A stretch of 64,000 nt of DNA, taken from assembly GCF_018350175.1 (NCBI RefSeq), contig NC_058368.1, forward strand, positions 6,882,001 to 6,946,000, in the 5' to 3' direction. Below, in pieces: positions 1-64,000 of the stretch (the first letter of the stretch is position 1; the number at the start of each line of letters is the position of its first letter). The notes beneath the pieces are model-generated. The model ran no database searches. It was given only the letters and a program-made list of their open reading frames with translations, and had not been told where the DNA came from. The stretch is from Felis catus (Eukaryota). The translations under genes and the position numbers were made by a program.

Positions 1-574
1 CACCTAGCCTCATCAATCGAACAACAAAACAAAATAAAAGGCATACAAATTGGCAAAGAAGAAATCAAACTCACTTTTCACAGGCGACGTGATACTCTAC
101 ATGGAAAACCTGAAAGACCACCAAAAAGCTGCTGGAACTGATACATGAATTCAGCAAAGTCGCAGGATACAAAATCAATGTACAGAAATTGGTTGCATTC
201 CTATACACCAATAATGAAGCAACGCAAAGAGAAGTCAAGAAATCGATCCCATTTACAACTGTACCAAGAACCATAAAATACCTAAGGATAAACCTAACCA
301 AAGATGTAAAAGATTTGTATGCTGGAAACTACAGAAAGCTTACGAAGGAAACTGAAGAAGACACAAAGAAATGGAAAAACATTCCATGCTCATGGACTGG
401 AAGAATAAATACTGTTAAAATGTCAATACTACCCAATCTATACATTCAATGCAATCCCAATCAAAATTACACCAGCATTCTTCTCGAAGCTAGAACAAAC
501 AATCCTAAAATTTGTATGGAACCACAAAAGACCCTGAATAGCCAAAGTAACATTGAAAAAGAAAACCAAAGTGA

Positions 575-840
575 GGGGCACCTGGCTGGCTCAGTCGGTT
601 AAGCATCCGACTTCGGCTCAGGTCATGATCTCAACAGTTCCTGGATTTGAGCCCCGCATTAGGCTCCCTGCCAACAGCTCAGAGCCTGGAACCTGCTTTG
701 GATTCTGTGTCTCCCCCTCTCTCTGCTCCTCCCTCATTCATGCTCTGTCTCTCCCTGTCTCTCAAAAATAAGAGGAAGGAAGGAAGGAAGGAAGGAAGGA
801 AGGAAGGAAGGAAGGAAGGAAGGAAGGAAGGAAGGAAGAA
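575..840 (+). mobile_element. CAN-SINE inserted in L1, tail converted to (GAAG)n microsatellite (771-840)
   Basis: GGGGCACCTGGCTGGCTCAGTCGG tRNA-like head, (CT)n body; AAAGTGAG flanking duplication. Confidence 0.93.
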
Positions 841-1829
841 AATGAAAGTGAGAAGTATCACAATCCCAGACTTTAGCCCCTACTACAAAGCTGTAATCAT
901 CAAGACAGCATGGTGTTGGCACAAAAACAGACACGCAGGCCAATGGAATAGAGAACCCAGAATTGGACCCACAAATGTATGGCCAATGAATCTTTGACAA
1001 AGCAGGAAAGAGTATCCAATGGAAAAAAGACAGTCTCCTTAGCAAATGGTGCTGGGAGAACTGGACAGCAACATGAAGAAGAATGAAACTAGACCACTTT
1101 CTCACACCATTCACAAAAACAAACTCAAAATGGATAAAGGACCTGAATGTGAGACAGGAAACCATCAAAACCTTAGAGGAGAAAGCAGGAAAAGACCTCT
1201 CCGACCTCAGCCGTAGCAATCTCTTACTCGACACATCCCCAAAGGCAAGGGAATTAAAAGCAAAAGTGAATTACTGGGACCTTATGAAGATAAAAAGCTT
1301 CTGCACAGCAAAGGAAACAATCAACAGAACTAAAAGGCAACAGACAGAATGGGAGAAGATATTTGCAAATGACATGCCAGATAAAGGGTTAGTCTCCACA
1401 ATCTATAAAGAACTTAACACACTCAACACCCGAAAAACAAATAATCCAGTGAAGAAATGGGCAGAAGACATGAATAGACCCTTCTCCAAAGAAGACATCC
1501 AGACGGCCAACAGGCACATGAAAAGATGCTCAACGTCACTCATCAGAGAAATACAAATTAAAACCACAATGAGATACCACCTCACGCTGATCAGAGTGGC
1601 TAAAATTAACAACTCAGGAAACAACAGATGCTGGCAAGGATGTGGAGAAACGGGAACCCTCTTGCACTGTTGGTGGGAATGCAAACTGGTGCAGCCGCTC
1701 TGGAAAACAGTGTGGAGGTTCCTCAAAAAATTAAAAATAGATCTACCTTATGACCCAGCAATAGCACTGCTAGGAATTTACCAAAGGGATACAGGAGTGC
1801 TGATGCACAGGGGCACTTGTACCCCAATG

Positions 1830-2042
1830 TTTTTTTTTTTAACGTTTTATTTATTTTTGAGACAGGGAGAGACAGAGCATGAACAGGGGAGGGTCAGAGA
1901 GAGGGAGACACAGAATCTGAAACAGGCTCCAGGCTCTGAGCTGTCAGCACAGAGCCCGACGCAGGGCTCGAACTCACAGACTGTGAGATCATGACCTGAG
2001 CCAAAGTCGGACACTCAACCGACTGAGCCACCCAGGAGCCCC
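1830..2042 (-). mobile_element. CAN-SINE inserted in L1
   Basis: Reverse-complement SINE with TSD TGTACCCCAATGTTT (1818-1832 and 2043-2057). Confidence 0.95.
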
Positions 2043-2739
2043 TGTACCCCAATGTTTATAGCAGCACTTTCAACAATAGCCAAATTATGGAAAGAGTGTA
2101 AATGTCCATCAACTGATGAATGGATAAAGAAATTGTGGTTTATATACACAATGGAATAATACTTGGCAATGAGAAAGAATGAAATCCTGCCATTTGCAGC
2201 AACGTGGATGGAACTGGAGGGTACTACGCTAAGTGAAGTAAGTCAGTCAGAGAAAGACAGATACCTTATGTTTTCACTCATATGTGGATCTTGAGAAACT
2301 TAACAGAAGACCATGGGGGAAGGGAAGGGGAAAAAAAATAGTTACAAACAGAGAAGGGAGGGAGGCAAACCAGGAGAGACTCTTAAATAGAGAACTGAGG
2401 GTTGATGGGGGCGGAGGGGTGGGGAAGAGGGGAAAATGGGTGATGGGCATCGAGGAGGGCACTTGGGATGAGCACTGGGGATGTCAGCGACGAATCATGG
2501 GAATCTACCCCCAAACCAAGAGCACACTGTATACACTGTATGTTAGCCAACTTGGTAATTATATTACTAAAAAGAAGAAGAAGAAGAAGAAGAAGAAGAG
2601 GAAAATAATTCCACTGCTTTGAATTGGTAAAGCACAACAGTGGCAAACAGGGGTAGGAGGAGTATCTGGAAGGCGTCTCCGACTCTGAGCAGCAGTCAGT
2701 GCCACAGGGGAAGGGATAAGGGCCGTCCAGCTGCTCAAA

Positions 2740-3050
2740 GAACAGGCGGTGGAAACACACCCGGCGCTCGCGGGCGGCGCTTCTTAGAAACCGCGGTGAA
2801 GTTCGTCTTGTAAAATAAACACAGGTTGATGTATTGGAAACACGACTAGAACACAAATTTCAGAATGCGGGAAGAAATCAAGGCCACTGATGTCGGCACT
2901 TGAGTTTGGGTCACGTGACAAAGCAGAAAGGTAGGAACCGGGAAGAGGGACAGCCCGACGTCACGGGACGGGAGGAGCTGAGCAGCAGAACCGCTAGAGA
3001 AGTGGGGCGGGCCAGTGCATCCGAAGAGCTGGGGAGCAGGTGCGGTCACC
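2740..3050. promoter_or_regulatory. Small CpG-rich intronic patch with E-box, CRE-like and GC-box motifs (candidate enhancer)
   Basis: GTCACGTGAC 2910-2919, GACGTCA 2957-2963, GGGGCGGG 3004-3011; locally high CpG. Confidence 0.35.
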
Positions 3051-3711
3051 ACTTTACAAGCCCTTGTGACCTTGGCGAGTGGCTTCATCAGTCTTAGTTT
3101 CCTCCCCCTTATGATACAGGAAAACATCTCCTCTGCCCACCTGGTCGTGGAAATTGTCATGGAAATCAAATCCTGAATGTGAAACATCTCTCTACCGTTA
3201 AAGCACTGTGTAAAGGTGTGATTAAAGCATTAGTCACTCAAGTTTTTCTAAGTGGTCGAGTTACCCAACTGAGCAACACAGTGGAAAATTCCGGTAGAAG
3301 ACAGTACTTTCTTTAAGTGCACTTTATTTTGATAGCTATCGTGTAGGCAGGAGACAAATATGCCAATCTTCAATCTACTCAAAAATCTGAAATGAGCTCC
3401 CGACGGACAGTTGTTATGAGCACTAGAACGAGTATCAAATCCCTTCTGTATGCCATGCCTTCTGGATGACTTCAGCACTGCAGGGTCACAACACGAAGGC
3501 AATGCAAATCGTCAAGGGGGCAGAAACGAAAAACATAAAAGCATTATTTACCACGCGCTCCCTTTACGTTCCTTCTCCAGGGATAACACTGGTAACAGTT
3601 CGGTTTTAGTTTTTATGATTACGATCGCTTTCAATGATACATGCCTCAGCCAACAGACTTTACACCTGTGCCACGCAAGAGAAACTGGTGTGTGCATGTA
3701 CACGTGTACCT

Positions 3712-3718
<7 letters not shown>

Positions 3719-3747
<29 letters not shown>
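3719..3747. repeat. (CA)n microsatellite
   Basis: Directly visible. Confidence 0.95.
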
Positions 3748-4174
3748 CCTACCTCCAAACTCCCCTTCCCCAGGTCACTTCTTAATTTTTATTGTGTATT
3801 AATGGCTACAATATTGCTCTCAGGCTTCTAGTAATTCTACATTTAAATCCCTAGCTAGATTTACCAACTTCATATAGTAACTTGAGAAATTCTTGCTATG
3901 AAACAAAATTAGCACATTTACCTTTCCTGCTACCTCTCATTTCTTCCACCTCCCAGTTGTTAGTTCCTTATGTATGCAGAGATTGTGACACATCTGTTTC
4001 TATAATTATAACTAAATATGCCATGACTTAGTCAAAAAAACAGTAACTAAAGAGAGAGATTACTCAAAGAGTAGCTAATGCATGCTAAGGAGCTTCACTT
4101 GTAAAACAGGGGAAGACAAGAGATACTGAGTAACTTAAGACATAAGAAAATTTAATTATATGCCAAAAATTGTA

Positions 4175-4397
4175 GGGGCACCTAGGTGGCTCAGTCAGTT
4201 GGGCGTCCAACTTCGGCTCAGGTCATGATCTCACGGTCCGTGAGTTCGAGCCCCACGTCGGGCTCTGTGCTGACAGCTCGGAGCCTGGAGCCTGGAGCCT
4301 GCTTCGGAGTCTGCATCTCCCTCTCTCTCTGCCCTCCCTCCCTTGCTCATGCTCTGTCTCTTCCTCTCTCTCAAAAATAAACAAACATAAAAAAAAT
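4175..4397 (+). mobile_element. CAN-SINE
   Basis: Typical head, (CT)n, A-rich tail; AATTGTA flanking duplication. Confidence 0.93.
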
Positions 4398-5329
4398 TTT
4401 TTTAATTGTACAGATAACTAGCAAAAAAATAAAGAAAAAAAATACTATCACTCCAACAAAAAGCAGCACAGGAAAAAAAAGGGAGGGGGAGGGAGAAAGG
4501 AGGGAGAGGAAGGGAAGAGAGGGAAAAAGAGAAGGAACAGAAACGTGGCCCTAGTCATTACACTACTGACACTCAAGGGAGACTCCTTAAGTTTCTTGTT
4601 CTCTCTCAAGCTCTTGGTTTTCCTCCAGCGTCTGGAAATCCTCGGTCAGTTGTTCGGATTTGTGAGTGCAAGATGATTAGCAGAAGTACCTGGCATGGGG
4701 TCCCCCCCCACCCCGCTCCCACACTCGTCCGGGGAGCGCCCGCGACAAGTTCCAGAGTGCGAGGAGCAGGCCGGCAGGCTCACAAAGGAAGTGGCACTCG
4801 AGGGAGGGGCTGAGCCGTGTCCCCCGCTGCTGCGGTAAAAGCGAACCACCATAAGCCCTCTGGGCTCTCTCCACTCGCGGCCTAGGAGCCTAGGCCATCA
4901 CCCGCTTCCTGCAAAGACCAGGTCTCCGCTTCATCCTACAGGTAAAATCCTGGCAGGCCAGCTACCCTGAAGGGAAAAAGACAGAAGGCTCCAGAGCCAG
5001 CTACCGCAAACCGGCTTCCTTAACGGGTCACTATGGTGACTGCATCACAGCCACACCCCAACAAGAGCTACAGATTCCAAATTCAACCTTCCACACGGGC
5101 TCTCCTGAGAAGCCTCCTGCCGGTCGTTCTCTACGGGTCATTCTCTCTGCTGCCCGAACCCTTCCCACCCGCGACGGTCTCTGTCTTCGCCCTGCTGCTT
5201 TTCAATCTGGTCCCTTGGAGCGCCACTTATCCTCGAGCTCCGTTAAGAGTTGAATGAACTGAACACAACACACTCCCCACACTCCCATCTTTCTGCCGTT
5301 TCCACTGAACTTTTAGAAGTGGAACGTGA

Positions 5330-5535
5330 GGGACGCCTGGGTGGCTCAGTCGGTTAAGCGACCGGCTTCGGCTCAGGTCACGATCTCGCGGTCCGTGGGT
5401 TCGAGCCCCGCGTCGGGCTCGGTGCCGACAGCTCGGAGCCTGGAGCCTGCTTCGGATTCTGTGTCTCCCTCTCTCTCTGCCCCTCCCCTGCTCCTGCTCT
5501 GTGTCTCTCTGTCTCTCAAAAATAAATAAATGTTG
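5330..5535 (+). mobile_element. CAN-SINE
   Basis: GGGACGCCTGGGTGGCTCAGTCGGTTAAGCG head, CpG-rich body, AATAAA tail. Confidence 0.93.
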
Positions 5536-7308
5536 AAGAAGTGGTGGATGTGGATGTGCTCAGCCTGGCCTCCGATTCCCTCTAACATGAGTTTTTCGTT
5601 TCACAAGTATATTACTTCAAAGTAGTCAACTCTCCCCAGAATATAAACGTTGTATAAATCATATCAAAAGCTTTGGCAATTAACAGTACAATCATAGGAG
5701 GAATATCTCTGATGCTAAATCAACCTCATCAGAAACTCTCAGCCCATATTAAAGCCCTTTCATTCATGCCAGTAGTCCAAGCAAAAATCTCCAATGTCTT
5801 CCTACATGTTACACAATTATGGATCAATTTCAGAAAATTTTTATCTCTAACTTACCTAAAAATGATTGTTTGCCATACATTGTGATGATGTGTGTCACAC
5901 TATAAATGAAAAGGACTCAGGCTCTCTTTACAAGGTCACTAAAGATCTGTGAGACAGAACTTGGAGAGAGGCAACATACAGTGAAGTGTTCTGACCAAAA
6001 GCAATTCAATTTCTAAAATTTCTATCACTCTTGGCTTGCCACCTAGGCTCACCTTCTGTTATATTCTGAAAAGTGACACAGAAGGGGAGGGAGGGTTGGT
6101 GTCCCATACTCAATGGGGGTGGGGAATGAGAGGTCAATGAGTCCAAGGTGACAACGCACGTATCATATGCCCAAATATACAGGGAACTTTCTTCCAAATC
6201 TCTCGGAATAGAGGGAGTTACCTTCCTCCGGGTCCCCTAAAGTCTGTCACGTTACAAAAAAAATACTCTCACAATTACTTCCTTTTGAACAACAAAGGGT
6301 TATCCGAGGAAGTCTCCTGGAGCTGAGACCATCTCACTAAACGAGAGTTCCAGATGCCTTTAGGGAAGTAAAGAGCTTAAACACATTTGTTAATTATGCC
6401 TGGAGATAGGATCTCATCATTGTATAAGATGGATGTTATAATAAATAAGACTTGTAAAATCACTTTCATAAAGGAAAGAATAGGTCAGCAGTCAGTGATA
6501 CATTATGTGGGGATTTTAGCAGACAAACCAAAAAAATCAATTGTCAATGTTATAAAAATAGAAATGCTATTATCCCACGCCACAGTATCCACTGACGCCA
6601 TGGAAAACGAACGTAAACGTGCTGTACGCGGGGGTCCACCTAAATGAAAGCCAAGACGACATGCCACGCTCTAGGTCCCAAAAAATAACCAGAGGTGACT
6701 CAAACACTAATCACTAATGTTAAAGATACCTTGGAGCAACCTGAATGTGAATAGAAATGTATCAAAAAATGGATGAAAACATTTACAATTTACTTTTTAA
6801 TCTCAAATCTCTACACGTGACAAATTTATCAATTAAATACAAGTGACCCTTCCCTGTACCATCTGAATCCCTAAACATTTATATTCTGTCCAAACACTTA
6901 AATGTTAAGGTCCACAAAGCCTACGAGTCATGAGACACCTGCTATTTTATATGCAGGCATAGAGCCAAATATAAACGTACCGCCAGAAGCCAGCGGGGGA
7001 AGGTGGGGAGGGAGTGCAAAGGCAAACACGTGCCACAGTGTGTAACTCCACGTGCCACAGTGTGTAAGAGGAGCCTGCCCCAAACATATGAACTCTGTTT
7101 CCGTAGGGTCCATTCTGTCTAGAATTCAGGAACCAACAGTCCCCTCGACCACTATCCTCTCCCACTAGAGGCCTCAGCTGCCGCTGAGCCAGGGCTGTTT
7201 CCCCAGCACAGGTCAACTGCGAGAAAGCAGGAAGGAAGACTGGACAAGCTCCCCAGTGCTGCAGGACTCTCGGATGATTCCTGCTCGGGGATAAAAAGAT
7301 TACTGTAA

Positions 7309-7545
7309 GGGGTGCGTGGGGGGGAGGGGGGCTCAGTCGATTGAGCATCTGACTCATGACTTTGGCTCAGGTCAGGATCTCACGGTTCGTGGGTTCAAGC
7401 CTCGCATCGGGATCTATGCTGACAGCTCAGAGTCTGGAGCCTGCTTGGGATTCTCTCTCCCCCTCTCTTCCTGCCCCTCCCTGGCTCATGCTCTCTCTCT
7501 CGCTCTCTAAACAAACAAACAAACAAACAAATTTCCTGAAAAAGG
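7309..7545 (+). mobile_element. CAN-SINE with G-expanded head
   Basis: SINE body and (AAAC)n tail. Confidence 0.9.
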
Positions 7546-7906
7546 TTACTCTAAGCAGAACCCTCATTTCCTGCACACTGCTGAGGGTGGCTGAGGTGGG
7601 GTGACTATAATAACCCAAGTCCAAGTCGTACGAACAACTAGAACAAAACAGACCTTGATGAAGACCCTGCAGGTAGTTTAATAAAGTGAAAAGTCTTCCA
7701 TGGAGAGAATAAAGTGGATAACTAACATAACCTAGGTCAATTAGTAGACCAAACTCAAGCCAGAGAATACAGAACTTCCTGACTTCTAAGCATACACAAG
7801 GCACCACTAGAGTAAAGCCATATATGGAATATATTTGGCCCCAAACCTCAGGAAACATACGGTGTAAAAAAGGAGAACCTCGATAAAACACACAAAATGT
7901 TACATC

Positions 7907-8110
7907 GGGGGCTCCTGGGTGGCTCACTCAGTCAAGCATCTGACTCTTGGTTTCGGCTCAGGTCATGATCTCACAGTTGGCGAGCTCGAGCCCCCCATCA
8001 GGCTCTGTGCTGACAGTGCGGAGCCTGCCTGGGATTCTCCTTCTCCCTCTCTCTCTGCCCCTCCCCGGCTTGCAGGCTCTCTCTCTCAAAAATAAATAAA
8101 CATTAAGAAA
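7907..8110 (+). mobile_element. CAN-SINE
   Basis: Typical head, body and tail. Confidence 0.92.
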
Positions 8111-8518
8111 ACTGTTTTTGTTTAGATTACAATATGCAACTTACATCAAAAGCTATTTACAAAACTCATTTAAAGGTTCCCATCTAATACAATTCTAATT
8201 TCAAAAATAAGGTAGTTCCTTGAATATGTGCGTTATGTTTGGGGTAAGGCATCATAGAGAAAAAGGAGAGAAAGTAGTGGACTGTCCCCAGAGAAAGAAG
8301 ATGGCCACAGTCGCTGCGAGAGAACATAAGGGCGGCAGCTTCAGAAGTGCTCGTAACGTTCTTTCTTAACATTGGCACTGGCTACACGTGTGTTTAGTCT
8401 GAAAACTCATTACATTTGCATGTCAAACAAATCAGTTTAACACACAGAAAATCAAAAGTTCTAGACTGTGAAATCTTGTTTCTACATCAAGGACTATTAA
8501 TCAAACGAGTCATTTTTA

Positions 8519-8727
8519 GGGGCACCCGGGTGGCTCAGTAGATTAAGCATCCAACTCTTGATTTCAGCTCAGGTCATGATCTCACAGTTGGCGAGCTCGA
8601 GCCCCGCATCAGGTTCCGTGCTGACAGTGCGGAGCCTGCTTGGGATTCTCTCTCTCCCCTCTCTCTGCCCCTACCCTGACTGCACTTTCCCTCTCAAAAT
8701 AAGTGAGGAAACTTAAAAATTTTTTAA
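8519..8727 (+). mobile_element. CAN-SINE
   Basis: Typical head, body and tail. Confidence 0.92.
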
Positions 8728-9299
8728 ATGAGTAATTTTTAGAGTATTTTTTAGTGTTTATTATAATAGTATTAATAGTATGTTCATATTAGTAATAATT
8801 GGTCCTACTTATTAAGTAGTATGAAGGCCAAAGACTATGCCAGGTACTTTATATACAGGATCTATTTTATCTTCAGAACAACCCTTTTAAATAGTATCCT
8901 CATTTTATAGATAACAAAACCAAGCGTAGCGCTGCGAATCCTTACGAGACTGGAAATTTGATTAATGCTGTTTTTTCTTTATGTGTAAATCACGCAGTAC
9001 CTAGATACAAGTTTCATTGTAAAAGTTCGTAACTTGAAATCTAAACAAATTTTAATTGCAAAACATTCACATGCTCTAACAAGAGATCGGCAGGTTTCAC
9101 CATTATTTCCCAGTCAGCTGACAGCCAGTAACCACACAGCTGAAACAAGGCACTAAAACTAGTGAGCTTCAGAAACGCCACGCAGGAAGTTCTCTAGAGC
9201 CTTCCGCAGCAATTCCACTTAAACCTGAAAAAATTAAGGTTCAGAGAAAAAAATCCGCTCTAACGTTAAATCTGACTTGAAAATGTCACTGTGAACTAA

Positions 9300-11540
9300 T
9301 TTTTAGCCATTCCCCTGCTATTCGTCCCCCAAAAAAGCCTCAAATCCGTGACACCCCATACCAGTGAGCACACCTAGAACCCGTATCTTGGTTTCTAAAC
9401 ACCATTCTCCGCTCAAAGGAACCAAGATACTTTAGAGAACAGGGAAAGCAGTGTGAGAAGCACCTACAACATCTTACGTCAGGAAATTAAGAAGGGTTCA
9501 GAGAGTGACAAAGATACGACCAAGGGAAAGAGGAGCCGGCCTAACATCCACCAGCCAGGCCAGGGGCAATTTAAGCATCAAAATTTGTAACAGCGGCTAG
9601 AGACAAAAACGGCAGTCCTAAAAGCAGCTAGTGAGACGGGATGGGGAGCAGTATATTTGCTCAGTGTTAAATTTTGTCTCCCCCAAATTAAGTACAAAGT
9701 AAATACAGTAACTTGACAATGAAGAAACCTCCTGGAAAACCACAACCAACCAACCAACCAACCGAAACGAACATCGCCAATACCGGAACCAATCACTAAC
9801 ATCATATGCTTCCGGGGTATTCCTGTTAAAGATGCACAGCCTGACTCCAATCATAAAGAACCATCTGCCAGACCCCAAGTGAGGAATACGATGCAAAAAC
9901 ATATGGCGTGTACTCCTCAAAAGTGTCACGGCCAATAAAGACACACACACCAAATAAGGCTGAGGACAGTTATTAAAGGACAGATTACAAGTAGCGAACC
10001 AACTACACTGTTAGATCATCTTTAATCTGACACTGGGCATTACTGGGATAACTGGCTAAATTTTAAAATGAACTACGGATTAGGTAACAGTATTGATTTT
10101 CTAAGTTATGCTGGTTATGAAAAAGAACACGTTTGTTCTTGGGCAATGCCTGCTGAGGAGCTGAAGAGTAAAGTGGCCTAAGTCTCCAACTTATCCTCAA
10201 ATGCTCCTGGTAAACTCGCGTGTGTGTGTCCGTCCGCCAAGCAGATTTAGCAACATGTAAACAATCAGCGAACGGCAGTGAGGGCTCTTTGGGAATTCGT
10301 TGCACGACTCTTGAAACTCGGCTAGACATCAGCAAGTCACGGCGGCAGCCACTGAGGGGCGCCCCGCAGAATCCACCAGAGTTGGAGCATCAAAGAGGGT
10401 AACTAAATATTAAAACAACTGTAACAGATTCTAAACATTCAGAAATCCATCGTGATGCTCAAAGGAGACTAAAAGAATGAAACATAGGGGAAGACTCAGT
10501 CCCAGCACTGGTGGGGAAGGTCATACTGATGATTCCTCATTCTAAAACCTCATCATTGAGGAATTCAACATTTACTGTGCCTTTACAAGAAGTCTACTTC
10601 AACGCCAGCTAACGAGAGAAGATTCTTTACAGAGGAATACCTGCTAATAAACATGGAAGGAACAGAGTTAGAAAAATATCATTCTGTAAAGCCCAAAGAG
10701 ATCATTGAAACTGCCCCAATCGTCAGTGGGTACATAGGGGAACAGGGTATCAGGCAAATGTCAAATACTCCAGCTTACACGGTAATTGCAAAGTGAAATA
10801 TATCACTTCTGATAAGAGATACAGTGGTTTCTACTTCCATCAGAGTATCAGACAGCATTGCTAATAGATACAACTACCATCAGGTTCCACGTTACGTTAT
10901 CAAGTACACAACATCACTCATGACATGTTCTTGTCAAAGAATGTTTAACCTCAGTCTAATCAAGCCTTGTGACTGCATTTCTACCTTATGAACAAATTAA
11001 GAAATACCGCAAAGAAATGTTCAGACAAATCCAGAAAGGGTCATTACAGGAGACAACCTGCCTGTTTAAAAAGTCCGTGTCATTAAGGAAAAAAAGACCT
11101 TGAGGGGCTGTTCTAGATTTTAAAAGACTGAAGAGACAAAGGCAGAGCATGAACCTTGATTGGACTGTTGTTCAAAAAATATGTTATGTACCATAGACGA
11201 CACTTTTTTTTTAAAGTTTATTTTTGAGACACAAAAAAAGACAGAGCATGAGTGGCGGGAGGGGACAGAGAGGGAGACACAGGATCTGAAAGCGGCTCCA
11301 GGCCCTGAGCTGTCAGCACAGAGCCCGACGCGGGGCTCAAACCCACGAACCACGAGATCATGACCTGAGCCGAAGTCAGAGACTTAACTGACGGAGTCAC
11401 CCAGGTCCCCCCACAGAAGAGATTTTGAAAATAACTGGGGCGGTTAGAACATGGTCTAAATACTAGACAATATTAGAAAATTGCCATTACTTGTCTTGGG
11501 TGAGAAAACGGAGTTGTCCGCAAGAGAAGTGTGCCATTAT
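9300..11540 (+). mobile_element. Old, degenerate L1 (L1M-type) 3' UTR fragments
   Basis: Resemblance to ancient L1 3' ends (e.g. AATGTTTAACCTCAGTCTAATCA...AGACAAATCCAGAA...CTGTTCTAGATTTTAAAAGACT); subfamily and edges uncertain. Confidence 0.5.
11204..11411 (-). mobile_element. CAN-SINE
   Basis: Reverse-complement SINE. Confidence 0.92.
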
Positions 11541-11616
11541 TTTTAGACGATCCATCGGGGTCTGCCTACTTAATTATTCCTTCACTGATTCCTTCATCAA
11601 AAAGGTCTGCAGTTTT

Positions 11617-11813
11617 GGGGCCGCCTGGGTGGTTCAGTCAGCTTAAGCTACCGACTCTTGATTTCAGCTCAGGTTATGATCTCACGGTTTTGTGGGTTCA
11701 AGCCCTGTGCTGGGCTCAGCATTCGTGCAGCCTGGTTGGGATTACCCCTCTCCTCTCTCTCGGCCCCTCCCCTGCTCCTGCTCTGTCTCTCTCAAAAAAA
11801 TAAACTTAAAAGA
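11617..11813 (+). mobile_element. CAN-SINE
   Basis: Typical head, body and tail; AAAAGGTC flanking duplication. Confidence 0.9.
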
Positions 11814-12329
11814 AAAGGTCCATAATTTTTCATCTGAAGGTTAAGTTTCTTCATTAGAGTCTATATAAGGAAGCGCTAAGTTTAATTCAAGACTACAAAG
11901 AAAAGGCGGGAGGCGGGCCCGGCTGCGTCAGGGTCCCTAATCACTGGTTATCCCTGACATCAAGTCACAATGCCACTGGGCTGATTCAGACTTTTCCCGT
12001 GTCTTCCTTTCCCGTTTCCACTCCCCCTGGAACTGCCCGAAACTGTGAGTGGGGATGGATTTTCACCTGCAAGGAGAAGGTAACGCGTAGACAAGCCAAG
12101 AGAGGTACTATGTGATGAAACCTTGCTTTGGCTACTATAGGCAATTCGTAATTTGCGATCACAAGCAGAGCCTGTCAGGAAGATACAGGGTTCCCGGCAG
12201 ACACCGAAAGAGTCGACGAAGGGAACGAACATTCACTGAATGGGACACCCGATATACGCTACTTACTTACTCCTCCCAATAACCCAGGAAGCCGAGTCTG
12301 ATCACTACTCACTACAGAGACTCTGGATC

Positions 12330-12610
12330 CAGACTCCAGGGACAGGATTCCCAGCTCCACAGCTTCATTACCATATGACACTGGGGAAATTCCATAAGCT
12401 ATTTTGCGCCTCAGTTTTCTCATCCATAAAAGGCAGCGACAGTACCAACCTCAGAGCTGTTGTGGGAACTAAGTGTGTTAGTATGGGTAGGGGGCTCAGA
12501 AAAACGTCAAGCTGAAAGTAAGGTAACGAACTGTCACATCTATTATTTTTGGCCCATTTTACAGATGAACTCAAGAGTTTAAGGTCATTTGCCCCTGGCT
12601 GTAACTAAAA
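12330..12610. mobile_element. MIR fragments
   Basis: MIR core-like CCTCAGTTTTCTCATCCATAAAA and CCCATTTTACAGATGAA in opposite orientations. Confidence 0.6.
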
Positions 12611-13170
12611 GCAGTAGAGGGAAGGCCTGAAAACAGGTGTGTCAAACGTCGACACCCCCCCCCCATTACACCTACTTCCCTTCCTCCCCAAGTGTCGGGC
12701 TCTCCTCCAATCACTATGAAAGTGGAAGATATTTCCCTATGAGGTTCCTTCTTGAAAAAGGACAGGCAGCCAAAGACGTAAAATTCTAGGCTGTGCTTCT
12801 CTCCACGTGGCAACAGTAGCCCCTGTGAAAGAAGCCTGTACCATAATGTGGTAAACGGCAGTAACAGTCAGTGCTCGAACACTCCTTGTCCACTTGGCTA
12901 AGGAACTGCACTTACTGCTTCCACAGGGAAATGAATAATGAGCTCCAACCACCTGACGTTTAAAGAGAATCTTCCGACACCAACCTGTTAGTTGAAGGCT
13001 TCCCGCATAACCATTTTTTCCCAGCCTTTGTTATGCCAGTTTGGTAGCTTTTCAGAATGAAGGGCAAATTAATAACAATGTAAAGTAGCTCCCACCTTCG
13101 CTACAATCTAAATTACTATGTTGCAGGAGGTCATTTCCATCGCTGTGAATATCATGATCCCAGATTTACT

Positions 13171-13197
13171 CCCCCCCCCCCCCCCCCCCCCCCCCCC
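13171..13197. repeat. poly-C tract (27 nt)
   Basis: Directly visible. Confidence 0.95.
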
Positions 13198-13460
13198 GCC
13201 GTACCTGTTACCATGAAGGGCTAGCTGTCCCAAGATCCCCTGTTAACTCCCAAGCCTACTTGGCACCAAATTTTTGTTGTCAGAAGAGAAAATAAGAAAC
13301 AATGAAAATAAATATGTCTTGGGCTCCAAGAGGTTACAGAAGAGGAAAACATAGAAGCCATAAATTTAAAAGTGTCTCATTTGAGAGCACTAGCATTAAT
13401 AATTAATCCAATTACCCACGGGCCATTAAAAGGATATGTAACCCTACAAATTCTGTTTTA

Positions 13461-13683
13461 GGGGCGCCTGGGCGGCTCAGTCGGTTGAGCGTCCGACTTC
13501 GGCTCAGGTCATGATCTCACAGCTCTTGAGTTCGAGCCCCGTGTCGGGCTCTGTGCTGACAGCTCGGAGCCCTGGAGCCTGCTTCAGATTCTGTGCCTCC
13601 CTCTCTCTCTGACCCTAACCTGCTCACATTCTGTCTCTCTCTCAAACATAAATAAACATTTAAAAAAAAATTAAAAAAAAAAC
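13461..13683 (+). mobile_element. CAN-SINE
   Basis: GGGGCGCCTGGGCGGCTCAGTCGG head, poly-A tail. Confidence 0.93.
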
Positions 13684-13849
13684 AAATTGTTTTAAAAATT
13701 GTATTTGCTAGGCATGAAAAAGACCTAGAGAACAGACAAAAACACGCTGTCAATTACTAGTAATTAATTAATGGGTCATAGGTGGCTTTTAGTTTCTTCT
13801 TTACACATTCCTGTTCACATATATTCTTTTCATAATCAGCAAAACAATA

Positions 13850-14036
13850 AAATTTTTTCAGAGGGGGGGGGGGGTAGGGTGACGGGCAGGGGAGGGAGAA
13901 AGAGAGAATGAGAATCTTAACAGACTCCACACTCAGCGCAGAGCCCAACGTGGGGCTCGATCCCATGACCCTGGATCATGACCCGAGCTGAAATCAATAG
14001 TCAGATGCTAGACGAATTGAGCTGCCCAAGTGCCCC
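13850..14036 (-). mobile_element. CAN-SINE (older subfamily)
   Basis: Reverse-complement SINE, diverged. Confidence 0.85.
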
Positions 14037-14399
14037 AAAACAACAAAACTTCTTATTAAGTATCCACGTAATTAATGGAGCTGTTAAAGGCTGGGGGGGG
14101 GGGGGGGGGGGCGGGGTAGGGATCGAGCAATTACAAAGGGGGGGGGAAAAAAAGAAAAGCAACTGGTTAACCACTTCCAGATGTCAGCCATTATCAGGTT
14201 AATGCAAAGTTTAAGTATAAGCTCCACCGAGGTGAAGCTCCAGTGCTGGCTTGTAAGTGAAGTTAGAGGGACTTAAACTAGTTAGTTTAAAACATTCTTA
14301 AACTAACCAATTGCTCTTCCCCTTAAAAAAGTACAGTTCCTTAAGGTCCTACCTTGTTTCTGAAAGGACTTTAGATGGCAACACTCCTTTTAACTCATC

Positions 14400-14827
14400 T
14401 GTTAGGGGTGGAACGTGTTCCCCAAAAATGTGTTAAAAAGTCTGACCTCCCAGGAGCTCAGGGTGACTTAATTTAGAAACAGGGTCTTTACAGAGATAAT
14501 CGAGTTGAAATGAGGTCACTGAGGTAATCTCTAATCCGACAGGACTGGTGTCCTTACAAAAAGGGGACATTTAGACACAGACACACACAGAAGGAAAACA
14601 ACCTGAAGAGCCACAAGGAAGACAGCCATGCGTAAGCTAAGTTGCACCAGACGCTGGCAGAAGCCCGGAGAGGTCTGTAGCAGATGCTTCTCTAGCACCT
14701 TCCGAGGGGCCACAGCCCTGCTGACACCCAACCTAACTTCTGGCCTCCAAAGCTATCAGACAATACATTTTTCTTGTTCTAAGCACTGTCTGTGGTGCTT
14801 GTTACAAAGCCCTACGAAACTAACACA
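14400..14827 (+). mobile_element. MaLR solo LTR (MLT1A/B/C-like)
   Basis: TG...CA ends; AGGGTCTTTACAGAGATAATC...AAATGAGGTCA...GACTGGTGTCCTTA...; ends AAACTAACACA. Confidence 0.8.
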
Positions 14828-14999
14828 CCCCCTCTAATAAATTCCATGTGGCCAGTCACCCTCACATCCACTGCCTTTTTAAAGGGCTCGTATGGAAATG
14901 TGTCGAATAGATATGCAGTGAAACAAGCACGACAATATTCATAGTTTTACTTCGTTTTAGTTTGCACTGAATTTCCTTATAAATGCCTTCTGTGACAAT

Positions 15000-16180
15000 G
15001 TTTGTAATGAGGATGATAATATATTCCCAACTGAGGCAAAACCATTCTGAATTAATCTAATCATTCTGACCGACAACACTGATATACTCTAACGGAAACG
15101 CAAATACAAAGCAGCAATACTTCCAACTGGAAGGCAGAGGCATTTTACATAAACCAGAATGTAAGAAGATGCAAGTCATAAACACCAAGAGACCACAGGC
15201 ACTGAAAGTCAAAGTCAAGGAGAAGATCTGGAAAGCGCGAGAGAAAGAGACGTCGTCACTTACCACGGAAGGTCAGTAAGATTAACAGCTGACTTCTCAG
15301 CAGACACACTGGCAACAAGAAGGCAGTGGGGTGACGCATTCAAGTGCCCAAAGGAAAAAAACCATCAACCAAGAACACTAAATCCGGCAAAGCTCTCAAA
15401 CTAGCTGTGAAATACCTTCTCAGACAGAAAAGGGAAAAAGAAAAAATGGACAATTTTTTGCTAGTGGCCACATCTTACGAGAAGTGCTAAAGGAGATTGT
15501 TCAGGCTGAAAGCGCGTGAACTCAGACGGTAATTCAAGCCCACACGAACCAAAAGGGAAAAAAAAAAAAGAAAAAGAAAAGGAAAAGGAGGACTCGTAAT
15601 GGTAATTATTTCACTATGAAAGGCAAAATAAACACATTTTTTCTTCCTTTCATCTCTCAACTGATTTTAAAAGCAATTATATAAAAAATGTATATAAAAT
15701 ATTGCTGGGACTAGAATATACTGCATATAAATACACATGTGATATATGTACCAATAACAGCTTCCCATAAGAGGGGAGTAGGAGCAAAGTTGTAAGGGAC
15801 AACAGGGTTAGGGATCAGAAATTGTAAAGTACTACTTATAACCGTGTGCTTGATGAGCTTATGACATTAACAGATGTAATATGCACACAAATCATGCCAG
15901 GAAAGGGGAGAAAGGAAATGGGCCCACGAGGGAGTAATTCCTCTATTCCACTGGAATTAAGCTAGAATAAAGGTGAAGCCGATTCTGAAAATTTACGATG
16001 TATATGGCAAAACCTAAAGCAACCACTAAAAGTAGACGCACCCACAAAAAAAAAAAAAAAATCAGTAATGAAACTAAAAGGCTACATTAGAAAACATTCA
16101 CATTATGAACAGAAAAAAGTAAAAGGGAATACAGGGGAAAAAAGACATGAGCCGGGAAAAAATTTGTAAGACCTTGGTAA
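15000..16180 (+). mobile_element. Old L1 fragment (ORF1 C-terminal region and inter-ORF region)
   Basis: Degenerate translation resembles L1 ORF1p (KEKIWKA.REK...VRLTADFSADTLATRRQWGDAFK...QPRTLNPAKLS). Confidence 0.75.
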
Positions 16181-16218
16181 CTGGATTCAAGCAGATTAAA
16201 GCAGGCATCTTCAGGTAG

Positions 16219-16530
16219 GTGTCCTGGTCAGCCCCGGCTGCCGTTAACAGACCCCCCCAGACCAGGAGGCTGAAACAACACACATCTATTTCTCACGCTT
16301 CTGGGGCCGGAAGTCCCGGATCGGGAGGCCAGCACAGCTGGTCCCGCCCACAGCCCCCTCCCAAACTGCGCACCGCTAACCTCTGGTGGATCCTCACCCG
16401 ACGGAGACGCGGACAGACAGCTCTCGGGGTCTCCTCTAAGGACAGTCCTCCTCCCATTCATGAGTTCCACCCCTGCGGCCTAGTGCCTCCCAAAGGCCCC
16501 GCCTCCATCACCTCTACCATTTTCAACATA
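16219..16530 (-). mobile_element. MaLR LTR (MLT1A-like)
   Basis: GGCTGCCGTTAACAGA...GGCTGAAACAACACACATCTATTTCTCACGCTTCTGGGGCCGGAAGTCC. Confidence 0.7.
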
Positions 16531-16554
16531 GGAATGGGGGGGGGGGGGGGCTTC

Positions 16555-16925
16555 AGGTTGCTAATCAACTGACCTTGGGATAGGAGATTATCACATGAGT
16601 CACATGTGAGTCACATGTGAGTTACAAGGGTCCTTGTAAATGTGAGGCAGGCTGAGAGTGGTGTGGTGGGACAAAGACTGACCGGCCTTCACTGGCTCTG
16701 TAAAATGGAGGGGCCACCAGCCCAGGAATGACAGCAGCCTCCAGAAACAGGAAAAGGCAAGGGAAGAGTCTCACCCCTGGAGCTTCCGGAAGGGAACACA
16801 GCTCTACTGACACCTCGTTAGCCCAGGGAGACCCATTTCAAACTTCTGGTCTCAAGAACTGCAGAATAATAAAAGTTTACGTTGCTTTTGGCCACTAAAT
16901 TGGTGGTAATATGTTACGTAGACAC
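16555..16925 (+). mobile_element. MaLR LTR (MLT1D-like)
   Basis: GTTGCTAATCAACTGACCTT...GGAGATTATC...GCCACTAAATTGGTGGTAATATGTTAC. Confidence 0.7.
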
Positions 16926-17026
16926 AAATTTCTGGTTCATCTTAAACATTGCAAACAGAAATCAATGCACTCTAATAAGCCTAAATTTGAAAATTAAAGT
17001 GACTGACCCTGGTTAGTTCATCTAGT

Positions 17027-17248
17027 TTTTTTTTTTTTTTCAATTTTTAATGTCTATGTATTTTTGAGAGAGACAGAGAGAGCAAGAGCAGGGAAGGGGC
17101 AGAGAGAGAGGGAGGCACAGAATCTGAAGAAGGCTCCAGGCTCCGAGCTGTCAGCACAGAGCCCGATGGCGGGCTTGAACTCACGAACCTCGAGATCATG
17201 ACCTGAGCCCAAGTCGGACCCTTAACTGACTGAGCCACCCAGGCGTCC
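17027..17248 (-). mobile_element. CAN-SINE
   Basis: Reverse-complement SINE; TTCATCTA flanking duplication. Confidence 0.93.
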
Positions 17249-18129
17249 TATTTCATCTACTTTTCTTAATCATATGCTTAAAATTTGAAGTTGCTTTAAT
17301 AACAACAAAAGTAAGTGCACGACTTCAAAACAGAACATATTAAAAAGGGGAAAAGAAGAGAAACTACTTTGTTTAGCATTACTGTACAATCACAATTGAG
17401 TCTTGATTCAGATGCAAGAATTGTATTAGGATCCCATGTATTTATCCATTTGTAATATCACAAAATTATGTTTACGTATGAAAAAATTTAAACTTTGTTT
17501 TAAAGCTTACCCTGACTAAATAATTGCTTTGGAGTGCAATTATGAAAATATGCTGCATATGCAAGAAATTCACATCTACACAGCCTTAGACATGATACAG
17601 AAAATAGGTCTACGTCCTAAGCATTTTCTATATTTCTTTCAAATAAAAAAACTTACAAAGGCGGGTGAAACTCTATTCTTAACCCCTGATGAAATGCTGG
17701 ATCCAGGCAATTATTACAACAGTTGCTAAAATCATTAGGTGAAAAGCGGCTGGGGAGCTGCATAATAGGAGTCCCGCTGACAACACCTGAACCCACCTCA
17801 ACTTCCCTTGCACGAGAAGACACACGGACCTCCCGGTGTGACGGAGACACAAGTACACATACCTCAGACACGTTCTCTCACCACCACCCACCTACTCACT
17901 TGTTCCAGCCCTGCCAAAACTAAACGACCACGACGACTCTGGATCAAGCCTCCAGATGTACCAGTGTACAGAAATACACGGGATCGAGGAAATCCTAACC
18001 ACCACCAAAAGGATGCCATCAGCAAAATGCAGAATACGAGGGAAGCTACGGGACACTTGAATTCCTTCAACTGGCACACTGTTATTTACAAAAAGGTTGA
18101 GGGATCCATATTCAAGAGATAAAACATCC

Positions 18130-18345
18130 AGGGGCGCCCGGGTGGCTCAGTCCGTGAAGCATCTTTCGCGATATCGGCACAGGTCCCGATCTCACAGTTC
18201 TCAATATGGAGAACACGGAGACTCGCATAGGACTCATGCTGAGCATGAAGCCTGCTTAAGATTCTCTCCCCCTCCCTCCCTATCTCCCTTCCCCCTCCAC
18301 TCCCCCTTCTCTTCCCTCCATCCCTCTCCCCCCCCCCAAAAAAAG
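18130..18345 (+). mobile_element. CAN-SINE (diverged)
   Basis: GGGGCGCCCGGGTGGCTCAGTC head; AACATCCA flanking duplication. Confidence 0.8.
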
Positions 18346-19589
18346 AGACAGAACATCCAAATGCAAGGAATGGACCCAGCTATATAAAACCATTTGAGAT
18401 AATCGGGCAATTTCAACAATGACTGGATTGAGGGTATTAAGAAACTGGGGGACGAGGGGCGGAGTGGGCAGTAAATGCTACTGTGGTAGTATTGGGGGGG
18501 GGGGGTGCTCTACATTTATATCACCAGTAGTCCAGTGGCAAAAGCACCAGATGGAATTGAGAGAGATCTCAGGCAGAATTCTAACCTTAAATCACAGACC
18601 ACACAACTGTAGTCTAAAGTAAGCTCTCTGTCCATTTTCTCATTTGTGAAACAGGATACAACTATCTATCGGCCCATTTCACAGATTTTACAGTTGCTGA
18701 AAAGATAAAGTAATAATAAAGTGGTCTAAAATGTAAATAATGATCTTGGTGAGGCTTCTTCACAGCAGGTATTTGCCATAAAAATATTTTCCGCATAAAC
18801 TATTTTGACTAATGACTGACCCACAGTAACCAGGTTCTGTTGAGTTTTTTAAAACACGTTTTCTACGGAACGAGTCCCTCTGATCCTTTTTTTGCTCAAG
18901 TCTTACATACAATAGGCTAAAGAACAGTAGGAGTGCCACAGCTGAAAAGGACGGAGGTTCTCAGACTTGTCTTTCTCTGTCACTCGCTACTGGGGAGACA
19001 AGGGGTGGGTGTCCTTTTTATGAGGTCTCCCACCTTCCTTTACCCGCTGGGTCGAACGTACTTCTTTTCACTAACTCACTGTAGCCCAAAGGAGAACTGT
19101 ACGCTACAAATGTGATTATTAACCACATACGAACGTCTTTTTCACAAGTACCAGACAACCTTCACGAGGTTTTTTGCCTAAACCAACACAACGGAGTCAA
19201 TTTAACTAATCTGAGGACAAAGCTGCTGGAACATTCAACCACTTATGTAATTCTCATCACTACTCTTACTTGCCAGCTGTCTTCACTCATTCATTCGTCC
19301 TCGTCCCTCCCCCAAACCCTTTCCCCGCCCTCATTTTCCTTGGAGCTACCTCTCGAATCCCCCCAAGCTCCTTGTCCACCACTCCCCCAAGAGCCTCTTC
19401 TGGCTTGAACGGCCAGCCTGCCTTCCGGGTAAGCGTCCAGTCGGCGGCACCTTCACCTTGCCACGTGGGAGTCTGGTCTCCCAACTAGACTGCAAGTCCT
19501 TTGAGGACACGGACGGAAAGGGAACGAGCCCTACATTCTACATCCCCCGACTCTGTGAACACTCCCGGATTCCGACGGCCCCACTGCTC

Positions 19590-20052
19590 TTAGGGGATGA
19601 ACGGGACCCCCCCCTCCCCCCCCCTCCCCCCCCCATAAAGGTATCTGTAGTCCTAACCCTCAGGACCTCACAATGTGACCCTATTTGGATAATCCAGTGA
19701 GAGGTCATTAGACTGGTCATTAGAGTGGGCCCTAACCCAGTGTGACTGGTGTCTTTACAAAAAGGGGAAACGTGACAGAGACAGACAAGAGGGATGGCCA
19801 TGTGAGACAGGGGCACAGGGGGAAAATGCCAAGCAGAGATGAAGGCAGAGGCCTGGGGGATGCATCTATGCCAAAGACTGCCAACGAGCGCCAACAGCTT
19901 TGGGAAGGGCGGAGAGGGCTCTCCCGCAGCCCTCCAAAGACCCAACTCACGGCTGACTCCTGCATTCTGGACCTCTGGCCTCTACAACCTGGAGACAATA
20001 CCTTTGTTATTTGAAGCCACTCGAGTTTGGGCGCTTTTAAGAAACTAATACA
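19590..20052 (+). mobile_element. MaLR solo LTR (MLT1B/C-like)
   Basis: GTCCTAACCCTCAGGACCTCACAATGTGACC...GGGCCCTAACCCAGTGTGACTGGTGTC...GAAACTAATACA. Confidence 0.8.
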
Positions 20053-20073
20053 AACGGGGGGGGGGGGGGGGGG

Positions 20074-20269
20074 AGGTGCCTGGGTGGCTCAGTCAGTTAG
20101 CTCCGACTCTTAATATAGACTCAGGTCATGATGTCCACACTCCCGAGATCAAGTCCCGCACTGGGCTCAGTGCTGATGGCACAGAGCCTGCTTGGGATTC
20201 TCTCTCCCCCTCTCTCTCTGCCCCTCCCCTGCTCTCTCAAAATAAATATACATTAAAAAAAAAAAAAAA
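20074..20269 (+). mobile_element. CAN-SINE preceded by G18 run (20056-20073)
   Basis: SINE body and poly-A; CTAATACAAA flanking duplication. Confidence 0.9.
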
Positions 20270-20357
20270 GACCTAATACAAATGGGGTTTAAGAAAATGA
20301 AAATGTGGGTTACTGGAGAGACTGTGGGAAGGGGGATGGGCTAAATGGGTAAGGGGC

Positions 20358-20581
20358 GGAGCGCCTGGGTGGCTCAGTCGGTTGAGCGTCCGACTTCAGC
20401 TCCGGTCATGGCCTCGCAGTTCGTGGGTTCAAGCCCCACGTCGGGCTCTGTGCTAACAAACAGAACGAGCTTGGAGCGAGCCCAGAGCCTGCTTCAGATT
20501 CTGTGTGTGTGTCTCTCTCTCTCCCCCTCCCCTACTCGTGCTCTGCCTCTGTCTCTCAAAAATAAATACATGTTAAAAAAA
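20358..20581 (+). mobile_element. CAN-SINE
   Basis: Typical body and tail. Confidence 0.9.
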
Positions 20582-21365
20582 ATCTTTTTAAGTGACCACA
20601 TCATCGTGTTTCAGAGTCAGTAATAAATATAGATTGTTTGCAGAAATGACAGAAGGAAAATAAGGCAACATTTACCAACCGCTCCTACCAGGCATATAAT
20701 TCTGGTGGTTTTACAAATGTTCCATCATTAAATTTCACTTCTCAACTGGGCCACACCTATCCAAACCAGCCGCCTCCCTGTTACAGTACAAAGTGACACT
20801 TAAAGAGAGCCTTGTGAACTCTGATGTCAACCAAAAACGTCACCCAAATATCCTTTCTTGAATAATCCATTCCAGATTTATCATCTATAAATTTACCTAA
20901 ATCCAAACTTTTTCCACCTTTATTTTTAAGATCTCCAGTTGTGAGATACCCAACCCAGCAAAATATCACAAAGGAGCCAGCCACTCGATGAATGTTAGAA
21001 ATCTCTATCGAAGCTCCTCAGGAAAGCTGAAAATTACTGGAGCCACATTCAACTGTCCAAAGTCTGCTAAGATGATCTAATTCATCACCATTAACAGAAA
21101 ATGGCAAGAACATCACAACAAAGCCAGGCTGTGAGGGCTGAAATGGTCTAGTTACGGCGACCCCGACCCCGCTCCAGAAGTGAAAGGTGAAAGATAAGGA
21201 GAGAATTACAGCAACCAGGCAGGTGGCAGGCACAGCAGGACTGCAGAGTGCGGAGAGGGCCAGTGACAGGCGGCCACTCAGCCTTTTAGGGACAAAAACA
21301 ACAAAAGTACAGAGAGAACAAAACAGGTGGCAGATTTCACTTGTTAGTTTAAAAAGGGCCATCTA

Positions 21366-21587
21366 GGGGCGCCTGGGTGGCTCGGTCGGTTAAGCGTCCG
21401 ACTTCGGCTCAGGTCATGATCTCGTGGTCCGTGAGTTCGAGTCCTGCGTCGGGCTCTGCGCTGACGGCTCGGAGCCTGGAGCCTGCTTCCGATCCTGTGT
21501 CTCCCTCTCTCTCTGACCCTCCCCCGTTCATGCTCTGTCTCTCTGTGTCAAAAATAAATAAACATTAAAAAAATTTAAAAAAAAAAG
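21366..21587 (+). mobile_element. CAN-SINE (young)
   Basis: Near-consensus; GGCCATCTA flanking duplication. Confidence 0.95.
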
Positions 21588-22211
21588 GCCATCTAATGTG
21601 TTGTCACACAAGAAGGTTGCAGTATACAAGTGTGGTGACAGGGTTAAGGCTTGATTTTCATAGGGGGCGGGGGGGGGGGGGGACCACATCAGAAGTCAAG
21701 ACTGCTTCTTCCTCCAACTTTCTCTTTGTCAAGTTGACAAAGTCAAGGCATAGACTTCACCAAGCATGGGAACATGTCAGGTCTTTGTTGAACTGGGTTC
21801 CCAGTCTGGGAGATGTAAACCTCCTCAAATTTAAACAATGTAGCAAATCAAATGAAACTAACTAATAAATGAAAGAAACTGGTAAAAAAAAAAAAAAAAG
21901 TGTCTTTTCAGGAAGTATATGCAAATGATGACAATAAGAATAATAAATTTACCTAGCAGAATCAAGGCACAGTATTTCTGGGTTTTGATCAATTATATCT
22001 ATTTAGCCTTTGACATTTCAAAATTGTTCCAACTTTTGTTCACCTTTAAATAAATAACCCTGACTACTATCAGTCTGAGAACATCATCAGGGTTACACCC
22101 TTAAGTCCATCACATAATGAATGACGAACACTCCATTTCTATTCCAGACCAGTTCCTAGACAAACCATCACTCAAGGCTGTAAGTTGCAAACATTCTAAA
22201 TATTATACCTT

Positions 22212-22336
22212 GGAGAACCTGGGTGGCTCAGTCAGTTAAGCATCGGTTACTGATTTCAGCCCAGGTCACGATCCACAGTTCATGAGTTCAAGCCTCATAT
22301 CGGGTCCTGTGTTTACAGTGCAGAGCCTGCTTGGGA

Positions 22337-22370
<34 letters not shown>

Positions 22371-22414
22371 CTCCCTCTGTCCCTCCCCCACTCTCTCTCT
22401 CAAAACAAATAAAC

Positions 22415-22464
<50 letters not shown>

Positions 22465-22479
22465 ATATATATATATATA
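22212..22479 (+). mobile_element. CAN-SINE with (TA)n tail (22426-22479)
   Basis: SINE body followed by TA microsatellite. Confidence 0.9.
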
Positions 22480-23082
22480 GTATTTTGTCTTCCAGAAACA
22501 AGAACACCCTTCTTCCCCTACTATTTCAAAACATTTTCCTCATGCAAATTTCAAATTACCAATTGCTATCCCCAAGGTACCACCATAATCACCCTGCATG
22601 TATCTTCATAAAGCAAATTAAATACCAGGGAATCTTTCCAACATCGGCAAAAAACAAAACAAAAACAAACATTGTTGTGGAACAATATTCTAGAAAAAAA
22701 GACAGTAGCTTCTTCAAAGTTATGCCTAATCTTTTGAACTGAGATAATCACATACAAATCAGAATAACTGTTTTTGTCTACAGAATCTCGTATTACAAAC
22801 ATATTTTCCATTCCAAAGAACAGAAGGCTTTTATTTTATTCTCTCCTTTTGCCCCTAGAACCTCCTGCACTGCTTACTTGATATGTGCCCAGATGGGCTC
22901 CTGGTATGATCGTAATTTGAAAGAATTACAAAGTTCTCTCGTCAAGGATCCCTGAAAGACCCACACAGACCAATACTGTAGAAATTAACAAAATTTACTT
23001 TCCATAATTTTAGACCTTTAAAAAAAATGCCACTAGATGGTAATTATGGGAAATTTGCTGACATCAGAAGTTAACTGCTCTC

Positions 23083-23280
23083 AGGATGCCTGGGTGGCTC
23101 AGTAGGTTGAGCGTCCGACTTCAGCTAAGGTCATGATCGCACAGTTCCTGAGTTCAAGCCCGGCATCAGGTTCGGCGTCAGGTTCGCTACTGTCAGGGTG
23201 GAGCCCGCTTCGGATCCCCTGTCGCTCTGCCCACCCCCACTTGTTCTCCCTCCCAAAAATAAATAAACATAAAAAAAAAA
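23083..23280 (+). mobile_element. CAN-SINE
   Basis: AGTTAACTGCTC flanking duplication. Confidence 0.92.
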
Positions 23281-23766
23281 GTTAACTGCTCCCTCACAGC
23301 ACAATTCAGTAAACAATTGTATGTTAGTAAGAGAGCCAAACCCACAAATACCTTATCAAAGAAAAAACAAAACTCTCTATTAACCATAAATTTACGAGCC
23401 ATTAGATTAAAAAACAAATAAATAAATAACCTAAAACTTTGCTTCATCAATCACTTGCGCATCCTAAGGCCAGGATCCGTAAAATACTCACTTTCAAACT
23501 TTGACGTGACTACACTCTGTCAAAGCGAACTTGTGAGCCCCGTCTTAACTCCCACAGTTCATGGCACTCGCATCCTCTCCTTATGAGGACAAGAAGTCCT
23601 ATCAATAATGGTCATATAATGATTTTAGCTTCTATTTATAGCACAAAGGCCTTCCACATGAATCATCTCCTTTCACATGCATCCACTCATGGGGTCTAAT
23701 GGGAATTACTATTCCATTTCACAGCTGAAATCCAAGTACCAATAATTAATGAAGTGGGACTCAAAC

Positions 23767-23767
<1 letters not shown>

Positions 23768-23800
<33 letters not shown>
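23768..23800. repeat. (CA)n microsatellite
   Basis: Directly visible. Confidence 0.95.
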
Positions 23801-23802
<2 letters not shown>

Positions 23803-24139
23803 CTTAGAAGTTAGAGACAAAAATTCCCAAATTCTTGTTTAAAAAAGAAGGAGAAACAATTTTGTCCCGACCATTAAAGCTTCAACATATTGGCTTGTGG
23901 ACATCATCACAGACTTGGAAGTCGAGAACTCTGGACCCCATCCCTAGTTGCTGTGGTGGCGACCTGAAGCCTAGGTCTCCAACCTGTGAAAACGGGGTTA
24001 CTATTACCTGAGCCTTGCTAACCCTAAGTGGATCTTCAAGACGACAGCCAGAGAAAGTATGAAGCTAACAACAACAAAAAAGCCCTAAATAACTTTGAAA
24101 TGATCCTGAATATCTCAAAGACCAGTCTATACATAGATT

Positions 24140-24780
24140 TGGTTTTCTTAGGTATGGCAGCAGTGTTGCATTGTTAGATATGTCGTCTTGTTGTTTTAGG
24201 CAGGCTTCTTGTTTAGCAGTATTTTGGCTTTTATCCAATTTCATAGTCCCTTCACCATAATACAGAGAAATTTAATCTATTTAGATTTAATGTAATTAAT
24301 GCAGTAGGGCTTATTCCACTTCATTTTTGTCTTCTGTTTATCACTTTCTTTTCCCCCTTCTTGTTTTTCCCATCTTCCTGCCCTCCGAGTTTGAGTGCTG
24401 GTTTACATTTCTGCTGGTTTGGAAGCAAGAAAATTTGTTTCTTGTGTGGACTCGTATTTATCTATCCTTGAGTTTTAACATGCATATGTAACTTTAAATT
24501 TTCTAATACTGGGGCTTGTGGGCCCCGGGGCGGGGGCGGCGGGGGGGGGGGGGGGGGGGCGGAGAACAAGACCTTTAACAGGTTTTAACTACCCACTGAA
24601 TAGTTTTCTACCCCATCTTGTTACTGTCATCTTTAAAAAAAAAAAAAAAAAAGGAACTTTTAATAATCAATGTAATTAAATATACTGACACATTTTTATC
24701 AATTCCATTGTTTCATGATCCCTACAACTTTCCTCTGAACTTACATTTTCTCAGGCTAAGTACACATTTTAATGATATCT
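24140..24780 (-). mobile_element. Old L1 fragment (L1ME-like)
   Basis: T-rich degenerate L1-like sequence (TTTAGGCAGGCTTCTTGTTTAGCAG...TTTAATCTATTTAGATTTAATGTAATTA). Confidence 0.55.
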
Positions 24781-26944
24781 AAAGAGAGTCAATAGTTGTT
24801 GGTAAACTCTCTTGGTATTTCGTGGTCTGCCCCTTCCTCCTCTCCAGCCTCCAAGGACTCCTTCCGTGCAAACCAGCTACAGATTCTAAAAGCAGCACAT
24901 CATCTGTCCCATGACTGCATACCTTTGCTTGCATCTGGAATCCCCCCTTTCTTGCCCATGCAATACATGACTTCATTTCAAAAATTCAAATCTCTTCTGT
25001 GAAGCTTTTCCCCTGAATTCCTCTTCTCTCTCCCAGAGTGGACCACTTTCTCTTTCGCGTGTATGTATCATTACTTATGCAAAAACCATCTCCTTACACT
25101 CGTCTTTTGTGTCTACCCTCCTTCCCAACCTTTTTCTCATCGTGGTATACACAGACAATAGTAACCGTAGAGCCCACAAAAATATACAGATAAGGCTGTT
25201 CTCACCGGAATGTGACTGGTCGAGGATCTCTGGTCAATCCAGATGGCTCCTGGCTGCCCAGTGGCCATGAGGATTACTTTCTCAGCACATCTATAAACCA
25301 GTCAGGACACACTCCAGGGGAAGCTCTGTGAGGCCAGGGCTTATCATGGTCATCTCTGTATTCTCAGTACCCACACCCACCCTGATAATCGTGTAGTTCT
25401 CCATTCAGACTTCCTGAAAGTACTTACTGAAGAAAAGGCACTCTCTACACACACCCCCAAAAAACCCAAAGAACAAACAAAAAAAGCACGTCACTATCAG
25501 CTTAATAATAGTGCCCATTATTCCCCCGAATAGTCCCCCATCCTCCCATGGAGAACACTTACTATCAGGCAGAAGACTTACTGGGTCACTAAAACACCAA
25601 AATAAAATCAAAGGCAACAGTACTCTAACTCGGCTAAAAGATGCTGTGATTTAAACCAGCATTCACAAGCATGAAATGCATGGATGGTTCCCGCACCTAA
25701 AGCATTTCGAGAAGAACATCTGTGAGCCATCACTGAAATAAACATCACTTCTCGGTTTAAGTTGGACATAAATTTTTACTGGCACGCAGCCTTCGACATG
25801 TGGATTACTACAAACGGGATTACCGGCAAACGTCTACACTCTGTAGCCACTACACCATTTTTTTAAAAAACAGCTAATGGTCTTTCTCACAGAGAAGCGA
25901 CAGAAAAGCCTAAGCCAGAGAACATCTAGGATCATGAAATCATGAAGAGCTGCAATCAGGTTCTCTGTTAAATATCTTGTACTTGACATTATCACAACGT
26001 TCTTCTGGATGGAGCGCGTCTGCGAAAGCAGAGACTTAATAACTTTGCTTTTTCCAAAGCAAAGTATACTTAAATGGTCTCCCCTCACCTCCCTCTTTAA
26101 CACAAAGCCTAAGCGTGGGGCTTTAAACGATCAAACTTTAGTTTTAGGGATTTTCAACAACACCGTGTGTCCGGTTTCAAGTTTTCAGTCCAGCAACCCA
26201 TACGAAACTCTTCACAAGGTCTAGCATTTACCTTTCTCTTACCATCCTTAAAGTACTTTACAGATATTAAATAGTCCTGTTCCAGCCGTGAGGCGGGGAG
26301 AGAAGTTTCAGATAAGATACGAAAGTAGGCTGGGCAACTACACTGCAGGCCAGCAAGAGGCGTTGTTCCAGGAGAGAACAGAGGCATGAACAATAGGAAG
26401 ATATGAAAGGAAATAAGGCCTGAAGCTGACTTTAATGCACACAGCCCGTTCTCACGGGGGCAAAGAGTTGGTGTGCTTTTTCTCTCCAGTATAAAGAATA
26501 AGGTAAGATTTCTCATCGAAAGGTGGCATTCCCAACTTACCTAAACTTCTAAAACATGGTTGAGAATGTCACAAATTAGACCGTTTTTATTCCCAGACAA
26601 AAGGAATAAAATCTTTCTACAAACTATTCAAAACAGAACGACAATCTACATTCTTGGTTTGTAACATCAGACTCTGATCCACCTCAACATAAATCTGTGC
26701 TTTCACAGTGTGATATACTACCACTAAGCTATTTCTTGTGATGAAAATGAACTTCAGGAACTGCACTGCATAAAAGAACTTTCCATTCTGCTTACTAACA
26801 TTTGTTGAGGCCACGAACATTAATCAGTAGTGCCCCAGGATCCTTTCCATGCCCACGGGAGCAAATCACTTTAGAAGGGTAGAATAACACGAACCTCCAC
26901 CGCCATTACATAAGTGATTACCATGAGCCAGATAGAATTTTGTC

Positions 26945-27153
26945 TTTTTTTTTTTTTTTTTTAAATTTGAGAGAGAGCGAGCAAGGGAGAGCAGGAGAGG
27001 AACAGAGGAAGAGAGAGTCCCAATCAGGCTTCACACTCAGCGTGGAGCCCAAGGTGGGGCTCCATCCCATGACCCTGGGATCATGACGTGGGCCAAGGTC
27101 AAGAGCCGGACGAGGTCAAGAGTCGGACGCTCAAACTACTGAGCCGCCCAGGC
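26945..27153 (-). mobile_element. CAN-SINE (older subfamily, internal 17-bp duplication)
   Basis: Reverse-complement SINE; AGGTCAAGAGYCGGACG twice. Confidence 0.88.
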
Positions 27154-27509
27154 TCATTTTATCCCTATTATACAGATAAGGAAACCATCGCAGGCAGAAG
27201 TAACTTGTCCAAGGTCACACAACTAAGTAAACAAATGTGGAACCTCCATCAAGGGCAATAATTCAAAATTCTTTTGAATGATATCAGAAAAGAAGAAAAT
27301 TTCAAACCTGAGTAAATAGTTACATAGAATAGCCTGCTAATGAATAAAATGGCAATATCACTAACTTCTACTACATGCTTTTCAAGGAAGAAACGTGCAT
27401 TTACTTTGGACTGTAACTTTCCATGAACAAAACTGGGAACCTAGGCATAACTCGTATTTAACTGTATCTAATTCCACACTCCTTATATTATCTAAAACAG
27501 GATTAGAAG

Positions 27510-28575
27510 CAACCTACTAAATGGGAGAAGTATTTGCAAATCATGTATCTGATAAGGGGCTAATATCCAAGATATATATAGAAAGCACTCATTCACAGAG
27601 TCAATAGCAAAAAAAAAAAAAAAAAAAAATCTGATTTTTAAAATGGGCAGAAGATCTGAACAGACTTTTTTCTTTTTTTTTTTAATTTTTTTTTCAATGT
27701 TTTTATTTATTTTGGGGACAGAGAGAGACAGAGCATGAACGGGGGAGGGGCAGAGAGAGAGGGAGACACAGAATGGGAAACAGGCTCCAGGCTCCGAGCC
27801 ATCAGCCCAGAGCCTGACGCGGGGCTCGAACTCACGGACCGCGAGATCGTGACCTGGCTGAAGTCGGACGCCCAACCGACTGCGCCACCCAGGCGCCCCT
27901 TGAACAGACTTTTTTCAAAAGACATATAGATGGCCAACAGGTCTATGAAAAGATGCTCACCGTTAATCCTCAAAGAAACGCAAATCAAAACCATGATGAG
28001 ATACAAAACCTCATACCTGTTAGAAGGTATCGAAAACACAAGAAGTAAGTGTTGGTGAGAACATGAAAAACAGGAAGCCTTTGTGCACTGCCGATGGGAA
28101 CATAAAATGGTCCGACCACTACGGCAAGCAGAATGGAAGTTCCTCAAAAAAATTAAAAACAGAACTCCCCCATGATCCTGCAATTCCACTTCTGGGTATT
28201 TATCTGAAGAAGAGGAAAGCACTGGCTCAAAAAGGTACAGGCAGCCCTATTTACAAGGGCCAAGACACAGAAGCAACCCAAGTATCCACTGATGGATGCA
28301 TGAATAAAAGAAATGACGGTATATGCATACAATGGAATATTACTCGGCCATCAAAAAGAATGAAATCTTGCCACATGTTACACCATGGATTGATCCGAGG
28401 GCATTATGTTAAGTAAGTCCCACAAAGAAAGACAAATACCATATGAACTCTCATATGTGGAATCTTAAAAACAAAAACAAAAACAAAAAACCCCCCACCT
28501 CATACACCTCACAGACATAAAGAGAACAGACTGGTGGTTGCAGTGGAAGGTGTGGGGGGAGGAAGGTAGTCAAAA
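27510..28575 (+). mobile_element. L1 3' end fragment (ORF2 end and 3' UTR), interrupted by a SINE
   Basis: AAATGGGAGAAGTATTTGCAAATCATGTATCTGATAAGGG; LKTELPHDPAIPLLGIY peptide; L1 3' UTR motifs. Confidence 0.9.
27667..27899 (-). mobile_element. SINEC_Fc-type young felid SINE
   Basis: Diagnostic GCCATCAGCCCAGAG / GACCTGGCTGAAG / GACTGCGCCACC; TSD TGAACAGACTTTTTTC. Confidence 0.95.
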
Positions 28576-28813
28576 AGTAAAAAGAAAAAATTAGTACATA
28601 AAATATGATTAAAGCTTCCAAAATGATAGTATCAATAACTTATAAACTCTCAAAGATCAGAGTATTGAGTTTTAGATCAAAAAGGAAACATGAGAGATAT
28701 TTATTAAAGTGTCTAGTCTCATCCTCTTATTTTACAAATGAGAAAATTCAACTGGAACTTTTGAGAGAGACTTTCCCATATATACAGATCTAAATGTCAA
28801 AATGTGGACGAGA

Positions 28814-29015
28814 GGGGCGCCTGGGTGGCTCAGTCAGTTAAGCGCCCGACTTCGGCTCAGGTTGTGATCTCAGAGTTCCTGAGTTTGAGCCCCGCGTCGG
28901 GCTCTGTGCTGACAGCTCGGAGCCTGGAACCTGCCTCGGATCCTGGGTCTCCCTCTCTCTCTGCCCCTCCCCCGCTCACGTTCTGTCTCTCTCTCAAAAA
29001 AAAAAAAAAAAAAAA
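28814..29015 (+). mobile_element. CAN-SINE
   Basis: Poly-A tail; AAAATGTGGAC flanking duplication. Confidence 0.94.
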
Positions 29016-29765
29016 TGTGGACTAGAATTTACCTTCTGGTCCAACTGTTTTAATATACCATACTTCAGGATACACAACAAAATACTAGATTAAATTTCTG
29101 GAATTAAGCTACTAAAAGAAAATCTGATTTAGACTATAGATTAGACTACCTAAAGCTGAAAAACGGTTTCTGGAAAGGAATTAATGCTAAGTAAACAAAT
29201 AATAATGTCAAATAATCTTTCCTGAGACTGTAAAAGTTTCAGGAGAGCTAGAAGAAATAGGACTTCAGAGCCAGGAAGAAAGAAACGTGCAACAAAATGG
29301 AGGTGCACTTCATCTCTGGGCGCCCCGTCAAAGGCCTGAAATCAAGTAAGACAACAAAGCCACGCCGTGATCAAGTCTGGCTGAAACTGACCACGTGGGT
29401 CATGGTCGGGTAAATCGTTAACCTGCTCTGAGACCCAGTATAAAAAGATCAGCCAGAGAGAGGAGGAAGGTAAGCAAAACTACATGATACAAAAGAGAGT
29501 CTTTATACACATTCCACACACTTGAATACGGTATTTCAAACTATACTTTTAAAGCATATTGGAAGTTTCAAATCCCAATGGTCTTACCTCCGCTTGTGAT
29601 AATAAGTACCTAAGATTAGAATAAACCCACCATCGCTCATAAAATTCTATTTCTACTGGCTATATAACTTTATCCTCTGATGATCAATAAATAACCGGTC
29701 AACAACCTAGTAGCCTATCACCATACCTTACTGGGTTAACAATCTCGCCATATTATCATTTTAAA

Positions 29766-29981
29766 TTTTTTTTTCAACGTTTTTTTATTTATTTTTCAGA
29801 CAGAGAGAGACAGAGCATGAACAGGGGAGGGGCAGAGAGAGAGGGAGACACAGAATCAGAAACAGCCTCCAGGCTCCGAGCCATCAGCCCAGAGCCCGAC
29901 GCGGGGCTCGAACTCACGGACCGCGAGATCGTGACCTGGCTGAAGTCGGACGCTTAACCGACTGCGCCACCCAGGCGCCCC
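29766..29981 (-). mobile_element. SINEC_Fc-type young felid SINE
   Basis: Same diagnostics as 27667-27899; TSD CCATATTATCATTTTAAAT. Confidence 0.95.
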
Positions 29982-30624
29982 CATATTATCATTTTAAATA
30001 TTAAACTCTCCGTGCTTCCCCTGCCACTGTACAAACGTAAAACCTGGCAAGACAATCAGTCATGGGGAAAACTGAAATGTAAAATTTTATCTAGGGTGTG
30101 AGCTCAACCAAGTTCTTTTAAAAACGACAAAATACGCTCTGGCAGGTAAAGGAAGTCATTTTCTTTTCGCTTAAGAGTTTTCACACTCTTTTTTACAGAA
30201 GATTTTCCAAATCTTCCGTAAGGAGAATGAATAATTTTTAATAACGAAAATATATCTTAGCCCAAATCAGAAGACTAGCAGGCTTAGAGAAAACTTTCAT
30301 AATACTTATTCTAAACGTTTTCTCCACTAAGCCTCCTCAAACACGTGCTCAAGCATTCCTTATCAGTATTTAACCATTTACGTGATAAAAAAAAAAAAAA
30401 CCTCCTTATTTTTGAAATTTTTCTAAAATTAAGTTACAATAAAAACAGCAAAAATTAGTAAAACGGCAACCCACTTTGAATGTTCCATAGAAACACTATT
30501 GTATACTAATAAAATATTAGTAAAAATTATTTTAATAAAAGATTTACATCCACCCTATTTCCTGAGAAAAAACAAAGAATTTTATTGTTTAATATAATAC
30601 TGTGAGCACACGAAGACACGATCT

Positions 30625-30626
<2 letters not shown>

Positions 30627-30663
<37 letters not shown>
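30627..30663. repeat. (CA)n microsatellite
   Basis: Directly visible. Confidence 0.95.
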
Positions 30664-30665
<2 letters not shown>

Positions 30666-30861
30666 TGGGGGGGGAGACAATCAACATGTCACAGGGTGTG
30701 AGAATTTCTCCTTCCTTTCCTTTCCTTCTGGAGTGATGACGATAAACTGCGCTGACCATATGTACATCTTAAGTCTTACTGAGTGACCTCGATGAGACTC
30801 GAAACCATAAGAAAAGACAAATAGCCAGCCTCGCCCGTGACTTTCAAGAAGTAGTTTAAAG

Positions 30862-30893
30862 GTTACCATGCGTTACCATGCGTTACCATGCGT
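30862..30893. repeat. Tandem repeat (GTTACCATGC)x3
   Basis: Three perfect 10-bp copies. Confidence 0.95.
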
Positions 30894-31416
30894 CGGGTGC
30901 TGTGCTAGGGACTGGCGTTTAAGAAGTAAACCCGTCAGACCCAACAAGAGCTAACCTGTGGCCTTGGCCTCACGGACACCACATGGTAATGGCTCTCCCT
31001 ACTCCCTGCCCCGTGACTGGGAGTGAGCAAGCAGCCAGGCCGGCGTCACCCCCGGATCCACCACCTTCTACCGGCAACAACTTCTCCTTTATCCAGTGCC
31101 CCTCCCCAGCAATCGCTTCCCAGCCTTGACTTCTACAACCCAAACAGGAAACAATAATGGTCAGCTGATGCTAATATGTACGAGAGAGTCCCCACTACTG
31201 TGCTAAGAGCACCTGCCTCCGTGTAACGGCCAGGACCCATACGATAACTTCCTAGTCCTGTCCTAGGCCACCCAAAACTGCTCCACCAACTTCCACCTCA
31301 ATTTTCAACCCTTTATATGTATCCAGTCACTTTTCCCATCATTTCACAATTATCACATACACGCTATTAGGTAGCTACTCTGCAAAATCTGAAGCCGGCA
31401 AAATAAACGTATCCTA

Positions 31417-31638
31417 TTTTTTTTTTGAAGTCTGAGAAAAAGAGAGAGAGAGCACACACATGCAAACGGGGAAGGGGGAAGAGGCAAGAGAGAGGGAGAG
31501 AGAGAATCCCACCCAAGCAGGCTCCCCACTGTCGGCACAGAACCCAGAGTGGGATTTGAACCCACGCATCGTGAGATCACGACCTGAGCCGAAATCAAGA
31601 GCCAAAGGCTTCACCAACTGAGCCAGCCAGGCACTCCT
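31417..31638 (-). mobile_element. CAN-SINE
   Basis: Reverse-complement SINE. Confidence 0.9.
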
Positions 31639-32486
31639 GAAAATATATTATTTCATGGACAAATAATAACATGAGGTATTTCTAGAGATGTTTGCAAATT
31701 TATTATTCACTGCAATCTAAACGTAATCACTCATTTAAGCCAGGCTATAACACTAACTTAAGAAAAACTGATTTTCACATGTTAGCAGAACAATGGCGAT
31801 CCAGGGTAAGACATATCGAAAAGATTTGTTTTTAACAGCTACTTAATCCAAGGAAGGTATTGCCAATTTGCCCAGAGACCTTACGTCGACAAATGAAAAA
31901 ATTAGGTAAACTTTATTTTCTAGAACAAAATTCCAACTCATCATAAATATCGCCAAAGATGCTGATTCTCTGAGTAGTAAGCATCATTCTCCTGCGGTCC
32001 AACTCCTCTTCCGTCTAACACTCCATACACACCCCCAACCTCATCCATGCCAACCAAACTCACTTCCGCCAGACAAGGGTAGAGAAATGCAGGGCTCTGG
32101 GAAGCTGTTCTATTGTATGCAAAAGTTAGCCCTACACCAAACTGCAGAAATAAATGAGAGTCCTTCCCCGCAAGGCCTTCACAGTCTAATAAAGAGACAA
32201 CAGAAAAATTTTCAGTACAGTAGGATTAATGCCACTGAGATTACAAAAATTCTGTGAAATTATACGAGGGGGAGAGGGTGAGGAGGGACAGGGGCAGGAT
32301 TAGGATAAGGCTACCAGCTTGAGAGACAGGTATGCCCTCACCAGACAAGAGGTGAGAGTGTTCGAAGCTTAGCAAAACAGCACCTACAAAGGCATAAAGG
32401 TAAATATCTTTGCTTTTCTTGACTGTCAATTTTGTAACTCTCAGAAGATGGGTTGCAGTCTTCCCTCAAGAGATTACAGATTACTG

Positions 32487-32712
32487 TGGGGTGCCTGAGC
32501 GGCTCAGTCATCTGAGCGTCCGACTTTGGCTCGGGTCACGATTTCACAGTTCGTGAGTTCGAGCCCCACGTCGGGCTCTGTGCTGACAGCATGGAGTCTG
32601 GAGCCTGCTTCGGATTCTGTGTCTCCCTCTCAGTCTGCCCCTCCCCTGCTCATGCTCTGTCTCTCTCTCTCTCTCTCTCAAAAACAAATAAACATTAAGA
32701 AAAAAAATTTTT
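32487..32712 (+). mobile_element. CAN-SINE
   Basis: AGATTACAGATTACT flanking duplication. Confidence 0.93.
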
Positions 32713-34788
32713 CTTTAAAGATTACAGATTACTTTGAGATATTTAGAATCATTTTGGGAGTGCATCAGAATTTATTCAAATATGAAGACAGACACATCCA
32801 ATTCTAACACTAGTTTTTGGAACAATCTTATTTGACCAGGCACTGATATTTCCCTATTCACCAGTAAGACGCACAAATACATGTATTAAATGCACTTGAG
32901 TGAAAGCCCTAGAAAGAGCTTAAGAGTCTAACATTCTTCGGGTCAGATGGCATGGCTTAGTGTTTGACTTGGCAAACCTCTTCCTCATTCTCCTAATCTA
33001 ATTAAAGCGTATATATTTATTGTTATGGTAACCTGAATATTGTTTGTGTCCCTCAACTAGAATATATACACTATGAAAAGCAGGAACCGCCCTGATCACG
33101 ACTGTTCCCCCCAGCACTCAGCCAGTCTTGGCACTTAGCAGGTGCTAAGCATGTATCTGATATACTTGAGTGAACAAATGGTCAGTAAAAAGGAAACACG
33201 TCGCTCCTGAAGCAATAGACTCTGACAGTGAACTATGACCAGACAATCTGTATAGCTCAGCAATCTGGCAAGATTATCACTTTCAAAGACTTAATTATCA
33301 CATTCCTTCTGAAACAAGATAATTGGCACACCTAAAAATAATGAATCCAAAAGATCCTGGGGAATCGTTTTAATCTAGTCCCTTTAACATCACTGCTTTC
33401 CTAAACTGTATATTTATGAGAAAGAACAAACATCCATTTGGGGAAATGGATTCTTCAACGGTTCACTCTTCAATGATTTAATACTGTGCGATTTTAATCC
33501 CACCTGACTTCAGCCATTTTTTGTGCTGTTTCCCAGCGCGCAGTATAGATTCTGCTTCTAAAGCATCTTTCCAATCTGATTCGCGGCTCCTTATAGAAAG
33601 GCATATACAATGTACTACTCTTAAGCCGAAGATTGCTTGGGGAGCTCCTGTATGCGATCAGGTGCACAAAAAGGGCCCGCAAGACACAAAACAGAAGGAA
33701 AGATTTCAGGAGTCGTTAATAACACAATCACTAGGCCCACGTTGCAAAGAGTAACTTTCTTTCCGTGAGGGCTCCCAATTATGATCCCTAGATGGTGGCT
33801 CATGTGCAGCTAATGGAACGAATTTGCCCCATCGCGTGGAAAACTGTGGCCCTTCTGGCCAATCACAAAAACAAGATTCAAACGCCCCCACGTTTTGCTT
33901 TAATGAATTCGGGACTTTGCAACAGGCATTAGCACTTGTCCCTTAAAGTCTATTTCAAAGCCCCCAACGAAACCCCAACAACGAGCCTGTACAGAAATAC
34001 TTCCAGCCACACGCAGATGGGTCTGGTGTTATTAAAGTAAACAATCGACGGGAGAGCTTAAGCTGTTTTCAAGATTAACGTGGATTCGCAAAGACGAGAC
34101 TGCCACCTGGACACATGGCTGGAAAACGGAGAGCTCGTTGCTCAGCAAGAGCAGAAAATAGGAAAATTTTCAACAGCACTTATTTAAAGTTTCCACCTTC
34201 ACACACACCCCCTTCCCCTTCAGCACCGGGTGGGGGCCTCGGCCTCGCCAGAGGCGCGGGGAGGAAATCTGCACTTGACTTCCGTCCTCTCCCGGCAGGA
34301 ATGAGACCCTGCCTTCCTGCCCCGCGGACCCCCCACCCCCGCCCGGGGCCACCTTCCCCGCTCCGCGCACCGCCAGACGGAAACGGAGAGGCGTCCTTCC
34401 ACCTCCGACCGCGGCCGGGGGCCGCGCGCCCACAGCCCGGGGTGCGCCTCGCCGCTCCGCCCCGGCGCCGCGGGAAGACTTGAGCAGTTGAGCCCGGGGG
34501 CGCCGACGACCGGTGCCCGCGCCCCGCCACGTCCGGCACGGTCGCCCCCGCGCCGGCCACCCTCGCGCCGCCCCGGCTCGCCGGGCGCCTCCCCGCTTCC
34601 CGGGGGCAGCTGAGCCCCCGCGCTCCCCGCCCGCCGCCGTCCAACCGCCCCCGCCCGGGCCGCGGGCCCCCGGCCCCCGCGCTAGGCCCCGCGGGCCGCC
34701 CGGGCGAGGGGCGGGAGACAAGGGCCGCGGCCGCCCGCCCGCCCGCGGGGCTCCCGGGCCGCCCCCGCCGCCCTCCCGCCGCACCTAC

Positions 34789-34836
34789 CATGGTACAGAT
34801 GGAGGCGAATTTGGAGACTGTCATTAGGATTTCCAT
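34789..34836 (-). CDS. USP12: Ubiquitin carboxyl-terminal hydrolase 12, coding part of exon 1 (MEILMTVSKFASICTM; partial CDS, phase-0 intron follows)
   Basis: The 16-codon peptide matches the USP12 N-terminus as I recall it. It is followed immediately by a canonical ATG|GTAGGT donor and lies inside a CpG island. Confidence 0.96.
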
Positions 34837-34850
34837 CCGCCCAACGCCAT
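34824..34850 (-). promoter_or_regulatory. Overlapping upstream ORF MALGGWKS* in USP12 5' UTR
   Basis: ATG GCG TTG GGC GGA TGG AAA TCC TAA (TGA); context AAGATGG; out of frame with the main ATG 14 nt downstream. Translation is not demonstrated. Confidence 0.6.
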
Positions 34851-35070
34851 CTTCCACCCAATCACGGCGGCGGCGGGCGGGGGAGGAGAGGAGCCGGGCC
34901 GCCCGCTTGCACCGCAGCCCGCGGGCGGACCCCCAGCCGCCGAGGACCCACGCACCGAGCCTGCTCTGCCGCCGCTGCCGTCGTCGCCGCCGGCGCTCCG
35001 GCACTCCCCGCCTCGGGCCCCAGTCCCCGCCCGCCCGCCCCGGCGCAGGGCGCAGCCGCTGCCTCGGGGC
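34837..35070 (-). other. USP12: USP12 exon 1 5' UTR (TSS approximate)
   Basis: GC-rich leader with (GGC)-like runs between the start codon and the GC-box array; the exact TSS cannot be read from sequence. Confidence 0.55.
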
Positions 35071-35183
35071 CCGCGCCTGCCCGCGAAGCCTCCCGCCGTA
35101 CACCCCGCCCTGCGCGCTGGGGAGCCTGCTCCGCGGCGGCCCTAATGCCCGGCCAGTCCGACAGCTGCGCGGCCCAGCGGCGC

Positions 35184-35389
35184 GCCCCGCCCTCCCGCCG
35201 CGCGCTCCGACCGCCCCGCGCGGCCCCGCCCTCCCGCCGCGCGCTCCGACCGCCCCGCGCGGCCCCGCCCTCCCGCCGCGCGCTCCGACCGCCCCGCGCG
35301 GCCCCGCCCTCCCGCCGCGCGCTCCGACCGCCCCGCCCTCCCGCCGTGCGCTCCGACCGCCCCGCGCGGCCCCGCCCACCCCGCCGCGC
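35184..35389. repeat. 39-bp GC-rich tandem repeat in USP12 promoter (~5.3 units)
   Basis: Unit GCCCCGCCCTCCCGCCGCGCGCTCCGACCGCCCCGCGCG: three perfect copies (35184-35300), one 29-bp truncated copy, one copy with a single substitution, one partial copy. Confidence 0.95.
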
Positions 35390-38300
35390 ACGCCTCTTCG
35401 GCTCCGGAGCGCGCGAGCCGGGGAACTCCGGCGCGGCCCCACCCCGCGCACGGCCGGACCCCGCCTCCCGCCCGCGTCCCGCGCGGTCCTAGAGCCCGCG
35501 CGCCGGCGGAGCTCGGGCGGCGAGAGCGGCGCGCGGGGAGCGTCCGCCCGCCGCTGCTTGGGCGGCGGCGGCCTGAGTAAGTCCCGGAAGGGACTGACCC
35601 GCCGCCTCTGCCGAGAACGAGGGGACAGCCGGCCCCCACTGCCCAAACAGAAAACGGAGCTGATGATCTGGATAATTCTGGGTGGCGTGGGAGGAAACGT
35701 GCTTCTGTACGGTTAAAATAACCCGATAAGCATCCCTACGTCCCAGGCACTTAACAAAATGTAAGGTGGTCTGTTTCTTTGACATACGTTGGGTCAAAAC
35801 ACCGTGACTTCGCGAAAAGACAAATTAGTAAGATAAAAATGAAACTGTATATTTCGCTCCGTGAATTAAGAAATAAATAATGAGGAAAGGGAGCCAAGCC
35901 GCCTTCCCGCCTCCCCTGCTGGCCATAAATTTAGAGTATGTTTATAAATACAGTACCTAAATATATTTGTTCTGAAAGTTGAGTTCCAAAGCAGGGAAGA
36001 TCTCAACCCAGCCGTGATGATGACGTTACCATAGACAAGTCTCGCAAGTGAGAAAAATGTCGTGTGAGAGCTACTTAAGCCGTGGCAGCTAAGGGTACAG
36101 TTCCTCTTTTGTACTTTGATAAAATACTCCGCGCATCCCGTTCCTCGTGTCAGGCAGCTCAGCTTTATTTCTTCCTACTTAAGAAAGTAGTTCAAGCTAG
36201 TAGAGTGACTTTATTATGTTAGAAAGGTTGCAACATTTCCCCGATTGGTGAGCTGCCGTCATGGGGTGCTTTTTGGGGTTCCCCCATTTCAGTGTGGCCG
36301 AGGGCCTGAGTTCAGATGAAGCTCAAAAATCAGATATGCCTTATCTAATGGTTCAAAGCATTCGAAACACAGCAAACAAAATTGAGGTGCAAAACCAGAT
36401 TTCTGGTACATGAATGCTGTTTCCATAGTGATTTCCTTTATAAGCTTGCCTGGGGAGAAAAAATTGCGAATAGAATATAGCGAAGTCCCCATAGTGGCCG
36501 GCCTGGTTCTCCAGACACCTACTTCCACGGAAGCCGGGGCCCTCCCTCTTTGCCCTGATACCCAAGCCAGTGGCGAGGACCCTACTTTACGCCACCGCAC
36601 ACTCAGGTTTGCGGTGCTTGTCTGTCTCCCTGTCTCCCTGCCCAGACGCGGAAGAATCACCCACCCGAATTCTTTGTGTTCTGTTCTGCTTAGACCCCCA
36701 GGGCCTACCGCTGTCACCAGGCTCCCAGACCCCGCCTTGTCTCTGTGGATGAATGCCTGTATGTAACTCCTGTCCTCCTCAATTCCTATTCTGTTCCAGG
36801 AAACAGGTTTAACGTGCCAGAATTTGAGCCCACCAAGACGCTTCTTCGTCCATGAATCCTAAAACGTCACAGGAAGGAAGGCCACCAGCTTTACACATCA
36901 TGTTACACGAGAACTGGCCTTTTTAAAGATAGATTCCTGATAGAATTGTCAAGAGTTGTGTCTAGGTGATGTTATAGAAGTCTAAATTCATGAGGGATGT
37001 CATAGAACTTCACAATGCCTTAGCCTCAGGTCGACTGGAGAGGCACGGATATAAAAAGAGATCCTTCTATGTGCTAGGCACTGCCCTGGGGTATTTCTTA
37101 CCATATGCGATACAGTTAAGATAAGATTTGACTGAAACACCACACTATTGTACCCAGAGCTTAGAAGGAGTCGTCTGGGTTTGGAACAGTTTTTACAAAG
37201 ACCGTTGTACCTAGAGAAACATGAGTATGTGTATAACTGACTTGTTTGGGGCCTTCCTGAGTGCGGAAACTGCAAAATTTACCCAGGTAACTTCAAGGAC
37301 CAAGCAAGTAAACAGCCCAGGGCCAGCTTAATCTACTCGGTTTTAAATTTTTGAATATTTTTTTCATTTGAATAGTTTTACACAATCCTGCAAAGACCAG
37401 AACCTTGCGAGCTACTTCATATTTTCTGTTACTCATCTCGTGTCTAGTTAACCACGCGTCACCTCATACAGGCATAGCACGGAGACATCGTGGGCTTGGT
37501 TCCAGACCACCGCAAAAAAGCAAATATTGCAATAAAGCAAGTCAAATTAATTTGGGAGTCTCCCAGGACATATAAAAAGTTCCGGTTACACTCGACTACA
37601 GTCTTTTAAGTGTGCAATAGCATTGTGTCTAAAACACAATGTACCTTAACTTAAAAAATACGTTTATTACGATTGTTATATATTATATACATATATATGC
37701 ATATGGCAATTTTGTAAAAGAAAACAATAAAGTTTGCCCCATTGACGGACTCTTTCACGGACAATTTCCCTGTAGTGTCTCCCCCTCAGTAGAACCTCCT
37801 TCAAAGCTGGAGTCTATCCTCTCAAATCCTGCCCTGCTTGAACTTCTAAATCCCGTGTTGTCACGTCAACAGGCTTCACAGCATCTTCAGCAGGAGCAGA
37901 GTCCCATCTGGAGAAACCACGTTCTCTGCTCAGCGGTGAGAAGCAGTCCTCACCCCATCGCGTCCTGTCACGAGATCGCGGCAACGCCGTCCACCTTCAG
38001 GCCCCACTTCGTCTAGTCCTGGTTCTCTCGCTGTTTCCACCACATCCGCCGTGATTGCCTCCACCGACGCCCCGAGCCCCCAGAGTCATCCCCAAGGGTG
38101 GGAATCACTTCTGCCAAACGCCAGCAGAGGTGGATATTGTGCCCTCTGCCCGTGCATATTGAATGTTCTTAATAGCATCCAGAATCTAGAATGTTCTTAA
38201 TGGCATCTAGAATCCTTTCCAGAAGGTTTTATTTGCTTAGCCCAGATCTATCAGAGGGATCACTACGTATGGCAGCTATGACCTTACAAAACCTACCTAT

Positions 38301-39154
38301 TAAAATATAAGACCTGTGGGGTTTTGTACATAGCAGGGCTCTCGGGTGACCAGGTGTATTGGTCCGTGAGGAGGAATATTTTGAAAGGAATCATTTCTCT
38401 TAGCGGTAGTTCTCAACAGTGGGCTTCAAATATTCAGTAAACCGTGCTGTAAACAGACGTGCTGTCATTCGAGCTTCGGGGTATCGTCTATAGAGCACAG
38501 GCAGAGTCGATTCAGCAGAATTCTGAAGGGCCGGGGGGTTTTTGGAATGGTCAGTGAGCACTGACTTCATATCACCAGCTGCCTTAGCCCCTGACAAGAC
38601 AGAAGCTTTGAGGCCGGCCACTGACTTCTCTCTAGCTGTGCAAGTCCTCAGTGGCATCTTCTTCCACTAGAAGGCCATTTCGTCTACACTGAAAACCTGT
38701 TGTTCAGTAGTCCCACCGTCGTTACCATCGCACCTAGACCCGGATACGTCGCCGCAGCTCCACACCGGCATTTGCGGGTTTACCTTGCGATGTTACGGCA
38801 CAGAGACGGATTCTTTCCGTCAAGGTCACGAGCCTTCGAACGTTTCTTCTGGCGCTTCCTCACCTCTCTCGGCCTTCACAGAAAGGATTACAGTTGGGTC
38901 CTCGCTGTGGATCAGGCTTTGGCTCAAGGGAATGTTGCGGCTGTTGTGATGTCTCTCCGGAACACTCAGAATGCCTCCATATCAGCGATAACACCGTTTC
39001 ACTTGCGTATCATTTGTAACACAGCACTTTAAACTTCCTTCAAGATTGTTTCCTCTTCGTTCCCAGCTTGGCTAGTGTTTTTGCTGCAGAGGCCCAGCTT
39101 TTGGCCTATCTTGGCTTTCACCATGCCTTCCGCACTAAGCTTAATCACGTCTAG

Positions 39155-39378
39155 GTTTTTTTTTTTTTAAAGCAAACTTCTTTTTTTTTAAACGTTTATT
39201 CATGTTCGAGAGACAGAGCAGAAGCAGGGAAGGGGCAGAGAGAGAGGGAGACACAGAATCAGAAACAGGCGCCAGGCTGTCAGCACAGAGCCTGATGGGG
39301 GCTCGAACCCACCAACCGCGAGATCATGACCTGAGCCAGGGTCTGACGCTCAGCCGACAGAGCCACCCAGGCGCCCCT
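39155..39378 (-). mobile_element. CAN-SINE inserted in Tigger1 transposase 5' region
   Basis: Reverse-complement SINE ending CCACCCAGGCGCCCC. Confidence 0.92.
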
Positions 39379-39503
39379 CGTCGCTTCTGGTTTTAAGTGA
39401 GAGACATGTGGCTTTTTCCTTTCATTTGAGCACTTAGAGGCCATTACAGGGTTACTAATTGGCCTAATTTCAATATCGCTGTGTCCCAGGGAATAGGGAG
39501 ACC

Positions 39504-39507
<4 letters not shown>

Positions 39508-39538
<31 letters not shown>
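39508..39538. repeat. (GA)n microsatellite within Tigger1
   Basis: Directly visible. Confidence 0.9.
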
Positions 39539-39541
<3 letters not shown>

Positions 39542-39913
39542 GAACAACCTGAGCAGTCAGAACACACACATTTATTGACTAAGTTCATCATCTTATATGG
39601 GTGCCGTTTGTGGCACCCCAAAATTACAAAGTGATTGCGGGATCACTGATCACAGATCACCACAACAGATACAATAATGCAAAACGTTGATGTATCCCAA
39701 GAACCAGCAAAATGTGACACAGAGCCCATGAAGTGAGCCAATGATGTGGGAAGAATGGCCCCACCCACGACTGCCACAAACCCTCACAGTAAAACGCACA
39801 ATGAATGTGAAGAGCAACAACACGAGTTGTGCTTGTATATTTCTGGCTATTTGTCTTCTCCCTAAAGGCATCTGGATTTGTACCAGCTCACATAAATAAA
39901 TGGAAGTTTGCTT

Positions 39914-40578
39914 GGGGTGAGGGGAAGGAAGTGGGGGGGAGGGGGTAAGTGGGGGGAGGGGGAAGGAAGTGGGGGGAGGGGAAGGAAGTGGGGGGAGGGG
40001 AAGGAAGTGGGGGGAGGGGGAAGGAAGTGGGGGGAGGGGGAAGGAAGTGGGGGAGGAGGAGGAAGTGGGGGGAGGGGAAGGAAGTGGGGGGAGGGGGAGG
40101 AAGTGGGAGGAGGGGGAGGAAGTGGGGGAGGGGAGGAAGTGGGGGGAGGGGAAGGAAGTGGGGGAGGGGAGGAAGTGGGGGAGGGGAAGGAAGTGGGGGG
40201 AGGGGGAAGGAAGTGGGGGGAGGGGGAAGGAAGTGGGGGGAGGAAGTGGGGGGAGGGGGAAGGAAGTGAGGGGAGGGGAAGGAAGTTGGGGGAGGGGGAA
40301 GGAAGTGGGGGGAGGGGAAGGAAGTTGGGGGAGGGGGGAGGAAGTGGGGGGAGGGGAAAGTAGTGGGGGAGGGGAAGGAAGTGGGGGGAGGGGAAGGAAG
40401 TGGGGGGAGGGGAAGAAAGTGGGGGAGGGGGGAGGAAGTGGGGGGAGGGGGGAGGAAGTGGGGGGAGGGGGAGGAAGTGGGGGGAGGGGGAAGGAAGTGG
40501 GGGGAGGGGAAGGAAGTGGGGGGAGGGGAAGGAAGTGGGAGGAGGGGGAAGGAAGTGGGGGGAGGGGGAAGGGTGGGG
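39914..40578. repeat. Purine-rich minisatellite, unit ~19-20 bp GGGGGGAGGGG(G)AAGGAAGT, ~34 units
   Basis: Directly visible; no C on the plus strand; about 30 GGAAGT hexamers by manual count. Confidence 0.97.
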
Positions 40579-40599
40579 CATAAGACATCCACAGTGACA

Positions 40600-40800
40600 G
40601 GTAATGCTTACTGAGGACTTTTCGATGCACCAACTTACCAGATCCTCGTAACAACCCGGCGAGGTAAGTGCTATTATTATGCCCATTTTCGAGGCAGGGA
40701 ACCTGAGGCACAGAGTTAACGTTCCCTAGATGGCACAGTTGGTAAGCAACGGAACCAGGATTTGAACCCGGCTGCGAAGGCCACATTTGTATCCGCTCTG
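40600..40800 (-). mobile_element. MIR
   Basis: TATTATTATGCCCATTTTCGAGGCAGGGAACCTGAGGCACAGAG...CCAGGATTTGAACCCGG. Confidence 0.75.
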
Positions 40801-40999
40801 CTCTCCCAGCTCATGGAAAAGAGCCTCCTTTCAATTCTAGAACAATGAGGCCGAGAGGCACTGATCTAATACACGTATCACATATATTACGCCGTATAGA
40901 ATTCACTATGACCTACCTCCTGAGGCATTTTGCGACCTCGGTGAACGCCTGTAGGGTACTTAAAACAACTCCCGGCACTTCAGGAGCCGATCTTTCCCT

Positions 41000-42150
41000 T
41001 ATTCCCCCCTCCTCACCCTCCCCCCTCCTCCTCCGCCCCTCCCCTCCCTCCCCCTTCCCGGCTTCGTCTGCGGTCCTCCCCCCTCGGCCACCGTGCTCCT
41101 CTCACGCACGCCTCCCCGCCGCGCCTCACACCGCGACGAGCTCGTGCCGCCTGCAGCCAGCCCTCCTCCCTGGAACATCCTCCGTCCCTCGCCCGGTCGC
41201 CTCCCGGCCCTTCCCGGACCCCGCCCCCCCCCCCCCCCCCCCCCCCCCCACCCCGGGCGGGAGCCGCGTGACGACCGGGGCCTCGTCGCGAGGCGAGCTC
41301 CGCCCCCCAAGCCCGCAGGGCAGGCGGGAAGGCCGACCGGACGCGCGCGGCGGCCTGGGAACCGAAGCCGACGCCCGCCACGCCCGAGGCGCCTCCGGCC
41401 CCGGGGGCCCCTGAAGACACGGGGATGGCGACCCGCGGAGGGGTTCCGTCCTCCCCGGCCGACGCGACGGACTCGAGGGCTCTGCGGGCGCCTCGCCGAC
41501 CCTCTCCGGGCCGCCACGTCCCGTTTGCACGTCCCTCTCCCCCCAGTTCCCGCGAGAAGAGCCGCCGGAAAGAAAGACGGAAAGAAGACGGCACGCCCGC
41601 GGGGCTCCAGAGTGGCTCGCACGCCCGGGTCGCCGCTCTGGTCTTTCTCGTGGCTTCCGGGCTCCCCTCCCCCACCCCGCGGAGACGGCTTCTCCGGGCG
41701 TCAGGCGTCCGCCCCCTCGAGTCTGCAGGGCGGCGTTTTCCGCGCGCTTCGCCAGAGTTCGCCCGCGCGTCCGGAGCTCGTCAGGGGCCGCTTGGGCCCC
41801 CGCCCCGCCCCGGGATTTGACTGTCGCCGTTGCCCCTCGGCACGCACCGGGCCTCCTGGCCACGCGGCCTCGGTCGGCCGGGGCGCCTGGCGACGCGTGG
41901 CGCCCCGCCCGGGGGGGGGGGGGTTCCCGAGATGCTCCCGCCCGGCCGTCGGTTGCCAGAACCGGGCGCGACCGCCGCCCCCTCTTTCTGAAGACCACCC
42001 TGTCAGGCTCGCCAAGCGGAGCCCCGTGGCCCCGACGCCAGGCTCCCGAAATCTATTTAGCAGAAAGGAACTGCTGCCGGGTGCGCCAGAGACGGTTCGC
42101 GGTCCCGGGGTCCACGACGCAGGAGCGTCGGGGGGACGAGATGGAAGCGG
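41000..42150. promoter_or_regulatory. Second CpG island with no associated coding exon
   Basis: ~1.1 kb very GC- and CpG-rich and not repeat-like; C26 run 41224-41249; ETS-like CCGGAA/TTCCGG, E2F-like TTTTCCGCGC, GC boxes. Confidence 0.8.
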
Positions 42151-42282
42151 GAGTTTTCCCTGTGCATATATTTTTTGGATACTTTGGGGGGATTGAATTA
42201 CCGAGTGTATAACTATTCCAAAAATTAGACAGATTGAAGATTTTTAGAGCTTCAGCGATATATTGACGCGACAACATATATG

Positions 42283-42466
42283 TTTTTACATGTAAATGTT
42301 TATTTACTCTCGAGAGCGAGAAGGAGAGAGAGAGGGAGACAGAGGGTCTGAAGAAGGCTCTGTGCTGACAGCAGGACCCCCGAAGGGCGGTCTTGAACTC
42401 AGGAACCAGGAGATCATGACCTGAACCGAAGTCCAACACTTAACCGACCGAGCCACCCAGGTGCCT
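42283..42466 (-). mobile_element. CAN-SINE
   Basis: Reverse-complement SINE. Confidence 0.9.
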
Positions 42467-42522
42467 TGATGTGACAATATTTTTTTAATTCCTAGGCACA
42501 ACCTAAAATTGTTTTCATCTCC

Positions 42523-42740
42523 GGGTGCCCGGGTGGCTCAGTCGGTTGAGCATCCGACTTCAGCTCAGGTCAGGAGCTTGTGGTTTGTGGGGTCCAGCCC
42601 CGCGTCGGGCTCTGTGCAAACGGCTCAGAGCCTGGAGCTGCTTCGCCTTCTGTGTCTCCCTCTCTCTCTGCCCTCCCCCGCTCATGCTCTGTCTCTCTTT
42701 CTCTGTCAAAAATAAATAAAACATTAATAAATTTTTTTTT
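42523..42740 (+). mobile_element. CAN-SINE
   Basis: Typical head, body and tail. Confidence 0.92.
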
Positions 42741-43879
42741 TAAATCACCGAGGGCTTGTAGACAAAACAATGCCAATTTGTTCACCTATGCTGAGTTCCT
42801 TCCTCCCCTGGGCACCGAACACACCGATCATTCCTATTATGTTGACTTGCCTACAGGTTCACCTCTTCTGCCGCCCGGTCTACTTCTCCAACCGTAGGGG
42901 GGCATGTCTTATCTGTCCTTCCACGGATCTGCCCTCGGGTACCTGCTTCCCTGCCCATCTGCTTCAATACTTCTCCTTCACGGACCTCCCTGGTCCCAGG
43001 AGGCACGTTGACTCCTTCTTTTCCACCCGTGCTGACCCCTTGGATACAGTGACTCAGCTTTTGGATTGGCCTCTTGCCTTGGCACTTGGCCCCTACACGA
43101 TTCAGCTTCCTGTATCTGCTCCCTGGCCACTCTCCGTCTGCCAAGCAGCTGAGGTCATTTTCCGCTTGTCACCATGTATGGGAATGGACAGCAAAAGCCG
43201 CCATCACCCGGTCTGGAAACTTCGGCATCGTCCGTTTCTTCTGCTCCTCACCCCCCGGCCCTCCATGCAAGTTCATTCCAAGGCAGCGTTACCTCGAGTA
43301 GGTCCTTCCTTCTGAACCCACCCTTCCAGGCTGCCTGAGATCAGGGGCCCATCCTCCCTTGGTGAGCCGCGGCACCAGCCTCCCGTCTGGCTGCTCTTTA
43401 GTCTGCGTCCCTCCGGTTCTTTCTCTACATGCCCGGCAGAACTCTTGTCCCCAGATGCAAATCTGGTCACGGTGCTCTCCTGCTGAGAAAGCTCCACAGG
43501 TCCCGGATGCTGGCGGACCGAGTCGGAGTTCTTGGCTCACCAGAACAGGTCCCTCACACCGTATCCCTCACCCTTCACTGCAGCCACAGCCCGTCCTCCA
43601 ACTGCACCACACTCCTCACTCCGACGCACCAGGGTGCTGGCCTTCCCCGGGGTGTTTCTACCATCCTCGCCTTCTCCCGTGTTCCTCCTTCTTCCAGGAC
43701 TGACCACGTGGCTTGGTTTGCCCAGAAGGGTCTCTGCTTACACGTGTCATTCAGTGTAATTATTAGGAGCCTCCCTTTCACTCTCCAAATGCCCTGGTCT
43801 GGTCAACAGATGACGTGGCCCCACTGCAGTTGGTCTGACGCTTCACCTGGAAAATGTCTGCTCATCTTCGAAGATCTGC

Positions 43880-44260
43880 TCCAAGTGCCGGAAGAAGCGC
43901 TGGGAAGCCTCGTGTGAGTTCCCTGGAGGAAGTCGGCCGCTCCTTCCGTGCCCCTCCAGCCTTGTGTGTGTAATTCATGACAGCGTTAACCATGGTATAT
44001 TACTAGAGACTTGTTTGTATGTCTGTCTTCCTTGCTAGACTTCTTGAGTCTTGTGTACTTTTGCATCCAGAAGAGTCCCTGATAGGTAGTAGGTGTTCAT
44101 TTACAGTTTGCTGAAGAGGAATGAGAAAAGGAATTCGCGAAAAGTTTATTAAGAACTATGTGCCAGGCACCGTTCTAGGTTCTTTGGCAAGACAGATGAA
44201 CATCCACATTCTCGCAGAGTTTACACTTAGTCGGAGGAAACAGACCAAGTGGGTTTCTGA
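43880..44260. mobile_element. L2 fragments
   Basis: L2 3' end-like motifs (GTCTGTCTTCCTTGCTAGAC...TAGTAGGTGTTCA; TTTATTAAGAACTATGTGCCAGGCACCGTTCTAGG). Confidence 0.55.
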
Positions 44261-45380
44261 ACAATCTACTGGTGAGAGTGTAAGTACGGGGTTGGCTGTA
44301 ACTAAGCAGGCTCGCCCCTGGAGCACGGGGTGGGAGTCAGCTTCCCTGGAGGCACTGGGCTGTCTGAGGGATGGGGGCCCCCCCGGCCGATACAAGGATT
44401 CAGTCAGAAGGGAAGAAGCAAAGAACAGATTCAGGTAAACAGTGTCCGTGTGGGGCGGGACCGGCAGAGTAATTCACTTCCACGCCACAGCTGCCTCCGG
44501 TAATGCCTCCCTTCAATCCTGTCAGGGTGTCTCTGGGACGGTATGTTTAATCTCATTTGAATATAATCCAGAATGTTATTGTGAAGTCTTGGATGAAAGG
44601 CTCCCCTGGCACACACGACATTTAAAGCCTGTTGTTCATCTTTGTTCACGGTCAAGATCGGTCAACCTTGTCATGAAAACTTTCCTTGACCACGGCTGCT
44701 CCAACTTTTGCATCAGTGGTGTTTCTAGTCATCATAATATCAAATCTGTAGGAAAAAAACATACCCACAGAAACTGTTACCATTCAAATATTAAAGTAAA
44801 AATAGATCTACAGGCATGAAAATGACAATGCTATCTATTCCATGGACATAGTTCTGATAGAAGCAAGGCACCCAGGGACACTAGCTCCAAGAGAGACCTC
44901 TTTAGGGTTAGGCCCCAGCCTGGAGAGCCCTAAATACCTTTCCTCCTGGGTCCATAATTATGGCCTGAGAAAGTCTCAATCCTACCAAAGGCACATCAAA
45001 GAAAATTTCTTCAAATTGTTTTTTTCCTCATGAGATGACGGAGTAACAAGTTTACGGACGAGACTATCAAGTAGACGTGTTGATGATGTTGATAATGAAA
45101 TCGGTTGGAGAACATGCAAACTAAATCAGAAAATACTGAATGAAAATCCTTCTGTGCTTTTTCCTTTGAACGCCTAGGTCAAAGCCACCCATGCCGTTTT
45201 CTGCAATACTGCACCAGTGTTCCAATGAGGCGAAACCCGCTCAATCCGCGTGATCCGTTATCTGTTGTAACCTGAAAGGTGTCACTCTCACTTGATCCCC
45301 TTTTATGCCATACCACAACTTCAGTTGAAATAATTTTCCTGCTCCCAATACTGCAGTAGGTTTCTTCCTCTCTTCCCCCC

Positions 45381-45448
45381 CTTTCTTTCTTTTTCTTTCC
45401 TTTCCTTTCCTTTCCTTTCCTTTTCTTTTCTTTTCTTTTCTTTCTTTC
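45381..45448. repeat. (TTTCC)n/(TTTTC)n polypyrimidine microsatellite
   Basis: Directly visible. Confidence 0.9.
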
Positions 45449-45449
45449 T

Positions 45450-45930
45450 ACTTTGTATTAGGAAATGTTCAAACATACTTTAGAAAGTAGACAATAGTAA
45501 GATGAACCCACCTAAACCATTACCTAGTTTTTCTACATAAAACGTACATATAGTAAAATGCATAAACTTTAAGTGCACAATGTGTTTTGACAAATGTATG
45601 TGCCTGTTTCACTGCCACTCCCAATCAATATATAAAACATTTCCATCACCCCAGAAAGCTCCTTAGCCATCCCCCAATTTTACCAGGTATTAATACATGA
45701 CATGCTTGGTTTATCCGTATCCCTCCCCCCCGCCCACAACTCCCAGGATGATTTTGAAGCAAACCCAGACATCGTATTATTTTACCTGTAAATATTTCCC
45801 TATGTTTCTCTAAGAGATAACCAAAATATTACTATCACACTTAAATGAACAAGAATTTCTTAACATTATCAAATATCCAGCCTGTGTCCACGTCTCCTCA
45901 ACTCTCTTTTAATAGATTTATAATTGGTTT
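45450..45930 (-). mobile_element. Old L1 3' end fragments (L1MC/ME-like)
   Basis: AAACATTTCCATCACCCCAGAAAG; TTTTGAAGCAAACCCAGACATCGTATTATTT. Confidence 0.6.
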
Positions 45931-46585
45931 CTTTACTTTTGATCTATCCCACTGATTTTAAAAAACACCCCAGATGAATATTTCCAAGCCGTTGTCACGA
46001 TTATCTACTGAGTACTCCTTAGGCTACTAGAACCTGGATTCAATACAGAACTTTCCAATTTCAGTTTCCAATTTTCCTCTTCATGCAGCTTAGCCTTCAG
46101 CAAAAGTAGGCTAATTTTTGTATGAAAAAAACAAAACCCTGGCTTCCACGACTCTAGAATTTGATTATGTGTCTCTTCTCTTCACCCTGCACGCAAATGG
46201 TCATTAAATAAATCTCTGTTGAACGCCTACCAGGCATCAGGGACCGGTTAGTAGCTAGAGAAGCCAGCAGTCAACAAGATAAGTACAAATCCCGCCCTCA
46301 CGGAGGATTATGGCATCTCCTCTCTCTACTTACTGAAATCGCATTTACTTAAAGGTGAGGTCCAAATGTCGCGTTCTGTGCAAAGTCGGCCCTGATCGCT
46401 TCAGGCAGAAATACTCTCGCTCCTCTTAAACTCTTGCTTTGTTTCATTTCAACTGCCCCTAGAGTATATACCACATAAGGAATCTGAACCGAAGATATGT
46501 AGAGAGAAGTCCTTCATTTTTGTAAGACCTTCAACATCTAATGGGAACATAATGAATGAGTAAATGAACATGTTAAGAACGGTTA

Positions 46586-46586
<1 letters not shown>

Positions 46587-46629
<43 letters not shown>
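46587..46629. repeat. (CA)n microsatellite
   Basis: Directly visible. Confidence 0.95.
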
Positions 46630-46631
<2 letters not shown>

Positions 46632-46886
46632 AGCTCAGCTGACAGTGTGTCAGACTCATCAGGGAGAACAGCTCTCTCCTTCCTTCTTTAGCAATTGGTC
46701 TGGCCTAACGTTATGTTGGCAAAAAGAAAGGGTATATCAGGGGCACTAAGAAAAAAACAAAGAAACACATGCACACAAAAAATCACCCACTGACTGCTGA
46801 ACCTGAACCAACTGTTTTAAGAAAAGGTATTACTGAGACATTCTTCACTCGGTACAAGGGATTGCACTGCTTTAAGGACACTTCCA

Positions 46887-47097
46887 GGGGCCCCTGGGTG
46901 GCTCAGCTGGCCGAGCTACCTACCGACTTCAGGTCAGGTCACGATCTCACAGCTTGTGAGTTGGAGCCCTGCGTCGGGCTCTGTGCTGACAGCCCGGAGC
47001 CTGGAGCCTGCTTCAGATTCTGTGTCTCCCTCTCTCTCTGGCCCTCCCCACTTGTGCTCTGTTTCTCTCTCAAAAATAAACAAACATTAAAAAAAAT
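46887..47097 (+). mobile_element. CAN-SINE
   Basis: Typical body and tail. Confidence 0.92.
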
Positions 47098-47163
47098 TGT
47101 TCTTAACATTTTGGTGTGTTTCTTTCCAGTCATTTTTGCTGCAAGTAGAAAAACGTTGCTTTT

Positions 47164-47391
47164 GGGGCGCCTGGGTGGCTCAGTCGGTTAAACGTCCGAC
47201 TTCAGCTCAGGTCATGATCTCACGGTTCGTGGGTTCGAGCCCCGCGTCGGGCTCTGTGCTGACAGCTTGGAGCCTGGAGCTGGCTTCGGATTCTGTGTCT
47301 CCCTCTCTCTCTGCCCCTCCCCCACTCACACTCTGTGTCTCTCCTTTTCAAAAATAAGTAAACATTTTTAAAAAATTAAAAAAAAAAAAAA
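47164..47391 (+). mobile_element. CAN-SINE
   Basis: Near-consensus; GTTGCTT flanking duplication. Confidence 0.94.
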
Positions 47392-47914
47392 GGTTGCTTC
47401 GGAGTACTAAATTTCACACTGGTGCTGAGGATGGGTGGGCTTACCCAAGGAAAACGTTTTGTTTTCCATATTAAGCAGGGTGGCCTTTGTTCTGCCTTTC
47501 CTCACAGATGACTCTCTTTTTTCCCCACCTTTTGTTCTCGCCCTTTGCCCACCAAACCCACAGTTCTGATCTGTGACCCTAATTGGAGTCTTTACTCCCA
47601 TCTCTGGTCCCAACATCATGTCCCAGATCAGGATCTCAGAGTCCTATCCCCCTTTGTATCCATTCACCTCACTGCCTTGACTCAAAACCAAGTTCCTGGG
47701 CCACATCTGATCTTCACTATAATTTGTTTTCATTTATCAGCATTTCCCCCACGACATTAAAGAGCCTTTGTGAATTAAAGTTGAATAGTTGCATATTATT
47801 CTCATCTTAAACATTCTCCTCATATTGACCTGATGTTAGTTTTGTTTATGAATTATGAATAACTCCGTAATGAATATGTTTGCAAACAATCTTTACCCAT
47901 ATATCAGATTACTT

Positions 47915-48133
47915 TCTTTTTGTTAATTTTTTTAAGTTTATTTATTTATTTTGAGAGAGAGAGAGAGAACACAAGTGGGTCAAGGGCAGAGAGAAGGAGA
48001 GAAAGAATCTCAAGCAGGCTCCACGCCATCAATGCAGGGCCCAATGTGTTAACCAGGTCTCAGACTCAGAAACTGGGAGATCATGACCTGAGCTGAGATC
48101 AAGAGTCGACTGCTTAACCGAATGCCCTCCCCA
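47915..48133 (-). mobile_element. CAN-SINE
   Basis: ATCAGATTACTTTCTTT flanking duplication. Confidence 0.9.
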
Positions 48134-48937
48134 ATCAGATTACTTTCTTTCTTAAGTCAGACACATAGAAATAAATGTATTGACATAAAATATGGCCTAA
48201 AAACACCTGATACATACTGCTAACTTGATTTCTAGAGAGCGTGCAAACTTACCCTCCCACAGCAGAGCGTACTGGGTCTGTCTTGTTGACTGTTGCCAAC
48301 ACGGGTGTTATTGTTAACACAGAGAACAAAAAGGAATTTGGGAATAGAAAAAAGCTCTTGGTGTGGTCAAGAGCATCTATGAAAAATGTACAGCTAGCAT
48401 CATACTTAACAATGACAGGCCAAATGCTTTTCCCCAGGATCAGGAAAAAAGCAAGGATGTCCACTCCCACCACTTTTATTCAACAGTGTATTATTTTTAA
48501 TATTTACTAATAGGAGATATTTAAAACCTCTGTACTTTCACATTTGCATTTCTTTGTGAGAGTAACTTGTTTATTAGCAATTTGCATTTTCTCTTTTGTG
48601 AATTATGTGTCTGTAGTCTCTGCCCATTGGTATCCTAGGGCTTTTTAAGTTATTTCTGTAGGCTGCCTGTATTTTTGTCTTGAATATTTATTTCTACACA
48701 TCTTGTTGTTGGCTTTGGTTTGAATGCCATATTTTTGCTTTAGAGAAGTTTATGTCATTTTATTTTATTTTCTGTGAGCAGAACTACTGAGTCTGTCTCA
48801 TTTTAAATTGCATTTATGCTTAACCATTTCTTCTTTCTGTTGTTGTTACATAAATTAACACATTTACTATAGGCCAACCAGATGTCAAATGGCGGAGCTT
48901 CTACTGGTCTGGAAATTCCTTTAGGCTTTTGCTTTTG

Positions 48938-49114
48938 GAAAATTTTTTTATTTTAGAGAGAGAGCGTGCGAGAGGGGCAGAGGGAGAGAAATGTAAGCAG
49001 TTTCCATGCTCAGCATGAGCCCGATACGGAGCTCCTTCCCGTGACCCTGAGATCATAACTTGAGTCAAAATCAAGAGTCAGACACTCAACCGACTGAGCC
49101 ACCCAGGTGCCCCA
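48938..49114 (-). mobile_element. CAN-SINE nested in RPL37A pseudogene
   Basis: Reverse-complement SINE ending CCACCCAGGTGCCCC. Confidence 0.9.
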
Positions 49115-49121
49115 GTCTCCG

Positions 49122-49227
49122 ACTTTTTTTAATTTTCAGTAGGCCCCGTTGTCCAACATGGAGCTTGAACTCATGACCCTGAGATTAAGAGTCGCATGCT
49201 CTACTGACTGAGCCAAACAGGCATCCC
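49122..49227 (-). mobile_element. Short, old-type CAN-SINE (tRNA-Lys-like) nested in RPL37A pseudogene
   Basis: CTTGAACTCATGACCCTGAGATTAAGAGTCGCATGCTCTACTGACTGAGCC, lacking the (CT)n body. Confidence 0.8.
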
Positions 49228-49618
49228 TCAATTCCTTCAGTCTTTTGATGGCTGCCTTTACAGTGGCGGCAGAAGTGGTGTTGAGGGTCCAGGCACCACC
49301 GGCTGCTGTTTTCATGAGGGAACCACAACCCCACAGCTCATCCCTTCAACTTGGTTTTGCCACAGAAGGAGCAAGTGTATTTGGCACGCTGGCTTCTTTC
49401 ACTTTTCTTCACCATCTTCCCGAGGGAGGCACCATAACAGGGTGAGGGAGATCTTCTATTTACCGATGATTCCTAACATCTTGGCGTGTTTTACCAAGTT
49501 GCTGCAAACCAGGTCCCAGCCCAGAGAGTAACCTTTTTTTTTTTTTTTTTTTTTAAATAGTACTGCATGGTACTACAGTAATTACACTGCTTCTATGTTC
49601 AAGAACTAGTAGGTTAGT

Positions 49619-49845
49619 GGGGCGCCTGGGTGGCTCAGTCGGTTAACCATCCGACTTCTGCTCAGGTCACGATCTCCCGGTTTGTGGTTTCGAGCCCCGC
49701 GTCGGGCTCTGTGCTGACGGCTCGGAGCCTGGAGCCTGCTTCGGATTCTGTGTCTCCCCCTCTCTCTGTCCCTCCCATGCTCATGTTCCGTCTCTCTCTG
49801 TCTCTCAATAATAAACAAACATTTAAAAAAATTAAAAAAAAAAAA
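49619..49845 (+). mobile_element. CAN-SINE
   Basis: Near-consensus, poly-A tail. Confidence 0.94.
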
Positions 49846-51014
49846 GTGGGCTAGTACACAGCCCTGTGATTTCAACAACCAATTTTGCTATGAAAAGTAG
49901 TTCTTGTATCTTGCAATTGGTGTTATTTGTTTCATTAGGGTGCATCAACAGGGGAAAAAATGGCTCAGAGAATCCAATTTGCAATATTGGCTCCAAGTTA
50001 TAATGTGCAGGGTTTATACTCAATTCTGGGTCATGTTTTCATCTATAAGACTCAATTAAAAGGATAGCGAGGTTCATATCAAAAATCATATAGTAGCTAA
50101 AGAGTATCATTTTATCTTGTCTGAACCAACGCAATAGAGCCAAAATCTTTAAACAATTATATAGGTGCATAAAATTTTATGATAGAACTTCACAGGGAAA
50201 AATACTTTAATGTGAATCGAAATTCACCTAACTATTCAAAATGGAAGTGGAGAAGTGTTTCCTCCTATTCGAGAATAGCTACAGAGTAAGGAGAACAAAT
50301 AAGTTATTTTCGTGTACCACCAATCGATAGAGTCTTCTGAGTGTACGGAGTATTGAATTTTCCAAAGGTTGCTACTCTACAAAGGGATAATTATTTAAAT
50401 GTTAGTCTGCTTGTAAAAGTGACACTGAAGAATCTTTTATTTTACTTTATTTGTGGCTTAACTCATATAGAGTCCCTCCAGGTTAACACCTGCCAAATTA
50501 CTGTATTTTTACCCTACCTCGTATTCTCTTGTTTGATAATGAGTTGGATGTGAGTCACTAAGACAAGATGTACCTCGGAGTAACTATCTTCCAGAATTAT
50601 TATAAGCATATGATGAATAAGATGTTTATGATACCAAAATTCTCAGCATAAAACAAAGGGAAAATTCAGATGAAGCAATTTAGAAGAATAATTTTGAGAA
50701 AAGTACCAAAAGGAGTCCTGGATTACTGAACTTCAAAAGGAATTCATCAGTCACCATTTCAAAACACATCAGAGGAGAGAGAAGAAAATGGCACCAAACA
50801 GCACAGCTGCAAGGTGTCCTGGACCTGCAAAGGACCCTGGCTGCTTCGCTGGCTCTGCTTCCCCCGTGTTCGGTACAGTTCAGCCTTTCTAGAATGTGCT
50901 TTCTGCACCAGCACAGTGCCCGCTCGTAGCAGGCACAAAGCGGATGATCGCTATGATGAACACCTTTTGGTAGGTCCTTGGGGAACAGAATCCACCTGAA
51001 AAAGGTGTACCGAG

Positions 51015-51225
51015 GGGGTAGGCTCTGGGGCCAGACTGTCCAGATGCAGATTCCAGATCTGTAATTTACCCACCGTGTGACCTTGAACACGGTTGCCTAA
51101 CTTCTGAGTGGCAGTTTACTCTGATCGGAAATGAAAAGAATCATATGCTTTGTGTCAAGATTAAATGAAACAAAGCATAAAGAAAGAACTGGTGTACAGG
51201 GAGCATTTGGTATACTTGAGCTATT
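51015..51225 (+). mobile_element. MIR
   Basis: GGCTCTGGGGCCAGACTG...TGTGACCTTGAACA...AAGATTAAATGA. Confidence 0.65.
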
Positions 51226-51342
51226 CACACACAGAGGAAGGAAAAGCATGACCCACTAGATATTTCCTATCTGGATCAGCCTATGCGAGTAAAACAAAGC
51301 CAAACGAAGTATATACAAACACATTCTCAGGGCTATTGAGTC

Positions 51343-52050
51343 TGTCAGGATTAGGATTTGCTGCATATATATTCAAACCAGCAGTTTGGAAAAATAGAAA
51401 TTAATTTCTATAAATTTCTATAAAAAATAAACCAGAAAGTAGGACCAGCCCAGGGCTGGTCTAATGGAGTCACCATTAGCTGGATCCAAGTTCCTTTTCT
51501 TGCACTGCTTCTGCCTCCTTAGTGAGCCGCCTCTTGGTTCTGGAAGGTAGCTTGACTGCCGTGATCTCCTTGTCCAAGCAGTGGAAAGGAGAAGGGGGGT
51601 GGGGGGCCGTTCTGCCCTAACCCTTTAGAACTATTTGCCAGTAGCTGCATCCAACACTTCCACGAACACTCCACTGGCCAGAACTTGGTCTCAGAATCAC
51701 ATCCAGCTATAAGGAAGGCTAGGAACGGGGCACCTGGGCGGCTCAGTTGGTTAAGCGTCCAACGTCAGCCCGGGTCATGATCTCGCAGTTCGTGGGCTCG
51801 AGCGTCGCGTCGGCCGGGCTCTGTGCTGACAGCTCAGAGCCTGGAGCCTGCTTTGGATTCTGTCTCCCTCTCTCTCTCTGCCCTCCCCGACTCACACTCT
51901 GTCTCTCTCTGACTCTCAAAATTGAATACATGTTAAAATAATAATAATAAAAAGGAAGGCTAGGAAGTAGTCTTTACTCTGAGTGGCCTTGTGCCCAGCC
52001 AATAATTAGGGGTTCTAGTACAACAAAGGAAAGAATGGACATTAGGGAGG
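51343..52050 (-). mobile_element. Old MaLR LTR (MLT1J/K-like), interrupted by a SINE
   Basis: TGTCAGGATTAGG...CCAGGGCTGGT...CACTGGCCAGAACTTGGTC...AAGGAAGGCTAGGAAGTAGTCTTTA. Confidence 0.6.
51727..51953 (+). mobile_element. CAN-SINE
   Basis: AAGGAAGGCTAGGAA flanking duplication. Confidence 0.93.
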
Positions 52051-53617
52051 AAAACAGTGTTCCTTACCACAGCCTGGTAGGTACTGACTCTGAGAGAGAA
52101 ACAGAATGATGATATTCAAGAGATATATCAAGAGATGATATTCAAGAGAATAAAGGCAACCCTAAGATTTATGTATTGGCTCGCTTATCTGCTAGGGCAC
52201 AATTGTCAACGGTTTGTCTTACTGCATTTTATGCTTTGGTCCTAAAACTCATAAAAAAGGATTATGTTCTCAGCCCTCCTAGAAATGCTCACCAGAGTAT
52301 CCTTCCCATTCTGCTCTCCTTGGCTTAAAAGAGAAGGAAAGCTCTTGGGAGGATTTCAAAGAAAAGCCACCAGAATGACTCACAGCTCCAAACAATAAGA
52401 CCTAGAACGGACTTTCAGGAACAGCAATGAGTCAGACAGAGAAAGAAATGGCTAGAAGGTGACTACATAATGATGTTCTGCTACAGAAAGGGTTCTGACG
52501 CAAAGGAGAAGGAGGAGGGGGGGGGGGGGAGGACAAGGAGGAAGGCCAGCTGTTCACCTCCACCAAGGACTGAGGAAGGAAAAGGGAGGCCGAAGTGACT
52601 TCAGGTGACAGGGATTAGACAGTGAACTCTCTGAAGGCTGAGATGTGCTCCTCTTGAGGGCAGGGACTGGGGATTGGAGGGGCAGGGCACAGGCAGGGGG
52701 CAGGTGGGCGACTTGAACAGCTACAGTTGGCTTCGTTTCCTGTGCCTCAGTTTCCCCCATGGAATACTACGGTTTCGAGTTCGGAAAACAAACGCTACGT
52801 TGACTTGAAAGTTAAGCTCTGGTTTCGCATGGGTGCAAAAGAGTAACAACTGTGCGGATGTCAGTGTGCTGCAGAATAATCCTAGGAGGAGAAAGGAATG
52901 GATTTTCTGTTTTCAGATAGCGTTTTTTTTTAGTTATACCAGGAATGTGATGGCAGTCCAGTCAAGACAGTACCAGAAGATGCATTTCACCCACGGCAAA
53001 CATTAAGCGATGCCAAACAAAATATACAAGGAGAAGAAGAAAGGGGAGGGGGTGCATGATTGAAAACCAAGGTAATCACTTTCAGCAGGGGGGAGGGGGC
53101 GGGGGGGGGCGGCCAGAAACAGAAAAGAACAGGAAGAGCAGAGGGAAGCAGAACCCGGGCCCTGGGTCTCAAAACAGGCAGTGGGGGCTGAGAATCTGGC
53201 TGGGGCACAAAACCTCCTTCCTCCTCCTCTCCCCCTCCAACTCCCACTCCCCAGGGGTGACTACTTTCCCTTTTGAGCTCTCCTGGTGGCTGCTCAGGAG
53301 ATGAGGCCCCTCAGCATGGGTGGGGGGGCATTCCTACCTCTGTCCCCTCCCCCTAGTTCTGTCGGAGTGTGCCATTGTTCTAACACTTTCGCTCTGTGCT
53401 GGAACCCTAACCAAGTCTTCTGCACTCTTGATTCAAGTTCGCTGTGAAGGCAAGTAATGGGACTGGACCCATAGAAAATGAAAAGTACCCTATGTCATTA
53501 CACGTGTGTCATGATTGAATAGAAAGTTTTCTAAATTCTACGTATGGGTCAGAATCATGTCCTGTTTTAGTTGGCTTCCTATTTGGATCATGGCTTTCTT
53601 TTTTGGGAGGGCAATGT

Positions 53618-53821
53618 ATTTTTTTTTTTTTTTTGAGAGAGACAGAGACAGAGCACAAGTAGGGGAGGGGCAGAGAGAGAGGGAGACACAGAATCCAAAG
53701 CAGGCTCCAGGCTCTGAGCTGTCAGCACAGAGCCCAACCTGGGGCTCGAACTCACAAACTGTCGGATCATGATCTGAGCCGAAGCCAGACACTTAGCCGA
53801 CTGAGCCACCCAGGCGCCCCC
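53618..53821 (-). mobile_element. CAN-SINE (tandem pair, first)
   Basis: Reverse-complement SINE. Confidence 0.93.
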
Positions 53822-53823
53822 TG

Positions 53824-54036
53824 TTTTTCTTTTTCAAAAAGTTTATGTATTTATTTTGAGAGAGTACACGCATGCAGGGGAGGGGCAGAGAGAGAGGGAG
53901 GCACAGAATCTGAAGCAGGCTCCAGGCTCTGAACTGTCAGCACAGAGCCCGACGCGGGGCTCGAACTCATGAACTGCGAGATCACGACCTGAGCCGAAGT
54001 CTGGCACTTAACTGATTGAGCCACTCAGGTGCCCCC
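53824..54036 (-). mobile_element. CAN-SINE (tandem pair, second)
   Basis: Reverse-complement SINE directly adjacent to the previous one. Confidence 0.93.
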
Positions 54037-54099
54037 GGATCATGATTTTCTTATAGAGCATTTGTTTCCCTCAAGGGAAGTTTCTTATCTCCGTGTGTG

Positions 54100-54101
<2 letters not shown>

Positions 54102-54143
<42 letters not shown>
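54102..54143. repeat. (TG)n microsatellite
   Basis: Directly visible. Confidence 0.95.
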
Positions 54144-54146
<3 letters not shown>

Positions 54147-54694
54147 TTGTAAGTAGTTATCGAAATGTCTTCATTTTATTGTTGACAACTTCCAGGTTCC
54201 TCAATACTCGGTGTGTGTAATGACATCTATTTTGTTTTTAAAGGTATTCTTTGCGGAGCCTGTTTACTCCCTCCTTTAATTTGAAATGACAGCTTTGCAG
54301 GCCCAGTCGCACAAATGACCCCCTGCGGTTTCTTTTCAATGATTTCCTGAGCTGGATTTGTGTCTCCCTCTTCTCAGGATTCCTTCTCAGCTTGGGAGGA
54401 ATACATCCTCAATTAATTGGTTTTTTTTTTTTTCCAGAAAGGGTATATGTAGACATAACCTTTGTGGGTGTTTACCGTTTTTATCTTATCCTCGCCATAC
54501 TTGTTTGACCGGATATGGAATTCTTGGTTGAAATAATTTTTCCTTATCAATTCAGAGTCTTTGCTTCACTGCCTTCTAGCAGACAATACTGCTTCAGATA
54601 TGTCTGGGGCCAATGTGGGACTCATTTCCACCTGAGAAACTTATTTTCTTTCCTTTCTGCAGAATCTTAGTATTTTTCTTTAAGTTGGCATTCT

Positions 54695-54893
54695 AGGGGC
54701 GCCTGCGGGGGGCAGGGGGCAGTTTCAGTCTGTTGACCTTCCGAGTCTTGATTTTGGCTCAGGTCGTGATCTCATGTTTCAGGAGATCAAGCCCTGGGTC
54801 AGGCTCTGGGCTGACAGTGCTGGTGCCTGCTTGGGATTCATTCTCTCTGTCTCTGTCTCGGTCTCTTTCAAAATAAAATAAACGTTGAAAAAA
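54695..54893 (+). mobile_element. CAN-SINE with G-expanded head
   Basis: TGGCATTCT flanking duplication. Confidence 0.88.
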
Positions 54894-55049
54894 GTAAAGC
54901 TGGCATTCTGAATGTTCCCCTGAATACATCTAAGTGTTGACTCAGACCGCCCTCTGCCCTCCCCAGAATGGGAGGTGGGCAAGAAGTTTCTTTCAATCCC
55001 AACACTACAGTTTTTCTACCACCTCAGGGGAATTATCTGCTGCTATGTC

Positions 55050-55262
55050 TTTTTTTTTTTTTTAACGTTATTTATTTTTGAAAGAGCGACAGAGCGAGTG
55101 GGGGAGGGGCAGAGAGAGGGGGAGACACAGAATCCGAAGCAGGCTCCGGGCTCGGGGTTGTCGGCACAGAGCCAGACGCGGGGCTCATGAGCGGGGCTCG
55201 AACTCCTGAGCCGTGAGATCATGACCTGAGCTGAAATCGGACGCTCAGCTGACTGAGCCGCT

Positions 55263-55263
<1 letters not shown>
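55050..55263 (-). mobile_element. CAN-SINE followed by G34 run (55264-55297)
   Basis: Reverse-complement SINE with an internal GCGGGGCTC duplication. Confidence 0.9.
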
Positions 55264-55299
<36 letters not shown>

Positions 55300-56317
55300 A
55301 CTGCTCTGTCTTTAAAAACTCGTTCCTCATTCACCATCTCTCCCCCGAGCTCCTCACAGATAGATGTCGGCTCCACGTTTAACCTTCCCTCGTTAGGACT
55401 CCATAATTTGGAGCACCTCTCTGCCCATCTCTTCCAGATCCACGTTCGATCGTTTGCTTCATTCAGTTCTTTTCTTCTCAGTTTTCATTTTGGTGATCCT
55501 GCTTTTAATTTCCGAGAGTTTTTCGCTTTCTGAGTGTTCTTTTTTCATGGCCATCTGTTTCTATTTTTTTCCTCAATAGATAGTATGTCTTTTTGGAGCT
55601 TAGATTAGAAAGTGTTCTCAAGTCCTATTTCTTGCCATTATCTGTCTCCCACTCTCTGAAACGACGTGTTCTGTTTGTGCAAATCGGTCTTTCACAGCAT
55701 GAATTTCTTCCAAATGCCTCATGATTTTGATGGACATGGCTGACGGACGATGGGATATATTGGCTTCTCTGGTCAACACACCTGAGTTTGCTTTGCAGAT
55801 GGGAAGGCCTGTTTACCCCAAAGGCCTCTCCTTCACCCCACTGCCACCCTCCACCCCCCACAGCCCAGGAGGAGAGCAGGAAGACTCTGGGTAAATGGGT
55901 GTGTCCTCCCCACAGACAGGATCCTCAGAATTGCCAGAATAAGGAAGAATCTCCCCCTGAGAGTGGAGTCTCCTGCCTGTGGCTTTCTGTGGAGGCCCTG
56001 AGTCTCTCAGCACCTGGCCTGCCTCAGTCCACAGCACCCCCCCCCCATTTTCCCTCACCCTGGTAGCTTTTACTCTGTTGGAGGAGGGGTGCACAGGGGT
56101 GCACCTGGGGCAAATGGTGCTACTCCAGATATGTAATGGAGGGGAGGGGCTGATTGAGCCATCCCGTAGATGGGTCCTTCAATCCATCACCCCTCCCCTC
56201 CCAACCTGCTGACTCCGTGTCTTGGAATTTCTACAGAGTTCTGCCAGGCAAAAGAGCCACCACTTTCATGGTGGCTTAGGGTTACCATTTTATTCTGCTA
56301 TAATCCTATCTACTTTC

Positions 56318-56535
56318 CTTTTTTTTTCCACGTTTTATTTTTGAGAAAGAGAGCACATGCGCACCCCCAAACTAGCCAGGGGAGGGGCAGAGAGAGGGGG
56401 CGGACAGAGGACCGGAAGGACGCTCTGCACTCACAGTAGAGAGCCCAGTGTGGGGCGGGAACTCACCAACTGCACGAGATCACGACCTGAGCCAAGGTTG
56501 GATGCATAACCAACTGAGCCACCCAGACACCCCCC
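56318..56535 (-). mobile_element. CAN-SINE
   Basis: ATCTACTTTC flanking duplication. Confidence 0.88.
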
Positions 56536-56934
56536 ATCTACTTTCTATGGTCTCTAAACTTCAAAATGTCTTGTCTGTGGATGGGGCTTTCTTGTTTGCA
56601 AGGCTCCCATGGTCATTCCACTGGTTTTCTGTCTCCTTTCCCGTTTCAGTGGGATCTGCTCAGCTCTGGGATTATAACTGGGAAGAAGGCAGACACAGTC
56701 CCTTCTCACATGGAGTTTATGTTCTTGAGCAGTGAGTAGTAGTAAGCAAGCAAGTACAGTGAACGGACCAATCTGGCATTAACACAGTAAGTCTTGCAGG
56801 AGGGATTCCCTAACCAGATTTACGGGTAAGAAAAGGCCTGGAAAGGAAAGGATGTCCCGGCTGAGATCTGAAGAATGGGCAGGTATTGTGGCAAAGGGAA
56901 CCAGCACCTATGCATGGCTTCTGCTGGAGATGCT

Positions 56935-57115
56935 TCTGCACATTATCTCCCGAATTCTCTCAGTAATCCAGTGAGAGAGGCATTATCGATACCAGTTGAG
57001 AAGTAAGGAAATTGACGATGCGGTTAAGTAACTTGCCCAAATCGCACAGCCAGTAAGTGGTGATGCTGGGATTTTAATCAGTTGGGATATCTCTAAGAGC
57101 TACATGCTTTTCTAC
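56935..57115 (-). mobile_element. MIR
   Basis: AATTCTCTCAGTAATCCAGTGAG...GGTTAAGTAACTTGCCCAA...CACAGCCAGTAAGTGG. Confidence 0.7.
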
Positions 57116-57144
57116 ATTAGGTGCCAATTTCTTTTCTAGCTTTT

Positions 57145-57470
57145 AAAAATTGTAAAAGACACATAATGTGAAATTCACCATCTTCACCATTTTTAATCTT
57201 ACAGTTCAGTGGCTGTAAGGACGTTCACACTCTGGTGCGGCTACTACCACCATTCATCTGCAGTACTCTTCATCTTGCAGAACTGAAACTCTATCCAGTA
57301 AACAACTCCCCACTCTCCCTCCTTCTAGCCCTGGCATTCACCGTCCTAACTTCCGTCTCTAGGAGTTTGACTACTCTAGGTAACTCATATCACCGGAATT
57401 GTGCAGCATTTGTCTTTTTGTGACTGGCTTATTTCACTCAGCATAATACTCTCAAGGTTCATCCATAGAT
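57145..57470 (-). mobile_element. L1 3' end fragment (L1MB-like)
   Basis: TTGTGACTGGCTTATTTCACTCAGCATAATACTCTCAAGGTTCATCCAT. Confidence 0.8.
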
Positions 57471-57864
57471 GCCAGTATCTTTTTAATACCCTGTACCTCC
57501 TGATAAGCTCTAAAAGGAAGAATGTGTCCCAGCCTGAGCTGAAAAGGGGAGGATTAGGTTGTGATAAAACTCGATTATTATTAGGAATACAGTTGAAGCT
57601 ATGATGAATCAGCAGAGGACCCTAGAATTTTCAAAACCTCAAATCCTGCACTAAGGAGCGTGCATACGATCTGTCTCCATTGTATATTAAATAGTCAGAA
57701 AGTACATCGTGTCCTGGCAATATAACTTCAATCAATGTGATCCAGAGAGCTTCCTGTCCAATGACATGACTCCTAAATTCTATGTCTGAGCAAGGGACCC
57801 TCCTTTAACATTGGATCAGGGTCCATTTATTCTTTCGCATACAAATGTGCCCTACATCATGTAC

Positions 57865-58075
57865 CAGTATGGTGAATGGTCGCCATGTGCAATTCCAGAC
57901 CCCATCTCCACCTTTTCCATTCTGCCTTGGGTCCTCCAGGCTGACCCATAGGGATGGATTTCAGTCGGATTTGGCTAATCGGAGGCACTAGCAGGAGATT
58001 GGGGAGTGGCTGGCATATTTATTATCCTGGCTCTCTCTCAGCAGCGTTCCTGTGAGTTGGCTGCTCCAAAGGCAA
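57865..58075. mobile_element. ERVL-class LTR fragment (LTR33-like)
   Basis: TTTGGCTAATCGGAGGCACTAGCAGGAGATT...ATATTTATTATCCTGGCTCTCTC. Confidence 0.45.
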
Positions 58076-58076
58076 C

Positions 58077-59489
58077 TTTCTGGCACCTGGTATGCAGCTA
58101 ATGACCTAGAAAATGCTTTCACTACTCCCCTTCTCTATCGGCAAAAATAATTAAAAGTGGTGTGCCTTCCTATGTCAGGGCCAACACTATATCTTAACTG
58201 TCTTGCCTCAGGGCTAAATCAAATCCTGCTGTCATAATTTAATCTAGAGGGATGTGTTTGTCTTGATGTTCTACAAAACATCACACTGGTCCATTACACT
58301 GATGGCATTATACTAATTGGATCCAAGAAGTGGGAGGCGATAAGCACCTTAGGCACATTGATAAAACACATGCATGCCAGGGAGTTGGGAGATAAACCCC
58401 CAGAAGTCCAGGGGCTGCTGAATCAGTGAGGTTCGTAGGGGAGCACTGGGGTACCACGTTGTTCCACAAGTGAGGCACAATTGTTGCACCGTGTTCCAAA
58501 TACTACACAGGAGACACAATGCTTCTTGGCTTTCTTTGGATTTTAGAGGCAACTTAAACCAGAGTTTGATGTGCTGCTCTGACCTAATTATTGGGTAGCT
58601 TACAACACCACCAGTTGTGAGTGGGCACAGGGTATGAAGAGGTTCTGCAACAAGTCCAGGCTTCCTTACAAGCAGTCTGACCCGCACACCCAATAGCATG
58701 GAAGAATCCGTGGCGAGCAGGGATGCTGTAGGGAGCCCCTGTCAAGACCCACTGAGACCCAAGTGAAGTCAACTGCTCACAACTATTTTCACTTGAAAAG
58801 CCGGTCCTGGACTGCCTGAGGTTCCCAACAGAGACTGAATATCTGACCCTGGGTCACAAATGACTATGTGAGTTAAACCGCCCACCGTGACCCCGGGCAC
58901 ACTCAGCGGGATTCATCGTAAAGTATAAATGATATATGTGAGACCAATCTCCAAGCAGATCTGGAAACCACAGACTTCCGGACCAGGTGGTTTAGGCTCC
59001 CGTGGTGCCTCTTCCTCCTGCTGCGCTGCCCCTCTCTCAACACACATCAATGGCCTTATGGGGAGTTCCCTGTAGCCACTTATAGAGGATGAAGAAGTGG
59101 GGGGGCCACATGTATTAATGGATGTACATGGTATGATGCAACCACACAGAAGTGATAAGTTGCCCAACTCTAGTCCCATTCAGGGATGGCCTGATAGAAA
59201 AGAGTGAAAAGCAATCTTCCCAGTGGGCAGAGCTTCAGGTATTACACCTGGTTTACTCTGTACGGAAGGAAAGGTAGTCTGAGGAATGACCCATCTGATT
59301 CCTGGGCCGTGGTTAACAGGTTCACCAGATTGTTCAGGGAGTTGAAAAAAAGTAAATTGCCTGTTTGGTGAGATGGCTGGGGCAGAGGTTTGTGGATGGA
59401 TTTTCGGAATGTGCGCGGAGTATAGAGATAAGTATATCCCCTGTAAATGCCCACCGCAGCATCTGCTGTGAAAAGAGTCTCTCAATAAT
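58077..59489 (+). mobile_element. ERVL endogenous retrovirus internal pol remnant (RT and RNase H), heavily decayed
   Basis: Degenerate translations: GTWYAANDLENAF; QGQHYILTVLPQG; TLVHYTDGIILIG (YxDD region); WEINPQK; SSQWAELQ; SDSWAVVNR. Confidence 0.85.
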
Positions 59490-59950
59490 TGTATTAGTCA
59501 TCTCAGGCTGCCGTAATAAAATTCCAGACCGGGGGGCTTAAACAATAGACATTTTACTTTTTCACAGTTGTGAAAGCTGAAAGTCCAAGATCCAGTTGCC
59601 ATCAGGGTTGGTTTCTGGTGAGACGTCTCTTCCTGTAGAAGGCTGCCTTTTTTCATGTCCTCACATGGTTTTTTCTTCAGTGCGTGCAAGTAGAAAGAGC
59701 TCTCTGATGTCTCTTCCTCTTCTGGTTATTCCATCATTCCATTTATTTGTTTCTTCGTTCATTTCTGTATTTCTTTATAACCTTTCCCCCAGCTTTATTA
59801 TGATATAATTGACATAGAATCTTCCTCTTTTTATAAGGAGAACAGCCCTGCTGGTTTAGAGCCCCACTCTTATGGCCTCACGTAACCTTATTTCCTCCTT
59901 ATGGCTATCTCTCTAAATACAGAAACACTGAGGGCTAGGGTTTCAACATA
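59490..59950 (-). mobile_element. MaLR LTR (MLT1A-like)
   Basis: TGTATTAGTCATCTCAGGCTGCCGTAATAAAATTCCAGACCGGGGGGCTTAAACAATAGAC...GCTAGGGTTTCAACATAT. Confidence 0.8.
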
Positions 59951-59959
59951 TAAAAAAAA

Positions 59960-60280
59960 CTGTAAGATAATTGGAGAAATGTGATCAGTAACTGAATACT
60001 GATGGTATTAAGGGATTGTTGTTAATTTTTTTAAGTGTCCTAATGGTATTTGGGTTACGTCCTTTAGAGACGCACATTGAAATATTTATAGATGAAATGA
60101 GCTAATGATTGGATTTTCTTCACAACAGTCTAGAAGAGTAGGAAGTGGGTGCTGATATTGATGAAACAAGATTAGCCATGAGTTGGTAATTATTGATGCT
60201 GGGTCAATAGTATATGATGGTTCACTATACTGGACTATTTTATGTATGTTTGAAGTTTTCTATAATAAAGTTTTTTTATC
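59960..60280 (+). mobile_element. Old L1 3' end (L1MC-like)
   Basis: TTGAAATATTTATAGATGAAATGA...GATGAAACAAGATTAGCCATGAGTTGGTAATTATTGA...TTTCTATAATAAAG. Confidence 0.7.
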
Positions 60281-60459
60281 TTTAAGAGTCAGTGTAAAAA
60301 TATGAAGCATTGAGGCTTGAGGTGGGGTTCAAAGGAAAATCATCCTGGGATGGGGGTGAGGATGTTGGAACAGATGGACAGGATGATTGCTACCTCGCAC
60401 TTTTGCTCAAGGTAAGATTGGAGATTCTGACTTTTCCCACTGGGAGGTGGAATGTCGAT

Positions 60460-61410
60460 TATTTGTTTATTTTTTAAAAGTGAGATATAGTTGACATTAC
60501 ATTAGCCTCAGGTTTACAATATAAAGATTTGCCATAAGAAATCTAGTTAATGTCTATCACCACACAAATTTTTTTTTCTTGTGATGGGAACTTTTAAGAT
60601 TTACTCTCTTAAGAACTTTCAAATACATGATTTAAGATTTACTCTCTTGGGAACTTTCAAATACAGTATTGTTGACTGTCGTCACCATACTGTGCATTAC
60701 ATCCCCAGGACTTATCTACTTTATAACTGGAAGTGTGTATCTTTTGACCTCCTACACCCGTTTCTCCCACCCCTACCCCCTACCTCTGGCAACCACCAAT
60801 CCGTTCTTTGTAACTGTGAGTTTGTTTTTGTTTTTGTTTTTTTAGATTCTACATGTAAGTGAGGTCATATACCATTTGTCTTTCTATGTCTGGCTTATTT
60901 CACTTAGCATAATGCCCTCAAGATCCATCCATGTTGTCACAGATGACAGGATTTTCTTCTGTTTTTTGCTGAATTCTATATAATATGTTTTCTTTATCCA
61001 TTCATCCACTGATGGACAGTTAGGCTGTTTTATGTCTTGGTTATTATAAATAATGCCACATTGAACATGGGGTGCACATATTTTTTGAGTTAGGGTTTCA
61101 TTTCCTTCAAATAAATATTCAGAAGAGAAATTGATGCATCATATGGTATTTCTTTTCTTTTCTTTTCTTTTCTTTTCTTTTCTTTTCTTTTTGAGGAACC
61201 TCCATACCGTTTTCCACAGTGGCTGCACCAATTTACACTCCCACCAACAGTGCACAAGGGTTACCTTTTCTCCACATTCTTGCCAATACTTGTTATTTCT
61301 TGTCTTTTCGATACTAGCTATTCTGACTGGTGTAAGGTGATATTTCATTTTGGGTTTGATTGCATTTATCTGATGACGAGTGATGCTGAGCACTTTTCAT
61401 GTACTTGTTT
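60460..61410 (-). mobile_element. L1 3' end fragment with (TTTTC)n at 61148-61192
   Basis: Minus-strand peptide [11 protein letters not shown]...[25 protein letters not shown] and L1 3' UTR motifs. Confidence 0.9.
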
Positions 61411-61579
61411 ATCTGATTATTTCCTTATGATCAGATTTATCAAAATGGTGATGTGAGTTGCCTCCAGATTAAAGTGGGAACAAGAATCTTAAAAAGAAAG
61501 ACCTTTCCCCAGTCTTTCCCCACCCTCTTGATCGAAGATGTAGCAAAATGGCATGCAGAAAGGAAAGCAATCCTGATTA

Positions 61580-61910
61580 CCCAGAGCTTCTCAAACTTTA
61601 TGTTAGACATCACCTGGGGACTTTGTCAAACTGTAGACTCTGATTCAGTATGTCTGGGCCAGGGCCAAGATTCCAAATTCTAACAACATCCCAATGATGT
61701 TGTCTTTGGACCCCACTTGGAGTACAGGCGATGGCTCTGTGGTTCACAAAGCTGTTATCGTTTAGAATTACCTGGGAGCTTCTACAAAATACTAATGGCT
61801 AAGTCCTTTTAAGAAATACTAATGGCTAAGAACTTTAGAGATTGTGATTCAATTTAACTGGGGCTTGGGTATTATTTTTTTAAAGTCTCCCATATAATCC
61901 TAATGATTCC
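61580..61910. mobile_element. MER5-type (hAT-Charlie) fragments
   Basis: CAGAGCTTCTCAAACTTT...ATCACCTGGGGACTTTGTCAAA...CTCTGATTCAGTA...TTCTAACAA. Confidence 0.65.
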
Positions 61911-62780
61911 TTAGAGGAATATTTTTAGGACCAAGCGACATAGTCTATTCTTCCCATTTACTAATGATGCATTTTGAATCAACCATTCATTCAATCATCC
62001 ATCCTTTCATTTATTCAATTTCCAACTCTAATGATTGAATGCTCTATTTTAGAGAAATTACGTCTATGCATTCCTCATTTTTCGAATAGTTTTTAGCATC
62101 TTCTAGAAATACCTACATTCTTTCTACTGGATTTTCACTGGGTTACTGCATAATGAAATTAAACTCTGAATAGCATCCTTCCCACAAATTTCACACTAAG
62201 CTGCTGCTTTTGGAACTAGACAATGGCACAGGAGAACAATATTAAACAGTCTAGAAAGGAAGAAGAAACACCTATTTTCAGTTGATATTTCATTGGAGGT
62301 GACGTGCTAGTCGGATGGTATTTAAAATTATCCGGAATAAAAAAAGAATGAGTAGTTTTATGAACATTTCCTTTGTTCAATCTTAAGCACTTCCTCAAGG
62401 AATTATGCAGAATGAGCTTTCTAAGTGACTTCAGCTCTGGGGCAGAGATGCAGACCTCGGCGTTTATCGAATGCTTTCAGAAAGCAAGGTAGAAAGTTGA
62501 AGTTTTACTCTTGCTGTGGAATGTCCTTATGGATGTCTCCCTAGGCACACGTGCAAAAGTCACGATGGTATACACACAGGCGGAACTGCTGGGTTTCAGG
62601 GTATGTGAATGTTCAACTACCAAGATATTACCAAATTGTGTAGTATTTATGAAAGTGCTCGTGTGTATTTATCATCCCACCAGCAGTATGGTAGAGCTTC
62701 TATTCACTTCTGAGACTTGTGATTATGAATTCTTAATTTTAGCCACTTTAGTAGGTTTTGTGTGTTATCTTGTTACAGTC

Positions 62781-62951
62781 TTTCTTTAAGTTTATTTTGA
62801 GAGAGTGTGTGTGCACAAGTGAGGGAGGAGCAGAGAGAGAATCCCAAGCAGGCTCCATGCTGTCAGCACACAGCCCAATGCGGGGCTCGAACTCAGGAAC
62901 CCCAAACCCTGTGAGATCATGACTTGAGTCATAAGCAATAATCAGACACCT
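62781..62951 (-). mobile_element. CAN-SINE (5' part lost or interrupted)
   Basis: Reverse-complement SINE body. Confidence 0.85.
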
Positions 62952-62952
62952 A

Positions 62953-63128
62953 GGGCGCCTGGGTGGCTCAGTCAGTTAACCGTCCCACTCTTGATTTCGG
63001 CTCAGGTCATGATCTCTCGGTTCAAGGGATCAAGCCCCACATCAGGCTCTGAGCTGACAGTGTAGAACCTGCTGGAGATTCTCTCTCTCCCTTTCTCTCT
63101 GCCCCTCCCCCCACTGTCTCTCTTAAAG
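62953..63128 (+). mobile_element. CAN-SINE
   Basis: GGGCGCCTGGGTGGCTCAGTCAG head. Confidence 0.9.
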
Positions 63129-63376
63129 AAGTTGAGCAATTTTTCATGTTTATTCTCCTTTTGTGTTTCGTCTTCCTGTGAAACATCTGTTTGGATGGTT
63201 TTTCCATCGGTTGTTTGTCTTTTTCTGTTTGTTTCAGAGTATTAATCTGAATACTATCTTCTTTGCCAGCGACAGGTGTTGCAGATATCTTCTTCCAGTT
63301 TGTAGACTGTTTTTGTACTTCCTTGTTGGCATCGCTTGATGAACAGAAGTTCTTAACTATAATACAGGCAGATGTA

Positions 63377-63585
63377 GGGGCACCTGGGTGGCTCAGTCGG
63401 TTAAGCCTCCGACTTCAGACCAGGTCATGATCCCATCCTTTGTGGGTTTGAGCCCTACATCAGGCTCTGTGCTGACGGCACAGACCCTGGAGACTGCTTC
63501 AGATTCTGTGTCTCCCTCTCTCTCTGCCCCTCCTCCGCTCACATTCTGTCTCTCTTTCCCGAAAAAATAAACAAACGTTAAAAAT
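63377..63585 (+). mobile_element. CAN-SINE
   Basis: AGGCAGAT flanking duplication. Confidence 0.92.
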
Positions 63586-63752
63586 TTATAACATAGGCAG
63601 ATACATCAATCTTTCTGATTTGGGCTTTTTGTGTCTTAAGCACTTTTTCCGTACACAAAGATAAGATAGTCTTCTATTTCTAAATGTTTAAAGGTCTTAC
63701 CTTTATACATTTACATGTTTAATTATTCTGGATTTAAGTATCAAAAGGCCAC

Positions 63753-63776
63753 TTTTTTTTTAAATGTTTATTTATT

Positions 63777-63812
<36 letters not shown>

Positions 63813-63981
63813 TATGAGTGGGGGAGAAGCAGAGAGAGAGAGGGAGACACAGAATCCAAAGCAGGCTCCGGGCTCTGAACTGTCAGCACAGAGCCTGACG
63901 CGGGGCTCAAACTCACAAACCATTAGTTCATGACCTGAGCCAAAGTCAGACACTTAACCAACTGAGCCACCTAGACATCCC
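63753..63981 (-). mobile_element. CAN-SINE with extended (GA)n
   Basis: Reverse-complement SINE; ATCAAAA..CCACT flanking duplication. Confidence 0.92.
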
Positions 63982-64000
63982 ATCAAAAACCCACTCTTCA

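Follow-up and report, generated by a model that had tools for sequence, protein, structure and literature searches.

Exon 1 of the USP12 gene in Felis catus raises the question of what an ATG lying shortly ahead of the annotated start codon is for: whether its short open reading frame (ORF) sets how much USP12 is made, whether it chooses between N-terminal forms of the enzyme, or whether the ATG is simply part of a DNA element. We addressed this question in a window of 64,000 nucleotides (NCBI RefSeq assembly GCF_018350175.1, contig NC_058368.1, positions 6,882,001 to 6,946,000 of the forward strand), reading its minus strand by script over 36000-34700 (Table 1). The exon-1 peptide matches database USP12 proteins exactly at their N-termini, and a UCH-family search of the 2.43-Gb assembly placed later USP12 exons on the same contig (C1), the first UCH-domain exon about 70 kb downstream of exon 1; these two observations identify the gene as USP12. 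Intron 1 is longer than 34 kb, and the window holds no further USP12 coding exon. In many places across window positions 1-34000 this intron is crowded with repeats, whose translations recur many times and which look like carnivore tRNA-derived SINEs.

Table 1 Features of the USP12 start region and of the paralogous USP46 start region (window coordinates unless prefixed L004 or G000)
Feature	Position	Strand	Details
Upstream ATG (uATG)	34850-34848	-	-3 A, +4 G
Overlapping uORF	34824..34850	-	ATG 34850, 8 sense codons, TAA 34826-34824; frame +1 relative to Met1
Second uORF stop	34823-34821	-	TGA, directly after the TAA
USP12 exon 1, coding part	34789..34836	-	16 codons; Met1 34836, Met5 34824, Met16 34791
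Met1	34836	-	ATG; -3 C, +4 G
Met5	34824	-	ATG; -3 C, +4 A; first A common to the uORF TAA (TAATG)
Met16	34791-34789	-	ATG; -3 A, +4 G; closes exon 1
Exon 1 donor	from 34788	-	GTAGGT, directly 3' of the Met16 codon
TISU/YY1-like 12-mer holding the uATG	34843..34854	-	10/12 against consensus SAASATGGCGGC; core AAGATGGC 8/8
ATTGG (inverted CCAAT box)	34858..34862	-	8 nt 5' of the uATG; single ATTGG in 34789-35200
CpG-island promoter and leader	34200..35700	.	GC 0.72-0.90
GGGCGG boxes	35192, 35110, 35040, 35036, 35032, 34904, 34842		
39-bp GC-box tandem repeat	35180..35389	.	5.6 copies, 86% matches, about 330 nt upstream of the uATG
USP46 leader ATG, first of the tandem uORFs	L004:4217		CCACCATGG context; 8-codon ORF ending 2 nt before the TISU-like ATG
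USP46 TISU-like motif	L004:4243-4251		AAGATGGCG; TISU match 10/12; its ATG opens a 9-codon uORF whose TAG ends 4 nt before the MTV ATG
USP46-type exon 1	L004:4280 (MTV start)		12 codons; last codon ATG (L004:4313-4315); GTGAGT donor
USP46 tandem uORFs and exon 1	L004:4217-4315 = G000:C11:163104605-163104703	+	

An initial annotation of this DNA had described an upstream ATG in strong context that opens an eight-codon ORF running across Met1 out of frame, with a terminal TAA that shares its last A with the ATG of Met5 and an in-frame TGA directly behind it. Every one of these details holds on the minus strand, where the uATG lies 14 nt upstream of Met1 and the uORF is therefore out of frame with it. 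The uATG had further been called the only ATG of the leader, and this is true over 896 nt, between 35733 and 34836. The context of Met1 is weak, and the uAUG is the best-context AUG ahead of Met16. In the single minimum-free-energy fold computed for the last 212 nt, the uAUG and Met1 are paired and Met5 and Met16 are unpaired. A short ORF overlapping the main AUG out of frame is also the arrangement of the published USP12/USPL class of uORFs, to which the present one belongs.

The USP12 uORF, which the initial annotation had presented as new, is already known and has been in print since 2017, when a highly conserved uORF overlapping the main AUG in another frame was reported for USP12 and USPL (PMC5577775, Genome Biol 2017;18:162). 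According to that report, the uORF starts in a TISU/YY1 motif, is conserved in vertebrates and is translated in human and mouse, in human USP12 more than the main ORF is. Mutating the AUG of the homologous ORF in JPX strongly raised downstream luciferase and slightly lowered transcription (PMC5577775). The general expectation that overlapping uORFs repress the main start applies here to the extent that our feature belongs to such a class, of which the published JPX ORF does repress. Our case is thus the same element in the same gene, as another species' copy of the TISU-associated uORF of USP12, USPL and JPX. Unlike the present analysis, the uORF section of that paper does not deal with the stop on Met5, N-terminal proteoforms, Met16 or a uORF in USP46, and a text search of its four supplement files gave no matches. 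What we add to the 2017 report is a start architecture common to two paralogs and, within it, what appears to be a surviving ancestral Met-Gly start. Two further sources touch on the gene in passing: a GC plot is the sole use of USP12 in Trips-Viz, and usp12a serves as an example in a zebrafish reporter paper.

The uORF start codon lies within a TISU-like motif, and both mismatches of the 12-mer fall on its final two positions. A caveat raised earlier, that the sequence around the uATG is also a YY1 DNA motif, is correct, and the composite element has been published as TISU. In the account given in PMC2518114, the core AAGATGGC is nearly invariable in the consensus, and the element is an essential YY1 transcription element confined to +5 to +30 from the transcription start site (TSS). 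In 64% of its genes the main ORF starts at this element, behind a median leader of 12 nt, against a median of 192 nt in the remainder, and TISU genes are enriched for the 'ubiquitin cycle' class (PMC2518114). The likeness of the USP12 copy to TISU consists in the core, the consensus match and the YY1-type motif. It differs in that TISU proper mostly starts the main ORF near the cap, whereas the USP12 copy starts a uORF and leaves the final two consensus positions unmatched; leaders of about 12 nt likewise compare with about 190-220 nt or more before Met1 in orthologous USP12 transcripts.

Taken from sequence alone, the feature is not beyond chance. TISU matches with at most two mismatches number 6 in the window against a shuffle mean of 5.8, which is no enrichment, and the chance of at least one such match inside the CpG island is 0.18 in shuffles. 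A shuffled 896-nt leader holds 4.1 ATGs on average, with a probability of 0.07 for one or none, and at least one ATG is present in 70% of shuffles of the last 300 nt. It is conservation and the published footprint data that lift the uORF above chance.

Conservation was followed by proxy in protein letters, through a homolog search with a later USP12 exon (L013:299-511, minus strand) that yielded 1784 matches, the best 120 of which were examined. Among these 120, 28 start with M[E/D]xLMTV and 15 carry this motif preceded by in-frame residues; a further 6 start with MTV and 2 with MGxNAS, 42 have other residues before GxNAS (alternative exons or partial sequences) and 27 are exon fragments. The letters MEIL themselves are found in 37 of the 43 homologs with the motif listed among the best 120, the other six being single variants. 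The 15 read-through ORFs span primate, other mammals, caecilian, toad, lizards, carp, loach, percomorph fish and shark, and they extend the comparison into the leader. Within this set, x-Asp-Gly stands at a fixed spacing before Met1 in 14 (one of them with a one-codon insertion that preserves the frame), and the fifteenth, a whale-shark ORF, has His-Gly instead; these are protein letters, and an Asp codon GAC would abolish the uATG. Asp-Trp, which in the Met1 frame is encoded by the ATTGG box, recurs in 7 of the 15. Upstream of a block of about 10 codons the read-through sequences are unrelated. As far as translated sequences can tell, this pattern suggests that some 30 nucleotides are conserved, at a constant distance from Met1.

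The same block might be conserved as protein, if a non-AUG codon such as the in-frame GTG at 34857 initiated an N-terminally extended USP12. Consistent with such an extension, the in-frame residues look conserved and the Met1 frame is open upstream for 293 codons, as far as a TAA at 35715 on the minus strand. Conservation over only about 10 codons that coincide with known DNA motifs, followed by complete divergence of the read-through sequences further upstream, is nevertheless not what a coding extension predicts; the GTG, moreover, has T at -3, and the published reading of this stretch is a uORF in another frame (PMC5577775). We therefore regard an extended protein as extremely improbable. 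The open frame does matter for annotation: many database USP12 models carry spurious N-terminal extensions, and the long read-through extensions of P0027, P0033 and P0058 are likely to be annotation artefacts.

Three of the homologs also bear on leader length. Two of them, P0019 and P0010, are products of splicing across several exons, since their sequence enters the next exon where the genomic DNA enters the intron; ahead of Met1 they have 74 and 72 residues, respectively, and P0082 has 64. In other animals there are therefore mRNAs whose Met1 is preceded by about 190-220 nt or more, and in those transcripts the uAUG is not cap-proximal and is reached by ordinary scanning. Long-leader transcripts argue against cap proximity there and are compatible with additional nearby TSSs.

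A second line of evidence comes from the paralog in the same genome. The UCH-family search revealed, on C11, a gene with the same exon pattern, and when the 100 kb upstream of it were scanned with the exon-1 peptide of the window, a single site was returned, inside a CpG island. This site is a USP46-type exon 1, and it bears out in the same genome the statement of the initial annotation that USP46 begins at the Met5-equivalent MTV, without MEIL. Its leader likewise contains a TISU-like motif whose ATG opens a short uORF (Table 1). In an alignment, the two genes have the motif and CTAATGAC around the MTV Met in common, and the two uORF peptides have only Met-Ala in common. The TISU-like motif is thus kept at the nucleotide level in the USP46 paralog, and on this comparison the eight-residue uORF peptide would not itself be the product that matters. 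The USP46 leader as a whole comprises two tandem short uORFs, and a TATAAA overlaps its TISU-like motif.

We consider it likely that the feature is the orthologue of the published conserved USP12 uORF and that it is one short element serving two levels. On the DNA, it would act as a YY1/TISU-type motif in a CpG-island promoter; on the RNA, the uAUG would be the first AUG met by scanning 43S complexes. Since it combines this first position with the best context, most ribosomes would be expected to start there, to read eight codons across Met1 out of frame and to terminate at the first base of Met5. Use of the weak Met1 as a start would thereby be reduced, and Met1 would be reachable only by leaky scanning. 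The anatomy, the paralog element and the conservation proxy behind this reading are our own observations, and uORF translation in human and mouse and repression by the JPX ORF come from print (PMC5577775); from these we infer repression in the present species and the fate of ribosomes after the uORF stop. A main TSS close enough to put the element at +5 to +30, or one downstream of it, would be expected to change the behaviour of the element.

A more restrictive reading would confine the element to the DNA, as a YY1 core-promoter element acting with the CCAAT box, in which the ATG is an invariant part of the motif and its translation is without consequence for USP12. That TISU is an essential YY1 element in transcription (PMC2518114), that transcript levels fell when the JPX AUG was mutated (PMC5577775), that the adjacent ATTGG is partly conserved (7/15) and that the uORF peptide differs between USP12 and USP46 are all in keeping with this. 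It is, however, hard to square with the published footprints, which show, for human USP12, more translation of the uORF than of the main ORF, and removal of the JPX AUG raised downstream translation (PMC5577775). In addition, a strong AUG (-3 A, +4 G) before a weak Met1 must intercept ribosomes whenever it is part of the mRNA, and long leaders exist. On balance a role in DNA only seems unlikely to us.

For the ribosomes that stop on Met5, the initial annotation had proposed a compact switch, in which termination at the UAA and immediate reinitiation at Met5 would give a MEIL-less, USP46-like USP12 and leaky scanning would give the MEIL form. The UAAUG overlap on which this proposal builds is real, yet it is probably not a stop-start made for that purpose. 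Once the main frame encodes Leu4-Met5-Thr6, the uORF frame has to read TNA followed by TGA: TAA or TGA results from four of the six Leu codons, and the next codon, formed within the ATG-AC of Met5-Thr6, is invariably TGA. TAATG and the second stop thus come with the protein sequence, because Leu-Met-Thr coding forces them. USP46 has the same CTAATGAC around its start, yet the TAA there is not its uORF stop, and TAATG is kept without use as one.

In influenza B M1/BM2 and in caliciviruses, UAAUG-dependent termination-reinitiation needs a long upstream ORF together with a TURBS containing UGGGA. The likeness of USP12 to these viral systems is the five-letter stop-start overlap. Its uORF has only 8 codons, and UGGGA (TGGGA) is absent from the 212 nt scanned (35000-34789), in agreement with a caveat that the initial annotation had itself entered; the viral mechanism is for these two reasons inapplicable to USP12.

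Reinitiation at Met5 by some other route has a precedent in C/EBP alpha, where some post-termination ribosomes reinitiate at an AUG only 7 nt past the uORF stop (PMC3045505). USP46 does start at the equivalent Met, and the six MTV starters among the best 120 homologs include the USP12-like P0023 and P0064. These last two, which start without MEIL, could come from species that lack Met1 or could be ORF-calling artefacts. Met5 is nevertheless poorly placed to be used, with zero spacing from the stop and always a pyrimidine at -3 and A at +4, and no USP12 N-terminal peptide was found in three N-terminomics supplements: PMC4770386 and PMC5529458 contained no USP12 matches, and the files searched of PMC10267514 contained one protein-group row shared by USP46 and USP12, with no N-terminus. 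A TIS-mapping supplement (PMC5701008) likewise gave no matches. The stop position being dictated by Leu-Met-Thr coding and the TURBS features being absent, a stop-start switch is not supported by the anatomy, and we judge it very unlikely.

The initial annotation had also linked the MEIL motif to USP12 localisation. The wider part of this statement has backing in a review which, citing a 2019 Eur J Cell Biol paper, says that shuttling of USP12 needs 'the N-terminal motif of USP12'. The letters MEIL were not found for that motif in the literature searched, and PMC11624278 contained nothing on a USP12 N-terminal motif.

The third in-frame AUG, Met16, led us to the history of the USP12 N-terminus. 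A search of cluster representatives with the same exon returned 927 matches at E ≤0.001; we examined the best 150, of which 127 were new. Thirteen of these 127 start with MG, 24-34 residues before the GNTCY motif, and 12 of the 13 have Ser at position 6 (MGANAS, the plant-like MGAAGS and MGGSSS, MGNSAS and others); the thirteenth looks like an intron-read fragment. Because MG starts recur among representatives of the family, we take Met16-Gly17 to be the family's ancestral start. N-myristoylation follows a rule that asks for a Met-Gly start and a small sixth residue, for which Ser is ideal. The listed USP12 proteins read GANAS after Met16, so that an N-myristoylation-type motif is present, as a motif only. 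An MG start is common to many plant, protist and invertebrate members of the family, which gives them an N-myristoylation-type N-terminus.

The position of this codon is the same in both paralogs: it is an ATG with A at -3 that forms the exact end of exon 1, and Gly is the first residue of the exon that follows. Three invertebrate-like representatives (P0171, P0198 and P0238) have, before the MG start, an extension that ends ...IPCTMGANAS or ...IPCTMGGNAS and resembles the vertebrate ...SICTMGANAS. Since they carry it, the N-terminal extension with Cys-Thr-Met-Gly may predate vertebrates. The favourable context of Met16 (-3 A, +4 G) need not have been selected for initiation, because the conserved Thr/Asn-Met-Gly residues dictate it.

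This layout invites comparison with C/EBP alpha and beta, in which a small out-of-frame uORF ends at or a few nucleotides before the proximal AUG and shorter isoforms arise from in-frame AUGs further downstream (PMC3045505). The same anatomy, a uORF ending at or before the proximal AUG with a stronger in-frame AUG downstream, is found in USP12 and in USP46. There are two differences: the C/EBP uORF does not overlap the proximal start, whereas that of USP12 does, and the C/EBP isoforms are proven (PMC3045505), whereas the putative USP12 forms would differ by only 4 or 15 residues. By analogy, ribosomes leaving the uORF could reinitiate 32 nt further on, at Met16, and the Met-Gly product could be N-myristoylated. 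Met1 would by then have been passed and Met5 would be hardly usable, given its zero spacing and weak context, so that the balance between long USP12 and a short, lipidated form would depend on how often the uORF is used. Such a shunt can hold together with the two-level element that we favour, and it seems more natural than reinitiation at Met5.

Several observations fit the shunt: exon 1 closes on Met16, which has A at -3 and is followed by Gly in all listed USP12 proteins; USP46 repeats the layout, with a uORF stop, 4 nt, a weak MTV ATG and then a strong ATG (AAT ATG G) that closes exon 1; and the MG start is the ancestral start of the family, as judged from the 13 MG representatives. Set against them, 32 nt leave little room for reinitiation, the MGxxxS rule applied here is permissive, and the human myristoylome supplement (PMC4200515) contains neither USP12 nor USP46. 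The literature searched contained nothing on Met16 initiation, nor on lipidation or short forms of USP12 or USP46. For the plant relatives UBP3 and UBP4, YFP fusions are described in cytosol and nucleus, in a paper that does not mention lipidation. We think the shunt rather unlikely; Met16 is a lead and not a finding.

USP12 and USP46 have a three-tier start in common, made of a strong TISU-type uAUG, a short uORF ending on the weak MTV AUG or 4 nt before it, and a strong AUG that closes exon 1. If the lead is followed to its end, the rate of uORF translation would set the ratio of long, non-lipidated to short, N-myristoylated enzyme, and with it the membrane share that acts on receptors. The use of TSSs that include or omit the uAUG could set the ratio of long to short forms instead. 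We think it improbable that the full scheme is correct. What can be said of both paralogs is that their annotated starts are weak and stand behind a strong uORF, and that the ancestral Met-Gly start survives in the best context. Should short lipidated forms exist, they would have escaped localisation work in which the constructs were tagged at the N-terminus or forced to start at Met1.

The amounts of receptors and integrins at the cell surface are under the control of USP12 and USP46. The uORF brake sits on enzymes with this function and predates the divergence of bony fish and mammals, and for these reasons we take it to be a real regulatory feature. Repression of USP12 by AKT-mTOR was considered as a possible TISU translation effect and rejected, as it has been mapped to the promoter at -2928 to -1337 and described as transcriptional (PMC8357983). 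Upstream of the uATG, the 39-bp GC-box tandem repeat is probably promoter-proximal, and its copy number may vary among individuals or species.
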